Source: an uncultured Chloroflexia bacterium (GTDB taxonomy: Bacteria > Chloroflexota > Anaerolineae > Anaerolineales > Villigracilaceae). Taken from it: DNA of 64,000 nt. Within the stretch, counting starts at the first letter, position 1, and each line of letters begins with the position of its first letter. Of this stretch, positions 1 through 64,000 are shown piece by piece. The position numbers and the translations under genes are program-made. The DNA is taken from contig CAWATK010000005.1 of the NCBI GenBank assembly GCA_963784915.1, forward strand, positions 18,708-82,707, given 5' to 3'. The notes below the pieces were generated by a model. The model was not told the origin of the DNA. It did no database searches and worked only from the letters and a program-made list of their open reading frames with translations.

Positions 1-1
1 G

Positions 2-85
2 GGCATGTTCCTCTTCCTGCTCACGCTCGTGTTGAATTTCATCAGCCAACGCGTGGTGCGGCACTTTCGCGAGGTTTACGAATGA
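2..85 (+). CDS. pstC: Phosphate ABC transporter permease PstC, C-terminal end only (gene runs off the left edge)
   Basis: Frame 2 reads ...[27 protein letters not shown]. The TGA at 83-85 is overlapped by the ATG at 82 (ATGA coupling). It lies directly upstream of pstA-pstB-phoU, and the call rests mainly on that context. Confidence 0.6.
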   Translation, partial: GMFLFLLTLVLNFISQRVVRHFREVYE

Positions 86-1327
86 CTTCCGTGCTGCAGG
101 CGCCGCGCGACTACGACGTCGACCTGCCGGGACGAAGGCGTCGCGGACTCTGTGTGGCGTTGGCTCTTTCAGGCATCAACGGTTGTGGGCGTCATAGCCC
201 TGGTTACGCTGCTTCTGAACATCACCAATGGCGCATTTGGTTACGTGGCCTTGCAGGCCCGCGTGGACCCGAATTCATTGGCCATCGACGGCATCTCGTT
301 GGAACAGCAGACGAAAACGCAGCTCGTTGACCTTCTGCGCACGAAGCTGTCGGCAGCTGCGTTTAACAAGCTGCAGAAGGACCGACCGTTCGAACAGCGC
401 CCGCGCACGGATGTGTACGGCCTTGTTCTGGAGCGCGTCGTTCGCTATGACGTGATCGACTCCTGGAACTTGTGGGAGTCCCTGGCGCGTGGCAATCAGC
501 TGCGGGCCGATACGTTGGCCGAGCACCCCCAGGCGCTGTTTCGGTTTCGGGCATGGCTGAATCGGGATTTTGTCGCAGGCCCCCAGACCAGCGTTGCCAT
601 CACGGCCGGGATCCGAACTGCCATACTCGGAACCCTATGGACCATCCTGTTTACCCTGCTGTTGGCTTTCCCGATGGGCGTTGGGGCGGCCATTTACCTT
701 GAGGAATATGCAGGCAATACCTGGATCAATCGGCTGATCCAGACGAACATCAACAACCTGGCTGGGGTGCCGTCCATCGTATACGGCATGCTGGGACTAG
801 CGATCTTCGTGCGGGCCCTGGAGCCGCTCACGAGTGGCGCGATCTTAGGTGTTACTGATGTGACGACGGCGAATGGCCGAACGGTCCTTTCTGCCGGCCT
901 GACCCTCGGCGTGTTGGTGTTGCCGATCATCATTATCAATGCTCAGGAGGCAATTCGAGCTGTCCCACGGTCGCTGCGCAACGCCAGCTATGGGCTCGGG
1001 GCGACCAAGTGGCAGACTACTTGGCACCACGTCCTTCCCAGCGCAATCCCGGGCATCCTAACGGGCACCATTCTCGCGATTTCGCGAGCCATCGGCGAGA
1101 CGGCTCCCCTGGTGGTGGTGGGCGCCTCCACGGCCATCAGTTTCGACCCATCATCTCCGTTTTCGAAGTTCACCACGCTCCCCATCCAGATCTATCAGTG
1201 GACCTCGCGTCCTCAACACGAATTCCGGAGCCTGGCTGCGGCGGCGATTATCGCCCTTCTGATCATGCTGCTTGGCCTGAACGCGGCTGCCATTCTGCTC
1301 CGGAATCGCTACAGCCGGAGAACATAG
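82..1327 (+). CDS. pstA: Phosphate ABC transporter permease PstA; reading frame appears broken near 145-155
   Basis: The 391-aa ORF (152-1327) has the typical PstA permease core ([29 protein letters not shown]). The ATG at 82, coupled to the pstC stop, opens a GC3-rich frame ([23 protein letters not shown]...) that must shift by one base to join ...[11 protein letters not shown]. Confidence 0.85.
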
Positions 1328-1330
1328 ACG

Positions 1331-2125
1331 ATGAGCTCTGACGCGGACACGAATACGAATGATATGGTCCTGGAAGCCCGGGGCCTGGGCATATGGTACG
1401 GGGACTTCCGTGCTGTCGTCGACGTCAACATGCCAGTACGGCGCCACAACATCACCGCCATCATTGGGCCTTCCGGATGCGGCAAGACCACATTGCTGCG
1501 CTCCTTCAACCGCATGAACGAGTTGGTGCCAGGCACGCGTGTCGAGGGTCGGTTGTACTTCGAGGGCCAGGATCTGTACGATGCCGGAGTCGACCCCGTC
1601 GAAGTGCGTTATCGCATCGGCATGGTCTTTCAAAAACCAAATCCCTTCCCCAAGACCATCTATGAGAACATAGCCTGGGCCGCTCGGATCCATGGTTTCA
1701 AGGGTAAGATGGACGACCTGGTCCAATCCTGCCTGCTGCAGGCCGCGCTGTGGGAGGAGGTGAAGGACAAGCTGCACCAGTCCGGGTTGGCCCTTTCTGG
1801 CGGACAGCAACAGCGCCTGTGCATCGCGCGCGCTCTGGCGGTTCAGCCGGAGGTGATCCTGATGGACGAACCCGCCTCGGCGCTGGATCCGATCGCCACC
1901 TTGCGAATCGAAGAGCTGATGCAGGAGCTCAAGAAGCAGTACACGATCGTCATCGTCACACACAATATGCAGCAGGCCGCTCGGGTTTCTGACGTGACAG
2001 CCATGATGATGCTGACCGAGGGTTCCCGATCCGGCACGGTGATAGAAATCGGCGAAACGACGTCCATGTTCACGACGCCCGTTGACAAGCGGACCGAGGA
2101 CTATGTCACGGGGCGCTACGGCTAG
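1331..2125 (+). CDS. pstB: Phosphate import ATP-binding protein PstB
   Basis: Walker [13 protein letters not shown] signature [14 protein letters not shown] and Walker [12 protein letters not shown]. The C-terminal ...[10 protein letters not shown] is typical of PstB. It follows pstA by 3 nt. Confidence 0.95.
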
Positions 2126-2137
2126 AGGAGGCGACAG

Positions 2138-2851
2138 ATGATGGAATCTGGCGAGACACGTCCTGCACCCACGCTGAGGAAGACCTTCGCAGCTGAGCTT
2201 CAGCAGGTGAAGGACAGCGTCCTGCTGCTCGGCAGCATGGTCGAGCATTCGATCATCGAGTCGGTCGACGCCCTCAAGAAACGCGACCTGGCCGCGGCTC
2301 AACGCATTCTGAAGGGGGACCAGGACATCAACAAGAAGCGCTTCGATATCGAGGCCCAGCTGCTGATCCTCATCGCCACCCAACAACCCATGGCGCACGA
2401 TCTGCGCCTGCTGGCCTCGTGCCTGGAGATCATCTCGGAACTGGAGCGGATGGGGGATTACTCCAAGGGAATCGCCAACATCAACATCCGCATGGGGGAT
2501 GAACCCCTGCTCAAACCCCTGATCGATGTGCCGCGCATGGCGCAGAAGGGCGCGGACATGCTCCATCGGGCGCTCACGGCGTTTGTCAACGAGGACGTGG
2601 ATGCGGCCAGGACCATCCCCGTCGAAGATGACGAGGTGGACGCGTTGTTCAACCAGGTCTATCGGGAACTCATGACGATCGTCATCAACGACCCGAAGGT
2701 CATTGAGAGGGCTAACTGGCTATTGTGGACCGCGCATAACCTTGAGCGGTTCGCGGATCGGGTGACCAACATCTGCGAGCGCACGGTGTTCGTCGTAACG
2801 GGCCATATTGCCGAGATCAACGACAGCGACAGCGAGTTTTGGCGAAAGTAG
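2138..2851 (+). CDS. phoU: Phosphate signalling complex protein PhoU
   Basis: 237 aa with two PhoU repeats (ELERMGDYSKGIA ... NLERFADRVTNICE). It is the last gene of the pst operon. Confidence 0.9.
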   Translation: MMESGETRPAPTLRKTFAAELQQVKDSVLLLGSMVEHSIIESVDALKKRDLAAAQRILKGDQDINKKRFDIEAQLLILIATQQPMAHDLRLLASCLEIISELERMGDYSKGIANINIRMGDEPLLKPLIDVPRMAQKGADMLHRALTAFVNEDVDAARTIPVEDDEVDALFNQVYRELMTIVINDPKVIERANWLLWTAHNLERFADRVTNICERTVFVVTGHIAEINDSDSEFWRK

Positions 2852-2882
2852 CCTTGCAGCCCCGGGGCACCGGGGTGCAAGG
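2852..2882 (+). terminator. GC-rich hairpin just after the phoU stop (possible terminator, no U-tract)
   Basis: CCTTGCA-g-CCCCGG ggca CCGGGG-TGCAAGG gives a 13-bp stem with one bulge, starting 1 nt after the TAG. It sits between convergent genes. Confidence 0.35.
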
Positions 2883-2996
2883 GTCTGCTCGCTGCAGCGC
2901 AACGGAGTTGAGACCAAACCCACAATCAAGGACACCGCCGTGACAATCGTGGCGGCGGCGTCGCATGAGTTGAGGTGACGCGGGGCACAGCGAGGC

Positions 2997-4412
2997 CTAG
3001 CGCGTCTTCCCCTGTCGTGCTTTCTGACGCGGCGCGGTGCCGCGAAAAGGGGGAACGGCGATGCTGACGATGCGGCACAGGTGCTCGTCGCGTAGTCTGG
3101 AGGCCAGACGTGGGTCCAGGCTGACGAGCGAATCGGCGGCGATGGTGATAACCGTTGGAAGCTCCGCGTTGGAGCGATAGCCGAACAGCTGGTAGAGCTT
3201 CTCGCGCACCCACGGGGTCATGGATTGTGTGCCCAGGTCATCCAGAATCAGGAGCCGTGTGGTGCGTATCTCCTCAAAGCGGCGATCAAACGTCGTGGAG
3301 CTGGACGGACTAAACGTGGCGCGTAAGTGGTCGAGCAAGTCCGGCACCATCACAAAAAGGGGCGGTTCGCCTTTCTGGGCAAGCTCGTTGGCAATGGCTG
3401 CGGCCAGATGAGTCTTGCCAGACGCATAGTCGCCGCTGAAGACCAACCATCCGCGGGGGTCTTGCGCGTATTCCTGGGCCGCGTTCAGGGCCTCACGGAG
3501 CGAGCGCTGCGCCGGTGGATTGAGATCCTCGTCCTTGCGGAGCGTGAAGCTTTCCAAAGTCCGGCGCGCATGCAAGTCCAATGAGGACAGCTCGGGGTGG
3601 GCGGTGTCGTCCATTGGCCGGCGGTAGTCCGGAGCCAGAATCCGCACCTGGGTCACGAGTTCGGGATCGGCCAGCCGGGAACGAATGCGCTCATCGATCT
3701 CGCCCAGGAGCAGGTTGGTGGTGACCACCGTGGGCAGCTTGTTGATGTAGCGGTAGTTCATGATCTGGAAGAGCTTCTCGCGAGCCCAGCCTGAAGCGTT
3801 CTGGGTGCCAAAGTCATCGAGCACCAGCAGCTGCGCGTTGCGGATCTCCTCGAAACGCTGCTCAAAGGTCGTATCCTCACTGTCGAAGGATGCACGCAGC
3901 GCATCCAGCAGATCTGGGACCGTGAGAAACAGGGTCGGAACGCCGAGGTCAACCGCGTAGTTGGCCGCCGCGGCAGCCAGGTGGGTCTTGCCGCAGCCCG
4001 CGCCGCCTTGCAGGAACAGCCAGCCGTTCAGGTGCTCGGCATGATGTCGCGCCTGGTTATAGGCCACCTGTAGTGAATTGGCCTGGCGCTCTCCGATGCC
4101 CGGCCGGCCATGCGGCTTGAAACTCTCAAATGTCAGGGAGCGCAGCTCGTCCAGGTGGCTTAGCGCAAACAAGCGATCCCGGGCGACGCTAGCCACCTGA
4201 CGCCTGCGGCAGACGCAGACAAACACCTCTCCAAAATCCGGGTGGCCAACCGCCACGTCCTTGCGCAAATACCCAACGCCGTGGCAGTGGGGGCAGTTCG
4301 GATCGCCCAGCGTATCGCTGAGAGGTTCAGCCGCGGATGAATTTGCGGATCTTTTCTTCAACGTCTCGCTGGCGAGCTGCCTGATCGTCTCGTCGATTCT
4401 GCTTCGCGCCAC
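2997..4412 (-). CDS. Tandem-duplicated DnaC/DnaI/IstB-like AAA+ ATPase (putative helicase loader) with an N-terminal Cys-rich motif
   Basis: There are two Walker A sites (GGAGCGKTH, GDYASGKTH) and two Walker B sites (LLVLDDFG, LLILDDLG). The two halves align over about 190 aa. The N-terminus carries CPHCHG...VCVC. It is the last gene of the dnaB operon. The start is uncertain because it overlaps the upstream gene by 86 nt. Confidence 0.8.
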   Translation of the reverse strand: MARSRIDETIRQLASETLKKRSANSSAAEPLSDTLGDPNCPHCHGVGYLRKDVAVGHPDFGEVFVCVCRRRQVASVARDRLFALSHLDELRSLTFESFKPHGRPGIGERQANSLQVAYNQARHHAEHLNGWLFLQGGAGCGKTHLAAAAANYAVDLGVPTLFLTVPDLLDALRASFDSEDTTFEQRFEEIRNAQLLVLDDFGTQNASGWAREKLFQIMNYRYINKLPTVVTTNLLLGEIDERIRSRLADPELVTQVRILAPDYRRPMDDTAHPELSSLDLHARRTLESFTLRKDEDLNPPAQRSLREALNAAQEYAQDPRGWLVFSGDYASGKTHLAAAIANELAQKGEPPLFVMVPDLLDHLRATFSPSSSTTFDRRFEEIRTTRLLILDDLGTQSMTPWVREKLYQLFGYRSNAELPTVITIAADSLVSLDPRLASRLRDEHLCRIVSIAVPPFRGTAPRQKARQGKTR

Positions 4413-4992
4413 GGCCTTCTTCCTTCCACCGTCTGAGTATCGCCTCGCAATAGCTCCAACTGCGTTTGTTGTTTTTCACTGCAAGTTCAATGGCCTCGCC
4501 GATCCATTCCGCAGGAAACGATTCCTCCGCGTCCTTGAGTGCATCCGCAATCAGCGGAGTGAGCGGTCCGATATTCTGCTCGTACAGGCCAAAGATATTG
4601 GGGCGCTCCAAGGGTGCGGAGGATATGCTCTCGTCGCCTCGCCACCTGCCTTCAGCAATGGCTTGCGCCGAGGCCCGTCCGGCTGGTGAGTTCAGCAGAT
4701 AGCGCCTCCCCGTGCCCGTGCCGGCCAGCAGCAGAATCTGATCGGCGATGGCCCGCTCCAATCCAGCGTCGATCTGAGGCCCATCCAGTCCGATCTCCGC
4801 CTCCGAAAAGTCCTCGCGGTTGAGCGCCTTGACATCGCTATCCATGTGCTGAATCCGCCACAGGGCGTATAGCACGACCTTCAGTTCCGGCAGATCCTGC
4901 AACGCCGGGAGGAGCTGCGCAAACAAAGAATCCGGTATCGCTATAGTCGCCTCAGAATCTCCAAAACCCGGAAACGCATTCGGTGCGGGCAT
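4327..4992 (-). CDS. DnaD/DnaB_2-domain replication protein (DnaD-like)
   Basis: The C-terminal region FGLYEQNIGPLTPLIADALKDAEESFPAEWIGEAIELAVKNNKRSWSYCEAILRRWKEEG matches the DnaD C-terminal domain pattern. The ATG at 4992 lies 8 nt after the dnaB stop. Confidence 0.65.
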   Translation of the reverse strand: MPAPNAFPGFGDSEATIAIPDSLFAQLLPALQDLPELKVVLYALWRIQHMDSDVKALNREDFSEAEIGLDGPQIDAGLERAIADQILLLAGTGTGRRYLLNSPAGRASAQAIAEGRWRGDESISSAPLERPNIFGLYEQNIGPLTPLIADALKDAEESFPAEWIGEAIELAVKNNKRSWSYCEAILRRWKEEGRGAKQNRRDDQAARQRDVEEKIRKFIRG

Positions 4993-5002
4993 GCGGATCG
5001 GC

Positions 5003-6367
5003 TCAGCCCTGCTCCCAAGTCGCCGCATTCTCGAACTTGGCCAGTTGGGTGCGGAACAGAAGGGTCACATCGTCGGTCGGTCCGTTCCTGTGCTTGGCCA
5101 CCCGGAGCCTGACCTGATTCCGTTTGGCCTCGTCGTCCTCCCAGGCCTCTGGCCGATAGAGGAACATCACAATGTCGGAGTCCTGCTCCAGGGAACCTGA
5201 TTCGCGCAGATCAGAGAGTTGCGGTTCCTTGTCGGCGCGCTGTTCGATCGCGCGGCTCAGTTGCGCCGCGGCCAGAACTGGGACATTCAGTTCACGCGCC
5301 AGCACCTTCAAGTTTCGGGAGATATACGAGACCTCTTGAACCCGATTATCGGTCCGGGTGTCGCCAGTCATCAACTGCAGATAATCGACAATGATCAGGT
5401 CCAGCCTGTGTTCCAGGTGCAGCCGGCGGCATTTTGTGCGCAGCTGGATCGGAGTGATGGCGGGCGTGTCATCCAGGAAGATCTGGGTCTCGGACAACTT
5501 CTCCACGGCTTCAGCCAGCAGGCCAAAGCCATTCTCATCCAGGCTCCCCGTGCGGAGATTCTGGGAGACGATGCCCGTCTGCTGGGAAATGAGGCGCTCT
5601 GCTACCTGTGAGTTGGACATCTCCAGGGAGAAGACCGCCACGTGTTTCTTGTGGATCAGGGCGGCGTTCTTCGCCACTGAAAGCAGGAAGCCGGTCTTGC
5701 CCTGTCCCGGACGGCCTGCGATGATCAGAAGATCGGAAGGCTGCAGTCCACGCAGGAGCTTGTCGAGGTCCAGAAAGCCGGTGGGAACGCCGAGGATCTC
5801 TTCGCCCCGTCGTGCGGCTTCATCGATGCGGTCGTAGTAGTCGCGCAGCACATCTCGAATCGGCTGCACGTCATGGCGCAGCCGGCGTTCGCTGACATTA
5901 AACACGGCCTTCTCGGCCTCGTCCATCACGTTGTCGATCTGGAGGTCTTCGTTATAGGCGACTGAGGCAATGGAATTGGCTGCCGTGATCATCCTGCGGC
6001 GGATGGCATGCCCCTCTACGATGTGCGCGTAGGCCGCCGCGTTCAATGAACTCGGCACCTGGTTCACCAGGGTGGTAAGAAAGGAGCGTCCACCGATCTC
6101 CTCAAGCTGCCCCTTGCGTTCAAGTTCCTCGGTAAGCGTCAGAAGGTCGATGGGTATGCGCTGTTCGTGCAGGCTCGTAAAGGCCTCCCAGATCCACCGG
6201 TGCCGATGGATGTAGAAATCGTCGGCCTGCAGAAACTGGGCCACGTCGTAGTAGACCTCGGGATTAATGAGGACCGCCCCCACGACGGCTTCCTCAGATT
6301 CCCGATTATGCGGGACGCCAGGTGCTGCTGGGGGGGCGGTGGTTTCAGCTGGAGGGAACTCGGTCAT
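5003..6367 (-). CDS. dnaB: Replicative DNA helicase DnaB
   Basis: 454 aa. The N-terminal PHNRESEEAVVGAVLINPE, Walker A GRPGQGKTGF, LIIVDYLQLM and RESGSLEQDSDIV are typical of DnaB. Confidence 0.95.
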   Translation of the reverse strand: MTEFPPAETTAPPAAPGVPHNRESEEAVVGAVLINPEVYYDVAQFLQADDFYIHRHRWIWEAFTSLHEQRIPIDLLTLTEELERKGQLEEIGGRSFLTTLVNQVPSSLNAAAYAHIVEGHAIRRRMITAANSIASVAYNEDLQIDNVMDEAEKAVFNVSERRLRHDVQPIRDVLRDYYDRIDEAARRGEEILGVPTGFLDLDKLLRGLQPSDLLIIAGRPGQGKTGFLLSVAKNAALIHKKHVAVFSLEMSNSQVAERLISQQTGIVSQNLRTGSLDENGFGLLAEAVEKLSETQIFLDDTPAITPIQLRTKCRRLHLEHRLDLIIVDYLQLMTGDTRTDNRVQEVSYISRNLKVLARELNVPVLAAAQLSRAIEQRADKEPQLSDLRESGSLEQDSDIVMFLYRPEAWEDDEAKRNQVRLRVAKHRNGPTDDVTLLFRTQLAKFENAATWEQG

Positions 6368-7008
6368 TTCTTCCTGGGTCTCTTGGGCTTGTCGGGTTTG
6401 TCCGCTCCCGGTTCCGGCCCGGGTTCTTCCTCGTCGTCATCGGGCTTGTCTGCGCCCGGGGGAGCACCCTTGTCCAGCCTATCCAGATCCAACTTGCCGA
6501 GAAAATCCTCGAAGACCGAGAGGCGCTCTGAGTTGACCTCTCCCACAGGCGGCAGGGACACGCTGGGTTTGGGCCGGCTCGAGCTGCCGCCGGTTGATTC
6601 AACGTTCGCCTCTGGAGTGATCCCAGCGCTCTGCATGACGGCATCGTCGACCAGGATCGGAACGTGGGCGCGTACGGCCAGGGCAATGGCATCGGATGGG
6701 CGCGAGTCCACTTTCGTCTCGTATCCGCCGACATCCGCTACGATGTTGCCGTAGAAGATATCTTCCTTGAGGGAAACGATCTCGATGCGCTTGAGTTTGG
6801 CGTTGAGTGTGTTGAATACGTTCCTGAGCAGGTCGTGGGTCAGAGGGCGGATCATCTCCACCTCCTGCAGGGCCACCGTGATGGCCTCTGCCTCGTATTG
6901 ACCCACCCAGATCGGCAGATAGCGGTCTGCGCCGACCTCGCGCAATATCACCAGCCGCTGAGGCGACATGAGATTCACACGAACGCTGTCAATTGTGACT
7001 TCGATCAT
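6364..7008 (-). CDS. Bifunctional nuclease (BFN/DUF151) family protein with an acidic and Lys/Pro-rich tail
   Basis: The N-terminal 130 aa (PIWVGQYEAEAITVALQEVEMIRPLTHDLL ... DSRPSDAIALAVRAHVPILV) match the BFN pattern. Its stop overlaps the dnaB ATG (ATGA at 6364-6367). Confidence 0.8.
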   Translation of the reverse strand: MIEVTIDSVRVNLMSPQRLVILREVGADRYLPIWVGQYEAEAITVALQEVEMIRPLTHDLLRNVFNTLNAKLKRIEIVSLKEDIFYGNIVADVGGYETKVDSRPSDAIALAVRAHVPILVDDAVMQSAGITPEANVESTGGSSSRPKPSVSLPPVGEVNSERLSVFEDFLGKLDLDRLDKGAPPGADKPDDDEEEPGPEPGADKPDKPKRPRKK

Positions 7009-7112
7009 TCGGGCACTCCGGGAACAAGCAATTCTAACATGTGCCCTCCCGGGCCGGCCTTAACGGCCGCCCAGATCCGCGCAGCCCGAACCACGAACTC
7101 GGCCGCGCACGC

Positions 7113-8227
7113 TCAGGCGTCCAGATGATAGGTGTGAAAGCCGTTCTGGCAGGGATTACCCCAGCAGATGTGCATTTCGCGCGCCGTCAGATCGATCACC
7201 AGTGCACTGATGGTCTTCTCGCGATCCAGCGGATCGGTCCACTCGACCGCATGGTTGCAGATCGAATTGGGTAGATTGACATGGTCCTTCTGTATCGCTT
7301 GCATGGACTTGATGGTGTGGGCCGCATTCTCGCGCAACAGCCGGTTGGCGCGGAAGTAGCGCAACACGCGACGAGATCAGCTCTTCCGGATCGCGCTCGA
7401 TGGCCTTCATCGTGTCCGCCAGATAGTGGTTGGTGTGCACCATGTAGCCATCGGTGCCATGCAGAATCTCGAAGCGGGTCGCGGAGACTTCGATGGAGTA
7501 CATCTCGCCGCTTTCGTGGGCGATGAGGTGGTTGTACCCGGCTGCCCGATGGGTCACTAGGGCGCGTCCAATGGCGCCTGAGATCCGCTTGGCGGCCAGG
7601 ACGGCGCGTGCCACCACCAGCCTCGGTATCCCGATGCGTCGAGTCCGAAGGATAGACCGTGTCGATCAGCTGCGCGATGCCATGGGCGTTGAGACCCACG
7701 TTGGGCAGCAGGCCCCCGTACGTCATCGCCAGGAAAGGGGCCTCGTCGTTCGGCTTGACAAGAACGACGAACACATCATCTTCATCCTCAGGGATCCAAT
7801 CCTCCGTGTGGGCGGCCAGGACGTGCCCGTCAGCGGTTCGCTGCTCGTTCACGGCGAAGCTCGTGCAGCGCGTCAGGTGCAAGGCGTCCATCGTGACCGC
7901 CTCCATGGTGTTCAGTGCAAAGACATCGTCAAAGGCGACGTGGGCGCCCTCCGCGATACCACGCAGTTCATCCCCGTATTGCGGGTAGCGCTCCTCCACA
8001 AACGGCAGATACTTGCGCGCCTGGATTTGGGCGCCTTCCCAGGTAAGCTCGAGTTGATCGTACGTTTGATCGATCAGTTCCCGGGCATTGGCTATGCTGT
8101 GGCGGATCTGCTCACGCCGCGCCTCACCCATCTGCCGGCCGATCTCGCCGTGAGTGCCCTTCAGTTCGATCAGTGGGGGCGGGGTGGTGTGAACAGGGGT
8201 GTTGGGAACTTCAATTCGGGGGAACAT
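7113..8227 (-). pseudogene. Peptidase C45 / acyl-CoA:6-aminopenicillanic acid acyltransferase-like gene, interrupted by two frameshifts
   Basis: The protein is spread over three frames: 8227-~7640 (...HLTRCTSFAV...GLNAHGIAQLIDTVYPSDS), ~7636-~7372 (RIGIPRLVVARAVL...TNHYLADTMKAIERDPEELISS) and 7367-7113 (LRYFRANRLLRENAAHT...). The breaks are near 7636 and 7370. Confidence 0.75.
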
Positions 8228-8280
8228 GCCGCCTCACAGATGAAAATCTGCGGTCTCGAGTGGAACGCTCGCGGCCGCAG

Positions 8281-8286
8281 ATTATA
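8281..8286 (-). promoter_or_regulatory. Perfect TATAAT -10 hexamer upstream of the C45 gene
   Basis: The minus strand reads catgtTATAATctg about 54 nt upstream of the ATG at 8227, in an intergenic spacer. No convincing -35 element. Confidence 0.3.
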
Positions 8287-8340
8287 ACATGCGAGTATTT
8301 TGGTCCCTTTTTGGACCACAAAGCGCCGAATCCCTGCGGA

Positions 8341-9364
8341 TCAAGACGCCGGGGAAATCACCTGGCCGTCAGTAGTCGCCACGATCTGTGCGGGCGCCGC
8401 AGGGACCGGACCTGGCCATGGTCTGGTGCCAAAGAGCGTCATGGTTGCGGCGCCGAGCCCCACCAGACCGATCAGGGCCGAAGCCAACCAACCCACGCAG
8501 GGTATCTGATTGGATGCCCCCAGGACTATTCCCAGCACCAGCGCTCCGAATCCGGCTGAGAGCACCGGCTCCCAGGTCCGGTGCATGGCTTGCAGTAGGC
8601 GCTCTCCGACCAATTGGCCAAGGGCGACCACCCCGAAGAGCCAGGCGAGGGCAAGCAGAATGGCCGCCGCCAGGGCCAGGGGAATGAGGATGAGCGTGAT
8701 GGCAAGGATCACGATCGCAAGCGGAGCAAGGAAGACCGTCAGGATTCCCAGGCTGCCAGCAGCAAATGGCTGTCGCGAAGCCGTCTGAGCCACGCGGTCG
8801 AGCTGTGGATGCAAGAAGGCAGTGAGCAGCATTGCGATGGCTCCGAGGCTGAGCGCCTGGAGAAGCACGGACGCCAACACACCGAGTGGACCAAAATCAG
8901 GACCGAATCTCCTTTGGGGCGGAATTGGATGCGTTGGAGCTAAGGCCGCCCTGGGCAAACCGTCGGCGGTGAAGGCAAGGTTGGTAATGATGTCGCCGCC
9001 GATTGTGGCACCGCCGGCGCGTTGAAAGTCGCCACCCAGCGCAACGAGGTCATTTCCGACGGTGCTCGAGCCACTCAAAGACGCGCTTCCGCCAATGACG
9101 ATGGCTGAATTGGATACGTCTCCATCCATTCGCAAGCTGCCACCAATAACCACCAGATTGCCATGTACTGTGGCCTCGGGCTCGATTGTGGTTTCCCCGC
9201 CGATGACAACCAGATCGCCGTCGATGGTCTCACCGCCCTTGAGCGTGAAGTTCTGACCGATGATGACTTGGCCATTCGTGGTGCCGTCATCCGCGCGGAC
9301 GCTGTCCGTTTGGCGAGGCCACGAGCACCAGAAGCATCAACCAATAGAGGATTCTCCTATTCAT
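8341..9364 (-). CDS. Membrane protein with N-terminal bactofilin-like (polymer-forming cytoskeletal) beta-helical repeats; frame broken near 9290-9335
   Basis: The ATG at 9364 overlaps the anti-sigma stop (ATGA) and encodes a signal-like MNRRILYWLMLLVLVASP. A +1 shift is then needed to reach TDSVRADDGTTNGQVIIGQNFTLKGGETIDGDLVVIGG...VIGGSLRMDGD. The C-terminal half is polytopic. Confidence 0.6.
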
Positions 9365-9891
9365 CGTTCAACTCCTTGCGGGGCTCTTGCGAGGCGCCGC
9401 ATCGCGACTATCCACATGACTCCCAATAAGCCAGCAGCAAGGATCAATGCAGTCCACGTGCCAGTGGGGAGCATGGCCGGCACATGCTGGAGCAGAATGC
9501 CACCAACCTGTCCAACGACTCTGACTAACGCAAACACCTCGACCGCGTAGACCGTCACTTCACCGAGCCAGGCTGCCGGTGAACGAAGTGCGTTCAGCAT
9601 GGCAGGGCCTGCCAGGGCGTACAACAGGCCCACGCCGATGAGCACCAGGATGACCGTGCCGACGGCTTGGCGCCTGAGCTGCTCACGCCGCCAGGCAGCC
9701 AGTCGAGGCTGAAAGCGTGCTGGGAAGCCCGACGCCGGTGCGACCATGCGAGCGGTATGAAGTGCCAGATTGGAATCGGCGAGACCCGAGCAGATCGTGC
9801 AGTCCCGCAAATGGTTCTGCAGGTCGCGCTGCTGTTGGGATGTGAGAGGCTCCTCGTCCAGTAACCAATTCTCAAAAGGCTGGTGATTCAT
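9361..9891 (-). CDS. Anti-sigma factor (zf-HC2 type) with a transmembrane segment
   Basis: MNHQPFENWLLDEEPLTSQQQRDLQNHLRDCTICSG carries the H-x3-C-x2-C motif and is followed by TM helices. The start at 9891 overlaps the sigma gene end by 20 nt. Confidence 0.75.
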   Translation of the reverse strand: MNHQPFENWLLDEEPLTSQQQRDLQNHLRDCTICSGLADSNLALHTARMVAPASGFPARFQPRLAAWRREQLRRQAVGTVILVLIGVGLLYALAGPAMLNALRSPAAWLGEVTVYAVEVFALVRVVGQVGGILLQHVPAMLPTGTWTALILAAGLLGVMWIVAMRRLARAPQGVER

Positions 9892-10471
9892 GCCGTCTCC
9901 TTTCGGTGCTCTTGCCGGTTCCCTCAGCCTGCCAGAGGCGTCCCAGTTCTCTCCGCGCACGGTGCAGCCGGGATTTGACGGCGCTGACCGTGATGTGCAG
10001 CGTGCTGGCTATCTCAACCTCCGAGCAATCGTGCCAATAACGCAGTACGATGGCGGCACGATCCACCGAATTGAGCTGCTGCAGGAAGAGCTGCATCCTT
10101 TCACGCTGTTCATGGTGAACGAGTTCGTTCTCCGGATTGGGAGCATCGGAATCTGGCAGGTCGATGGAATCGCCGTCCTCACCCTCGTCCGTGGAGACGA
10201 ATGTGAACTTGCGGCGGCGGAGACGATCGATACAGTAGTGGGCCGCAATGGAGAGCAGCCAGGTGGCGAACGGCCGCCCATGATCGTATCGATGCAGGTG
10301 CTGGAAGGCCCGCAGGAAGGTCTCCTGGGAGGCATCTTCCGCCGCCTGAGCCTCGCCCAACATTCGGTAACAGAGATTGTATACGTGGGATTGATAGGCT
10401 TCCACAAGCTGCGTGAAGGCCTCTTCGCTACCCTGCTGCGCCTGCGCGACCAGTGCTCTTTCGTCCTTCAC
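9872..10471 (-). CDS. ECF (sigma-70 family, group 4) RNA polymerase sigma factor
   Basis: Region 2 (FTQLVEAYQSHVYNLCYRMLG...DASQETFLRAF) and region 4 (DRAAIVLRYWHDCSEVEIASTLHITVSAVKSRLHRAR). It has a GTG start with a GGAGAAG Shine-Dalgarno sequence. Confidence 0.9.
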   Translation of the reverse strand: MKDERALVAQAQQGSEEAFTQLVEAYQSHVYNLCYRMLGEAQAAEDASQETFLRAFQHLHRYDHGRPFATWLLSIAAHYCIDRLRRRKFTFVSTDEGEDGDSIDLPDSDAPNPENELVHHEQRERMQLFLQQLNSVDRAAIVLRYWHDCSEVEIASTLHITVSAVKSRLHRARRELGRLWQAEGTGKSTERRRHESPAF

Positions 10472-10500
10472 ATCTTCTCCGACGATCGTCTACGTGATAC

Positions 10501-10525
10501 TACGCAGCGCCGGGCCCAGGGTTGC
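10501..10525 (-). promoter_or_regulatory. Candidate ECF-type autoregulated promoter (GCAAC-N16-CGTA)
   Basis: The minus strand reads GCAAC cctgggcccggcgctg CGTA, about 30 nt upstream of the sigma GTG. It resembles the GAAC...CGT ECF promoter pattern. A second GGAAC lies at 10583-10587. Confidence 0.25.
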
Positions 10526-10596
10526 GCGCAAGTTGACTGGCAGAAACGCATTGAGCCGCCCGCGATTACCCATCCAGACCCCGTTCCATACGGCTT

Positions 10597-11853
10597 CTAT
10601 TGCCGGACCTTCGTGAGAAACCAACTGCTCAGAAGGATGCACGCGGCACCAAAGATGAAGATTCCCTGGTAGCCCAGCCACCCACCCGGCCTAGCGGCGT
10701 TGAGCCAGTCCACGGCGGGCCCCTCCAGGCGCGCCAGGGCCGCGGCTCCTGCGGTGGCGATGTTCGTCAGCCCCATATGGCGCCCTGCCTGCCCGGGCGG
10801 AACCATCCGATTAGCCAGCGCCCAATTGGAGGTCAAGAATAGGCCCATCCCCACCCCAATCAACGAACCGGCACCGTATAAGTTGCCTGGCCGTGCGGAA
10901 AGCAACATCAGCAGCATCCCCACTGATGCCGCGGCGCTTGCGAAGAAGAGAACGCGTTTCGGCCCCAGGCGGTCGGACAACCAGCCCCCGGCGATAACGA
11001 ACAAAATGGTACCGGCACCTATGATCGACAGCAAGTTGCCGGTTTCTCTGGCAGGATCCACAACTCCCAACACATCCTGCAAATAATACTGCCCGAAGGC
11101 CTGCAACCCGTAGACACCCAACAGGAAGGCAGCACGTTCGCCTATGAGCCACCAATAGTCGGGATCGACTTTCATTCCGTCGTTCGGATCTCCGGGAGCA
11201 TCCGTTCCTTCACGCTGACGGTGGATCGCCGATGGCTCCTCATGAGTGCCCAGGATGGTTACTGCCGCGGTTGCACACAGCAGACCTCCGATGACAATGA
11301 ATGTCGCGGTCTGCCCGCCGGGGCCAGTGCTCATCAGCCGACCACAGACGAGTGAGGCCGCCACGAGGCTCACCAGATCGAGGAAGACCTTGATAGAAGA
11401 GGCCACCCCGAGCTGAGCCGGGCGCACGCGATCTCTAAGCAAACCCTGCAGGGGCCCCTGGGCAGTGTTTGAGCTGAATTGCAGTCCTACGTACCCGACA
11501 AAGATCCAGGTAAGCCCGCCGGCCCAGCCAAGGATCAGCAGGAAGACCAGGTCAAACACGGTTCCGAGCAGCATGAGCGGTCGCCTGCGGCCAAAGCGCG
11601 ACAGCCATCGGTCGGAGGCAGCTCCCGCCATGGGCTGGATGACCATTGCGATGACCAGACCCACAAAGGTCAACAGCCCCAGATAGGTATTCTTCCGATC
11701 CGCCGGAACCAGAGCCGCCAACATGGCTGGCAGCACCACCGGGTGCAATGCGTTCCACATGAAGGAAAGCCCGCCCCAGTAGGCGTTTACGGTCAGCATT
11801 GAGGCGGCCGAGGCTGGTTTCTGCAACGCGTCGCTTGAATGGGACTGCTGCAA
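10597..11853 (-). CDS. MFS transporter
   Basis: 418 aa with about 12 predicted TM helices and an MFS-like loop (AASDRWLSRFGRRRP). The start is uncertain: TTG at 11853 or ATG at 11799. Confidence 0.8.
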   Translation of the reverse strand: MQQSHSSDALQKPASAASMLTVNAYWGGLSFMWNALHPVVLPAMLAALVPADRKNTYLGLLTFVGLVIAMVIQPMAGAASDRWLSRFGRRRPLMLLGTVFDLVFLLILGWAGGLTWIFVGYVGLQFSSNTAQGPLQGLLRDRVRPAQLGVASSIKVFLDLVSLVAASLVCGRLMSTGPGGQTATFIVIGGLLCATAAVTILGTHEEPSAIHRQREGTDAPGDPNDGMKVDPDYWWLIGERAAFLLGVYGLQAFGQYYLQDVLGVVDPARETGNLLSIIGAGTILFVIAGGWLSDRLGPKRVLFFASAAASVGMLLMLLSARPGNLYGAGSLIGVGMGLFLTSNWALANRMVPPGQAGRHMGLTNIATAGAAALARLEGPAVDWLNAARPGGWLGYQGIFIFGAACILLSSWFLTKVRQ

Positions 11854-11865
11854 GGTGCTGGCGCT

Positions 11866-13256
11866 CTACGGGGAAAGGTCCCGGGCAGTCCTGTCCATAA
11901 TGGCAAGCACCTCAGCCACGCGGCCCGCCGGCGTGTTTGATCGGAACATGGCATCGAAGCCATCCCCGATCATGATGCGCACCTGACGCCAGGAAGCGAG
12001 CTGCGGCTGTTCCCAACCTTGAGGGATCAGGGCCACGGCGGCAACCCACTGAGGGTGGCTGCGCGCGTAGTCGCGCAGATCCTCCTGGAGTGAAGTTCGG
12101 AGCGGGAACAAGCCCGTGACTTCCACCCACTCCCTCTGTTGTTCGGATTCCAGCATCCAGCGTATGAACAGCCAGGATGCGAGCTGCTCCTGCGGCGTGG
12201 AGCGCAGCATCACGAAGGATGATCCGTATACCATCATCCCGCTCTGATCCGCGCCGGGGAACGCGAGCACGGTCCAGTCATCTGTGTTCTCGGCCGCTGC
12301 CATCGCGCGGCCCTGTTCGGAGAGCTCCTCCAACGAGGCCGTGCCGAACAGGGCCTGACGGGTTGCGAAGGCCGCGGCTGGACCTTCCCCGGCCGGCGCG
12401 ATCCAACTACATCCATCATCATAAAGTTGCTTGAGGAAGACCGTTGCTTCCAGATTCCGCGGACTCAGAAACCTGTACCCGCGCCGTCGAGGACCCCACC
12501 TCCAAACACCGAGAGCCATGATAAGAACGTCATCGCGTCCGCGCGCATGAGCCAGCCACCCCGCTGATCGTTGGCCGCGTCATCGTCCCAATTCAACGCG
12601 CCATGGGCAGCACACGCCTGCTCGCGGAACTCCTGTGGATTGCGGGGCGGATCGGAAAAGCCCAGCTCCGTTGCCCACGTCCGGTTGTAAACAAGGAGGC
12701 TCGACGAGCGCTGTGCCGGCAGTCCCAGCCGCCGTGCCTCCAACCGATCCTGGTCCAGGAAAATCGACGGGTAGTCCTTGAGTTCGCTGTCGTTAAACCC
12801 ATAACCTGGATCAGAGAAGTATGCCGTCAGGTCGACCACGAACCCTTCGGCATCCCAAGCCAGAGCGTGTTCGGGCATGGCGATGGCCAGGTCGGGTCCT
12901 TCGTTTCCGGGCAGGGCCTCGGTCACGTCGTTGTAGAGTTCGGTGAAGCCAGTGTGTCCTTTCGTGCGGACTGTAATGCCCCACTCGTTCTTCTGATTGA
13001 ACTCAGCCACCTGCGAGTCGATAAGCCCGGCCTCGGGGCCATACCAGGGATGCCACACCTGAATACCTACCCCTTCGAGGTTCATGCTGACCGCAGGTGT
13101 CTGCGGCCGTGGGGCGGCCCTATCGGTTGCGGATGGCGTGGCCGCCGCGGTCGTGGCAGGCGTGCCCCCACTCACCGTTGGCTGGCACGCTGCAGAGGTT
13201 ATGATGACAAGAAGAAGCGCCACTCTCGCGCTCCGGGGTGCGCCGGTTCGGGTCAT
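11866..13256 (-). CDS. ABC transporter extracellular solute-binding protein (lipoprotein-like N-terminus); frameshift near 12470-12485
   Basis: Two abutting ORFs join as ...FGGGVLDGAGTG / YRFLSPRNLEATVFLKQLYDDG.... The N-terminus LLLVIITSAAC looks like a lipobox. The overall SBP family-1 character was judged by eye. Confidence 0.75.
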
Positions 13257-14447
13257 GGCGCGGCAAAGATCGAAAAGGGGACCGGGCTAAATGTCAGAAG
13301 AAGCACAACGATCATAAGCACGGCCACGGCCAGCCGCGGACGATCCAGAGGCGTGATCTGGTCCAGCGGCTCGGCTTGCACCCGTCCGAGCCATAGCAGA
13401 AGGATCGCCCAGATCCACCATCCATTCCAGAAGAATCCCAGGGCCAGAAGCGCTACCAGAATGAAGGGGAACATCCGGCGGGCTCGTGTGCCAAACAGAG
13501 CGTACACCACGTGGCCCCCGTCCAGAGTCCCGGCCGGTATGAGGTTCAGGGCCGTAACCAGCAGGCCGGCCCAGCCGGCGAAGGCTACGGGGTGAATGAA
13601 CACGTCGGTGGCCCCCAGCGGCACGGGCTGACCCGTGAAGAAGTATCGAACCCAGTAGAGCAGCGGCGATGCAGCGCCGAAATCCACCGGAGCGGGCAGC
13701 AACTTTCCGAACATAAGGTATTTTGCCGCCAGATAGACCACCGAGTTGCCTTCCATCTGCACCATGCCATCCACGCCCTGGATCAGGCCCAGATGCGACA
13801 GTGAAAGGCCGAGGAAGAGAATGGGTATGGCCACCACCAGCCCCGCCAGTGGACCCGCCACGCCGATGTCAAAGAGCACCCGTTTGTTCTTTGGGGTGGC
13901 CTGCATCAAGATCGCTGCGCCCATCGTTCCCAACGGCGGCAAAGGGAGGGGAATGAAGTAGGGAAGGGTCGCCCGCGTCTTGTGGTGGCGACTCATGAGG
14001 TAATGTCCGAATTCGTGGGCCAACAAAATCGACATCAGGCTGGCTGCATAGGGCCATCCGGTCAGGATCGACCTCGCCATAAACCAGAGCTGTCCCAGGA
14101 AGTCGGCTGGCGGCGTGCCCTGAGGCTGGGCGCCGACCAGCATCACACTCAACACTGTCAGCGCAAACAGAATGATGTTGACGGATATGCCGCGCCGGCT
14201 TCGCCTCGGGCTTTCGTGGAACCAGGTATATCACTGGTTGATCCCCGTCCTTGCGAAATAGCGGAGTGATCTCGAAAGCCCGCAGTGCTTCGGCAAGTTG
14301 ATCGTAGGCCGCGACGGTATCGTCGCCCAGGAAGTGCCCGCGATACCGCGCCAGCAGTCCGCGCGCCGGTTCTCCCAGAGTCACATCGTCAATGTGAAAG
14401 ACGCGGCCAACCAACTGATTCAAGAATTCTGATTCGGGGTAGGGCAT
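13253..14447 (-). CDS. Site-2 protease family (peptidase M50) membrane metalloprotease; frameshift near 14190-14200
   Basis: HEFGHYLMSRHH (HExxH) sits in a polytopic protein. The N-terminal 85 aa (MPYPESEFLNQL...VPRKPEAKP) are in another frame and join ...GISVNIILFALTVLSV. The stop overlaps the SBP ATG. Confidence 0.8.
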
Positions 14448-14571
14448 TCGCCTCCTTGGGCGATGGGCTGTGAAACGGAGTGCGGTCGCTGCAACTGCGC
14501 AAGTGATCCAGGCAGGATTCGCGCTCCAGCTATGGTCTCCAGGGGGTTGGCAGATCCGCCTGCCGGCGAAG

Positions 14572-14665
14572 CGGGAGTGGATGGGAGTTGAACCCACCGC
14601 GGCCCGCTACGCGACCCGCCACAGGTTTTGAAGACCAGGAAGCCCGCCGGGACTTTACCACTCCC
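14572..14665 (-). tRNA. selC: tRNA-Sec (anticodon UCA), canonical bacterial 8/5 fold, CCA not encoded
   Basis: Hand-folded. Acceptor 8 bp GGGAGTGG/CCACTCCC; D stem 6 bp AAGTCC/GGGCTT with a 4-nt loop; anticodon loop CTTCAAA; variable arm about 22 nt (GCGG-G-TCGC gta GCGG-G-CCGC); T stem GTGGG/CCCAT with loop TTCAACT; discriminator G. Confidence 0.8.
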
Positions 14666-14672
14666 GCCAACA

Positions 14673-14701
14673 AGCATAATCGAGGCAAGTGGGCTTGGCA
14701 A
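14673..14701 (-). promoter_or_regulatory. Sigma70-like promoter for tRNA-Sec (TTGCCA-N17-TATGCT)
   Basis: On the minus strand, TTGCCA (14701-14696), a 17-nt spacer and TATGCT (14678-14673). The -10 element ends 7 nt before the mature 5' G. Confidence 0.35.
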
Positions 14702-14723
14702 GTAGCGCCACTTTCCTGCCACG

Positions 14724-15068
14724 CTAATGGGCCCATTGACGAAGTGCCTCCACCAGTCGCAGGCCAAGCACAAGCACAACCACCGCGCAGAAGGCCGTGA
14801 TCAATAGACCTGCGATGCCCGCGGCCATTCCCGTGATCGTCATCCCCTTTTCTGCGGTAGAAAGCGTCTTGAACCTCTTCAGGGCTCGAACTCCATGCGC
14901 CGCCGTCACCACGGTTAGGATGGCCGCGCCCGGAAAGCAGAGATATCCGGTCAGTGGCACAGGAATGATCGCGATGCAGACGGCCAGAAGCGCCATCAGA
15001 CCGGTAACGAAGCTAACGACCGCGTTGCGGTCGATGGGTCGCTGAGTCGGTTGCAGGTCAGAGGTCAT
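14724..15068 (-). CDS. Small membrane protein, DUF4190-like
   Basis: MTSDLQPTQRPIDRNAVVSFVTGLMALLAV...AAHGVRALKRFKTLSTAEKGMTITGMAAGIAGLL has two hydrophobic hairpins around a basic loop. The start was chosen at the internal ATG at 15068. Confidence 0.5.
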   Translation of the reverse strand: MTSDLQPTQRPIDRNAVVSFVTGLMALLAVCIAIIPVPLTGYLCFPGAAILTVVTAAHGVRALKRFKTLSTAEKGMTITGMAAGIAGLLITAFCAVVVLVLGLRLVEALRQWAH

Positions 15069-15081
15069 ATGCCTAGAAGAA

Positions 15082-15111
15082 GTCCCCAAAGGCTATAAAG
15101 CCTTCGGGGAC
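15082..15111 (-). terminator. Hairpin terminator downstream of tRNA-Pro
   Basis: A 12-bp stem (GTCCCCGAAGGC/GCCTTTGGGGAC on the minus strand, with one G-U pair there but an A-C mismatch on the plus strand) is followed by UUCUUCU. It starts 4 nt after the tRNA 3' end. Confidence 0.45.
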
Positions 15112-15114
15112 CAC

Positions 15115-15192
15115 TGGTCGGGGCGCCGGGAATTGAACCCGGGACCTCTTGCACCCCATGCAAGCGCGCTAGCCGGACTGCGCCACGCCCCG
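15115..15192 (-). tRNA. tRNA-Pro (anticodon GGG), CCA encoded
   Basis: Cloverleaf folded by hand. Acceptor CGGGGCG/CGCCCCG; D arm GCGC-AGTCCGGCTA-GCGC; anticodon arm CTTGC-ATGGGGT-GCAAG; T arm CCGGG-TTCAATT-CCCGG; A73-CCA. Confidence 0.9.
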
Positions 15193-15203
15193 ACAACCAA
15201 TTG

Positions 15204-15232
15204 ATTATAGTCTCAATCGTGCAAATCGGCAA
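15204..15232 (-). promoter_or_regulatory. Sigma70-like promoter for tRNA-Pro (TTGCCG-N17-TATAAT)
   Basis: On the minus strand, TTGCCG (15232-15227), a 17-nt spacer and a perfect TATAAT (15209-15204). The mature tRNA 5' end is 11 nt downstream. Confidence 0.45.
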
Positions 15233-15245
15233 ACGCAGCGGCGGA

Positions 15246-16295
15246 ATGCCCGCGAGTTATAATGGTCGCGTGATTCCCGAGTCCAAGCGCCAGATTGACC
15301 CCACTCCGAAGCCCGGCGATCGCGTTGATCATGCCTTGCGGCCGCGCACGCTGGTTGAAGTGATCGGCCAGCAGCAGCTTCGACAGAACCTTGAAATCCT
15401 CATTGGCGCGGCTCGCCAGCGCGGCGATGCATTGGACCATGTTCTCTTCTATGGACCTCCGGGATTGGGGAAGACGACGCTGGCGCATGTCGTTGCGAAC
15501 GAGATGGGCGTCAGCATCAAGGTCACGTCCGGACCGGCTATTGAGCGGCCTGGGGATCTTGCGGCGATACTCACCGGTCTGCGCGCCGGAGATATTCTCT
15601 TCATTGACGAGATCCACCGCCTGGGCCGAGTGGTGGAAGAAGTGCTCTATCCCGCCATGGAGGAGTATGCCCTCGATATCGTCATCGGAAAAGGGCCGTC
15701 TGCCCGTTCCATCCGTCTGAATCTTCCCCGATTTACTCTTGTGGGCGCCACTACCCGCCTGGCTCTCGTGACCGCGCCACTGCGGGCGCGCTTTGGCGCC
15801 GTTTATAGGCTGGACTACTACGGCTTGGAAGACATGCAGGCGGTGGTAGACCGGGCGGCGGGCCTCCTGAATGTGCGTGTGGATCCCAGCGGTGTGGAGG
15901 AGATCGCTCGCCGCGGACGCGGCACGCCACGCGTGGCGTTGCGTTTGCTCCGCCGGGTTCGGGATTTCGCGGAGGTGCGCTCCAACGGCGAAGTGACGTC
16001 AGTCATCGCACGCCAGGCTCTTGACCTGATGCAAGTCGATGCCCTTGGCCTGGATGACGTCGACCGCCGTGTTCTGAGATTGATCATCGAGAAACACGGC
16101 GGGGGCCCGGTCGGCCTCAACACGATAGCCGCATCCGTGAGCGAAGAGCAGGACACGATCATGGATGTGGTCGAGCCATACCTGTTACAACTCGGATTTC
16201 TGGATCGCAGCCCGCAAGGACGCATCGCGACGCGCTCCGCCTATGATCACCTGGGCGTGCCGTATCGCGAAGATGGCCAGCCGCGACTGATCTGA
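15246..16295 (+). CDS. ruvB: Holliday junction branch migration DNA helicase RuvB
   Basis: [15 protein letters not shown], Walker [10 protein letters not shown], Walker [11 protein letters not shown], and the C-terminal winged helix ...[14 protein letters not shown]. The ATG at 15246 was chosen within the longer ORF. Confidence 0.95.
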
Positions 16296-16313
16296 AATCG
16301 CGGACGAGATCAC

Positions 16314-16541
16314 ATGGTCAATCTGGGTAGGCTTCTGCTAGTCGCCGGCGTCAGCTTCGTCGTGTTGGGAGCGCTGCTGCTTCTGGCAAGCGAGCTTGGG
16401 CTCGGGATTGGCGGCCTGCCCGGCGATATCCGGATCGAGACCCATGGCGGCGAATTCTACGTCCCAGTCGCCACCTCACTCCTCCTGTCACTGCTGATGA
16501 CCATCCTACTAAATGTGCTGATCAGGATTCTTCGAAAGTAG
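16314..16541 (+). CDS. DUF2905 family small membrane protein
   Basis: 75 aa: LGRLLLVAGVSFVVLGALLLL...LPGDIRIE...FYVPVATSLLLSLLMTILLNVL fits the DUF2905 pattern. Confidence 0.7.
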   Translation: MVNLGRLLLVAGVSFVVLGALLLLASELGLGIGGLPGDIRIETHGGEFYVPVATSLLLSLLMTILLNVLIRILRK

Positions 16542-16570
16542 ATCCGCTCCAGCGTCCCCTCGGCCTCACC

Positions 16571-17614
16571 GTGACCACGCGCTCCCCTGTCCGAACATCC
16601 CTCTTCGACTATGACCTGCCGAAGCACATGATCGCGCAGACTCCGATCGAACCGCGAGACGCTTCACGGCTGCTGGTGCTGCATCGAAGAGACGGACATA
16701 TCCAACACCGGGTCTTTCGCGACGTTGGGGAATACCTGCACCGGGGCGATCTGCTGGTGCTGAATCAAACAAGGGTGATCCCGGCGCGCCTTTATGGAAA
16801 GAAACCGACTGGAGGTAGGGTTGAATTACTCCTGATCCGCAGACAGGATGACACGACCTGGCAAGTCCTCCTTGGCGGCACGGGATTGTCGGTAGGCAAG
16901 GTGATCGAAGTTGAACCCGGGTTCGAGGCGCAGGTGATCTCTGACCTGGGCGGATCGCAGCGCCTCGTGCGGTTCACGGCTCCGATTGAGGAGTTACTCA
17001 AGAGAGCGGGGCACGTCCCGCTGCCTCCTTATATCCACCGGGGACTTGACGATCCGGAGCGCTATCAAACGGTCTATGCACGTGAGCCCGGATCGGCCGC
17101 GGCTCCAACCGCCGGCTTGCACTTTACGCCGCAGCTGCTGGAGAGCCTCAAGCAACAAGGGGTGCAGCGCGCGTTCGTGACCCTGCACGTGGGCTTGGAT
17201 ACCTTCCTTCCCGTGACGGAAGAAGACGCCGCCAACCACAACATTCACACAGAGTGGTGCAGCGTACCGATCACGGCTACGACAGCCATTAACCGCACTC
17301 GCGACCGCCGTGGCGGGATCATCGCAGTCGGCACCACATCGGTCCGGTCCCTGGAAGCGGCAGCGCGCCACTCGTATTTGGGACGATCCTCGCGGATCGC
17401 GCCGTATGCCGGCGATACGGATCTATACGTATTGCCGGGATACGAGTTCAGACTGGTGAATGCGATGATCACCAATTTCCATCTTCCCAGATCTACCCTG
17501 CTCATGCTTGTGAGCGCCTTCGCCGGGCGCGAATTGATCCTGCACGCATATGAAGTTGCCAAGCGCGAGGGATACCGCTTCTACTCGTTCGGCGACGCGA
17601 TGCTCATTCTGTGA
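16571..17614 (+). CDS. queA: S-adenosylmethionine:tRNA ribosyltransferase-isomerase QueA
   Basis: LFDYDLPKHMIAQTPIEPRDASRLL, GSAAAPTAGLHFT, VGTTSVRSLE and ITNFHLPRSTLLMLVSAF are hallmark QueA segments. Confidence 0.95.
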   Translation: MTTRSPVRTSLFDYDLPKHMIAQTPIEPRDASRLLVLHRRDGHIQHRVFRDVGEYLHRGDLLVLNQTRVIPARLYGKKPTGGRVELLLIRRQDDTTWQVLLGGTGLSVGKVIEVEPGFEAQVISDLGGSQRLVRFTAPIEELLKRAGHVPLPPYIHRGLDDPERYQTVYAREPGSAAAPTAGLHFTPQLLESLKQQGVQRAFVTLHVGLDTFLPVTEEDAANHNIHTEWCSVPITATTAINRTRDRRGGIIAVGTTSVRSLEAAARHSYLGRSSRIAPYAGDTDLYVLPGYEFRLVNAMITNFHLPRSTLLMLVSAFAGRELILHAYEVAKREGYRFYSFGDAMLIL

Positions 17615-17639
17615 TTCCCCCGTCAGTTTGGCAGGCGCG

Positions 17640-18578
17640 CTACTTCAAAACACGCCGCGCCTTGGCGGGTTTCACCTTTGCCGCACCGTCCATCCGATCT
17701 GCCAGGATCATCTTTCCCATCTCATTCCCGTATTCGATCAGTAGAGGCATGGCGGCCGGATCGTCCATCGGGAGCGCCTCCTCCATGTCCACCTGGAAGC
17801 GCCTGAAATCCAGTTTGTTGAAGAACGTATCCACCAGCCGCACCTGCTGATCGCTGGCCGACGTCAGGAAGGCGTCCAGGACGGGTTCCACCCAGTCCCA
17901 TGGCGCCATCCGATTGGGTTCGCCGGGCCGCATGGCGTTGGGGCTGCGACCCGTTCCCAGGCTTAGCAAGGTGGTCTCCTCTGGATCCCAGCCAAGGCAG
18001 AAGCTGAGTTCGTATGCGGCCAAATAGCATGGATTGGCGTACGAGCCAACTCCACCGTCGATGTAGCGCCCCTCCACAGCTGGGAAGTAGGTGGGCACAC
18101 AACTGGACGCCAGGACGGCCTTGACGAGTGACCAGTCCTGGTACTGGAGCTTCCAGGGCTTGATAAAGCAGGTCTCATTTGTGAGCAAATCGAACGACGT
18201 GATGACGATGTCCCTGAGCGCCAGGTCCTTCCACAAGTCCTTCAGGCGCATATCTCCAAACTGCGCCATCAGCGCCCGCTCCAGCGGTCGCAAGCTGTAG
18301 CGGTATCTCGTGATGGGGAACAGGAAGGTGCGCCAGCCTTGCGCGAATATGTCGTCGCCCAACTCCTCATACAGTTCGTGGATCCGCTTTGCGGTCATGC
18401 CGGATGCCAGGCTGGCTGAGATGATCGCACCGGTCGAAGTCCCGGCATACAGGCGGGAGAGCTCATGCAGGGGGCGCTCCAGTTTCTCTTCCAGCATGCT
18501 CAGAGCCTTCGTGACGATCACTCCGCGTATCCCGCCGCCATCGATGGCAATCGCCAGGTTCTTTCTGAACGGTTTCAT
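17640..18578 (-). CDS. Patatin-like phospholipase
   Basis: GGGIRG oxyanion motif, GTSTGA nucleophile elbow and DGGVGSYANP catalytic Asp motif. Confidence 0.85.
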   Translation of the reverse strand: MKPFRKNLAIAIDGGGIRGVIVTKALSMLEEKLERPLHELSRLYAGTSTGAIISASLASGMTAKRIHELYEELGDDIFAQGWRTFLFPITRYRYSLRPLERALMAQFGDMRLKDLWKDLALRDIVITSFDLLTNETCFIKPWKLQYQDWSLVKAVLASSCVPTYFPAVEGRYIDGGVGSYANPCYLAAYELSFCLGWDPEETTLLSLGTGRSPNAMRPGEPNRMAPWDWVEPVLDAFLTSASDQQVRLVDTFFNKLDFRRFQVDMEEALPMDDPAAMPLLIEYGNEMGKMILADRMDGAAKVKPAKARRVLK

Positions 18579-18641
18579 GGGCTCTCCTGTATCCGAGGCA
18601 GTTTAACTCATATCGCCTCAATCTCAAAGTAGAATGATGCC

Positions 18642-19328
18642 GTGGATCTTGACGGCCTTGATCAACGCATTGTTGCGTGCCGCAAGTGCCCCCGCTTGGT
18701 GCATTGGCGGGAGGCGGTGGCAAAGACGCGACGCCGTGCCTTCATGGCCTGGGAGTATTGGGGTAAGCCCGTACCCGGGTTCGGCGACCATCGTGCCCGC
18801 ATCCTGGCGGTGGGGCTGGCACCGGGAGCGCACGGCTCCAATCGCACCGGCAGGCAATTCACCGGGGATGCATCCGGGGGGTTCCTCTTTCCGGCGCTGC
18901 ACCGGGCCGGACTCGCCAGCCAGCCCGAATCGATTTCCCGGGAGGATGGCTTGCAGCTTCGCGGTCTGTACTTGACCGCGGCCTGTCGCTGTGTGCCACC
19001 CGCCAACAAGCCCTCGCCGTTGGAAATCCTGAATTGCCTCCCATACCTTGAAGAGGAGATCCGGATGCTTTCGCCCCGCGTCATCGTGTGCCTGGGCCGG
19101 ATAGCGTTTGTCACTGTGGCAAGGCTGCACGCGTTGCGAATTTCCCGGCACAAGTTTGCCCACGGCGCATGCTTCGAGGTGGCTGCTGCCGGCAACCGGG
19201 CTCGCACATGGATCCTGTGTTCATATCACCCGAGCCGGCAAAACACACAGACCGGCAAGTTGAGCTCCAGCATGTTCGATGCGATATGGGAGCGGGCCAG
19301 CGAGTTGGCTCACGATGCGAGAGACTGA
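18642..19328 (+). CDS. Uracil-DNA glycosylase superfamily protein (family 4/5, UdgB-like)
   Basis: CRKCPRLVHWRE..., GLAPGAHGSNRTGRQFTGD (a family-5-like motif A) and C-terminal SYHPSRQNTQTGKL. Confidence 0.85.
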   Translation: MDLDGLDQRIVACRKCPRLVHWREAVAKTRRRAFMAWEYWGKPVPGFGDHRARILAVGLAPGAHGSNRTGRQFTGDASGGFLFPALHRAGLASQPESISREDGLQLRGLYLTAACRCVPPANKPSPLEILNCLPYLEEEIRMLSPRVIVCLGRIAFVTVARLHALRISRHKFAHGACFEVAAAGNRARTWILCSYHPSRQNTQTGKLSSSMFDAIWERASELAHDARD

Positions 19329-19809
19329 AGCTGGTCTGGAGGTTGCCCCGGAGTTCGAGGGACGGGACATACATGGTCGACTCGTCCGACTCGCGGATTT
19401 TCGCGGCCGGCCCGTTGTGCTGACTTTCTTGCGGGGTTTTGCCTGACCCTACTGTCGCGCGCAGTTGGCGCGCTTACGAGACCAGTACGCGGAGTTCACC
19501 AGCCGCGCTGCGGAGGTGATCGCAATCGGCCCAGACGGTCCAGGCGAGTTTGGCCGATATTGGCGCGCTGAGCACATCCCCTTCATCGGAATCCCGGATC
19601 CCGCGCACAAGGTGGCGCGCCTCTACCGGCAGGAAGTCGACCTTTTCAAACTGGGCCGCATGCCGCTTGTCGCGGTGATCGATGGACACGGCCGCTTGCG
19701 ATACGTGCATCGCGCCAACTCGATGTCGGATATCCCGGAGAACGGCACACTGCTCGAGGTGATCGAGTTCATTCGCGCCACCCCGGCGCAGCCGTTCAGA
19801 TCCACGTAG
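19315..19809 (+). CDS. AhpC/TSA (peroxiredoxin/redoxin-fold) selenoprotein candidate with in-frame UGA at 19444-19446 (U-P-Y-C redox motif)
   Basis: The same frame as ORF 19465-19809 reads from ATG 19315: ...APEFEGRDIHGRLVRLADFRGRPVVLTFLRGFA-TGA-PYCRAQLARLRDQY.... The TGA sits where the family has the first Cys of CPYC. A hairpin lies 10 nt downstream, and tRNA-Sec and selB are in the window. Confidence 0.75.
19457..19473 (+). promoter_or_regulatory. Candidate bacterial SECIS hairpin
   Basis: GCGCGC-AGUUG-GCGCGC forms 6 G-C pairs with a 5-nt loop containing G and U. It starts 10 nt 3' of the in-frame UGA. Confidence 0.5.
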
Positions 19810-19936
19810 ACCACAGCCACTGACCGCCGTCGCCAGTACCAGGGGGACATATCGATGAGACTGCTCGACGCCACGCCTACGCTTCGACATGCAGCCAGGC
19901 CGCTTCTGGCCCTCCGATGCCTTGTGCTGGGTCTCG

Positions 19937-19942
19937 TATAAT
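19937..19942 (+). promoter_or_regulatory. TATAAT -10 hexamer upstream of pdp
   Basis: gtctcgTATAATgct lies in the 210-nt intergenic spacer, 78 nt before the ATG at 20020. No good -35 element. Confidence 0.25.
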
Positions 19943-20019
19943 GCTGGTGTAGGTCCAATGCGGCTGGATGCACCTCACATTCATGGGCTTAGGCTGGCAC
20001 GCAGGCGTGGGAACAGGAT

Positions 20020-21315
20020 ATGCGCGCGGTAGACATCATAGTTAAGAAGCGCGACAAGAAGGAACTCTCCAAGGAGGAGATCAACTTCTTTGTTCAGGGA
20101 TTCGTCCGGGACCAGATTCCAGATTACCAGGTCTCCGCGTGGGCCATGGCTGTCGTATTGAATGGCATGACGCCGCAGGAAACCACGGATCTTACATTGG
20201 CCATGGTGCTTTCGGGTCGGATCCTGGATCTCAGCGGGGTCGTCGATATTGCAGTGGACAAGCATTCATCTGGGGGCGTGGGGGATAAGACCAGCCTGGT
20301 CGTGCTGCCTATGGTTGCCGCCTCGGGCTTGCCGGTCGGCAAGATGTCCGGCCGCGGGCTGGGCTTCAGTGGCGGCACGCTCGACAAGATGGAATCGATT
20401 CCCGGATACCGCGTCAACCTCAACACGGACGAATTCAAGCTGCAGCTCAAGGAGCACGGAATCGTGCTTACCGGGCAGTCGGCCGATCTGGCGCCCGCGG
20501 ACGGCAAGCTCTATGCCCTTCGGGATGTGACCGGCACCGTCCCTTCCATTCCCTTGATCGCTTCATCGATCATGAGCAAGAAGATCGCTGGCGGCGCGCA
20601 GGCAATCGTGCTGGACGTGAAGGTGGGGCACGGGGCCTTCATGGAGACGCTGGACCAGGCCCGCGAACTGGCCGGAATGATGGAGAAGATCGGCGAGTTG
20701 GCGGGTCGTAAGACCGTCTGCCTATTGTCGGACATGAACCAACCGCTGGGGTGTGCCGTCGGGAATGCACTGGAGGTGGCGGAGGCAATCGACGCACTTC
20801 ACGGTGGCGGACCCCCGGATCTTCGCGAACACTGCCTGCACGTCAGCGCGCACATGCTGGTCATCGGTCGCCGCGCCGCGAACCTTGATGAGGGTCGTAG
20901 GATGGCGGAACGAGCGGTGCAAGATGGCACGGCGTTCGGAAAATTCCGCGAACTGGTCGAAGCGCAGGGCGGCGATGTGACCTATGTGGATCAGCCGGAG
21001 CGGCTGCCGCGGGCCGCCCTGGTGGAGTCAGTTGCGGCCCCAGCCTCTGGTTGGCTGGAGCGGGTCGACGCCCGCGCCATCGGCGAAGCGTCGGTCGCCC
21101 TGGGTGCTGGTCGGGCGAGCAAGGTGGATACGGTCGACCACGCCGTGGGCTTTGAAATACCTCACAAGGTCGGCGATCGCGTTGAGGCAGGAGCCGCCCT
21201 CTTTACCATCCATGCCAATGATGAGCACAAATTGGCGGATGCGCGACGCCAGGTCCTGGCGGCGCACTCCATCGAGGATCGGCGTGCGGCGGCGCTCCCG
21301 CTGTTCTACAACTAG
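20020..21315 (+). CDS. pdp: Pyrimidine-nucleoside (thymidine) phosphorylase
   Basis: IIVKKRDKKELSKEEINFFVQGF, DKHSSGGVGDKTSLV and SGRGLGFSGGTLDKMESIPG are typical of Pdp/DeoA. Confidence 0.9.
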   Translation: MRAVDIIVKKRDKKELSKEEINFFVQGFVRDQIPDYQVSAWAMAVVLNGMTPQETTDLTLAMVLSGRILDLSGVVDIAVDKHSSGGVGDKTSLVVLPMVAASGLPVGKMSGRGLGFSGGTLDKMESIPGYRVNLNTDEFKLQLKEHGIVLTGQSADLAPADGKLYALRDVTGTVPSIPLIASSIMSKKIAGGAQAIVLDVKVGHGAFMETLDQARELAGMMEKIGELAGRKTVCLLSDMNQPLGCAVGNALEVAEAIDALHGGGPPDLREHCLHVSAHMLVIGRRAANLDEGRRMAERAVQDGTAFGKFRELVEAQGGDVTYVDQPERLPRAALVESVAAPASGWLERVDARAIGEASVALGAGRASKVDTVDHAVGFEIPHKVGDRVEAGAALFTIHANDEHKLADARRQVLAAHSIEDRRAAALPLFYN

Positions 21316-21420
21316 TTGTTTTGGAGGGCGAACGCGGTCGCCATGCATTAATACGCCCCTGAAATGTGCCCCGGCTTGCGGTTTGCATTGGATTAGGGCA
21401 TACTTGGATTGGATGCACAG

Positions 21421-23791
21421 ATGACCAAAATCGCCCTAAGAGCCTACGTCCACGAGATTGAGAGCCAGATAGAGCAGGGACAGCGGCTGGATGAAGCCGT
21501 GGCCCACTGCCGACATATCCTGGCGAGCTATCCCAAGCACCTCGAAACATATCGTCTCCTGGGCAAGGCCTATCTGGAAGCCAAACACCACGATCAGGCG
21601 GTGGACATCTTCCAGCGGGTGTTGGTTTCTGCCCCAGATGATTTCGTCTCGCACGTGGGCATGAGCATCATCGCAGACGACAAAGGCAAACTGGATGAAG
21701 CCATCTGGCACATGGAACGCGCGTTCGAGGTTCAGCCCTCCAACGCCGCGATCCAGGGCGAACTTCAACGGCTCTTTGGCCGTCGGGACGGAGTGGAACC
21801 CCCGAAGATCCGCCTGACGCGTGGCGCCCTGGCGCACATGTACATGCAAGGCGAGTTGTACCAGCAGGCAATTTCCGAGATTCGTGCGGTGCTTGCCACT
21901 GATTCGGAACGGATGGACATGCAGGTGCTGTTGGCGCGTGCCTACTACAGTAATGGGCAGAGGGCCGAGGCCGCTGACATGTGTTCAACGCTCCTGGCGA
22001 CCTCTCCGTACTGCCTGGATGCCAACCGTCTCATGGCCGAGATCCTGCCCGGAACTCAGGCCACCGAGACGGCGCAGCAATGCCGGCGGCGCGTGGTAGA
22101 CATGGATCCCTACGCGGATTTCGCCCGAGGATCGTTATTTGCCACGGATACCGTCGCCGACGGCGCGGTGACGCTGGAACGCCTTGAGTACAGTGGCGAG
22201 GTGGCTGAGCCGGGTGCATCCATTGGAATGGGTCTGGCCTCGCGGCTGCAGTCAGCGAAGACGCCGGATGCAGTCCCGAGTTGGCTATCTCCTGGTGTGT
22301 CAGCAGACAACCCGCCCAAGGCGGAGGACCTTCCGGCTCAGCCTGACCAAGATCTTCCCGATTTCCTGCGCGGCTCGGGTTGGCGGGAGGTGCCTGCCGG
22401 GTTGCCAGGCGAGTCTCAGGGAATTGCGTCGACGGATCCTATGGAAACCGAAGTCGAACCCGAATCCGATGTCGTTGCCGGCGTGCTGCCGGAGTGGGTG
22501 AAGGCGTTGGCCCCCAACGAAGAACAAGTGCCGAGTCCTTCCTCCGCTGCGACTACATACGCGCAACGCAATGGGACAACGGCCGCATCGAGCTCTCTTG
22601 ATCCTCAGGCCGGCACGGCAACGGGATCAGGCAACGAAACGCCCGATTGGTTGCGTGATCTCGCCAAGGATGCAGAGCCACCCAAAGAGGCAGCCTCAAC
22701 CGCCTGGCACCCGACCACCACCCCGGACACAGATAGCACCACTCCTTCCGCCGCATCTGTCGGCGCGTCGAACGACAACGGCCTGGCTTGGCTTGAAGGC
22801 CTTGCCGAGAAGCATGGGGCCAAGCCCGAAGAGCTCATCACACCGCCGGAGGCGCGTACGCAGGGTCCACCCAAATGGCTTGAAGAATCTGGGAAGGAAG
22901 AGGCAGCGGCCCCCGAGGGCCTGGACGCCTGTTGATGCCGCGGTGACTGAAACGGCACCAGAGGCTCTCGAAGTGCCAGACCCCGGCCCACCCCTGGGCA
23001 CGGCATCTTCCTTGGATTGGCTGAGCGGCCTGGCCGATTCAAACGCCTTTGCCGAAATGGAAAAACCCCGCGAGAACGATGAGGCGCCCTTCGCAGAGGC
23101 GGCCGAACTGCCGCGTGCACCGTCGGCCGAGCAGGGGAGTTTGCCGGACTGGCTGGTGGATAAGCCGCAGGATGCGCCTATCGAGCCGGCCGCAGTGATG
23201 GGCGTGCAAGCTGGCGAGAATGAATCGAGTGCCGACTTGCCCGATTGGCTGGCAGATCTGGATGGTGCCAAGGGCGCGTCGGCGCAAGCTGGACCCCCAG
23301 AAACGGATCAAGTGCCAGATGTCCCCGACTGGCTCCAGCCCTCGTCACAGGAGCCGGTTGCAGGTCCATCGCAATGGCGGCCCGCGGATGCGCTGCCAGC
23401 TGAGTCACCGGTATCAAGTGAGGCAGACGCAGTGCCGGTTTCATCATCCGCCGCGGCGACCGGCGGAACGGCAGAAGGTCCTCCGAGGCGTGAGCCGCTT
23501 CCCTCGCGGGCCCGAGCTGTGCCAAAGGCACCAGCCCTGGAAGCTCCTACCCTCGGGGCTGCCAAGGCCGAACTGACGCGGGGAAATATCGCCGCCGCGC
23601 TTGACATTTACAGCCGGATGATTCGCAAGGGCAGGTCCCTGACAGAGATCATCCGCGAGCTGAGGGACGCGCTCTATCGCTACCCTGTCGAGGTTTCGAT
23701 CTGGCAGGCACTCGGTGATGCGTACATGCGGGCCAATCGACTGCAGGAGGCTCTGGACGCGTACACCAAAGCCGAAGAATTGCTTAGGTGA
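21421..23791 (+). CDS. TPR-repeat protein with a long acidic/Pro-rich linker carrying about 10 PDWL-type motifs; frameshift near 22908-22925
   Basis: TPR units lie at both ends (YRLLGKAYLEAKHHDQAVDIFQRVL...; ...WQALGDAYMRANRLQEALDAYTKAEELL). The two ORFs (to 22935 and from ~22920) share the same repeat style. The ATG at 21421 was preferred over the TTG at 21409. Confidence 0.7.
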
Positions 23792-23797
23792 GTTTGT

Positions 23798-23821
23798 CGG
23801 GGCGACGAAACGTTCGCCCCG
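23798..23821 (+). terminator. Hairpin after the TPR gene
   Basis: CGGGGCGA cgaaacgt TCGCCCCG is a perfect 8-bp stem, 7 nt after the stop. The downstream tract is weak (AAUACCC). Confidence 0.45.
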
Positions 23822-23845
23822 AATACCCTAATCAGTGGAGGACTA

Positions 23846-24298
23846 GTGGAACGTACTCTTGTTCTCGTGAAGCCGGACGGCGTGCAGCGCGGCCTGATCG
23901 GTGAGATCATCGCGCGGTTGGAGCGCCGCGGCCTGCGCCTCGTGGCTGCGAAGTTCATGTGGGTAAGCCGTGATCTGGCGAACAAGCACTATGCTGTTCA
24001 CGAGGGCAAGCCGTTTTACGAGGGCCTCATAACTTACATCACCTCCTCGCCTGTCATGGCCATGGCCTGGGAGGGGCCCTCCGCCGTGGCGGCGGTTCGC
24101 CAAACCATGGGGAGCACTCGCCCCACGGAAGCGGCGCCCGGAACGGTGCGTCACGACTTCGGCCTTGAAGTGGGACGTAATCTTACCCACGCCTCCGACT
24201 CTGCGGCGACTGGCGTGGATGAGGTGTCGCTGTGGTTCCAGAAGGGTGAACTCGTGGACTGGACGCGTGCCGCTGATGCGTGGGTCTTCGAGAAGTAG
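23846..24298 (+). CDS. ndk: Nucleoside-diphosphate kinase
   Basis: ERTLVLVKPDGVQRGLIGEIIARLE...NLTHASDS (active-site His). It has a GTG start preceded by GGAGGA. Confidence 0.95.
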   Translation: MERTLVLVKPDGVQRGLIGEIIARLERRGLRLVAAKFMWVSRDLANKHYAVHEGKPFYEGLITYITSSPVMAMAWEGPSAVAAVRQTMGSTRPTEAAPGTVRHDFGLEVGRNLTHASDSAATGVDEVSLWFQKGELVDWTRAADAWVFEK

Positions 24299-24329
24299 TC
24301 GCTGGTACGCCGATCGACCGGATTGATCT

Positions 24330-24356
24330 GCGGCCGCCCCAATGCAGGGCGGCCGC
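24330..24356. terminator. Bidirectional GC hairpin between convergent ndk and rsfS
   Basis: GCGGCCGCCC caatgca GGGCGGCCGC is a perfect 10-bp stem located between the two stop codons. Confidence 0.5.
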
Positions 24357-24359
24357 TCT

Positions 24360-24716
24360 CTACTGGAGCTTCAGCACAACCTTTCCGTCCTGCCAGAATT
24401 CCTCCAGCCCATAATGCTCACGTTGGTCGGGCGAAAACAGATGCACCACGACATCGCCGTAGTCGACCACGACCCAGCCCTCGCGCGCCTCTCCCTGCTT
24501 GCGGCCGCGCTTTCGGTATTGTTCGCGAACCGCCTCCATGGCTGAGTCCGCCAATGCATCCAGCATGCGATCGCTGGTGCCAGTGCACAGGACGAAATAA
24601 TCGGTGAAGGACGCGACGTCCTTGATGTCGAGCAACAGGATGTCTTCGCCCTTCCTGGTTTCCAAAGACTCCACGATGGTGTGGGCGAGTTCAAGTGCGT
24701 TCAGGATCCACCTCAA
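24360..24716 (-). CDS. rsfS: Ribosome silencing factor RsfS (iojap family)
   Basis: 118 aa: ...LETRKGEDILLLDIKDVASFTDYFVLCTGTSDRMLDALADS...GWVVVDYGDVVVHLF. Confidence 0.9.
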   Translation of the reverse strand: MRWILNALELAHTIVESLETRKGEDILLLDIKDVASFTDYFVLCTGTSDRMLDALADSAMEAVREQYRKRGRKQGEAREGWVVVDYGDVVVHLFSPDQREHYGLEEFWQDGKVVLKLQ

Positions 24717-24764
24717 TAGAATTGTTGAAGCTCGGATGCGCCATGTCGGATCGGATCCGAACCA

Positions 24765-25349
24765 TCACGCGGGCATCTGGACGGTGAACAGGCGGCTGTA
24801 CACGGATCCCAACTCAAGCAACTCGCTCTTGTACAGATGCACTGCCTCCACCGTCAGCGTGCCAATTCGGCCAATGGAGGCGCCTTCCAGCACCTCGCGG
24901 ATCGTTTGCAGGTCTGCGGCCGAGACGCCGGCGCGCACGCGCCCGATGGTGAGGTGTGGGGAAAACTCACGCTCCTCGGACTCGTAACCCAGTCGGCTGG
25001 TGGCCACGTCCAGCTTGTGCTGGAGTGAGGCGAGCGCAGCCGGCGCCTCGATGCCTATCCACACAACGCGCGCCCGCCTGACGTTGGGGAATGCCCCAAG
25101 CCCACGGAACTCCACGCTGAAAGGATTGTGTTGGGGCACCTCGGCTCGCAGGGCGGCCTCGATCTGGCTCAAGCTCGACGGTGCTGTATCACCCAGGAAC
25201 TTGAGGGTGAGGTGCATATTCCGCGCAGGGATCCACCTCACGAGTCTTGGCCCGAGAGCGCGACGCGCATTTTCGGTGGCCGTGCCTATCGCTTCTTGCA
25301 GCGTGCCGGGCAGTTCCACGCCCAGAAAACAGCGCACTAGGTTCATCAA
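24765..25349 (-). CDS. thpR: RNA 2',3'-cyclic phosphodiesterase (2H family, ThpR/LigT)
   Basis: Two H-x-T-x motifs, HLTLKFLG and HLTIGR, at the spacing expected for the 2H phosphoesterase fold. Confidence 0.85.
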   Translation of the reverse strand: MMNLVRCFLGVELPGTLQEAIGTATENARRALGPRLVRWIPARNMHLTLKFLGDTAPSSLSQIEAALRAEVPQHNPFSVEFRGLGAFPNVRRARVVWIGIEAPAALASLQHKLDVATSRLGYESEEREFSPHLTIGRVRAGVSAADLQTIREVLEGASIGRIGTLTVEAVHLYKSELLELGSVYSRLFTVQMPA

Positions 25350-25547
25350 CTTATGTTCGCTGCTTGGGCATGACGGCTTCAGCCCTGAAGCGTCTCGCCA
25401 TCACAGGGCGATTTGGTTCTCGCAAGAATCGGCAAGATTTCCATGAACACGAGCCATTTCAAAATACCATACCACTGGTCGAACTGCAAGTGCGGTAAGG
25501 CCGACGCATGTCCCCCCGTCCATGCATTCGAATCAGGAGGGCAGCGC

Positions 25548-26060
25548 ATGACAGATCTGGACGCATTCCGCAGGGCGAAGGACGACTTCTTGAAGCACGA
25601 TTTGCAGAGCCCCCTAACCCCGACCCAGAAGCGTGGATTCACGGGCCTGCAGTACTTCCCCGAGAATCCCGGTCTGCGGCTCGAAGTCGCCAGCGAACCT
25701 GCTGTGGTTGCAGGTCCGGTCGAGATGCAGACTTCCACGGGCGACGTCCAAACCTATTCCCGGGTTGGTCGATTTCAATTCACGGTGGCTGGGGAGCTCG
25801 CCGAGCTAACCATATACGAGGGTCCCAATGGATTGTTCCTGCCGTTCGTCAACTCGCTGGCGGGGCGCGAAACCTATCCGGCGGGCAGATACTTGGAGCC
25901 CGAGTCCCTTCCGGGCGGACGCTATCTGGTTGATTTCAACTACGCTTACAATCCGTATTGTGCCTACAATGCTCAATGGTCGTGCCCCCTGACTCCGTTT
26001 GAAAACAGACTCAAGATCCCGGTCCAGGCCGGCGAGAAGATTTTCAATGAAGCCCACTAG
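25548..26060 (+). CDS. DUF1684 domain protein
   Basis: FRRAKDDFLKHDLQSPLT...LQYFPENPGLR...DFNYAYNPYCAYNAQWSCPLTPFENRL. The ATG at 25548 is preceded by AGGAGG. Confidence 0.8.
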   Translation: MTDLDAFRRAKDDFLKHDLQSPLTPTQKRGFTGLQYFPENPGLRLEVASEPAVVAGPVEMQTSTGDVQTYSRVGRFQFTVAGELAELTIYEGPNGLFLPFVNSLAGRETYPAGRYLEPESLPGGRYLVDFNYAYNPYCAYNAQWSCPLTPFENRLKIPVQAGEKIFNEAH

Positions 26061-26376
26061 GAAGGTCTGGGGCCGGGCTATGGGGCGGAAGATCGTCAGA
26101 GGATTTCTCGACTGCTTCGAGTAGAGCCTCATACTCCTCGCAGCAGTCCGGGCAGCTGTCGAAGTGCTCACGCAGCAATGGCATCACCCTGGCCGCCTCG
26201 TGGTCTCTAAGCTCGCGTTCCACGTACTCATCCAGCAGCGCGAACACTTCGCTGCAGGACATTTCCTGCACCTGGACGGACTCGAGCACGCGCAGGATCC
26301 CCTGTACGGCCTCTTCCGGCAACTCCGTCACGTTCTTGCGCAAGCGATTGATCAGGCTCTCTATTTTGCCCTTCAT
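26044..26376 (-). CDS. Soluble zf-HC2-type anti-sigma factor
   Basis: MSCSEVFALLDEYVERELRDHEAARVMPLLREHFDSCPDCCEEYEAL carries H-x3-C-x2-C and has no TM segment. It lies 57 nt downstream of an ECF sigma gene. Confidence 0.65.
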   Translation of the reverse strand: MKGKIESLINRLRKNVTELPEEAVQGILRVLESVQVQEMSCSEVFALLDEYVERELRDHEAARVMPLLREHFDSCPDCCEEYEALLEAVEKSSDDLPPHSPAPDLPSGLH

Positions 26377-26433
26377 TTCACAACCGCTTTCTTGACGCCT
26401 GTCGGCTCGTCCATCTTACGGCTCCGGCGCACG

Positions 26434-27072
26434 TCATTTCGTTTCAAAGGAGGCAAGGACCTCCTGGGCCGTCAGGCCCTCGGTCTTGAGCCTCCTTTTC
26501 AGTCTCAGACGGGCATCGTGGAGAAGTTTATAGAGTGCATTACGGTTGGTCTTCAGCGTCTTGGCGGCCTCTTCCAAGGGAACCTGCTGGATGCCCAGCA
26601 ATACCAATGCCTCCCGTTGCCTGGGTGTGAGCTCCTGCTCCAGGATGCGGCGGATTCGTGCGAGCATGTCCCTCTGCTCTGAAATGGCCGCTGGCCCGGG
26701 AGCGCGATCGGCCACCAGACGGGACTGAGCGGGGGCGCCATCGGCTTCCATTAACTCGTCCAACGACGAGTCATGCCATCGCTTGCGCCGCAGCTCCGTC
26801 AAGGCAATTCGGACCGCGATCTTCTGGACCCAGGTGGTAAACATGCTCCGACCTTCGAAGCTGTCCAGTTGATCCATCACGCGCACCAATGTGTCCTGGG
26901 TGACCTCCTCCACCAGGGGTGCGAACAGTGGATCCTCCGGCGAAACCCAGCGTGAAAGGGCGTATGGCAAGCCGTGCTGAATGATGGCACGCAGATCGGC
27001 CAGGGCTGCGTCCCGGGCCGAGCTCGTAGCGCGCAGGTCGCCGATCCACATCTCGTTGGTGCGACTGGCCAT
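26434..27072 (-). CDS. ECF (sigma-70 family) sigma factor
   Basis: Region 2 (VEEVTQDTLVRVMDQLDSFEGRSMFTTWVQKIAVRIALTELRR) and region 4 (REALVLLGIQQVPLEEAAKTLKTNRNALYKLLHDARLRLK). The start was taken at ATG 27072. Confidence 0.85.
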   Translation of the reverse strand: MASRTNEMWIGDLRATSSARDAALADLRAIIQHGLPYALSRWVSPEDPLFAPLVEEVTQDTLVRVMDQLDSFEGRSMFTTWVQKIAVRIALTELRRKRWHDSSLDELMEADGAPAQSRLVADRAPGPAAISEQRDMLARIRRILEQELTPRQREALVLLGIQQVPLEEAAKTLKTNRNALYKLLHDARLRLKRRLKTEGLTAQEVLASFETK

Positions 27073-27082
27073 AGGTTGCGAG

Positions 27083-27088
27083 ATTATA
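27083..27088 (-). promoter_or_regulatory. Perfect TATAAT 10 nt upstream of the sigma-factor ATG (near-leaderless arrangement)
   Basis: The minus strand reads ggcagTATAATctcgcaacctATG. No Shine-Dalgarno sequence lies between the hexamer and the ATG. Confidence 0.3.
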
Positions 27089-27391
27089 CTGCCTCGCCTG
27101 CATTGGGCACGCCAGAACGCCCGCCTGCGGGTCGACACGCGCAGCACTGCAATGCCCGCAGGTATCCACGGTATAATCCCGAAAACCCAACAAGCGTCGA
27201 AGACATTTCAAGATCAAACGCATATCCTGCGAGCAGCCTGCAGTGGCAAAGAGGAGGCGAGACAGGTTCTCAACTGTCCAACAGTTGCATGTATTTGAGT
27301 CCAGGGCTTTTGCCGCAACTGTCAAGCAAGAAGAGATGACGAAGAAGGACCTTCTTTCGCTTCCATCGGAGCAAACCAGTCAAGGACACAG

Positions 27392-27961
27392 GTGGCTGAC
27401 CTAGAACAAATCCCCCAGCCACTCCACGTTCTCGGTGTCAATTACCACAACAGCGACAAGGTTGCTTTCGAGGTGTGGTGGGTTGGGCAAGGCGCGAAAG
27501 CACCCTCACAGTGCCTCGGGTTGGAGCCGGAATGCAATGATCGGCGTATCGATCCGGACGGCACTCGACGGGAAGTCCTCCGCGTCATCCAGAACCACGC
27601 AAACCCGATGATACATCTGACGGATAACGGCTGCGCCATGCGGGAAGGCCCCGATGCCCGGGGATATGCTGCAGATCGGGATCGGATCCGACACTGGAGT
27701 GAGCACATCCAGTCGATCCAACGGGGTGCCGACGTTTGCGCCTTCTACGCCTGGAGCATCCCGAGCAATTTGGGGCGGGAACCCGGGGACGGTCACCGGT
27801 TCGGCTCGGTTCGCGTGGAATATGCCGCCCTGAGGCGAATTCCCAGGAAAAGCGCTTGCTGGTACGGAGACGTCGTTCACCGAAAATGGCGTGGTGATCT
27901 GAGCGTCGTGGCACCGCAGGATGGGTTTTTTGGAACAGTCGTAAGAAGGCCAAATGCCTGA
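27392..27961 (+). pseudogene. Decayed C-terminal relic of a GH1 beta-glucosidase
   Basis: It aligns by eye to the last third of GH1. HVLGVNYH corresponds to DFLGVNYY. IHLTDNG corresponds to ITENG, with the nucleophile Glu changed to Asp. DRDRIRHWSEHI corresponds to DxxRIxYLxxHL. AFYAWSIPSNLGRE corresponds to GYFxWSLxDNFEW. RIPRKSACWY corresponds to RxPKxSAxWY. The N-terminal two thirds of the enzyme are absent. Confidence 0.6.
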
Positions 27962-29585
27962 TCAGCCCTGGTATATGCACGCCGTATTCTATGAGGTATC
28001 CGTGCGTTCTTTCCGGGATAGCAACGGCGATGGGCACGGCGACCTACGCGGCCTAATCGAAAAACTGGGATACGTCCAGGCGCTCGGCGTGGATTGCCTC
28101 TGGCTAATGCCCATCTACCCCTCCCCTCTTCGTGACGATGGCTACGATATCGCGGACTACCGTGCCATTGCGCCGGCGTTTGGCACGCTAGACGATTTCC
28201 GCGATCTGATCGTCGCCGCCCATGCTCGTGGCATACGAATCATCATCGACCTGGTTCTGAATCACACGTCGGACGAGCATCCTTGGTTCAAGGCAGCCTT
28301 GCAGGATCGCGCATCACCCTATCGAGACTACTATGTTTGGAGCGATACGAGTGAAAAGTATCTGGATGCCCGTATCATCTTCCTGGATACGGAAAGCTCC
28401 AACTGGACACTCGATCCGGTGTCAGGGCAGTACTACTGGCACCGCTTCTATTCCAGCCAACCCGACCTGAATTTCGAAAATGCGCGGGTCCAGCAGGAGA
28501 TGCTGGATGTCGTGCAATTCTGGCTGGGCCTCGGAATAGATGGATTCCGCGTGGATGCCGTGCCGTACTTGTTCGAGCGCGAGGGCACGATCTGTGAGAA
28601 CCTGCCCGAAACACACGCCTTCCTCAAGCGCCTACGGCGGTTGGTGGATTTGGAGTTCCCGGGGTGCATTCTTCTCTGCGAGGCTAATCAGTGGCCGAAG
28701 GACGTGCGCCAATACTTCGGTGACGCCGATGAATGCCAGATGGGCTTTCACTTCCCGCTGATGCCGCGCTTGTTCATGGCTCTCAAGAAGGGTCGAATCC
28801 AGGATGTGGTCGATGTGCTCCAACAGACACCGCCGATTCCGGCAGGCTGTCAATGGTGCACCTTCCTGCGTAACCATGATGAATTGACCCTTGAGATGGT
28901 GTCTGACTCAGATCGATCATGGATGTGGTCTGAGTACGCGCCTCTGCCGGGCATGAGGCTCAACCTGGGAATTCGCCGCCGCCTCTCTCCACTTCTCGAC
29001 AACGACCCGCGTTTGATCAAGCTGGCGCTCTCCCTCTTATTCACGCTGCCGGGAGTGCCCATCATCTACTACGGCGATGAGATCGGCATGGGTGACGATC
29101 TGGGTCTGCCCGATCGCAATGGATTGCGGACCCCGATGCAGTGGGATGACACGCCCAACGGGGGCTTTACATCGGGCGAGCCGGTGATCCCGCTGGTGAC
29201 AGGTGAGCTCGGGCCGGTACGTGTCAACGTCCTGGCCCAAGAGGCTCGCCGCGACTCGCTGCTCCATTCCGTGCAAGACATGATCAGTGTGCGAAAGCTG
29301 CATCCGGAACTCAGCCTCGGCACGCTGACGTGGTTCGATGCGGGCCACCCATCCATTGCTGCCTACACGCGCAGCTTCAATGGCCGGACGATGCATGTGC
29401 TGGCGAACCTGAGCTCAGTCACTGTGACCGCTCGCTTGCCGCGCGGGTTTGCCAAACGCCACACGGACTTGATCAAGGGCATCCGGGTCGAAGCGTTCAC
29501 CGCAATCGAACTCGGGCCATTCGCTTATCTCTGGCTGGAGCCTGAGGACGAAGTCGCCAACCCGGCTATCGGCGCCCGAAGCTAG
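27954..29585 (+). CDS. treS: Trehalose synthase / maltose alpha-D-glucosyltransferase (GH13), short form without a maltokinase domain
   Basis: PWYMHAVFYEVSVRSFRDSNGDGHGDLRGLIEKLGYVQALGVDCLWLMPIYPSPLRDDGYDIADY, GFRVDAVPYL and FLRNHDELTLE are typical of TreS. Confidence 0.85.
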   Translation: MPDQPWYMHAVFYEVSVRSFRDSNGDGHGDLRGLIEKLGYVQALGVDCLWLMPIYPSPLRDDGYDIADYRAIAPAFGTLDDFRDLIVAAHARGIRIIIDLVLNHTSDEHPWFKAALQDRASPYRDYYVWSDTSEKYLDARIIFLDTESSNWTLDPVSGQYYWHRFYSSQPDLNFENARVQQEMLDVVQFWLGLGIDGFRVDAVPYLFEREGTICENLPETHAFLKRLRRLVDLEFPGCILLCEANQWPKDVRQYFGDADECQMGFHFPLMPRLFMALKKGRIQDVVDVLQQTPPIPAGCQWCTFLRNHDELTLEMVSDSDRSWMWSEYAPLPGMRLNLGIRRRLSPLLDNDPRLIKLALSLLFTLPGVPIIYYGDEIGMGDDLGLPDRNGLRTPMQWDDTPNGGFTSGEPVIPLVTGELGPVRVNVLAQEARRDSLLHSVQDMISVRKLHPELSLGTLTWFDAGHPSIAAYTRSFNGRTMHVLANLSSVTVTARLPRGFAKRHTDLIKGIRVEAFTAIELGPFAYLWLEPEDEVANPAIGARS

Positions 29586-29757
29586 TCGATTGTGTTCTGC
29601 ACAACAATGCTTCGATACGAGTGGCCCTCAGCTGTCATGGTCCGGTGTTGGGATGCGTAGTCAACCTGGATCACTCCAGGGAACGTGCAGGTGCCGAAGA
29701 CTCATTCGGACTTGGTGGGTTGGTCCTCTTTACCTCGAAGCAGACCTCCACGGCGAT

Positions 29758-29796
29758 GAAATCAAAACACCGTCACATGTCAGTATGGTGACGGTG
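29758..29796 (-). terminator. Rho-independent terminator downstream of tRNA-Val
   Basis: A perfect 9-bp stem CACCGTCAC/GTGACGGTG (29768-29776 and 29788-29796) is followed on the minus strand by UUUUGAUUU. Confidence 0.6.
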
Positions 29797-29822
29797 TCTG
29801 CTCGTGCCGCCCGGCGGCACCC

Positions 29823-29899
29823 TGGTGGGCGCGGAGGAACTCGAACCCCCGACCTCATGTGTGTGATACATGCGCTCTAACCAGCTGAGCTACGCGCCC
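29823..29899 (-). tRNA. tRNA-Val (anticodon CAC), CCA encoded
   Basis: GGGCGCG-TA-GCTC-AGCTGGTTA-GAGC-G-CATGT-ATCACAC-ACATG-AGGTC-GGGGG-TTCGAGT-TCCTC-CGCGCCC-ACCA. The T stem needs two G-U pairs (50-64 and 53-61). Confidence 0.85.
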
Positions 29900-29910
29900 G
29901 AGGTCGCCAG

Positions 29911-29919
29911 ATTATAGCA
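29911..29919 (-). promoter_or_regulatory. Extended -10 promoter (TGcTATAAT) for tRNA-Val
   Basis: The minus strand reads gTGcTATAATctggcgacctc followed by the mature 5' GGGCGCG. The 11-nt distance matches that at tRNA-Pro. Confidence 0.45.
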
Positions 29920-29956
29920 CAGGCATCCGCGGCGATCTCACACGGCGGCGCATCGG

Positions 29957-31136
29957 CTAGGGCGCTGGCAGGACGTCCCACGGATTGATCACGTTGCTCA
30001 GGGTGCGGACTTCGAAGTGCAAGTGCGCGCCCGTCGAACGTCCGGTACTCCCGGCTGACCCAATCGTTTCACCCTGAGCCACATTGAGCCCGCAACCGGT
30101 GAAGATTGCACTCAAGTGCGCGTACAGGGTCTGGAATCCTGTCCCATGATCGATCATGATCATGTTGCCGTAGCCGTAGCTGTTTGCGCCCGCGTACACC
30201 ACGACGCCGCCATCCGCCGCGTAGATCGGGTCCCCCAACTCTGCCGACAGGTCGATTCCAAGGTGGTTGCTTTTCACTGAATAGTCGAATCCCGACAACT
30301 GATGTCGGCTGGTGGGGTACACGAAGGTTCCGTAGCCCACGGCACCACCACTTACCGGCGCGCACGAGCCCGCGCCGCCGACCTGAGCGGACGCCGGATT
30401 CTCCCGCGTAACTCCCAGGGGGACCTGGCCTGGCGTGTGGTATTGGTACGTTCCACCCGGTATGATCAGAAAGGTCCCGACCTTGATGTTGGGGTTGCTC
30501 GCGTCCGCGACCGCCGCTGGATCCAGCCTGTTCCCCGGGTAATTCAAGATGTCTTCCGGCTTGACTTCAAAATACGCAGCCCACTGGGAAAAAGGAATCC
30601 CGCCCAACCACTCCCAGTAAACACCGTCAACTGGCAGAATCCGCAAACTCTGATCGGGCCGCAACATATGAGGGTCGTCTTGGAGCGTGTCGTAGTTGGC
30701 CGCGAAGACGGTCTTGAACTCAAGGCCGAACCGCTCAGCGATCCCAGAAACCGTGTCACCTGGTTGGACGGTGTAGGTCGTGATGTCTTGTCGCGCCCGC
30801 TCCGGCATGCTTGTATGCAGGTTGGCTTGCCTCAGAATACCTGAAGCCAATAAGGCCGTTGACCCGCTCGAGGCAGGCGCCATGTTGCCCGGGACGCCGT
30901 CTATCGACGGTGCCTCGGGTGCCGATGCCGTCGGGCTTTCGGCAGCGGCGGAAATACGATTGGGCCAGCCAGATTACGACCACGATGCCGATCAACGAGA
31001 ACAAATTCGTCGCGGCTTTGAGCAGAAACTCCCCCAGGCCCAGCTGAAGCATGCGCTGGACAGCTCGGGAGAACGGTCCGGACTGATGGTCGGGATTTGA
31101 GGGGGATTCGGGTGCGGGCGAGGTGTCTGGGCTCAA
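29957..31136 (-). CDS. LysM-domain M23 family metallopeptidase with an N-terminal membrane anchor; frameshift near 30925-30973
   Basis: LysM (YTVQPGDTVSGIAERFGL) and M23 motifs (HLGIDL...GSTGRSTGAHLHFEV). The N-terminal TM part (...LFSLIGIVVVIWLAQSYF) is in another frame and joins ...SAAAESPTASAPEAPS. The start is TTG 31136 or ATG 31052. Confidence 0.8.
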
Positions 31137-31201
31137 CCCCTTCTGGATTTGTGTTTTTGTCTTGCACTCAAGCTCCGGCCGCGGATAATATCACACTATG
31201 G

Positions 31202-31227
31202 CAGATCGAACTCCCTGCTTCGATCTG
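31202..31227 (-). terminator. Hairpin about 77 nt downstream of the SRAP gene
   Basis: CAGATCGAA ctccctgc TTCGATCTG is a perfect 9-bp stem. There is no clear U-tract on the minus strand. Confidence 0.3.
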
Positions 31228-31304
31228 GCCCTCTCTTTATGTCGCGCAATATCTGGCGCGAACCCGCGATTGTATGAGAGCCGAATAGAGTCGTCCATGC
31301 GAGC

Positions 31305-31973
31305 TCATGCTGGCAGGATGCAGTCGGCGCGGTCCATCGCCGGATTATTGACCAGTGTGGAGACCGGGAAGGCGCGCATCAAGTCGGCCGGAAATGGCCG
31401 CAGAAGTGGCGCGAGCGCCTCGGTGCCGCTGGATGCAGGATCCAGCCACGCAGGTCGATGCTCTGGCTGCAGGATCACAGGCATGCGATTATGAATGGAG
31501 GCCATGAGTTCATTCGGGCTTGTTGTGATGATGGCGCATGAGCGCAGCTCGGAACCATCGGAACTTCGCCACTCGGCCCAAAGGCCGGCAAAGGCAAACG
31601 GTTTCAGGCTCTTCAACTGTATGTAGTGAGGCACCTTGGCTTTGGACCCAGGCACCGCCTTCCATTCATAGAAGCCATCCGCCAGGATCATGCAGCGCTT
31701 GTGTTTGTAGGAGCCCCGGAAGGCCGGTTTTTCTGCCAGCGTCTCAGCCCGGGCGTTGATCAGCCGGCTACCGATGGAAGGATCCTTTGCCCAGGAAGGG
31801 ATCAGACCCCAAATGAAGAAGTCGGCCTTGCGCTTGCCGTCGTTGGGAACCGCGAGCACCGGCTGTGTGGGCGCGATGTTGAAACGCGGCGCGAACTGCG
31901 TTGGAAAGTCAATACCCTCGAACTCGGCCTGCAGGTCATCCTCTCCCGCGACAAGTGTAAATCTTCCGCACAT
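31305..31973 (-). CDS. SOS response-associated peptidase (SRAP/YedK, abasic-site processing protein)
   Basis: The N-terminal MCGRF (catalytic Cys2), ...IWGLIPSWAKD...LINARAETL...RCMILADGFYEW are typical of SRAP. Confidence 0.9.
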   Translation of the reverse strand: MCGRFTLVAGEDDLQAEFEGIDFPTQFAPRFNIAPTQPVLAVPNDGKRKADFFIWGLIPSWAKDPSIGSRLINARAETLAEKPAFRGSYKHKRCMILADGFYEWKAVPGSKAKVPHYIQLKSLKPFAFAGLWAEWRSSDGSELRSCAIITTSPNELMASIHNRMPVILQPEHRPAWLDPASSGTEALAPLLRPFPADLMRAFPVSTLVNNPAMDRADCILPA

Positions 31974-32005
31974 GAGCTTGTTCCTCCAGTCCGTTCGAAG
32001 CGCGG

Positions 32006-33944
32006 CTAGTGTCGACGACTGTTGGCTTGGGCATCACGGCCGATGGGATCCGGCCCAAACAGACGCGAGTCCCCAGTTCGGCGCGTGAGGCCTTTGAGAT
32101 CCAGGTGTTCCAGCAACGCTTGGGCGTATCGCCGGCTGGTACCGAACAGGTCCCGGACATCGGCCAGCGTGAAGGCCCCGCGTGGGCCCAGTTCGGCCCG
32201 CAGCCTATCTACCATCGCTTCATAGCTGGCTTTGCTGAAGACGACCTCAGCAGAAACCTGCACCAGTACGCCCTGTGTACGCAGTGCAGCGTACAGGTCG
32301 GGCCCCAGCGCCTGGACGCATTCCTTCACGCTTGGAGGTGCGGCGGGGCTGGCCTCGAACTTTTTCATCAGGGCATCCGCGGCAATCGTTTCAGCTTGCG
32401 ACAGGCGTGTCTCCTGGCTGCGAAGAGCGATCAAGCCGCCTCGGGATACGACACGTCCGCTTGTTTCGAGGTGCGCGAGAATGGCCTGAAACGGATGTGG
32501 GCCCAGCCGGAGGTAGTTCCTCAGCTCCTCGCGCGGCATCCCTCCTCGAAGTGGGAATTTGCTGTGAAAAACCTCCAGTGCCCCCTGCGTTTGTTGCGTG
32601 ATGATCTCAAGATTTTGAGCACTTACAACAAGCGTCCCGGCACTGGGTGAGACTGGACCAGGCTCCAGCGCCACCAGGGTGGATGCGTTGAGGAGTTCGG
32701 CCAGGGCAGTTCCTGCCGCCTGGGCCGTAAGCCGTGAGCGCTCCACTATTTCGCGGACGGGGGCTGGACCAAGCGACAAAGCGGCAACTAGCAGGAGGTC
32801 ACGCGGGTCGCCGGCTGCTAGCGCCTGCAGCCTGCCCAATACCGCCTCATCGTGGCGTTTGTGCCGATCCACAGGATGCGGATCGATGATCGTGCCACCT
32901 CCGACCGTCTCGGGTGGAGACGGCGTGCGGGCGATGAAACCATCTCCCTGCGCGCACACAACCGGATTCAGCAGTTCGAGCTGGATCCAGCCCTCCTCAC
33001 CCGGCCCAAGTTGATCCACGTCGAGCAGGCGCACTCTGGCCATCGTCTCGCTGGTGCCGATGAAGAATTTGATCTCGTGATTGTGGGTTATGCCGGCCGA
33101 AACGTCTGGCAGGACACGAATGTACGCATCGATGCGCCGGGTCGGCGCATACTGGGCTGGATGGGTGAGTACATCGCCTCGTCGCAGCGCTTCCGCGGGC
33201 ACCCCCGCAACATTCACTGCCGTCCACCACGCCGGGCAGCGCGCGTTCGACTTGCCGCCCATGGTTTTCCAGACCGCGCACACGGCCGATCACTCCGGAG
33301 GGCAGGAACTGGACTTCATCTCCGATCACCAACTCACCATCTGCCAGGGTCCCGGTCACGACAGTTCCGAAGCCCTCCATGCTGAAGACGCGATCAAGCG
33401 CCAGGCGCGGCCGGAGCAGGTTCGGCCTATTCGGCAGCGCATCCAGCAATCCTGCTGTGCGGCTCAGAAGCTCGGGCAGCCCGGCGCCCGTGAGGGCAGA
33501 GACGCGGATGATCGGTGTATTCTCGAATGTTGTCGAGCGGACCGCGGCCCGCACATCGGCCTCCACGGCGCCCAGCCGATCCGCGTCGCCCACCCTATCG
33601 GTCTTGGTCAAGACCAATAAACCGGCGCCAATACCCAGTAGATCCAATATCGCGAGATGCTCAAGCGTCTGAGGCATTACGCCCTCATCCGCGGCCACGA
33701 CCAACCATACCGCATCGATCCCGGCCATCCCGGCGAGCATATTTCGGATGAAATCGCGGTGCCCTGGGACATCAACAATCCCCACTTCGCGCCCGCCCGG
33801 CAGCATTAGCCATCCAAATCCAAGATCGATGGTCATCTCACGCTCGCGTTCCTCCTTCAGGCGATCCGGATGGATTCCCGTGAGCACGGCGATAAGCGTC
33901 GACTTGCCGTGGTCGACGTGACCCACGGTTCCGATGACGCGCAT
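32006..33944 (-). CDS. selB: Selenocysteine-specific translation elongation factor SelB; frameshift near 33225-33240
   Basis: The N-terminal GTPase reads MRVIGTVGHVDHGKSTL...DVPGHRDF...LTKTD. The second ORF continues TAVNVAGVPAEALRRGDVL... and ends with winged-helix-like repeats (...TSRRYAQALLEHLDLKGLTRR). The junction is ...GRQVERALPG / ...TAVNVAGV. Confidence 0.85.
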
Positions 33945-34002
33945 GGCTGCCTGGATGTTTCAGCTCCGTGTAGGGCGGGAAGTGAAGCAGCAGTGATCCG
34001 GC

Positions 34003-35197
34003 CTAGCGGACCGCTTTCTTCACCTTGGCCTTCGAGTGCCCCATAATGCGTTCGTAAGCGGTCAGCCAGTCCTGGGAGATGTTCATCAGTTCCTGCAATT
34101 GCTTCTCGCTCACGTCCGTCGTCTGCTGCAGCTGATCCTGAACGGTTTGCGTAGTCTCGTCGATAGCCGACAGGTGCTTCTCGGCCTTTTCCACGTCTTT
34201 GCGCAGTTCACGGATCAACTCCTCCTGCGCCAGTGTGTGCCCGGTCCAGCGTTTCTGCTCATCCGCCTTGAATGCGATCCATTCCTGACGGATGCGTTCA
34301 TCTGCCAGGCGTTGTATTTCCCCGAGCTCAGAGATCCGGCGTTCCAGTCGCTGATTCAATCCATCGTAGGCGTCCTGCGCCTGCTTGGCAGCCCGGATTA
34401 AGTTCCTCGAACGCCGCCACCTGACTCTCAGCGTTGCCCGCCTGTTGCTTGAACTGTTCGTACCGCTCCTGCCAGTCCTTCCACGCTCGATCGCGTTCCA
34501 GTTGCTGCAGTGCGTGCTGTTGCAGCAACGCCCCAAATCGATCCTGCCTGCTCGCTTCGGTTTCCAGCAGTTCGTTGACCCGGTTATCAATATTCCGGAT
34601 ATTGTCAGAGTGCAAGGCGCTCTTCTCGCGTGCCTCATCCACGCGCTTCCGCACTGTGGAGATTTCCGCCTGCAGATCGGTCAGGCGCTTGGCATCCTGG
34701 CGGCGGGTCTCCTCCATCGATTTCTGTGTCTCCTGCACCTCCCGGCTGAGGCGCATTGCGCTTTCCACGGCCGTATTGAGATCTTGGACTGCCAACAACC
34801 GCCTTTGATCCTCGTGCGCGCGATCCTTGCGAGCGGTTTGCTCTGATGCCGCGGCTGCCCGGAGGTCGAAAATCACCTTGCGAAGTTCCTCCATCTCGGT
34901 CTGGTGGCCCTTGGTCGCCGCTTGCTCACGCTGGGAGGCGTTTTTGTCGATTGTCTCGATAGACTTCGATACATCCACTCGGTGCTTGGCCAGCATCTGA
35001 TCGAATTGGTCGATGCGGGCGCCGGCCACGGAGAGATCGTTGACCTCTTGCGCCAATGTCTTGAGCTGCTGCACGAGCGCGCCGATGTTGGTGTTCAGGC
35101 CCGTGACGCGGTCGCCCAGGTCCTTAAGCTCAGCCTTGCCTTTGCGTTCCTGGTCTTCGATCCACTGAACCTTCTTGATGATCTCTTCGAATTCCAT
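34003..35197 (-). CDS. Coiled-coil protein of unknown function; frameshift near 34400
   Basis: It is heptad-rich and highly charged throughout (…AELKDLGDRVTGLNTNIGALVQQLKTLAQEVNDL…). The two ORFs join as ...ESQVAAFEEL / IRAAKQAQDAYDGLNQRLERR. Confidence 0.6.
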
Positions 35198-35220
35198 GGA
35201 GTTCCTCCGGCCGTTGCAGA

Positions 35221-35226
35221 ATTATA
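35221..35226 (-). promoter_or_regulatory. Perfect TATAAT upstream of the coiled-coil gene
   Basis: The minus strand reads ggaagTATAATtctgcaacggccGGAGGaactccATG, so the -10 element, Shine-Dalgarno sequence and ATG are sensibly spaced. Confidence 0.35.
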
Positions 35227-35284
35227 CTTCCCGCCCTTGTTGGGCTCCGCGAGAGTACTTTTTGCGATCCTGGCGGCCGGTTGC

Positions 35285-36685
35285 TTATCGGGAAAGATGC
35301 TCAAACATCAGGGGGAGTTGGTCCACGATAAATCCTGTGATCCGCGGGAACAGACCCAAGACCACGATTGCAAGCATGCCGAACTCCGAGCATACCCCGC
35401 TCCAGCAGGGTTTCCTGTGGGAGGTCGGCAACGTTCGCGCCTTGAGCCGATGGCAAGGGTCAACTGCCTTAGTGCACCGATCATCAGGCCGCCCAGGCCG
35501 AGTAGGTACCATCACGCGGCACTTGCGGAGACGTCTGCCAGACCGTCCCAGACATCGATGCGAGGGGGGAAACCCGCAAGCAAAGGGAATCCCGCGGTGG
35601 AAAGTGCCGCCAGCACAATGGCCGCACTGGCCCAAGGATGGGTCCGGCCAACACGCCCCAGCTGATCGAAACCCAGGCTCCCGTATGTCCGATGCACGAT
35701 CGCGAGGCCAAGCGCCCACACGACCATCGCTATTCCGCGAGGGATAAAGAACGGAAAGATTGGATCCGTACCATTGGCAACAGCCAGGCTCGTCGCCAGA
35801 AGTGCCAGACCGTTCTCGGCAATGACTGCATATCCAAACATGCGTCCGAGGTGTGATTCAAGAGCGGCCCATACGGCGCTCGTTACCAGCATCAAAAGGC
35901 CGAATGTGCGCAAGCCCACGATGACCTGCTCCGATCCGCGCAGCCATGAATAGCCATCCAGAAAACTGAGACTGAAGACAATGATGATGCTCGGCATCAG
36001 CCACAGCAAGAACCCTGTGAGATAGGGGTGACCCTCCGCCATCAATCCGGGTATCCAATCGTGCAGTGGGAAGACGGCCAGCAGGAAGGCAAAACCCAGG
36101 CTCAGCATTACGGTCGCTTGAACGGTAAGGGCTAGGTCGCCGGGACTCGTCTCCACGCCGGCTAAGAGCCATCCCGCCAGCAGAATGCAGGGCATGCCCA
36201 GTGTTTGGTATACGATGAACTTTATGACTGACCGCCCAGGCACTTGACCCTGCGGCGCAAGCAGTGGGACGGCCGCCAGGGCTGCCACCTCGATAAGCAA
36301 CGCTGCGTACAAGAATGGCTGCACAGCTACGGAAGCAACCAGTAGAGCCGTGATTGCCAATCCTACAGGGACGAGCCGCCGTGCCACTCCAGCTGCCTCT
36401 GCGCCGAAGAACCACATGCTGCACAATCCGAATAGCAGAGCGAGCAAGGGTCCTTCGCTCGCACCGATGACGAGGCTTCGACCCAGGAGCGACGCGCTCG
36501 CGCCGATTTTGAGAGAGATGGGCCCTATGAGCATCGCCGAAATCGATTGGGACGAAGAGAGCGATCAGCGCGAGGCCCAGACATGTCAGCGCCCCCGTCA
36601 ACGCGGCTGCTCGTTGGGTGACCAGCAGCAACGAGAACACGCCAACCACGAGCGGGATACCGATCCATAGTACCGGGGCGCTCAC
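35285..36685 (-). CDS. Mrp/complex-I antiporter-like (NuoN/MnhD-type, PF00361-like) membrane subunit; frame broken near 36535 and again in the last ~230 nt
   Basis: FPLHDWIPGLMAEGHPYLTGFLL resembles the LHxWxP...E(G/A)P motif of proton-antiporter subunits. The N-terminal 50 aa (MSAPVLWIGIPLVVGV...) are in another frame. The GTG start overlaps the upstream stop (GTGA). The 3' end is uncertain, with 35512 as an alternative. Confidence 0.55.
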
Positions 36686-37275
36686 GTTGCGTCCTCTGGA
36701 ATGGAAGCACTCAGCAAATATGCGCCCGCAAGGCCCAACCCAAGGACCACAACCGATAGCAGGCCGGCCACTAAAATCGAGCTCTCGACGGCCGCGTAGT
36801 AAACCTCGAAGCCAGAGAGCACCGTCAACAACCCAAAGATGATCCGGCCAGTTTGGCGACTGCTGCCCAACTGAAGTGCGCCGATGCCCGCCAACAGGAT
36901 GGTCCCCGCCAGGACTGGCGCGTCGACGCCGGCCGCCGACTGGGGCCCTTGACTGGCCAGCCCCGCGGCCAGCACGATCACCATTCCCGCCATGAAGATT
37001 CGAAATGCCAGGCCTTGCGGGATCGCGTGCTCCTCTTCATCCTCGGCAGCTGGCATGGTCCCAAGTGTCATTGCGATGGCCGCTATGCTCATCCATCCAG
37101 TCACCAGCAGCGCGGCTGCCATGCCAAGTGGCCAATGCATGTATGCGAGTGCAGCCGCCCCGACGTATTGCACAGCCATCAACCCTAGCTGCCAACGCCA
37201 ATCCCGTGCCACCAAAACTCCGGTGGCTGTTACGGCGGCCACTGCTACCGCGGTCCATGGCCATGCGGCGTCCAT
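36682..37275 (-). CDS. Polytopic membrane protein of unknown function (middle gene of the antiporter-like cluster)
   Basis: About 197 aa from ATG 37275 (MDAAWPWTAVAVAAV...), with 6 or so hydrophobic helices and an acidic loop AAEDEEEH. It is tightly packed between the flanking genes. Confidence 0.5.
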   Translation of the reverse strand: MDAAWPWTAVAVAAVTATGVLVARDWRWQLGLMAVQYVGAAALAYMHWPLGMAAALLVTGWMSIAAIAMTLGTMPAAEDEEEHAIPQGLAFRIFMAGMVIVLAAGLASQGPQSAAGVDAPVLAGTILLAGIGALQLGSSRQTGRIIFGLLTVLSGFEVYYAAVESSILVAGLLSVVVLGLGLAGAYLLSASIPEDAT

Positions 37276-37279
37276 CGAA

Positions 37280-38830
37280 TTATCGGTTTCCTCCGGCGAT
37301 GACCGAAATAAACAAGACCAGGAACAACAAGCCCCACATAATGCCGGCCTCACCCTCCATGCTGCGCGTTATGGCCCCCGCCAGGCGTTGTAGACTGCCT
37401 CCCACTTGGGAGCCCTCCCGTCGAACAGAAGTCGACGCGGCGCTCAACCACTTTGGGATCCAATCGGCCGGAGCGGGGTTTAACATCGGCAATCGTCGCT
37501 TTGCCAGCGCAAGCGCGATGGCCATCGGCATCACAAGCACCGCGGCCAGCGGCGCGCCAATTTGCAGCGCTCCCGGCCATCCGCCAAGTCCCAATAAGAT
37601 GCCAAGCAATATCGGCAGACCAACGGCGGAGTACTGTAATCCTCTGAGCGCCAGAACCTCCACTCGCATGGCGGCATTAACCCGCCGGCTCATTGCCATG
37701 TGGAAGCCGCCGGCGAGCAACATCGCTTGGCTTGCCAGGAAGAAAGGGATGATCCATGTCCCGTTGCTGGCTGGAACCTGCCAGGCCGTCGCCGTCAGGG
37801 AGAAAGGCAGCGCCGAAACGATCCATAGGCCAACCAGCAGCGTTTGTCTTGCCCACTGGTCAGCCACAGAGTTGACAAAAAGCGGGCTTCCAACCAGGAG
37901 CATGGTGCAGCCCCAACTTGCCGCGCCGTTCGGATTACCAAGCAGCGACGCGGCCACCGCCAGGCCGCCAACACCCAGTATCCAGAAGGGGCGGGCTTCT
38001 TCAAAACTCGCAGCACGCAGGAACATCCATCCTGCGTACAAACTCACCGCGGCGCACACGATCTGAATGGGCAGTCCACCCGTTCCAGCCGGCAGCTGCG
38101 CGATAAACCCCACGCTGGCCGCGCCGGCCGCCAGTTGAAGGATGCTATCTACCTCGTCTCTACCGGCCGCCTCGGACTTTGGCCAGGGAATTGCGAAGGC
38201 CCCCAGACGCAACAACGCCGCGGCTGGAAGCAGCGACAGGCTCGCAGACGATTGCATCTCGCCAAATTTGGCGCCAGCCGATCCGGCATCACCGAGCACG
38301 AAAGCAAGGAGGACAAGGCCCGTGCTCCCGAGTCTCATCGTGAATGCGTAAGGGACCTGGGTAGTGCTGGAGCGGTCATCCAATCTTGCCAGCAGAAGAC
38401 CTGCCTCGGCGAGGTCAAGGGCCGCCCAGAACAGGACTAGGGTGAGTGCGCTATCCGCCGACAGCGCCAGGACGCCCAGCCCGGACAGGGCAAGGCAGGC
38501 AGCCCATGTTCTGGGGGCCGGAAAGCGGGGCCGCCCTGGTGCTGAAAGCAGAACTGTCACCGCTGCCGTCACCATCGCAAGCAAACTGGGCCAAGTCGTG
38601 GCTCCAACAGTGAATGAGGCGAAGGATGCAGCCGACGTTTTCGACTGCCACAGAAAGGCATCCAGCCGCCCCGGTAACTCGGCTCGCATCAACAGCGCGC
38701 CAATCCACGCAACTAGGGTGCATACAAGCGACAACAACCAGCTGAATCGGAAACGTGGACGGACTGCACGCAGAATTCCAAGCGCGCAGGCGCCTGCTAA
38801 CAAAGGTAACGCGGCGATGAGGATTCCCAT
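37280..38830 (-). CDS. Large polytopic membrane protein, degenerate antiporter-like subunit
   Basis: 516 aa from ATG 38830 (MGILIAALPLLAGACALGIL...). LRLGAFAIPWPKSEAAG resembles a decayed K-x-A-x-x-P-x-H-x-W-L-P motif. The 146-codon upstream extension in the ORF track overlaps the divergent gene and looks non-coding. Confidence 0.55.
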   Translation of the reverse strand: MGILIAALPLLAGACALGILRAVRPRFRFSWLLSLVCTLVAWIGALLMRAELPGRLDAFLWQSKTSAASFASFTVGATTWPSLLAMVTAAVTVLLSAPGRPRFPAPRTWAACLALSGLGVLALSADSALTLVLFWAALDLAEAGLLLARLDDRSSTTQVPYAFTMRLGSTGLVLLAFVLGDAGSAGAKFGEMQSSASLSLLPAAALLRLGAFAIPWPKSEAAGRDEVDSILQLAAGAASVGFIAQLPAGTGGLPIQIVCAAVSLYAGWMFLRAASFEEARPFWILGVGGLAVAASLLGNPNGAASWGCTMLLVGSPLFVNSVADQWARQTLLVGLWIVSALPFSLTATAWQVPASNGTWIIPFFLASQAMLLAGGFHMAMSRRVNAAMRVEVLALRGLQYSAVGLPILLGILLGLGGWPGALQIGAPLAAVLVMPMAIALALAKRRLPMLNPAPADWIPKWLSAASTSVRREGSQVGGSLQRLAGAITRSMEGEAGIMWGLLFLVLFISVIAGGNR

Positions 38831-38906
38831 GCGGCGAAGGGATTCTATCAGCTTTGAATGTACCCGACTCCGTGTGCCGCACCTGCTTTGGTACAATGAT
38901 TCGTAC

Positions 38907-40210
38907 ATGTTGCCTCGCCGCGGCAATCTCTCGCTCGCGTTACTGAGCCTGTGCATCTGGGGCGCGTGCGCAAGCCCTCGGGCTTCGGCGGCGACGGAGA
39001 TGCAAGGGGCGGGTGAAATTCGTGTCGCCGTGCTCGCATCCCCCGAAGGGCGCGCGGCACACGCAGCCCTCAAACCCGGCTCCCGTGCTGTTTCGGTAGC
39101 CAGCCGCTCAAGCCCTGCCGCATCCACGGCGAAGCCGAGTGGAACCCCCGCTCCACCAGCCAGGACTGCTACACCGGTTGCCGCGCGCGTGATCAACCCA
39201 CTGACCGGGTTGCCCGCACCGGATGCCGCCTTGCTGGACAGACGGCCGCTTGCGATAAAGATCTCCAACTACCCGCGTGATATTCGGCCGCAATTTGGAC
39301 TGAACGAAGCCGATGTTGTTTTTGAGTACTACATTGAGTGGGGCTACACGAGATTCATTGGCCTCATGTACAGCGCGAATGCCACCAAGATCGGCCCGGT
39401 TCGCTCCGGACGCTACTTTGACGAGCACATCACCCGCATGTATCAGGCCTTCTACGTGTTCAACTTCGCCGATCCCCGGGAGTACCGTTACTTCCTGGGA
39501 GGCGACCTGGCGAAATCGATGGTGGTACCTGGCGGGAACTGTTCGGTGGCTCCGTTCTTCACGTCGCGGGGTAGCTCGGTGACAGGGGATGCCTCGCACT
39601 ACGAGTGTTACTTTGACTCGAACTCGCTTCGACGAGTACCTGGCGCGCAAGAATGCGGACAATTCCCGGCCGGATATCCGCCCAACGTACTTTGCTGCAC
39701 GGCCGCCGAACGGTGGCGTGGATGTCGACCGGATCTTCACGTACTACTCACGCTGCGACTATAACTACTGGGATTATGACCCGCGGTCTTCTCGATATCT
39801 TCGTTTCCAGGAAGCGCCGGCGAGCAAGGATCCGCGTTCCATCAATGACTGCACCGACGATCCTCAAACCTATGAACCGCTGGTGGATTCAGTCGTGCAC
39901 AAGCAGGTCTTTGCGGACAACGTGGTTGTGCTCTATGTCTCGCACACGTTCGCCAACGAGAACGAACAAAGCGACGAGATCTATCATATCGATCTCATCG
40001 AACTCTGGGCGCGCCTATGTATTCCGTGATGGCGTGGCAATCCCGGCGCGCTGGGTGCGCACCGACATCGATAGGCCGCTGGTGCTTACAACATTGGACG
40101 GCAATCCGCTGGGCCTCCGCCCGGGCCGGTCATTCTATGAGGTCATCGGTGAGACGAGCCATGATTGGTCGGACGGTGTTGATTGGCACTTCGAGTTCCA
40201 TACTCCTTGA
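38907..40210 (+). CDS. DUF3048 domain lipoprotein; frameshifts near 39625 and 40000
   Basis: Signal/lipobox-like LALLSLCIWGAC, then NPLTGLPAPDAALLDRRPLAIKISNYPRDIRPQFGLNEADVVFEYYIEWGYTRFIGLMY. It continues in two other frames (RFDEYLARKNADNS...; SGRAYVFRDGVAIPARWVR...). Confidence 0.75.
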
Positions 40211-40286
40211 AGGGGTACAATTGCCCGAAACTCCGGCGGACGCGAGGGTCTAGGGCCATGAAGCCACCTCGCCGGTGGGTGCTGGC

Positions 40287-41775
40287 ATGACGGATGGCGA
40301 TTACCGCATTGAGAGAGACTCGCTCGGGGAAATGCGCGTGCCGGCTCGCGCGCTGTATGGCGTGCAGGCTGCCCGCGCCGTCGAGAACTTTCCCATTTCC
40401 GGGCTTCGGCCATGGCGGGCCTTCATCTGGTCCATCGCTCTCATAAAGCGTGCCGCGGCGGAAGTCAATTCAGATCTCGGACTGTTCCATGAGCGCGAGG
40501 TCGATGGCCGCAGGATCCCCGCGGCTGACCTGGTTCGGTCAATTGCCGAGGCCGCGCAGGAAGTCATGGACATGAAGTGGGATTCGGAGTTCGTGGTCGA
40601 TCCATTCCAGGCCGGGGCTGGCACTAGTCACAATATGAATGCCAATGAGGTGATTGCCAACCGCGCAACTCAGTTGCTGGGCGGCAATGCCGGTCAGTAC
40701 TACGTCCATCCGAACGACCACGTCAACATGGCCCAATCCACCAACGATGTCATTCCAACTGCTATCCGGTTGGGTGCATTATGGCGGCTCGACGAGTTGG
40801 TGTCCGCTGTAAAGGCGCTTGAGTCCGCGCTGGCGGCGAAAGCCGATGAGTTTGACGGCATCGTCAAGTCGGGCAGGAACTCACTTGCAGGACGCGGTCC
40901 CCGTGCGTCTGGGCCAGGAGTTTGGTGCCTACGCCAAGGCGATGGAGCGGGAAAGCGAGCGCTTGCTGCACGCTGCTCAGGGCTTGCGGCGTCTGGGAAT
41001 TGGCGGGACAGCCGTTGGTTCAGGCCTGAACGCTCATCCGGAGTACCACCGCCGCATGGTCCGGCGCTTATCCGAGCTCAGCGGCCTTCAGTTGACAGAG
41101 TCCGACAACCTGTTTGAGTCGATGCAGTCCCTCGCAGACGTGGCTGAGTTCTCCGCCGCCATGCGCACCCTGGCGCTGACTCTAATTCGCATTGCCAATG
41201 ACCTGCGGCTGCTTGCCTCGGGACCGTCCACCGGCTTGGATGAGATCCGCCTGCCAGCGGTACAGCCCGGATCGAGCATCATGCCGGGCAAAGTTAACCC
41301 GGTTATGGCGGAAATGCTGGATCAGGCCATGTTCCACGTCATTGGCTGCGACACAGCTGTGAGCTACGCCGTCCAGGCCGGTCAGCTGGAACTCAATGTG
41401 ATGATGCCCGTGATTGCTCACAACCTGTTCGAGATGATGCAGGTCTTGATCGGCGCTATCACTGCCTTCACGGAGCGGGCGGTGCGCGGCATTACCGCCA
41501 ACCCGGAAAAGGCGGAGGGCTGGCTCGCCCGCAATGCGATTATTGTCACGGCACTGAATCCTCTGATTGGATATTCACAGGGCGCCGCCCTCGTGAAAGA
41601 CGCCCTGTCCAAGAACGCTTCAATTCGGGAGCTGGCTGTGCAAAAAGCGCGGGCAGGCGAGCTTCGGCACCGTGATGAGGATCGAGCAGTCAAGCCCGAG
41701 GAGATCGAGGCGGCGCTTTCCGACTTACGACGGTTGACAGAAGGCGGCATACTTGGCGTTGCCGCCGGCGGGTAG
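40287..41775 (+). CDS. aspA: Aspartate ammonia-lyase (fumarase/aspartase family); 1-nt frameshift near 40878
   Basis: YRIERDSLGEMRVPARALYGVQAARAVENFPISG, GTSHNMNANEVIANRA and the SS-loop GSSIMPGKVNPVMAE (aspartase-like). The junction is ...VKSGR / THLQDAVPVRLGQEF, with an extra A in aggaac. Confidence 0.85.
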
Positions 41776-41783
41776 GAGGCGCG

Positions 41784-42305
41784 ATGTTGGTCGATCCGTC
41801 ATTCATGAGCAATCTGGTTCTCGTCTTGACCGCCTTCGGGGGCGCCTTTGTGGTGGCTCTGTGGATATCTCTCATCATTTGGGCATACCGAGACATCCGT
41901 CGGCGGAGCCGGGATCCGCTCGTGCAAATCCTCTCCGCATTGCTGGTAGCCGTGTTGAACTTCCCCGGCGCACTCGTCTACCTCATCTTGCGACCGGCGC
42001 GCACCCTGGAGGACGAATACCAGCGCACACTGGAGGAGGAATCCCTTCTGCAGGCCCTGGAGGAATTGCCGCTCTGTCCGGGATGCGAACGCCGTGTGAA
42101 GGACGATTGGCAGCTGTGCCCGAATTGCCACACCAAACTCAAGAAGGCCTGCCATCAATGTGGCCGCCTGATGGAGCTGCCGTGGAACATCTGCCCTTAC
42201 TGCGGGACGCCGGTTCCTGGCATGCGCGCCGAGGGGCTGGACCTGGACGATGCCTTGCGGGATCTGAAGCTCGAGGACCCCGCAGATCAGCCCAGCGGGT
42301 CTTGA
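41784..42305 (+). CDS. Membrane protein with a PLDc_N-like N-terminal domain and a C-terminal double zinc ribbon
   Basis: IIWAYRDIRRRSRD...ALVYLILRP resembles PLD-nuclease N-terminal TM domains. The zinc ribbon reads CPGCERRV...CPNCHTKL...CHQCGRL...CPYCGTP. Confidence 0.7.
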   Translation: MLVDPSFMSNLVLVLTAFGGAFVVALWISLIIWAYRDIRRRSRDPLVQILSALLVAVLNFPGALVYLILRPARTLEDEYQRTLEEESLLQALEELPLCPGCERRVKDDWQLCPNCHTKLKKACHQCGRLMELPWNICPYCGTPVPGMRAEGLDLDDALRDLKLEDPADQPSGS

Positions 42306-42352
42306 GCGGCTCGACCCGTTGCTGCTGCCCCGCAACTTGACAACGGAAAAGT

Positions 42353-44408
42353 ATGGCTCGTGACCTCGCGCGGCGATGGTGGACCGTCGGTCCTGCACTC
42401 AGTCGGATCGCCGGTTCGCGGCTCTTCTATCCCCTCATAACTCTCGCAATCGGGGCCGTCACGTATCTGTATGCGGTGCCCTGGTTGGGCTATTTCTGGG
42501 ACGACTGGGAAGTGGTCTTCCTTCTCAACGCAAAAAACGCAGGCCTCTTTACACAGTACTTTGCCTTTGATCGGCCCTTCGCCTGGCCGTATCAGGTCAT
42601 GTATGCGCTGGTCGGTCTGAAGCCGCTGGCCTGGCATTCCGCGACGTACCTCGTGCGGTGGGCTGGCATTCTGCTGCTGTACTATTCCTTCTTGCAGGTG
42701 TGGCCACGGCAAAGTCGCTACCTGCAGTGGGCAGGCCTCTTGACCCTCGTCTATCCGGGGTACTTGCAGCAGTCAATTTCAGGTGCGTATAACCGGCATT
42801 TCACGGCGTTTTTTGTTTTCGCACTATCCATTTACCTCATGACCCTCAGCACCCGCACCGGCAGGCTTGGCTGGCTTGCCGCTCTCGGCTCGTGGGTGGC
42901 AGCGTTCATACACCTCTTCACGATTGAGTACTTTGTCGGACTGGAATTGGCGCGACCCTTGCTGATTTGGCTGTTGGTGTCGGGTCGGGATGGCCAGGGT
43001 CGAGGCAGGGCCATTCGTCGGACGGCGCTCCTGGCCCTGCCGTACTTCCTCATGCTCGCCTTCTATTTCTGGTGGCGACTGGCCGTCTTTCCGGCAACGA
43101 TCCCCATCTCAAACTACGCCGGCGACTTCAAGTTGCTGCAGGATTTTGAGACATCCGTGGTTTCGGGAGTCCTGGTGGTCCTAACCCGGGCATTCCTGGA
43201 CATGGTCCATGCCACGCTACAGGTTTGGCCATCGTTCCTCACCGATCCGGATGCATGGACACTTCAGGCTAAGATCTCGTGGCTTGCATGGGCCCTCGGC
43301 GCGGGCATGGCGCTGGTATTCTGGCGCATGGGCGATGCAGCTCGAGCGATCCGAGGCTCAGATTCGAGGCCGCCCCGTTCCATGCTGTGGTTTGGCTTGT
43401 GGGCCTTCCTCGTGAGTGGGCTGCCCATTTGGCTGACGAGCAAGCAACTCAGCTCTCTGGGCCGCTGGGACGATCGTTTTGCACTTGCGCCAATGCTCCC
43501 GGCCTGCATACTTGTCGTCTGCTTTGTGGGGGGGCTGGTGCGGGGGAGGTGGCAAGGCCCGTTGCTGGCGGTACTACTGGCGGTTTCAGCGGCGACGCAG
43601 GTGCTGGTCGTGAACCGCTATCGCCTGGATTGGGCGGGACAGAACCAGTACTACTGGCAGTTGCATTGGCGCGCACCCGCGCTCGCCCCCGGCACCGCGG
43701 TCATTTCATTCGAACAACCTTCAGCATCCGTGCCCGGCTACGATGCCAGCTTCGCAATGAACATCCTCTATCACGGCGACGTAAATGCCGAATATCTACC
43801 CTACTGGTTCTTCACGAATGATCGATTCCTAAACTTCGAACTTAAGCCCGACAAAGCCATCTCATTCAAGGATCGCAATCTCAGATTCAAAGGAACGACC
43901 TCTTCAGCCATTGCGATCATCCGTCAGGGCCAAGAGCGCTGCCTGCAGGTGCTCGACTCGGCCTATACGGGACAGCCGTTCTACGAGCTGAATCAGGAAC
44001 AATTGGTCGGAATCTCGAACACTGCCCGGATCGACCGCAACGCTGATCTTCCGCCAGACAGCGACATCTTCGGACCTGAACCGGACAGATCATGGTGCTA
44101 CTACTTTGAGAAGGCCGACCTCGCACGCCAATTCGGCGACTGGGATGAGATCCTCAACCTGGAGCGCGAGGCCCGCCGACGTGGTTACTCGGCACATTTC
44201 GGCCCGGAACTCTTGCCGTTCATCGAGGCGCACGCTCAGTCGGGCGACTGGGCCGGCTGCGCTGGAGTTGAGCCGCCAGGCGCAAGCTACGGTTTCGGAG
44301 ATGGAACCGCTGCTTTGCCTCACATGGTCGCGGTTGTCTCAGATCAGTACTGCCGACTCCACCCTTGTACAGTCAGCCCGGGACGCGTTCGGCTGCCAGA
44401 CCCCCTGA
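42353..44408 (+). CDS. Large polytopic membrane protein with a C-terminal soluble domain (GT-C-like, function unknown); frameshift near 44252
   Basis: About 12 TM helices over roughly 430 aa, then a soluble domain. After ...AQSGDW the GC3-rich frame switches to AALELSRQAQATVSEMEPLLCLTWSRL..., ending with TGA at 44406-44408. Confidence 0.6.
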
Positions 44409-44415
44409 ACCTCAT

Positions 44416-45528
44416 ATGAAGATAGATGGCGCGACCCTGTATCACCTGCGGATGCCCCTGGCGGCCCCTTTCGAGACTTCATTTGGCAGGGAGGTTGACC
44501 GAGAGTGCATACTGATTGTGATCCGATCGGACGGCGCACTCGGCTTGGGAGAGTGCGTGGCGACGCGCGACCCCGGTTACAACTACGAAACCACCGGAAC
44601 AGCCTGGCACATCCTTCGCGACTTCATTCTCCCACCCGTCCTCGGCCACGACATCAGCACGATCCCCGACTTTCGCAGCCTCGTCGCCAGAATCCGCGGC
44701 CATCACCTGGCCAAGGCTGGCATGGAGATGGCCCTCTGGGACATCTTCGGACAATTGCAGGCCAAATCGCTGCGTGAGATGCTCGGGGGAACGCTGCCAC
44801 GCGTCGAGGTGGGCGTCTCGATCGGACTGCAAGAATCTCCCGCAGCGCTGGTGTCAACCGTTCGCACGTACCTGAAACAGGGCTACGGCCGTGTGAAGAT
44901 AAAGATCAAGCCGGGCAGGGACGTAGACGACACGGCCGCCGTCCGCAGGGCCTTTACAGCCCTGCGTTTGCAGGTGGACGCGAACTCCTCATTCACTCTT
45001 CAGTCAGCGGGCGCCCTCAAGCCCCTGGATGACCTGGATCTGCTCCTGATCGAGCAGCCGCTCTTTGAGGATGACATTTGGGATCATCGGATACTGCAGG
45101 CGGAGTTACGTACCCCCATCTGCCTTGACGAGAGCATCGTTTCGCCGCGTCACGCGCGCTACGCGTTGGAAATGAAGGCCTGCCGGATCATCAATATCAA
45201 GGCGGCCCGCCTGGGCGGCCTCAGCCAGGCCGTCGAGGTCCACGACCTGTGCGAAGCAGCTGGTGTCCCCGTGTGGTGTGGCGGGATGTTGGAAACCGGC
45301 GTGGGCCGCGCCTCGAACCTGGCACTGGCATCCCTGCCTGGGTTCACTTTGCCGGCAGATATTTCGGCCTCCGAACGCTACTATCACCGTGACATCACTC
45401 ACGAGAGCTTCTCCTTGGGTCCAGATAGCACAATTGATGTACCGAAGGGGACAGGCCTTGGGGTAATGCTGGACGAAGCGGCTGTTGCGGACTACACACT
45501 GGTGCGCGAGGAATTCAAGCGCCCTTGA
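44416..45528 (+). CDS. Enolase-superfamily enzyme, o-succinylbenzoate synthase / N-acylamino acid racemase type
   Basis: MKIDGATLYHLRMPLAAPFETSFG..., KIKIKPGRD, LLLIEQPLFEDD, LDESI and IINIKAARLGG show the MR/MLE family metal-ligand pattern. Confidence 0.8.
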   Translation: MKIDGATLYHLRMPLAAPFETSFGREVDRECILIVIRSDGALGLGECVATRDPGYNYETTGTAWHILRDFILPPVLGHDISTIPDFRSLVARIRGHHLAKAGMEMALWDIFGQLQAKSLREMLGGTLPRVEVGVSIGLQESPAALVSTVRTYLKQGYGRVKIKIKPGRDVDDTAAVRRAFTALRLQVDANSSFTLQSAGALKPLDDLDLLLIEQPLFEDDIWDHRILQAELRTPICLDESIVSPRHARYALEMKACRIINIKAARLGGLSQAVEVHDLCEAAGVPVWCGGMLETGVGRASNLALASLPGFTLPADISASERYYHRDITHESFSLGPDSTIDVPKGTGLGVMLDEAAVADYTLVREEFKRP

Positions 45529-45553
45529 GTATCCAGGCTAGGGATAGCACTTA

Positions 45554-47353
45554 ATGACTTCCGGATCCGGGGCGGCGCGTGGCGCCGTTCGAGCCGCGAC
45601 CAGGACCAAAACCGGCCCGCCCGTGCAACTGGGAAACCGCATATTTGCGTTGGCGATGGCGTTGTCGATCAGCGCCTGCGGATTGTCTCCTGCTCGCTCG
45701 ATGAGCACTCAGGCGCCGCAGGCACTGCAAGCCGTCTCAACCGTGTCGGCACCTGCCCTTTGGATCTCGCCGGCAGCTCCAGATTCCCTTCGGCTCGTGG
45801 CTGAATCCGGTGGCATACCGCTCGTACCGGATCCGGCGCAGGCGTCGATGCAGCTCGCCCTTATGAAGTCCCCGGGTTCGATTGGCAGTGACTGGTTCTA
45901 CGCCCTGGTGGTGCCCTTTCCAACGATACTGGACGGCGTCACGACCGAGGAACTTCGCGATGCCTGGCGCGGAGAATCCACCTCGCCATTTGCCGCTTGG
46001 CCCCTGTGGATGTCTGAGTCCGAGCTGCAACTGTTGTCGAGCGCTTGGGGCGAGCCCGGGATCGTCGTACGGACGGCCCCACAGGACGCGATCCTGGATG
46101 CGGCCTGGAAGGGAATGCCATCGTGGGCGATCGTCCCATTCGAATCGCTAGAGCCGCGCTGGAAAGTACTCACCATCGATGGCGCCTCACCCATTCGCAA
46201 GGACTTTCAAGCGGATGCGTATCCGTTGCGGTTTCGCTTTGGTTTGTCTGGTGACGGCGCCGCGGCCCTTGCCGCGACGCTCCCACCGACGAATCGCGAT
46301 GTATCCAGGCTGACGACTGTGATGCTGACGGGCACAAGTGCTCTCGTGCGCGAAATCGCATATCAGATGGAGGTTAAAGGCATCACGTACCCCGCGCAGG
46401 ACATCGGAGCGTGGCTGCGCGAGGCCGACATCCTCCACGTGAGCCACGAAACCTCATTCGATCCTGCGTGCCCGCCTCCAAATCCCCTGAAGCCGCGTTT
46501 CTTCTGCAGCAGCCCAAGCTACGCCGGGCTATTCGACGACGTGGGCGTGGATGTGGTGGAGTTGACTGGCAACCACATCCTCGACAATGGCGCCGCCTCG
46601 ATGCTATACACGCTGCAACTCTACCGAGAGCATGGCTTCTCGTATTTTGGCGGCGGCGCAAACCTGGCGGATGCCCGGAAGCCACTGCTTCTTGAGGATC
46701 ACGGCAACAAGCTTGCTTTCCTGGGCTGCAACTTCGCGGAGCCTCCCCAACCCCTCGCGACATCGCGCCTTCCTGGCGCGAACCCATGTGATTGGGCGCA
46801 GCTTGAACAACAGCTCAAGACCGTTAAGGCGGAAGGCTACCTGCCCATCGTAACCCTGCAATACAAAGAAGGCTACTCGCCGATGGTGATGCCGTGGCAA
46901 TCCATCGATTTTCACCGGCCCGCTGCAGGTGGAGCCGTTATCGTCAGCGGCAGCCAATCACACGTGCCGCTGCAGATGGAGTTCTTCCAGGGCGCTTTCA
47001 TTCACTATGGACTGGGCAACCTCTTCTTCGGTCAGATGGCCAATCAGCCGCCCGGGCCGGGTCTACCACTCCAGCCGGCCGTGCGGTACGAGTTCCTGGA
47101 CCGCCATGTGATCTACGCCGGAAGGTATATCAGCACGGAGTTGCTGACTGCGATGCTCGAGGACTACGCCCGGCCGAGGCCCATGACGCCGCCTGAGCGG
47201 GCCCAGATCCTTCAAGAGTACTTTGGGTACAGCGGCTGGCTGCCACTGATTGCAACTCCGGCCCCCGCACAAACGCCAACCCTCTACCCCCTGCTGAGGT
47301 TCGTACCGCTTCCGACCTATACCCCGTTTCCAACTTTCACTTCACAGCCATGA
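45554..47353 (+). CDS. CapA/PGA_cap family metallophosphatase-like protein with an N-terminal lipoprotein-like extension
   Basis: LTGTSALVREIA..., ADILHVSHETSF, VVELTGNHILDNG, FGGGANLADARKP and IVSGSQSHVPLQME fit the CapA pattern. Confidence 0.75.
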   Translation: MTSGSGAARGAVRAATRTKTGPPVQLGNRIFALAMALSISACGLSPARSMSTQAPQALQAVSTVSAPALWISPAAPDSLRLVAESGGIPLVPDPAQASMQLALMKSPGSIGSDWFYALVVPFPTILDGVTTEELRDAWRGESTSPFAAWPLWMSESELQLLSSAWGEPGIVVRTAPQDAILDAAWKGMPSWAIVPFESLEPRWKVLTIDGASPIRKDFQADAYPLRFRFGLSGDGAAALAATLPPTNRDVSRLTTVMLTGTSALVREIAYQMEVKGITYPAQDIGAWLREADILHVSHETSFDPACPPPNPLKPRFFCSSPSYAGLFDDVGVDVVELTGNHILDNGAASMLYTLQLYREHGFSYFGGGANLADARKPLLLEDHGNKLAFLGCNFAEPPQPLATSRLPGANPCDWAQLEQQLKTVKAEGYLPIVTLQYKEGYSPMVMPWQSIDFHRPAAGGAVIVSGSQSHVPLQMEFFQGAFIHYGLGNLFFGQMANQPPGPGLPLQPAVRYEFLDRHVIYAGRYISTELLTAMLEDYARPRPMTPPERAQILQEYFGYSGWLPLIATPAPAQTPTLYPLLRFVPLPTYTPFPTFTSQP

Positions 47354-47370
47354 CTGGTGTGGCTACGACG

Positions 47371-48147
47371 CTATCTTGGCACCGGGAGGAAGTATCCACC
47401 ATCCACAAGAATCGTTTGGCCGACGATCATGCTGGCTTCGTCCGAGCATAGGAATGCGACCACCCCAGCCACGTCTTCCGGTGTGACGAGTCGCCGCGCC
47501 GGCACCAGGTCCACGAAGTGTTGCTCCAGTCCGGCCGGCCCACCGGCGGCGCCAAAGTGAGTCAGGGCCTCGGTCAAGACGACACCTGGGGAGACCGCGT
47601 TAACGTGTACATTCCTTTCGATCAGCTCCACGCCGAGGTAGCGCGTGAGCGACTCTAGTGCGGCTTTGCTCGCGCCCACCGCTACGTAGTTCGGGAGCAC
47701 GCGCTGAGAACCGTTGCTGGTCAAACTCACGATCCAGCCCGCGCCGCGCTTCTCCATGAGCGGCACAGCCTTTTGCGCGGCGAACAAGAGCGCGCGCGCA
47801 TTGATGTTCATCGTCCAGTCCCAGCCCTTGAGCTTCTGCTGCATCGCCGGCCTGTTGTAGCCCGATGCTGCACTGTGGATCAGTATGTCCAGTCCACCCC
47901 AGTCCTGGGCGACTTCCTCAAACATGCGATCCAGATCATCCGGGTCGCCGATGTCGGCCTTGATGACCTTGACCCGGCCACCAAAGGCGCCGACATCGCG
48001 CGCCGTGGCCTCAGCCGGCGCCCGGTTTCTGAAGAAGTTGATGACCACATCCGCACCGCTTTGCGCAAAATGCAGGGCAATTGCGCGGCCAATACCACGG
48101 CCCGAGCCGGTTATCAGGACCAGTTTGCCTTTGAAGTTGGGTGTCAT
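47371..48147 (-). CDS. Short-chain dehydrogenase/reductase, FabL-like enoyl-ACP reductase
   Basis: TGSGRGIGRAIAL, NAASG, WDWTMNINARALLFAAQ and YVAVGASKAALESLTRYLGVEL are close in pattern to B. subtilis FabL as I recall it. Confidence 0.7.
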   Translation of the reverse strand: MTPNFKGKLVLITGSGRGIGRAIALHFAQSGADVVINFFRNRAPAEATARDVGAFGGRVKVIKADIGDPDDLDRMFEEVAQDWGGLDILIHSAASGYNRPAMQQKLKGWDWTMNINARALLFAAQKAVPLMEKRGAGWIVSLTSNGSQRVLPNYVAVGASKAALESLTRYLGVELIERNVHVNAVSPGVVLTEALTHFGAAGGPAGLEQHFVDLVPARRLVTPEDVAGVVAFLCSDEASMIVGQTILVDGGYFLPVPR

Positions 48148-48203
48148 TGGGTGAGGGGAGTTGCGCCGAACGTCGCCGGCCGCATTGCCGGCGAAGAGCG
48201 CAT

Positions 48204-48398
48204 TCAATCAAAGTACAAGTTCAGGTCAGAGCAGTCGAACCGATTGCCGCAGTTGAGGCAAACGATCTTGCAACTGACCTCCAGCATCGTTGCCCCGCAC
48301 CGGTCGCATATCTGGCCCTGTTCCGGTTGACCGAGCAACTCCGTGGAAACGTCGGGTGGCTGCTCGGGAGGCTCAGGAAAGGTCGTCGGGCCCGTCAC
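48204..48398 (-). CDS. Small zinc-ribbon protein (about 64 aa), start uncertain
   Basis: The C-terminus reads ICDRCGATMLEVSCKIVCLNCGNRFDCSDL (CxxC...CxxC). The candidate GTG at 48398 is preceded by GGAGAAAGGG and overlaps the DUF309 gene end by 26 nt. Confidence 0.4.
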   Translation of the reverse strand: MTGPTTFPEPPEQPPDVSTELLGQPEQGQICDRCGATMLEVSCKIVCLNCGNRFDCSDLNLYFD

Positions 48399-48804
48399 TG
48401 TTGCCCTTTCTCCAGATGACTGGCTTGAAGTAATCTTCCTTAAGTTCGCCCAGTCGGCCGTCTCCCAGGCGTCTTGCCTCTTCGACTGCCGTCTCCAGGT
48501 CGCGACACAACTGTCCGATGTCCGTGCCCCGGCAAATCTCCGGCCACTGTCGGAGCCAGCGCATGCTTCGTCGGCAGACTTTCTCCGCACCCGCGAGATT
48601 CCCCCTTCGTAGATGCAGGTACGTCACGCCGGCCTCCAAGATCCCCTGATACAACTCACGGATCGGCCCTGGCTCGGCCCGCCAAGCGGCCTCCAACTCC
48701 TCGTGCGCCTCGAAATAGCGGCCCTGGTTGAAAAGCAGGAGTCCTTCACGTGCCCGTGGGTGCAACTCTCCGCTGCAGTCCTGCATGCCGCGGCAGTATA
48801 TCAT
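48373..48804 (-). CDS. DUF309 domain protein
   Basis: GLLLFNQGRYFEAHEELEAAWR...LYQGILEAGVTYLHLRRGNLAGAEK matches the DUF309 pattern. The start is ATG 48804 or 48786. Confidence 0.7.
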   Translation of the reverse strand: MIYCRGMQDCSGELHPRAREGLLLFNQGRYFEAHEELEAAWRAEPGPIRELYQGILEAGVTYLHLRRGNLAGAEKVCRRSMRWLRQWPEICRGTDIGQLCRDLETAVEEARRLGDGRLGELKEDYFKPVIWRKGNSDGPDDLS

Positions 48805-48842
48805 GGGCCTCGTGGCCGGACCGGGTGGTAGAATGCTCGCGC

Positions 48843-49712
48843 ATGCAGAACAGAATGTCTGCTTTGGCGGCCTGTGTCCTTGTGATCGCGGCCATCGTCG
48901 TGCTCGCGCCTGCGCTCGGAGGTCTGCGCTTCGAGCCGGCGCGCGCGTTGACCCGCTCTGCGGATTTCGCCAATCCTCCGATCCTCGCTGCATTCCGCAT
49001 CGACGAAACCACATCGGTGTGGGACATCATGCTAGTGTGGCTCGGGGTCGTAATTCCTTTGGTCTTAGTCGTACTGTTGTTGCCACCCGAGCTTCGCAAG
49101 CGCGTGCTGCAACAAGTCGTTCGGTTCGCGCTCTTTGTTCTAGCCCTGGTGCTGGCATTGCGGTATCGCCTCATTCACCTGCCTGAAATCGAAATGGGCG
49201 ACCTCGCCGCTGGGCAAGCTGGCTCTCAAATGCTGGCGGGCTCGACGGAATCCGAGGCATTCACCGCGCCGGTTCTGTCGCCCTGGCTAACGTACGTCAT
49301 CAGTTTCGCTCTCTTTGCCATCCTCGCAGTCGGCCTTACATTCGCGTACAAACGGTGGCGGCGCAATCGGACGCACAGCCGCTCCGCCCTCAGCACCATT
49401 GCGGCCGTCGCCAGGGAATCGCTGAGTAGCCTGGCTGAGGGCCGGCCTTGGGGTGGTGTCATTGTCGAGGCCTACGCCCGCATGGTCGAAGCGGCCCGCC
49501 TCGCCCGCGGACTGCATCGGGATGTTTCATGGACGCCCCGCGAGTTTGCGGCCCGCCTGGCTCGCAATGGGCTGCCGGCTTCCGCAGTGGATGAGCTCAC
49601 GCAACTCTTTGAGGCGGCACGCTACGGCGCCATGCCCGCGGATGAAAAGGCCCAACGTCGGGCCGCCGCATGCCTCGAATCCATTCTGCACGCCTGCCAG
49701 GTGGCTGCGTGA
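48843..49712 (+). CDS. Membrane protein with a C-terminal DUF4129 domain
   Basis: N-terminal TM helices, then ...WTPREFAARLARNGLPASAVDELTQLFEAARYGAMPADE, which is typical of DUF4129 (normally the tail of TgpA-type transglutaminases). Confidence 0.7.
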   Translation: MQNRMSALAACVLVIAAIVVLAPALGGLRFEPARALTRSADFANPPILAAFRIDETTSVWDIMLVWLGVVIPLVLVVLLLPPELRKRVLQQVVRFALFVLALVLALRYRLIHLPEIEMGDLAAGQAGSQMLAGSTESEAFTAPVLSPWLTYVISFALFAILAVGLTFAYKRWRRNRTHSRSALSTIAAVARESLSSLAEGRPWGGVIVEAYARMVEAARLARGLHRDVSWTPREFAARLARNGLPASAVDELTQLFEAARYGAMPADEKAQRRAAACLESILHACQVAA

Positions 49713-50295
49713 AGAGCAGGCGTTCCTGGCTGCTCCTAGCGGCGACGATCGTTGCAGGTGTTCTCGCCTACCTTGCACGCGACTTTGTCCGCGACCTCGT
49801 CTTGCTTCCGCTCGCCTACCTGCTGTGGCAGGTGCGCGGCCTGCTAGCCGGGGTCGCGCAGTTGGTGCAATGGGCCATCCTGGTCGCGTGTATGGCGCTG
49901 ATCATGGCATGGCAGTTGGTGCCTCAGATTGCTCGCGCGGCCGGCGTGCCGCACGCGGTTCGGCAAGTCGCGGCGCGGTGCATGCGACCGCGGTGGGCTT
50001 GTGGCGCGCCCGCACCAGCAATTACTTCCGTTGGCAGATGGCCCATCGCCTGGGCAACGCGGCAAGCCAGTTGGCCGAGCTCCCCAGATCCGGCACTAAT
50101 AGCCCCCACCAGGCTGCCTCCATAGCAGAATATCTCGACGCAGGCGTAAACCACTCCTTCGTCGAGTACTCGGTAGCACATCTCCCGCTTGCCGCGCCGT
50201 CCGCGGGTCCATTGGATTTGGCGCCGGAGGAAGTGGTTGAGTATCTCGAATCGCACCTGACACAAGGTGGTGAACCGCATGCCGGCCGTCTCTGA
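49709..50295 (+). CDS. Membrane protein of unknown function in the MoxR cluster; frameshift around 49930-49990
   Basis: The GTG start overlaps the upstream stop (GTGA). The TM part (SWLLLAATIVAGVLAYL...WAILVACMALIMAWQLV) continues in another frame as ...LWRARTSNYFRWQMAHRLGNAASQLAEL.... Confidence 0.45.
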
Positions 50296-51223
50296 GTCCG
50301 CGGACAGGATCATCGCCGAAGTCGAACGCGCGGTGGTGGGCAAGCGAACGGTCCTCGAGATGCTAATGGCCGCCGCGATGTCCTCCGGCCATGTTCTCTT
50401 CGAGGACTATCCCGGTCTGGGTAAGACCTTGATCGCGCGCAGTTTCGCTGCCGCATTGGGCTTGAGCTTCAGGCGCATCCAATTCACGCCAGACCTCTTG
50501 CCCGCGGATATCACGGGCGGATACATCCTGAATCGTGAAAAGAACGAATTCGAGGTGCGGCAGGGGCCCATATTCACCAACGTCCTGCTGGCGGATGAGA
50601 TCAATCGCGCCTCGCCCAAGACGCAGTCCGCGCTGCTTGAGGCCATGCAGGAGGGTCAGGTCACCCTCGAGGGCCAGACTCTGCGGCTCCCGGATCCGTT
50701 CCTTGTGCTCGCCACGCAGAATCCTATTGAATACGAAGGCACCTTCCCCCTGCCTGAAGCCCAGCTTGACCGATTCATGCTCAAACTGTCTGTGGGATAC
50801 CCCAACCTCGAGCAGGAAAAGGAGATCCTCCATCGTCGCCGCGAGCGCACTGAAGATGAGGTCAACCTGTCGGCGGTGATTCAGCCGCAGGAGTTGGCCG
50901 ACATGCGGCGGGCGGCAGAAGCGGTGCACGTGGACGCCGACGTGGAACGCTACATTGCGGCTATCGTTCAGGCCACCCGCCAGGATCGCCGCGTCGCCGT
51001 CGGCGCAAGTCCGCGGGCCGGACTTGCATTCCTCAAGCTTGGGCGTGCGCACGCCGCTTTGGATGGCCGGGAGTACCTGATACCGGATGACGTCAAGCGC
51101 TTTGCGGTAGGCGTGCTTAGTCACCGGCTCATTCTTCAGCCGGAGTACTGGATGTCACACACTGTCGGTGCGGACGTCATCCACGACGTGCTGCAGAAGA
51201 CCCCGGTCCCCGTCCTTTCCTAG
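50279..51223 (+). CDS. MoxR-family AAA+ ATPase
   Basis: HVLFEDYPGLGKTLIARSFA, RIQFTPDLLPADITG, LLADEINRASPKTQSALLEAMQE and ATQNPIEYEGTFPLPEAQLDRF. Confidence 0.9.
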   Translation: MPAVSESADRIIAEVERAVVGKRTVLEMLMAAAMSSGHVLFEDYPGLGKTLIARSFAAALGLSFRRIQFTPDLLPADITGGYILNREKNEFEVRQGPIFTNVLLADEINRASPKTQSALLEAMQEGQVTLEGQTLRLPDPFLVLATQNPIEYEGTFPLPEAQLDRFMLKLSVGYPNLEQEKEILHRRRERTEDEVNLSAVIQPQELADMRRAAEAVHVDADVERYIAAIVQATRQDRRVAVGASPRAGLAFLKLGRAHAALDGREYLIPDDVKRFAVGVLSHRLILQPEYWMSHTVGADVIHDVLQKTPVPVLS

Positions 51224-51283
51224 CGAACGGGCTGGTCGTCGGCGTACCCAGGAATTCAGGGAGGGGAGCCGCTCCAAACACCA

Positions 51284-52576
51284 ATGTCGCGTTCCTGGTT
51301 CCTGGGCCTGATTGCCTTTGCCCTACTGGTAAGCGGGCTTGTGAGCTTGAACGGGGGGCAAGTCGCCCTCTTGATCCCCATTGTGCTGTATTGGGGGTAT
51401 GCGTTGGTGCGCGCACCGATCGGCATTAGCCTCGAGGCACGCCGAACATTGAGTGCGGCACAAATCCCGGCAGGGGAAACCGTCGAAGTCGCCGTCGAGG
51501 TTGTAAACACTGGTGGTTTTCTCGAGGAGCTGGTTCTCCAGGAGATCCTGCCGCAGGGCCTCGAAGTTGTGGCTGGTAGCTGCCGACATCTCATTTCGTT
51601 GCCGGGCCGCGGAACTTTCTCTTACAGCTACTCTATTCGCGCGGAACGCGGCGGATATGAACTCCCAGGGATCCACGCCGAGGCCGGCGACACCCTGGGC
51701 TTGTTGCGCCGTTCCATTCAGCTCACCGCCCACGCATCCTTGCGCGCTTTGCCAACCCTCAGTCGAGGCCAGGCCATTCCCATTCGCCCTCGGCGAACGC
51801 GTGTGTATTCCGGCGTCATCCCGGCGCGCGTGGGTGGCGCCGGAGTGGAGTTCTTTGGTGTCCGCCCATATTCGCCGGGGGACGCCACTCGGCGTATCAA
51901 CTGGCGCTTGTTGGCACGCGACCCGGTAAACCTGTATTGCAATGAGTTTCTGCAGGAGCGCGTGGCGGATGTGGCTGTGGTCCTGGACGGCCGCGAGCGC
52001 GCCAACCTACGAGGAAGAAATGGCAGTCTCTTTGAGCATGCGGTACATGCCGCCGGCAGTCTTGCGAGCGCATACCTGCAGCAGGGCAACCGCGTGGGGC
52101 TGCTGGTGTACAGTCAATTTCTCCAATGGACCTTTCCGGGCTACGGGAAGGTGCAGCGTGAACGGATACTTAAGGCCCTGGCGGTTGCCACTCCAGGAGC
52201 TAGCCAGGTGTTCGAGGGATTACGATATCTGCCAACACGACTGTTCCCACCAGAGTCTCAATTGGTTTTCGTAACTCCACTGCTGGAGGCCGACCTGGTG
52301 ACCATCATTGAGTTGCGCGCCCGGGGCTACCAGATCATGGTGGTCGCGCCGGATCCCGTCGCCTTCGAGCTGGCGGACCTGCCGTATGCCCGCTCCCGTT
52401 ATTCTCGCGACGATGCACAGCTGGCGGCACGGATCGTTCAGCTGGAGAGGCGTGTTCTCATCGGCCGGCTTCGCCGCGGCGGTGTACAGGTCATCGAATG
52501 GGACGTCTCCACACCGTTTGATCGGAGGATGCAGGTCGCGGCCATACAGCAACGTCAATCGAGGATCGTCGTATGA
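51284..52576 (+). CDS. DUF58 domain protein (vWA-like MoxR partner)
   Basis: GVEFFGVRPYSPGDATRRINWR..., followed by the VVLDGR... region typical of DUF58. Confidence 0.85.
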   Translation: MSRSWFLGLIAFALLVSGLVSLNGGQVALLIPIVLYWGYALVRAPIGISLEARRTLSAAQIPAGETVEVAVEVVNTGGFLEELVLQEILPQGLEVVAGSCRHLISLPGRGTFSYSYSIRAERGGYELPGIHAEAGDTLGLLRRSIQLTAHASLRALPTLSRGQAIPIRPRRTRVYSGVIPARVGGAGVEFFGVRPYSPGDATRRINWRLLARDPVNLYCNEFLQERVADVAVVLDGRERANLRGRNGSLFEHAVHAAGSLASAYLQQGNRVGLLVYSQFLQWTFPGYGKVQRERILKALAVATPGASQVFEGLRYLPTRLFPPESQLVFVTPLLEADLVTIIELRARGYQIMVVAPDPVAFELADLPYARSRYSRDDAQLAARIVQLERRVLIGRLRRGGVQVIEWDVSTPFDRRMQVAAIQQRQSRIVV

Positions 52577-53070
52577 CGCTGGCCGCGCTCGTGGTTACGA
52601 TCATTCTCGGGGCTGGCTCACTGGCATGGGGATTCTTAGGAGTGGGTCTGCAGATTGCTGCGCGCTGGATTGTGGCCTTTGCCGCCCTTTGGTTGTTGGC
52701 TGTGTGGCAGCGCTGGCGCTGGTTCTCCTACGTGGGCCTGACTGCGTACTTCCTCGCCGCGGCTCTCGGGCTATGGTTCCTCGATTTCCCGCCCGGCTGG
52801 ATGTTTGCCGGGGCGATCTTTGGACTCCTCGCTTGGGATCTTACGTACTTCCGTTACAGGCAGGTATTTGCCGCCAACGACAGGGAACGGCGAAGCGTCG
52901 AGTTGCGACACATGCTCGGCCTCTCTGTCCTGACCATTCTGGGCATCACCCTTTCAAGCCTGGCCATGGTTGTCCGTCTTAAGTTTAGCTTTGACTGGAC
53001 CGTCTTCCTCGTAATCGTCTTGAGTCTGGGAATTTCACAGATCTTCCGATGGTTTAGAAATCGCGGCTAG
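52573..53070 (+). CDS. Membrane protein (4 TM helices), last gene of the MoxR cluster
   Basis: The ATG overlaps the DUF58 stop (ATGA). The 165-aa protein is hydrophobic with Trp-rich loops. Confidence 0.55.
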   Translation: MTLAALVVTIILGAGSLAWGFLGVGLQIAARWIVAFAALWLLAVWQRWRWFSYVGLTAYFLAAALGLWFLDFPPGWMFAGAIFGLLAWDLTYFRYRQVFAANDRERRSVELRHMLGLSVLTILGITLSSLAMVVRLKFSFDWTVFLVIVLSLGISQIFRWFRNRG

Positions 53071-53169
53071 CTTTCGCCGGCGCCGCAGTGTTGCAAGAGG
53101 GCTGTGATACGATTCACATCCTGGTCGCCGTGGATGCCGTCGCGCGCTGCAACCTGGCCTGAGGTGAAC

Positions 53170-54523
53170 ATGTTCGATCTCCCCGATGATGACATTCTGG
53201 AAGTGTCCAGGCAAAATGTATTCTGGACATGGTCCGCGCAGGCGGCGGTGGACCCGATCGCCGTCAAGTCCGCTCGAGGCGTGTACTTCTGGGACGTGGC
53301 AGGGAGACGCTACCTGGATTTCAACTCGATGACGATGTGTGTGAATATCGGACATGGGGATGAGCGTGTGATCCAGGCCATGAATACGCAGGCGCAGCAG
53401 CTTGCCTATTCCGCGCCTGCCATGACCAATCGGGTTCGAGCCCTCGCAAGCAGACTGGTTGCCAGCATCACGCCAGGAGCGCAGCTCACCAAGGTGCTGT
53501 TCACGCTCGGAGGCGCGGACGCCAACGAAAACGCGATCAAGCTGGCGCGAGGATTCACGGGGCGCCACAAGGTACTCGCCCGCTATCGCTCGTATCATGG
53601 CGCGTCCGCCGGGGCCCTGGCGGCCACCGGTGACCCCCGCCGGGTTGCCTGGGAGCCCTCGGTGATGCCCGGGGTAGTGCATTTTCTCGATCCGTATCGC
53701 TATCGCTCCACGTTTCATCGAAGGAATCCGGGCATAAGCGAAACAGACTTTGCGCAGGACTACCTCGACCATCTGGAAGAGATCATTCAGTACGAGGGCG
53801 CCCCGACGATTGCGGCAATCCTGATTGAGCCAGTGACCGGAACCAACGGGGTGATCGTGCCGCCGGAGGGGTACCTGCCGGGTGTGCGTGCCCTGTGCGA
53901 CAAGTACGGCATTCTGCTGATCGCCGATGAGGTGATGAGCGGCTTTGGCCGGACTGGGAAGTGGTTTGCGGTCGATCATTGGAATGTGATTCCCGACCTT
54001 ATGACAATGGCGAAGGGTCTCACGTCTGCATATGCACCGCTCGGGGCCGTGGCCATGCGACCGCAGATAGCAAGCCATTTCAATGATGTGCCATTCCGGT
54101 CTGGATTGACCTATACCTCGCACCCGATAAGCCTGGCTGCTGCCATCGCCAACATCCGCGTAATGCAAGAGGATCACATCGTGGAGCATGCTGCTTCCAT
54201 GGCACCGGTGCTCAGGCGACTTCCTCAATGACCTGGGCGAAGCGCACCCGTCGGTGGGGGAGGTGCGATCCATCGGCCTCTTCGGCATCCTCGAACTTGT
54301 CCGCGATCCCATCACCAGGGAGCCGATGGCGCCCTGGGATTCATCCAGCCCGGAGATGAAGGCTCTCAAGCAGTATTGCCTGCAGAACGGCCTTTATGTT
54401 GAAGTCCATACGCACACCGTGCTGATCATCCCGCCCTTGATCATCTCAGAACAGCAATTGGCTGACGGGTTCTCGGTGTTGGACAAGGCCCTGCAGATCA
54501 CGGATCGCGTCGTCCACCATTGA
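53170..54523 (+). CDS. Class-III (omega) pyridoxal-phosphate aminotransferase; frameshift near 54213-54218
   Basis: LIADEVMSGFGRTGKWFAVDHWNVIPDLMTMAKGLTS (PLP Lys). The junction is ...HAASMAPVLR / DFLNDLGEAHPSVGEVRSIGLFG. The antisense 444-aa ORF is spurious. Confidence 0.85.
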
Positions 54524-54689
54524 GCGGTTTCGGCCCATCCCGGGGCCGCCTCCACGGCCGATTGGGGCTGCGGTCAGTGTAAGTTTCTGGGTGAATGCAT
54601 CGTCTTGGTACTCAGAAAACGTCACGTCACGACGTGGCGTGTGCGGAGGGAAAGTGTGACAGACAATCCAAACGGCAGACGCGCTGCCT

Positions 54690-55604
54690 GTGAAGGTGCT
54701 TGTGTTGGGCTCTGGTCCTGCCGGACTCTCGGCTGCGCTGTATGCCGCCAGGGCTGAGCTTGCGCCGGTCGTCCTATCCGGGATCCAATTGGGTGGCCAG
54801 GCTGCCTTGACTTATGCTGTCGAGAACTATCCGGGTTTTCCGGAGGGCGTGGGCGGGGCCCAACTCGGTGAGCTCTTCCAGAAGCAGGCCGAGCATTTTG
54901 GCGCGCGCGTTGAATTCGATACGGCCAATCAAGTCGACTTTGCGTCCAGGCCCTTTCGGGTCCGAACAGACAATACCGAATACCTGGCGGAAGCCGTCAT
55001 CATTGCCACCGGCGCCAGTCCAAATCAACTTGAGGTGCCAGGCGAAAGTGAACTCACGGGCCGCGGCGTGTCCTACTGCGCCACCTGCGACGGCTGGTTC
55101 TTCAAGGACAAGAAAGTAGTGATCGTTGGAGGCGGAGACAGCGCCCTTGAGGAGGGCCTTTTCATCACACGCTACGCCAATTCGGTCACGATCATCCATC
55201 GCCGCCAGGAGTTGCGCGCGAGCCCACTCCTGCAGAAGCGGGCGACTGAGCACCCAAAGATCGACTTTATGTGGAACACCGTGGTTACTGAAATCCTGGG
55301 CTCCGAGAAGGTCGAGGCAGTCCGCCTCAAGGACACGGCGACGGGCGCCGAGCGGATTCTGGAGACCGACGGGATTTTCGTTTTTATTGGGCACACTCCG
55401 AATACGCAGATGTTTAACGGCCAGCTGAAGATGGACCCGCGGGGCTACATCCAGATCGACGCGCGCATGCAGACCTCCGTACCGGGGGTGTTCGCCAGCG
55501 GGGAGGCAGCCGATCCTCATTTCCGTCAGGTTGTTACTTCGGCCGGGATGGGGGCCGCTGCGGCAATTCAGGCTACTCGCTTTCTCGAAGAGCACAGCTC
55601 CTGA
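54690..55604 (+). CDS. trxB: Thioredoxin-disulfide reductase
   Basis: GSGPAGLSAALYAAR, redox centre CATCDG, GGGDSALEEG, HRRQELRA and GVFASGE. Confidence 0.9.
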   Translation: MKVLVLGSGPAGLSAALYAARAELAPVVLSGIQLGGQAALTYAVENYPGFPEGVGGAQLGELFQKQAEHFGARVEFDTANQVDFASRPFRVRTDNTEYLAEAVIIATGASPNQLEVPGESELTGRGVSYCATCDGWFFKDKKVVIVGGGDSALEEGLFITRYANSVTIIHRRQELRASPLLQKRATEHPKIDFMWNTVVTEILGSEKVEAVRLKDTATGAERILETDGIFVFIGHTPNTQMFNGQLKMDPRGYIQIDARMQTSVPGVFASGEAADPHFRQVVTSAGMGAAAAIQATRFLEEHSS

Positions 55605-55626
55605 AGCACCGGCACTCGGCGTAAAT

Positions 55627-55670
55627 AGGACTTTCGTCACCCACTTGGGCGGCGGAAGTCCTTTTCTTTC
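55627..55670 (+). terminator. Hairpin plus U-tract after trxB
   Basis: AGGACTT ...22 nt... AAGTCCT followed by TTTTCTTTC. The 7-bp outer stem encloses a partly paired interior. Confidence 0.45.
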
Positions 55671-55735
55671 TGCCTGGACGGCCATTGTTGCGGCCCATCA
55701 GATAAAATGGAAGCATATGACTACTTGGAGGCCCC

Positions 55736-56671
55736 ATGCCTAAGATCTCGATCATCGGTGCCGGGATGACCGGAGCCACGACTGCCCACTGGTTGGCTGA
55801 GCGCGACCTGGGCGACTTGGTGCTGGTTGACGTGGTCGAAGGGATGCCCCAAGGCAAAGGCCTGGATATGCTCGAGGCCATGCCCATCATCTCGAGCGAC
55901 GTCGATATCGTTGGGTCGAACGACTTTGCGGCCACTCGTGGATCAGACATCGTGATTCTCACCGCGGGGCTGCCGCGCAAACCCGGCATGAGCCGGGATG
56001 ACCTGCTAAGCGCGAACGCCGAGATCGTGGGCAAGGCGGCCGTCGAGACGCTGAAGCACTCCCCGGACGCCATGTACATCGTGTTGACCAACCCGTTGGA
56101 TACGATGGCGTATCTAACGATGAAGCTCACCGGGCTGCCGCGCTCCCGTGTGATCGGTCAGGCGGGAGTGCTTGATTCCGCGCGCATGCGCGCCTTCGTG
56201 GCCAAGGAGACTGGCATCAGCGTGGAAAACGTGGCGTGTTACGTGCTCGGTGGCCACGGTGATGAGATGGTGCCTTTGACGCGACAATCCAATGTGGCGG
56301 GCATACCTCTAAATGAGTATCTGCCGGCCGACAAGCTGGAGGCGATCGTATCGCGGACGCGGAAGGGCGGGGGCGAGATTGTCAATCTGCTGAAGACGGG
56401 CTCTGCGTTCTATGCACCCTCGGCAGCGGTCGCCCAAATGACCGAGGCCATCCTCAGAGATCGAAACCTCGTCATTCCGTGCTCTGCATACATGCAAGGC
56501 GAGTACGGTCTCAAGGACATTTTCTTCGGTGTCCCCGTGGTCCTTAACCGGCAGGGAATGGCGCGCATCATCGAGTACAAGCTCAGTTCGGATGAACAGG
56601 CTCAGTTCGATAAGTCGGCCATGGCGGTCAAGGAAACGCATGAGGCTTTGAAGAAGCTGGTGAAGATCTAG
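55736..56671 (+). CDS. mdh: Malate dehydrogenase (LDH-like type)
   Basis: KISIIGAGMTGATTAHWL, VDVVEGMPQGKGLDM, GLPRKPGMSRDDLL, TNPLDTM and GGHGDEMVPL. Confidence 0.95.
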   Translation: MPKISIIGAGMTGATTAHWLAERDLGDLVLVDVVEGMPQGKGLDMLEAMPIISSDVDIVGSNDFAATRGSDIVILTAGLPRKPGMSRDDLLSANAEIVGKAAVETLKHSPDAMYIVLTNPLDTMAYLTMKLTGLPRSRVIGQAGVLDSARMRAFVAKETGISVENVACYVLGGHGDEMVPLTRQSNVAGIPLNEYLPADKLEAIVSRTRKGGGEIVNLLKTGSAFYAPSAAVAQMTEAILRDRNLVIPCSAYMQGEYGLKDIFFGVPVVLNRQGMARIIEYKLSSDEQAQFDKSAMAVKETHEALKKLVKI

Positions 56672-56717
56672 CGCTGCGACTCTGCGGCGAGAAAGATTCG
56701 ATTCCTGGAGGCGACAA

Positions 56718-58037
56718 ATGATCCTGCACGATAAGCTGGCGGCCAAGATACCCGAGGGACGGGAACGCATGCGGTCCCTGGCCAAAGAGCACGGCGAGGT
56801 GGTGGTCGACAAGGTCACCATTGGGCAAATCGTCGGCGGTATGCGCGACATCAAGTCGCTGCTCACCGATGTTTCCTATGTCGATCCGGCAGAGGGCATT
56901 CGTTTTCGCGGTCTGTCGATCCCCGAAGCCCTCAGTGCCCTTCCGAAAGCTCGCGGTGGCAAGATGCCCATGGTTGGTGGACTGTACTATCTGCTGCTGG
57001 TGGGCGAGGTTCCGACGCGAGAGCAGGCTCTGCAGGTGGAGGCAGAGTGGGCGCGGCGCGCCGATGTACCTGACTATGTCTACAAGATGATCAAGGCAAT
57101 GCCCAGCGACACTCACCCCATGATCCTGTTGACGCAGGCGGTACTTGCCTTGGAGCATGCTTCGGCTTTTCATAGGCAGTACGATACGGGGATGAAGAAG
57201 GACGTCTATTGGGAGCCGGCACTGGAAGATTGCCTGGACTTGACGGCAAAACTCCCTGTCATTGCGGCATTCATCTATCGCTACAAGTACCTCGGGAAGA
57301 AATCGAAGCCGCGCTATAACCCCCGACAGGATTACGGCCTGAACTTCGCCCGGATGCTGGGCGTGGCTGATCGCAAGGGATATGCCGACCTTTCACGTCT
57401 GTATTTCATCCTGCACTCCGATCATGAGTCCGGCAATGTCAGCGCTCACACGACGCATCTCGTCGGCTCGGCCCTGTCGGACATTTTCTATTCCTACGCC
57501 GCGGGTCTGTGCGGCTTGGCGGGGCCGCTTCATGGTCTTGCGAATCAGGAATGCCTGGCTTGGCTCCTGGACGTCCTAAAGCGTTTTGGCGGGGTGCCCA
57601 GCCGGGACGAGCTGTACAAGTACGCGTGGGACACCCTCAACGGTGGCAAGGTAATCCCCGGATATGGCCATGCCGTTCTGCGTGTCCCGGACCCGCGCTA
57701 CATGGCGCAGATGGAATTCGCCAAGGCCCGTTTCCCGCAGGATGACCTGGTGCGTGTGGCAGATCTAGTGTTCGATGTGGTGCCCCAGGTACTCAGGGAG
57801 CAGGGGAAGGCCAAGAACCCCGCGCCCAATGTGGATGCCATTAGCGGAACATTGCAGTACTACTACGGCGTGCGCGAGTTCGACTTCTACACCGTTCTGT
57901 TTGGTGTAGGTCGCGCTCTGGGCGTCACCGCCCACTATGTCTGGGCGCGTGCGCTGGGCTGGCCGATCGAACGGCCGAAGTCCATGACCACAAAGATGCT
58001 TGAAGACGTCGTAAAGGCCCAACTGCAGCCTGCATAG
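56718..58037 (+). CDS. gltA: Citrate synthase
   Basis: VTIGQIVGGMRDIKSL, ILHSDHESGNVSAHT, GPLHGLANQE, GYGHAVLRVPDPRY and NVDAISG. Confidence 0.95.
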   Translation: MILHDKLAAKIPEGRERMRSLAKEHGEVVVDKVTIGQIVGGMRDIKSLLTDVSYVDPAEGIRFRGLSIPEALSALPKARGGKMPMVGGLYYLLLVGEVPTREQALQVEAEWARRADVPDYVYKMIKAMPSDTHPMILLTQAVLALEHASAFHRQYDTGMKKDVYWEPALEDCLDLTAKLPVIAAFIYRYKYLGKKSKPRYNPRQDYGLNFARMLGVADRKGYADLSRLYFILHSDHESGNVSAHTTHLVGSALSDIFYSYAAGLCGLAGPLHGLANQECLAWLLDVLKRFGGVPSRDELYKYAWDTLNGGKVIPGYGHAVLRVPDPRYMAQMEFAKARFPQDDLVRVADLVFDVVPQVLREQGKAKNPAPNVDAISGTLQYYYGVREFDFYTVLFGVGRALGVTAHYVWARALGWPIERPKSMTTKMLEDVVKAQLQPA

Positions 58038-58060
58038 CACCTACCCGTTGTGACGAAGGA

Positions 58061-58093
58061 GCGGCGCACGAACTCGTGCGCCGCTTTCGTTTT
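58061..58093 (+). terminator. Rho-independent terminator of citrate synthase
   Basis: GCGGCGCAC gaactc GTGCGCCGC is a perfect 9-bp stem followed by TTTCGTTTT. Confidence 0.75.
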
Positions 58094-58119
58094 GCGATCG
58101 TTGGCACCCGTCATGTTGC

Positions 58120-58867
58120 CTACGTGATCAGTGTGGTTTGTTCGATGTTTTCCATGCGACCATACAAGATCTCCTCGTTGATCTCGAGGTTGTTGATCAG
58201 GCTCAGCGCCAGGACAATGCCGTTCCCCACGAGTTCCCCTTCGACTTCGCCGTACTCGACCTCCAACACCACGTTGTCGGCCTGCATGTCATTGGCGGCG
58301 CCACGGGGGTCCTGCCAGGTGCCGAGGGCGCTTAGTTCGGTGGTGGCCTTCATAAAATCCAGCACGGCCGATTTCTGCCGGGGTACCGTCAATGTCAGCA
58401 GTTCACGCTGTGTTCGGGCCAGCCGCGTGTTCGTGCTTTCGTCGCCGAACAATAGGCCGTAAAGCATGTCTTTTCCGAGATCAAGCAGCGCGGCGCCCCG
58501 CGGGGTACGGTAACGGTCGTCGATCAGGTCGGTCCCCTTGCGCGGGCAGCCCTTCCTAAGCAGTCCGTCGCGCTGCAGCGTGCGGCGGTTCCAGTGCCGG
58601 TTTGCCTCGAGGAAACGCGACAAGACGCCGCCGTTCAGTCCGAGCTTCCGAACGCGCTGGACGCGCTCGGCGCTGCCTTCTATCCTCTTCTTCCCGAAAG
58701 TTCTTTCGATCCCTGGCTTGCAAGCTGTGGGCGTCAAGTGACAGCCGGATGACCTGTTCGATCAGCCACTCGCGGTCCTTACCCGCCAGTTGGGCCCGGA
58801 GCCTCTCCTCGAACTGCGGCACAAGCTCGCGGTTGATTTGCCGCACGACGGTCTCGATATTGGACAT
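58120..58867 (-). CDS. Hypothetical protein (about 250 aa); frameshift near 58718
   Basis: The two ORFs join as ...EQVIRLSLDAHSLQ / GIERTFGKKRIEGSAERVQRVRKLGLNGG.... I recognise no family. Confidence 0.5.
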
Positions 58868-58948
58868 CAGCACTCTCCACTTCTTCCCCTAAGATTGACC
58901 ATTGTGAAGCTCCGGAGGGACGCGGTCACGGACGTACTCGGGTCATCA

Positions 58949-60493
58949 CTACGGAAAGGCATCCTGCAGGCCGACCTCATCCACGAGGGTCGTACCGTTG
59001 TGGACATACATCCCATTCTCCAGCTTGCGGTAGTCGCTTCGTTGCCTCATGTAATCAGGCAGGCGGATCCAGTTGTCTGCAATAAGGTCCGGCAACAGCC
59101 GGCCGATGCTGTAATCGTAGTTCCACTTGTCGTGGCCGGGGTAGAAGCTGGTTCGTCGAGGACCGTGCGTAATCACGGGATCATTCAGGCCAAGCAGGTC
59201 TATGGTGGTGCGCTGGGAGTAGTAAGGAATCTGGCCCGCGGCGTGGACGGCGATGGTCGCATACGGCGAGGTGTGTGCGGCAATCGCCAGGCCCGCCCGT
59301 GCTCTCCGAATGTCGGACTGCAACAAGGGTGCATTGTCCGCGGCCCAGCGGTACCACGGTACGCCGCTCATAAGGGCCAATGTCCCGACACCAGCCATCA
59401 GACTGGTCATCCACGAAGGGGGAACGCGGATGCCTGCCCAAGACCGTCCGATCAGGGCGCGCTCCACGACGAGCGAAAAGAGAATGATGAGCGCCGGAAC
59501 ACCCTGGGTAATGAAGCGGTTGGCCGAGGCCACCTCCGGCTCCGCGTAGTCGCCCCCGACCCAAATGGAGTAGAGACACTGAACCACGAATAGCGCTGCC
59601 AACAGCAGCGCTCCGTGGGATCTGAAGTCGCGGAAGCGCCAAATACCGACTGCCGCGACGACGCAGGGGATTCCCACATCGCGCAAGGCATACTGGATGA
59701 ATACCAGCACCCCGTGCTTCAAGCGCGCCTCCAGCAAGCCGCCGGCCAGTTTTTGATAGTATGTGTTCGGTAAGAAATCGCCGAAATAGGCCCGTTGGAA
59801 GAACAGGATGAGCGTTAGCGTGGCTGCCACGAATAAGACAGAAAAAAATGCCTGCCGCCGTTTGAAGGGCTTGCGGAGGGCGAAGTACACCAGAATGATC
59901 GCGGCCTGCACAATGGCGTCAAGCCGCACGAGAAGCGCGGCGGCCAAGAGCATGCCCAGCCCGTGCGCCGCCTCGGTCTTGCCGGATATGTCCCGCATAG
60001 CGAGCAGCGCTGCCAGGTTCAGAAGCAGCACCAGCAAGCCTACCTCCATGCCTCGGAGCGACCAGAAGACCAGCGGGAAGTAGAACGCGGTGACGCCTGC
60101 GGCCACGAGCGGCGCCATATGGGAGTTGGGGGCAACCTCCAAGCTGATGCCATGCACTACACAGGCGTTTCCCAGCAGGATTCCGGCAGACAAGGTCATT
60201 ACGGCCAAAGAAATGCCTTCACCCGGCAGGCCCGCCATATGAAGGACAGCCATGAGCAATAACCACCCAGGATTGGTGAAGCCCTGGATGGGTTGGTCGC
60301 CGATGTTCCAGACCAGTCCGTGGCCCTGGGCCAAGTGCTGCGCGTAGCGCATGCTGATCATGGCGTCGTCGATCAGAGTGAAGTACTGGTGACCGTCTAC
60401 TCGGAAAGAGGTGCGGCCGATAAAGACCGCGTACAAGAGGGCTGCTGCGACCAGCAGGATTGTCAGGGCTAATTGGGGTCGATATCTTGGCAT
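58949..60493 (-). CDS. Polytopic membrane protein, GT-C-type glycosyltransferase candidate
   Basis: 514 aa with about 12 TM helices. The N-terminal loop LIDDAMISMRYAQHLAQGHGLVWNIGDQPIQGFTNPGW resembles the DD-containing first loop of GT-C arabinosyl/mannosyl transferases. Confidence 0.55.
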   Translation of the reverse strand: MPRYRPQLALTILLVAAALLYAVFIGRTSFRVDGHQYFTLIDDAMISMRYAQHLAQGHGLVWNIGDQPIQGFTNPGWLLLMAVLHMAGLPGEGISLAVMTLSAGILLGNACVVHGISLEVAPNSHMAPLVAAGVTAFYFPLVFWSLRGMEVGLLVLLLNLAALLAMRDISGKTEAAHGLGMLLAAALLVRLDAIVQAAIILVYFALRKPFKRRQAFFSVLFVAATLTLILFFQRAYFGDFLPNTYYQKLAGGLLEARLKHGVLVFIQYALRDVGIPCVVAAVGIWRFRDFRSHGALLLAALFVVQCLYSIWVGGDYAEPEVASANRFITQGVPALIILFSLVVERALIGRSWAGIRVPPSWMTSLMAGVGTLALMSGVPWYRWAADNAPLLQSDIRRARAGLAIAAHTSPYATIAVHAAGQIPYYSQRTTIDLLGLNDPVITHGPRRTSFYPGHDKWNYDYSIGRLLPDLIADNWIRLPDYMRQRSDYRKLENGMYVHNGTTLVDEVGLQDAFP

Positions 60494-60521
60494 CGTCGCC
60501 GCTTGATTCGGCTTGCGTGCT

Positions 60522-61901
60522 CTAGAGGAGCGTCCCCCGCAAGATGAATCCTGCGGCCGTGAAGTAGATGATCAACCCGGAAACATCCACGAGGGTTGCC
60601 ACAAATGGGGCCGAAGATGTGGCCGGGTCCAGTCCAAGCCGCCTCAAGAGAAGCGGCAGCATGGAACCCGCAAGTGTGCCCCACAGGACGATACCGATCA
60701 GGGCAGTGCCAACCGTGAGTCCCAGCAGTGGCCAGTGAGGACCATAGGAATGGAACAGGTTAGCCCACAGCGCAATGCGCGTAAACCCTATGACGCCCAG
60801 GATCGCGCCCAGGGACAGGCCGGAGACGATCTCCCTCGACATGACGCGCCACCAGTCGTGCAGGCGAACATCACCCAGCGCCATGGCGCGGATGATCAGC
60901 GTAGAGGCCTGCGAGCCGGAGTTACCGCCGCTGGATATCACGAGCGGAACGAACACCGACAGTATCACGGCTTTCGCGATCTCGGTTTCGTAGCGCGCCA
61001 TAGCCGTGGTCGTGAGCATCTCGCTCAGAAACAGGATGACGAGCCAGGTAGCTCGTTTACGCACCATGGTTGGAACCGCCACTTTAAGATATGGCTCGTC
61101 AAAGGCCTCCGTACCGCCGATCTTTTGTATATCCTCTGTTGCCTCTTCTTCTGCCACATCGAGGATGTCGTCCACGGTGACGACGCCGATTAGCACGCCC
61201 TCGCTGTCGGTGACCGGAAGGGCCAGCAGGTCGGTGTCTTTGAATGCCTCGATCGCCTGTTCGCGGTGGTCGGTGGCCCGCAGCGCTACGAAGCGAGAAT
61301 CCATGAGGTCTGCGACCCGGGTCCGTGGTTGTGCCAGCAGAACCTGCCTTATGCGCACGTCATCCACCAGCTTGCCGTTGCCGTCGATGACGTAGATCAT
61401 GCTCAAGCTCTCGCTGTCCTTTCCGTAGCGACGGATGTGATCCAGCGCGTGCGATACCGTCCAGCCCGATCGGATCCGTACGAAGTCGGGGCTCATCAGC
61501 CGTCCGACGCTGTCCTCGTCGTACCCCAACAACTGGGCTGCCACCGCCCGTTCGCGGGGTGAAAGCAGGTCGAGCAGCCGCTGCATTACCCCAGCCGGCA
61601 TCTCTTCCAGAAGCGAGGTGCGGTCATCCGGGGACATGGCGTTCAAAATGGCAGCGACCTCGGAGTGCGCCAGCGCCTTCAGCAGATGTTCCTGGCGTTC
61701 GGGCTCGATGTAGGAAAAGACCTTTGCGGCCAATTCCCGCGGCAACAGCCGGAAGATGACGGCCTGCCGCTCTGCTGGAAGAGCCTCCATGACGTCAGCC
61801 AGGTCACTGGCGCGCCAGTTCTGGCTGTTTTCCCGAATTGCGGCAAAATCACGCGAGGCAATTAGCGCGTCGAGGTCCAGGGCATCTTGTTGTCGGGTCA
61901 T
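60522..61901 (-). CDS. mgtE: Magnesium transporter MgtE
   Basis: N-domain (...ALPAERQAVIFRLLP), tandem CBS domains and a TM domain with GGNSGSQAS and ATLVDVSGLIIYF. Confidence 0.95.
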   Translation of the reverse strand: MTRQQDALDLDALIASRDFAAIRENSQNWRASDLADVMEALPAERQAVIFRLLPRELAAKVFSYIEPERQEHLLKALAHSEVAAILNAMSPDDRTSLLEEMPAGVMQRLLDLLSPRERAVAAQLLGYDEDSVGRLMSPDFVRIRSGWTVSHALDHIRRYGKDSESLSMIYVIDGNGKLVDDVRIRQVLLAQPRTRVADLMDSRFVALRATDHREQAIEAFKDTDLLALPVTDSEGVLIGVVTVDDILDVAEEEATEDIQKIGGTEAFDEPYLKVAVPTMVRKRATWLVILFLSEMLTTTAMARYETEIAKAVILSVFVPLVISSGGNSGSQASTLIIRAMALGDVRLHDWWRVMSREIVSGLSLGAILGVIGFTRIALWANLFHSYGPHWPLLGLTVGTALIGIVLWGTLAGSMLPLLLRRLGLDPATSSAPFVATLVDVSGLIIYFTAAGFILRGTLL

Positions 61902-61910
61902 GTTCGGTGT

Positions 61911-62090
61911 CCGATGGGCGTGATCAGAATGGGCAGGACGCGGGGATTATACATCCCGCATTCAACCAGCTGCCGATCATCCACTAGCCCCGCGCGGGCT
62001 CGCAGTGACAGGCTGGCGTCGAGAGACGTGGCTTGGCTATCATCGGTGATCGCCGCTGTGAGCGGCGTCCGCCGGAATTCCCTCAAGATG
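61911..62090 (-). promoter_or_regulatory. Structured mgtE leader; candidate M-box (Mg2+) riboswitch
   Basis: The minus-strand leader has several hairpins. Segments resemble M-box cores as I recall them: GUCUCUCGACGCCAGCCUGUCA, GGCAGCUGG, GUCCUGCCCAUUCUGAUCACGCCCAUCGG. CCGAUG...CAUCGG could close P1. This has not been verified with a covariance model. Confidence 0.35.
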
Positions 62091-62269
62091 TGGTTGCCAG
62101 ATTGCATTCCGGTCTGAACCGGATGTGCTGAGAAGGGCGGCGGGCCGGGTTCGCCCGAGGAGCAGGGAATCTCCTGAGTCATCCACCGCGCTCCGGTATC
62201 GCCGTCAGTGATCAGTCGGGTTCGCTGTGCTCGATGTCCGGACGCCGCGGGCTCCGCTCGCAAGGGCTG

Positions 62270-62275
62270 TATAAT
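62270..62275 (+). promoter_or_regulatory. Perfect TATAAT upstream of deoC
   Basis: gggctgTATAATtccagaggaccacaGGAGttccgATG has the -10 element, Shine-Dalgarno sequence and ATG (62299) in a sensible arrangement. Confidence 0.35.
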
Positions 62276-62298
62276 TCCAGAGGACCACAGGAGTTCCG

Positions 62299-63285
62299 AT
62301 GATTTCAGCGCTTGAGAAGGACCATCTAACCGGACTCAATCGAAATGCGGGCATGCCGCTGGATTTGGATTGGGTAATGGGTGCGCACGTCAACCGCAGT
62401 GCAGTGGAAAGGCGGGTAGAGACGCTGCCCAAGCGCCGCAGCATCAAGAAGATGTGGCAAGCGGCCTGGCTGCTCCGCGCCGTGACCTGCATAGACCTGA
62501 CGACGCTGGCGGGTGATGATACGCCGGGACGCATCCGGCGGCTTTGCGCCAAAGCCAGGCGGCCCATTCGTCTGGACATGCTCGAGGGTCTGGGGCTAGG
62601 CGGCCAGAGCATCACTGTTGGAGCGGTATGCGTGTACCCCAATCGGGTGAAGGACAGCGTTGAAGCGCTGCGCGGCTCTAACATCCCTGTGGCCTCTGTC
62701 GCAACCGGCTTTCCGGCGGGCCAGACACCCCTGCCCCAACGCATCGGGGAGATCGAACAGGCCATTGAGGCCGGCGCTGGCGAAGTCGACGTCGTAATTG
62801 CCCGCAACCTTGTGCTGACCGGAGAGTGGCGAACACTCTATGACGAGATACGCCAGTTCCGGAAGACCTGCGGTGATTCCGCGCACATGAAGACCATACT
62901 TGCGACCGGAGACCTGGGGACCCTCAAGCAGGTTTACCAGGCGAGCCTGGTGGCCATGATGGCCGGGTCCGACTTCATCAAGACCTCGACCGGCAAGGAG
63001 AGCGTCAATGCCACGCTGGAAGTCAGTCTGGTGATGACACGTGCCATCCGGGAGTATGCGGAACGCACCGGATTCAAGGTGGGTTTCAAGCCGGCCGGCG
63101 GCATAAGCACGGCGAAAAAGGCCCTGGCATGGCAGGCGTTGATGAAGGAAGAGCTGGGCGAAGAATGGCTGATGCCCGATCTCTTTCGCATCGGCGCCAG
63201 CAGCCTGTTGACTGACCTTGAGCGCCAGCTTTATCACTACATGACCGGTCGCTATGCCGCGCAGCATCACATGCCGATGGGCTAG
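62299..63285 (+). CDS. deoC: Deoxyribose-phosphate aldolase (long form)
   Basis: CIDLTTLAGDDTPG, VCVYP, VATGFPAGQ, DFIKTSTGK (Schiff-base Lys) and KPAGGI. Confidence 0.9.
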   Translation: MISALEKDHLTGLNRNAGMPLDLDWVMGAHVNRSAVERRVETLPKRRSIKKMWQAAWLLRAVTCIDLTTLAGDDTPGRIRRLCAKARRPIRLDMLEGLGLGGQSITVGAVCVYPNRVKDSVEALRGSNIPVASVATGFPAGQTPLPQRIGEIEQAIEAGAGEVDVVIARNLVLTGEWRTLYDEIRQFRKTCGDSAHMKTILATGDLGTLKQVYQASLVAMMAGSDFIKTSTGKESVNATLEVSLVMTRAIREYAERTGFKVGFKPAGGISTAKKALAWQALMKEELGEEWLMPDLFRIGASSLLTDLERQLYHYMTGRYAAQHHMPMG

Positions 63286-63351
63286 GTGACCGACAACCGA
63301 AAAACCCGCGCGGCCGGTTTAGGGCTTGCGAGTGAAAAAGGGAGGCACGCG

Positions 63352-64000
63352 ATGAGCGAGTTGCTGAAGCTCTTCAATAGCATGGACTATGGGCCAGCCC
63401 CCGAGTCGCCCGCGGCGGTCAGAGCCTGGCTCGACGCACATGGCCGTAAGTTCGGCCTTTTCATCAACAATGAATGGGTCGTTCCAAAGGGCGCGGCATA
63501 CTACTCGAGTTACGACCCATCCAACGGCGAGTTGCTTGGCGAGACGGTCCAGGCTGGCCAAAAGGACGTGGACCAGGCCGTGGCGGCGGCACGCGCGGCG
63601 TTCTCCGGCTGGAGCAGAGCGCCGGGCGTCGTCCGGGCACGGCACCTGTACGCCATCGCACGCAATATCCAGAAACACCAACGCCTATTGGCTGTGCTGG
63701 AATCCATGGATAACGGCAAGCCCATCCGCGAGTTTCGTGACATCGATGTGCCGCTGCTGGCGCGGCACTTCTACTATTATGCAGGCTGGGCGCAACTCAT
63801 GGAGACCGAGCTGCGCGATTATCAGGCGTTGGGCGTGGTGGGGCAAATCATTCCGTGGAATTTTCCCCTGCTCATGCTTGGATGGAAGATCGCTCCGGCC
63901 ATCGCCACCGGCAATACCGTGGTTCTCAAGCCCGCCTCCTATACGCGCCTTAGCGCCTTGCTGTTTGCTGAGATCGTTGCTGAGGCGGGCGTGCCGGCTG
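63352..64000 (+). CDS. Aldehyde dehydrogenase family protein, N-terminal part (runs off the right edge)
   Basis: ATG 63352 follows AAAGGGAGG. The protein reads ...FINNEWV...[10 protein letters not shown]...[12 protein letters not shown]...[12 protein letters not shown]...[32 protein letters not shown]. It is not in the ORF track because it has no stop within the window. Confidence 0.85.

What the first reader, a model, noticed from the sequence alone, without database searches (positions are those of the whole stretch)
19315..19809. Hidden selenoprotein: AhpC/TSA-fold gene with in-frame UGA at the CxxC position and a SECIS-like hairpin
The ORF track shows only a 114-aa C-terminal fragment (19465-19809). 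The same frame read from ATG 19315 gives MRETEAGLEVAPEFEGRDIHGRLVRLADFRGRPVVLTFLRGFA-[TGA]-PYCRAQLARLRDQYAEFTSRAAEVIAIGPD.... This is a complete redoxin/peroxiredoxin N-terminus. The TGA (19444-19446) replaces the first Cys of the family's CPYC motif, giving U-P-Y-C. Ten nucleotides after the UGA lies a perfect hairpin GCGCGC-AGUUG-GCGCGC (19457-19473), at the spacing expected of a bacterial SECIS. tRNA-Sec and selB are in the same window. Standard gene callers would truncate or miss this gene.
Basis: partly seen in the sequence, partly recalled or inferred. Interest (0 to 1): 0.7.

Follow-up and report, generated by a model that had tools for sequence, protein, structure and literature searches.

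The report
Unannotated selenocysteine Prx-like redox gene
This is a real but routinely mis-annotated gene for a small thioredoxin-fold redox enzyme whose active-site residue is selenocysteine, encoded by an in-frame UGA; it belongs to an already known class of bacterial selenoproteins, so it is a sound annotation fix rather than new biology.

Summary
Frame 19315-19809 (+) has one in-frame TGA (19444-19446). The perfect hairpin GCGCGC-AGTTG-GCGCGC lies at 19457-19473. Pfam AhpC/TSA matches end to end across the TGA (E 1.2e-22).

Comparative data support the selenocysteine reading:
- All 80 related loci fetched from Chloroflexota/Anaerolineales genomes, plus two closer relatives, carry TGA at this column (U-P-[Y/H/F]-C).
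- One syntenic orthologue has TGC (CPFC).
- Sequence before the TGA evolves like coding sequence, with identity 0.76/0.86/0.42 at codon positions 1/2/3.
- Synonymous sites are frozen only over the seven hairpin codons. 80 of 83 Sec forms keep all six stem pairs, against 5.4% expected for the same peptide.
- The hairpin fits the published bacterial SECIS model at its minimum spacing.
- tRNA-Sec and selB are in the window.

Caveats:
- selB is split by one frameshift in this assembly. Two other genes are split the same way, so I read this as assembly error.
- selA and selD were not found among the window ORFs I scanned.
- The hairpin alone is not statistically unusual.

The protein is a cytoplasmic UxxC thiol-disulfide oxidoreductase. 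It fits the known "Prx-like thiol:disulfide oxidoreductase" selenoprotein class (PF00578, UxxC). Verdict: new member of a known kind.

The parts
19315..19809 (+). Complete coding sequence of the Prx-like selenoprotein: 164 codons including Sec44, stop TAG. The start ATG 19315 overlaps the end of the upstream UDG gene by 14 nt. An alternative in-frame ATG lies at 19279.
   Evidence: Translation. Pfam PF00578 covers residues 10-131, profile positions 4-124 of 124, E 1.2e-22. Close relatives L081 and L084 start at the equivalent ATG. Codon-position conservation before and after the TGA is the same.
19444..19446 (+). In-frame TGA read as selenocysteine (U44), the first residue of the U-P-Y-C redox motif.
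   Evidence: TGA is at this column in 80 of 80 genome loci, and in L081 and L084. The orthologue L082 has TGC. It aligns with the first Cys of the ResA CxxC. In the AF2 model of the Cys orthologue it sits at the N-cap of helix 41-52.
19457..19473 (+). SECIS hairpin inside the coding sequence: 6-bp G/C stem and loop AGUUG. The loop begins 16 nt after the UGA.
   Evidence: Sequence. Energy -10.7 kcal/mol. Synonymous entropy falls to 0.0-0.65 bits, against 0.8-2.3 expected, only at codons C47-R53. 80 of 83 Sec forms keep all six pairs against 5.4% under the null, and 25 of the 29 stem substitutions are C-to-U changes opposite G, which keep a wobble pair. It fits the bSECIS constraints quoted in PMC13188914.
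14571..14665 (-). tRNA-Sec (selC), anticodon UCA.
   Evidence: ARAGORN. Rfam RF01852, 66.2 bits against a gathering score of 47. Relative L081 has a tRNA-Sec at the syntenic place.
32006..33944 (-). selB, the Sec-specific elongation factor, interrupted by one frameshift near 33220-33230 in this assembly.
   Evidence: TIGR00475 positions 2-236 lie in ORF 32997-33944 (246.9 bits, cutoff 242.25). Positions 240-578 lie in ORF 32006-33283, in another frame. Pfam finds GTP_EFTU in the first ORF and the SelB beta-barrel, wing_2 and wing_3 domains in the second.
18642..19328 (+). Upstream uracil-DNA glycosylase family gene. It overlaps the selenoprotein start by 14 nt and is probably co-transcribed.
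   Evidence: Pfam PF03167, E 3.8e-33. A UDG gene lies next to the Prx-like gene in 77 of 84 loci.

Best explanation
Positions 19315-19809 encode a 164-residue cytoplasmic thioredoxin-fold (Prx/BCP-like) thiol-disulfide oxidoreductase. Its N-terminal active-site residue is selenocysteine, in the motif U44-P-Y-C47.

Decoding (inferred from the E. coli mechanism). During translation the UGA at 19444-19446 is decoded by Sec-tRNA(Sec), whose gene is at 14571-14665. SelB (32006-33944) delivers it after binding the 17-nt hairpin that starts 10 nt downstream, inside the codons for C-R-A-Q-L-A-R.

Chemistry (inferred by analogy with CxxC proteins). The selenolate sits at the N-cap of the active-site helix and attacks a substrate disulfide, or an oxidant. 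Cys47 resolves the intermediate into an intramolecular selenenylsulfide. A thiol reductant system then re-reduces it.

Shown here: the gene structure, conservation of the TGA, the RNA-level constraint on the hairpin, the fold, and the presence of tRNA-Sec and selB.
Inferred: actual Sec insertion, SelB binding to this hairpin, the chemistry, and the substrate.
For: - Pfam AhpC/TSA matches full length across the TGA.
- TGA is at the same column in 80 of 80 loci from other Chloroflexota genomes, and in the closer relatives L081 and L084. The search patterns favoured Cys and Trp codons, not TGA.
- A syntenic Cys orthologue has TGC, giving CPFC.
- The region before the TGA shows the same codon periodicity of conservation as the region after it: 0.76/0.86/0.42 against 0.72/0.80/0.42.
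- Synonymous variation is lost only at the seven hairpin codons, where third-position identity is 0.90.
- All six stem pairs are kept in 80 of 83 Sec forms, against 5.4% expected for the same peptide.
- Loop positions are fixed at synonymous sites: TTG is used in 95% of sequences against about 18% by family codon usage, and CAG in 100% against 63%.
- The hairpin meets the bSECIS model: 5-nt loop, G at loop position 2 followed by U, 6-bp stem, 16-nt spacing, -10.7 kcal/mol.
- TGA is an ordinary stop in this genome, ending 10 of 23 Pfam-supported genes, so there is no genome-wide recoding.
- tRNA-Sec and selB are in the window, and tRNA-Sec is syntenic in relative L081.
- The AF2 model of the Cys orthologue (pLDDT 90.3) places the Sec-equivalent Cys at the helix N-cap. 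The nearest solved structures are Bcp1 (TM 0.86), AhpE and ResA.
Against: - selB is frameshifted in this assembly. If the frameshift is real, Sec insertion would fail in this organism.
- selA and selD were not found among the roughly 70 window ORFs scanned. Their presence in the genome is unknown.
- The hairpin is not thermodynamically or statistically exceptional for this G+C-rich sequence.
- No Rfam SECIS family matches it.
- There is almost no double-compensatory covariation. Only L058 shows one, and in a shifted register.
- There is no experimental evidence of selenium incorporation.
Confidence: 0.88

Rival explanations
1. The gene is a decaying selenoprotein gene in this organism. The selB frameshift is real, Sec can no longer be inserted, and translation stops at codon 44 or leaks through with Trp or Cys.
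For: selB is split between two frames near 33220-33230, and not at a long homopolymer. No selA or selD was seen in the window.
Against: - Both halves of selB are otherwise intact and cover positions 2-578 of the 581-position TIGR00475 model.
- Fumarase (Lyase_1 profile 1-157 | 158-312) and an SBP_bac_8 gene are split in the same way in this window.
- Relative L081 has several split genes and a tRNA with a 4-nt anticodon. This pattern points to assembly indel errors.
- The TGA, the SECIS and the reading frame of the Prx-like gene are all intact, and the gene is 88% identical over the C-terminal part compared to the L081 orthologue.
Confidence: 0.07
2. The TGA is a true stop. The upstream 43 codons and the hairpin are coincidental, and the real gene is the 114-aa ORF 19465-19809, or the locus is a pseudogene.
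For: Public annotation calls most homologues as proteins of 105-114 aa that start after the TGA. bSECIS-like hairpins follow 7% of all TGAs in the window.
Against: - The 114-aa fragment lacks the active-site motif and the first beta-strands of the fold. Pfam and the AF2 model need residues 10-44.
- The N-terminal part is conserved as protein across 83 genomes, with normal third-position variation.
- TGA is fixed at one column in all 83 Sec-form sequences.
- The first start codon after the TGA is not conserved.
Confidence: 0.02
3. The hairpin is only a by-product of the palindromic peptide R-A-x-L-A-R written in G+C-rich codons. Read-through of the UGA, if any, does not depend on it.
For: CGC-GCG...GCG-CGC is self-complementary. 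The Cys orthologue still forms five of the six pairs. The fold z-score is 0.
Against: - With the same peptide and the family's own codon usage, only 5.4% of sequences would form all six pairs. 96% do.
- Genomes of about 50% G+C still use CGC, GCG, CAG, TTG, GCG and CGC almost exclusively here, but not at other Arg, Ala and Leu codons of the gene.
- The loop G-U-U-G is fixed at synonymous sites. In the Cys form the Gln and Leu codons that supply the loop are CAT and CTC.
Confidence: 0.03

Closest known systems
Prx-like thiol:disulfide oxidoreductase selenoproteins. This is the 'Prx-like 1' class (pfam00578, UxxC) of Zhang & Gladyshev; see PMC2398784, PMC1794560 and the 2026 review PMC13188914.
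   Same: PF00578 domain, UxxC motif with Sec first, a bacterial SECIS in the coding sequence just after the UGA, existence of Cys homologues, and a predicted thiol-oxidoreductase role.
   Different: - Direct sequence relatedness to the reference member (WP_010940744.1, which by my recollection is a Geobacter protein) could not be tested.
- This Chloroflexota subfamily is almost entirely in the Sec form: 83 of the 84 aligned sequences (the window, 82 other Sec forms and one Cys form). The GOS class has about ten times more Cys than Sec forms.
- No NCBIfam model reaches its cutoff.
- The public records I saw call it a truncated 'redoxin domain-containing protein' or 'peroxiredoxin'.
TlpA/ResA-type thiol-disulfide oxidoreductases (B. 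subtilis ResA, PDB 1st9/3c71).
   Same: Best PDB sequence match, E 1.6e-08. The CxxC aligns with U-P-Y-C, and the invariant Pro117 aligns with the ResA cis-Pro position. Structural match at TMq 0.74-0.77.
   Different: The window protein has no N-terminal membrane anchor or signal sequence; it starts MRETEAGLEVAPEFEG. The NCBIfam ResA model scores 38.8 bits against a cutoff of 170. The fold is closer to Bcp1 and AhpE (TM 0.82-0.86).
Peroxiredoxins of the BCP/PrxQ and AhpE types, and the true Prx selenoproteins (TxxU).
   Same: Overall fold: Bcp1 3drn at TM 0.86 and rmsd 2.0 A. Same Pfam family.
   Different: - In the alignment to the Sulfolobus tokodaii Prx 2ywn, Cys47 lies on the peroxidatic Cys and Sec44 lies on the Thr of the TxxC motif.
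- In the Prx selenoproteins Sec replaces the peroxidatic Cys, giving TxxU.
- The Prx Pro of PxxxTxxC is absent.
- The Prx Arg falls in an insertion that this protein lacks.
SelL-related redox protein (NCBIfam NF040769).
   Same: Best NCBIfam hit. Prx-like fold with a redox motif at the same place.
   Different: 60.3 bits against a cutoff of 120, and the match covers only residues 10-104. It is not a member by NCBI's criterion.
The E. coli fdhF-type bacterial SECIS and the general bSECIS model.
   Same: A stem-loop immediately 3' of the UGA inside the ORF, with a small apical loop carrying G then U, and within the model's limits for loop, stem, spacing and energy. From my own knowledge, the E. 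coli minimal element is also a 17-nt upper stem-loop about 11 nt from the UGA.
   Different: There is no conserved lower stem and no bulged U. The spacing is the minimum the model allows (16 nt). No Rfam SECIS model matches. SelB binding is untested.

Membership tests
Bacterial selenoprotein gene (Sec-UGA decoded through a bSECIS) | The in-frame UGA aligns with Cys in homologues | tested here: met
   Orthologue L082/L083 has TGC (CPFC) at this column. ResA aligns its first CxxC Cys there.
Bacterial selenoprotein gene (Sec-UGA decoded through a bSECIS) | The coding frame is conserved on both sides of the UGA, and the UGA itself is conserved in other genomes | tested here: met
   82 other Sec-form loci have TGA at this column. 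Codon-position identity is 0.76/0.86/0.42 before the TGA and 0.72/0.80/0.42 after it.
Bacterial selenoprotein gene (Sec-UGA decoded through a bSECIS) | bSECIS model: loop of 3-9 nt, upper stem of 4-16 bp, G in the first two loop positions, 16-37 nt from UGA to loop, MFE of -7.5 kcal/mol or lower (PMC13188914) | tested here: met
   Loop AGUUG (5 nt, G at position 2 followed by U), 6-bp stem, 16-nt spacing, -10.7 kcal/mol. The hairpin is conserved at synonymous sites. The model is loose: 7% of all TGAs in the window pass it.
Bacterial selenoprotein gene (Sec-UGA decoded through a bSECIS) | tRNA-Sec (selC) in the genome | tested here: met
   14571-14665 (-), by ARAGORN and by Rfam at 66 bits.
Bacterial selenoprotein gene (Sec-UGA decoded through a bSECIS) | An intact SelB | tested here: inconclusive
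   The TIGR00475 selB model is covered from position 2 to 578, but across two frames, with one frameshift near 33220-33230. Other genes in the window are split the same way, which suggests assembly error.
Bacterial selenoprotein gene (Sec-UGA decoded through a bSECIS) | SelA and SelD in the genome | not testable with these tools
   Neither was found among the window ORFs scanned. The rest of the genome is not available.
Bacterial selenoprotein gene (Sec-UGA decoded through a bSECIS) | Selenium actually incorporated at the UGA | not testable with these tools
   This needs 75Se labelling or mass spectrometry.
Prx-like thiol:disulfide oxidoreductase selenoproteins (Prx-like 1: pfam00578 + UxxC) | A PF00578 (AhpC/TSA) domain | tested here: met
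   E 1.2e-22, 80.6 bits against a cutoff of 26, profile positions 4-124 of 124.
Prx-like thiol:disulfide oxidoreductase selenoproteins (Prx-like 1: pfam00578 + UxxC) | A UxxC motif with Sec as the first residue | tested here: met
   U44-P-Y-C47 in the window. U-P-[Y/H/F]-C in all relatives.
Prx-like thiol:disulfide oxidoreductase selenoproteins (Prx-like 1: pfam00578 + UxxC) | Sequence relatedness to the reference member (WP_010940744.1) | not tested
   The reference sequence could not be fetched by accession with these tools.
Peroxiredoxin proper (AhpC/BCP/PrxQ) | The PxxxTxxC active-site motif with a catalytic Thr and Arg | tested here: not met
   In the alignment to 2ywn, Sec44 occupies the Thr position and Cys47 the peroxidatic Cys position. 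There is no Pro at -7. The Prx Arg falls in an insertion that this protein lacks.
Peroxiredoxin proper (AhpC/BCP/PrxQ) | The Prx/BCP fold | tested here: met
   The AF2 model of the Cys orthologue (pLDDT 90.3) matches Bcp1 3drn at TM 0.86 and AhpE at TM 0.82.
TlpA/ResA thiol-disulfide oxidoreductases | A CxxC plus a cis-Pro loop on a Trx-like fold | tested here: met
   The U-P-Y-C aligns with C-P-H-C of the ResA variant 3c71, and Pro117 aligns with the ResA Pro. TMq to ResA is 0.74-0.77.
TlpA/ResA thiol-disulfide oxidoreductases | Extracytoplasmic location through an N-terminal membrane anchor or signal peptide, and a family model score above cutoff | tested here: not met
   The N-terminus MRETEAGLEVAPEFEG has no hydrophobic segment. 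The NCBIfam ResA model scores 38.8 bits against 170, and TlpA 17.6 against 230.
SelL-related redox protein (NF040769) | A score at or above NCBI's curated cutoff | tested here: not met
   60.3 bits against 120.

The most novel reading that the evidence does not exclude
This would be a Chloroflexota-wide, almost obligately Sec-containing Prx-like subfamily that selenoproteome surveys have not described as such. Only one Cys form was seen among the 84 aligned family sequences. The subfamily uses a minimal 17-nt SECIS at the shortest spacing the model allows. It sits in a conserved cluster, QueA - UDG - Sec protein - a protein of about 356 aa with a CysS_C domain - thymidine phosphorylase. That context would point to a specific role tied to nucleotide or DNA-base metabolism, or to tRNA, rather than to general antioxidant defence.
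Probability: 0.15. Interest if true: 0.5.

Novelty: new member of a known kind. Interest (0 to 1): 0.33.

Why it matters
- **Annotation.** The gene is systematically mis-annotated. Of the 120 best database homologues, about 106 are truncated to roughly 105-124 residues. Thirteen are full length only because the caller used genetic code 4 and wrote Trp for the UGA.
- **Biology.** It shows that selenocysteine use is widespread in this phylum, which the selenoproteome papers I could read barely cover.
- **SECIS example.** It gives a clean natural case of a minimal SECIS whose stem and loop are visibly held by selection on synonymous sites.
- **Limit.** It does not change how selenoproteins are understood to work.

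Tried and rejected
- **Rfam searches.** The whole window at gathering thresholds gave only the three tRNAs. A permissive search of 19400-19560 gave no SECIS family, only a chance snoRNA hit at E 3.7.
- **Folding energy.** Energy against shuffles was uninformative, z = 0.0.
- **Finding the source genome.** Exact look-ups of P0002 and of the window's thymidine phosphorylase found nothing. Cluster look-up gave no names or accessions.
- **Scan for other selenoprotein genes in the window.** I looked for TGAs with long open frames on both sides, redox-like contexts and hairpins. It gave only noise.
  - The U-P-I-C context at 34681-34683 (-) next to selB lies in an Arg/Cys-rich off-frame stretch and is not a gene.
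  - The -24.9 kcal/mol hairpin after the TGA at 24371 (-) looks like a terminator.
- **Search for selA and selD.** About 70 ORFs were scanned in seven Pfam searches and neither was found.
- **Genome-wide UGA recoding (codes 4 or 25).** Rejected, because 10 of 23 Pfam-supported genes end in TGA.
- **Covariation.** Strict double-compensatory covariation in the stem is nearly absent, because the stem hardly varies. The evidence rests instead on synonymous-site constraint and wobble-only substitutions.
Full report
**1. The observation**

From ATG 19315 to TAG 19807-19809 there is one frame of 164 codons with a single in-frame TGA at 19444-19446. It reads MRETEAGLEVAPEFEGRDIHGRLVRLADFRGRPVVLTFLRGFA-[TGA]-PYCRAQLARLRD....
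- The mechanical ORF list contains only the C-terminal 114-aa piece, 19465-19809.
- GCGCGC-AGTTG-GCGCGC occupies 19457-19473, 10 nt after the TGA.
- tRNA-Sec is at 14571-14665 on the minus strand, by ARAGORN and by Rfam RF01852 (66 bits against a gathering score of 47).
- A selB gene lies at 32006-33944 on the minus strand.

**2. Is it more than chance?**

Taken alone, the hairpin is not.
- The 60 nt after the UGA fold at -17.4 kcal/mol, exactly the mean of dinucleotide-preserving shuffles (z = 0.0).
- I coded the published bacterial SECIS constraints and applied them to the whole window. 7% of all 1,881 TGA triplets pass. So do 21 of the 183 TGAs that have long open frames on both sides.
- No Rfam SECIS family matches the region.

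What is beyond chance is the protein match and the comparative evidence.
- Pfam AhpC/TSA (PF00578) matches residues 10-131 to profile positions 4-124 of 124, straight across the TGA, at E 1.2e-22.

**3. Comparative evidence for a translated UGA**

*Protein database search.* A protein search found 704 homologues.
- Most of the best 120 are 105-114 residues long and cover only the part after the TGA.
- Fourteen are full length. Thirteen of these have Trp at the TGA column and one (P0012) has Cys.
- The Trp forms are artefacts. The DNA for P0001 (locus L084) has TGA there, and the gene call also ran through the true TGA stop. It was therefore translated with genetic code 4.

- The search patterns allowed Trp or Cys codons at that column, or lay elsewhere in the gene. 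They were therefore not biased toward TGA.
- All 80 loci kept have TGA at the column, in U-P-[Y/H/F]-C. Nearly all are Chloroflexota/Anaerolineales MAGs.
- The 88%-identical, fully syntenic relative L081 has it too. There the gene caller produced a 43-aa N-terminal piece and a 111-aa C-terminal piece.

*The Cys orthologue.* It has TGC (C-P-F-C) and sits in the same neighbourhood: QueA, UDG..., Prx-like gene..., thymidine phosphorylase.

*Codon-position conservation.* In a codon alignment of 84 sequences:
- The stretch before the TGA has pairwise identity 0.76/0.86/0.42 at codon positions 1/2/3.
- The stretch after it has 0.72/0.80/0.42.
- The upstream part is therefore translated in this frame.

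*No genome-wide recoding.* TGA ends 10 of 23 Pfam-supported genes in the window.

**4. Evidence that the hairpin is a functional RNA element**

- In the same codon alignment, synonymous-codon entropy matches the family's codon usage almost everywhere. For example, an invariant Leu has 2.24 bits against 2.30 expected.
- Entropy collapses at exactly seven consecutive codons, C47-R-A-Q-L-A-R53: 0.45, 0.51, 0.19, 0.00, 0.35, 0.16 and 0.65 bits, against 0.79-2.30 expected. Third-position identity there is 0.90.
- 80 of 83 Sec forms keep all six stem pairs. Drawing codons for the same peptide from the family's own usage gives six pairs in only 5.4% of trials.
- 25 of the 29 stem substitutions seen are C-to-U changes opposite G, which keep a wobble pair: 7, 7 and 11 cases at three positions. 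Four break a pair.
- Loop bases are also fixed at synonymous sites. TTG is used in 95% of sequences against about 18% by usage, and CAG in 100% against 63%.
- In the Cys orthologue, five of the six pairs persist. Its Gln and Leu codons, which supply the loop, read CAT and CTC instead of CAG and TTG.
- The element meets each constraint of the consensus bSECIS model quoted in PMC13188914:

| Constraint | Model | This element |
|---|---|---|
| Apical loop | 3-9 nt | 5 nt |
| Upper stem | 4-16 bp | 6 bp |
| G in first two loop positions | required | G at position 2, followed by U |
| UGA to loop | 16-37 nt | 16 nt (the minimum) |
| MFE | -7.5 kcal/mol or lower | -10.7 kcal/mol |

- There is essentially no double-compensatory covariation, because the stem barely varies. 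One divergent member (L058) keeps a 5-bp stem in a register shifted by one, with a C-G to U-A change.

**5. What the protein is**

- The best solved-structure sequence match is B. subtilis ResA. Its first CxxC cysteine aligns with Sec44, and its active-site Pro aligns with the invariant Pro117.
- In the alignment to the Sulfolobus tokodaii peroxiredoxin 2ywn, Cys47 falls on the peroxidatic Cys and Sec44 falls on the Thr of TxxC. The Prx Arg lies in an insertion that this protein lacks. This is therefore not a Prx-type active site. In the true Prx selenoproteins Sec replaces the peroxidatic Cys, giving TxxU.
- An AlphaFold2 model of the natural Cys orthologue (pLDDT 90.3) puts the Sec-equivalent Cys40 at the N-cap of helix 41-52, the classic place of the nucleophile in a CxxC protein.
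- Foldseek finds Bcp1 (TM 0.86), AhpE and ResA as nearest structures.
- The N-terminus has no signal or anchor segment, so the protein is probably cytoplasmic.
- NCBIfam gives no hit above cutoff. The best is 'SelL-related redox protein' at 60 bits against 120.
- The most likely function is a UxxC thiol-disulfide oxidoreductase that cycles through a selenenylsulfide with Cys47. The chemistry and substrate are inferred by analogy and are not shown here.

**6. The Sec machinery and the caveat**

- selB is complete by model coverage. TIGR00475 positions 2-236 lie in ORF 32997-33944 and score 246.9 bits, above the 242.25 cutoff on their own. Positions 240-578 lie in ORF 32006-33283.
- The two parts are in different frames, with one indel near 33220-33230.
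- The same kind of split affects two other genes in this window:
  - a class II fumarase (Lyase_1 profile 1-157 in one ORF and 158-312 in the next);
  - an SBP_bac_8 gene (profile 3-149 and 157-267).
- Relative L081 has several split genes and a tRNA-Pro with a four-base anticodon.
- I therefore read the selB frameshift as an assembly indel error, with roughly 7% left for a real, recent inactivation.
- selA and selD were not found in the roughly 70 ORFs scanned.

**7. Comparison with what is known**

- 'Prx-like thiol:disulfide oxidoreductase' (PF00578; UxxC or UxxU) is listed among bacterial selenoprotein families 'predicted with high confidence' in the 2026 review PMC13188914.
- The same class appears in PMC1794560 and, as 'Prx-like 1 (pfam00578, UxxC)', in the GOS survey PMC2398784.
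- The window gene meets both defining criteria used there, the Pfam domain and the motif. It is best filed as a new, unannotated member of that known kind.
- I could not test direct relatedness to the reference protein.
- Two points are mildly unusual.
  - The subfamily is almost entirely in the Sec form.
  - It is very widespread in Chloroflexota, a phylum credited with three selenoproteins in the 2006 survey and not mentioned by name in the 2026 review.

**8. Verdict**

- Confidence that this is a genuine Sec-encoding gene is 0.88. The remaining doubt is mostly about whether the machinery is intact in this particular organism.
- Novelty: new member of a known kind.
- Interest is moderate to low (0.33). 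It is a solid annotation correction with a clean SECIS-conservation signal, not a new mechanism.

Noticed in passing
window 32006-33944 (-), break near 33220-33230: selB is split into two frames by a single indel. The N-terminal GTPase and domain II are in ORF 32997-33944. The beta-barrel and winged helices are in ORF 32006-33283. Each half is otherwise intact.
   Followed up: yes
window 40275-41775 (+); 11866-13256 (-); possibly 13253-14597 (-): Other genes are frameshift-split in the same way. These are class II fumarase (Lyase_1 profile 1-157 | 158-312) and an SBP_bac_8 solute-binding protein (profile 3-149 | 157-267). The M50 peptidase may be split too: it is 300 aa here against 397 aa in relative L081. 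This suggests an indel-prone (long-read?) assembly.
   Followed up: partly
L001-L080, 3' end of the Prx-like gene and the next 1-100 nt; L082 3490-4560: In Anaerolineales orthologues a conserved gene of about 356 aa starts 1-4 nt after the stop. It begins M-T-L-G-Q-I-A-F-L-G-S-G-E-T-S-L-A-G-G-R-I-F-E and has a C-terminal CysS_C domain (PF23493, E 3.6e-05) and a faint Peptidase_S51 hit. It is present in 81 of 84 loci. It is absent from the window, from L081 and from L084 (L084 extends only about 320 nt past the gene). Function unknown.
   Followed up: partly
L001-L080, about 30-40 nt before the stop of the Prx-like gene: There is a second patch of frozen synonymous sites. Val-Ile is written GTA-ATA in 94-96% of sequences, both rare codons, giving G-TAA-TAG-A. 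AAC and TCA are also fixed further on. This may be an overlapping signal for the downstream gene (a promoter, a translation-coupling signal or a +1-frame stop trap). It is not present in the window clade.
   Followed up: no
L004, L007, L015, L017, L021, L028, between the Prx-like stop and the downstream gene: Tandem heptamer repeats, (TAACTGA)n or (ACACTGA)n, fill the short intergenic spacer in some genomes. Other genomes have the two genes abutting.
   Followed up: no
Public protein records P0001, P0004-P0006, P0008, P0010, P0011, P0015-P0017, P0020, P0021, P0033; L084 745-1326: On short metagenomic contigs the gene caller chose genetic code 4 and wrote Trp for the Sec UGA. This gives 'full-length' proteins with a false W-P-Y-C motif. 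In L084 it also read through the true TGA stop and added about 23 false residues.
   Followed up: yes
L081 5636-5712 (-): ARAGORN reports a tRNA with a four-base anticodon (gggg) where the window has tRNA-Pro(GGG). This is probably a one-base insertion error in that assembly.
   Followed up: no
L069 (JBLMZU010000312.1): A MAG labelled Bacteroidota carries a typical Anaerolineales-type copy of this selenoprotein gene, 61% identical with TGA and the same SECIS. This may be a binning contaminant or a transfer.
   Followed up: no
window 54690-55604 (+): A 304-aa thioredoxin-reductase-like flavoprotein (Pyr_redox_2, E 1e-57) is encoded 35 kb from the selenoprotein gene. It is a candidate component of the reducing system, but nothing links the two.
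   Followed up: no
window about 24320-24373 (-): A very stable hairpin, GCGGCCGCCCUGCAUUGGGGCGGCCGC (-24.9 kcal/mol), lies downstream of the TGA stop of ORF 24371-24694 (its loop begins 25 nt after the stop). It looks like an intrinsic terminator, not a SECIS.
   Followed up: no
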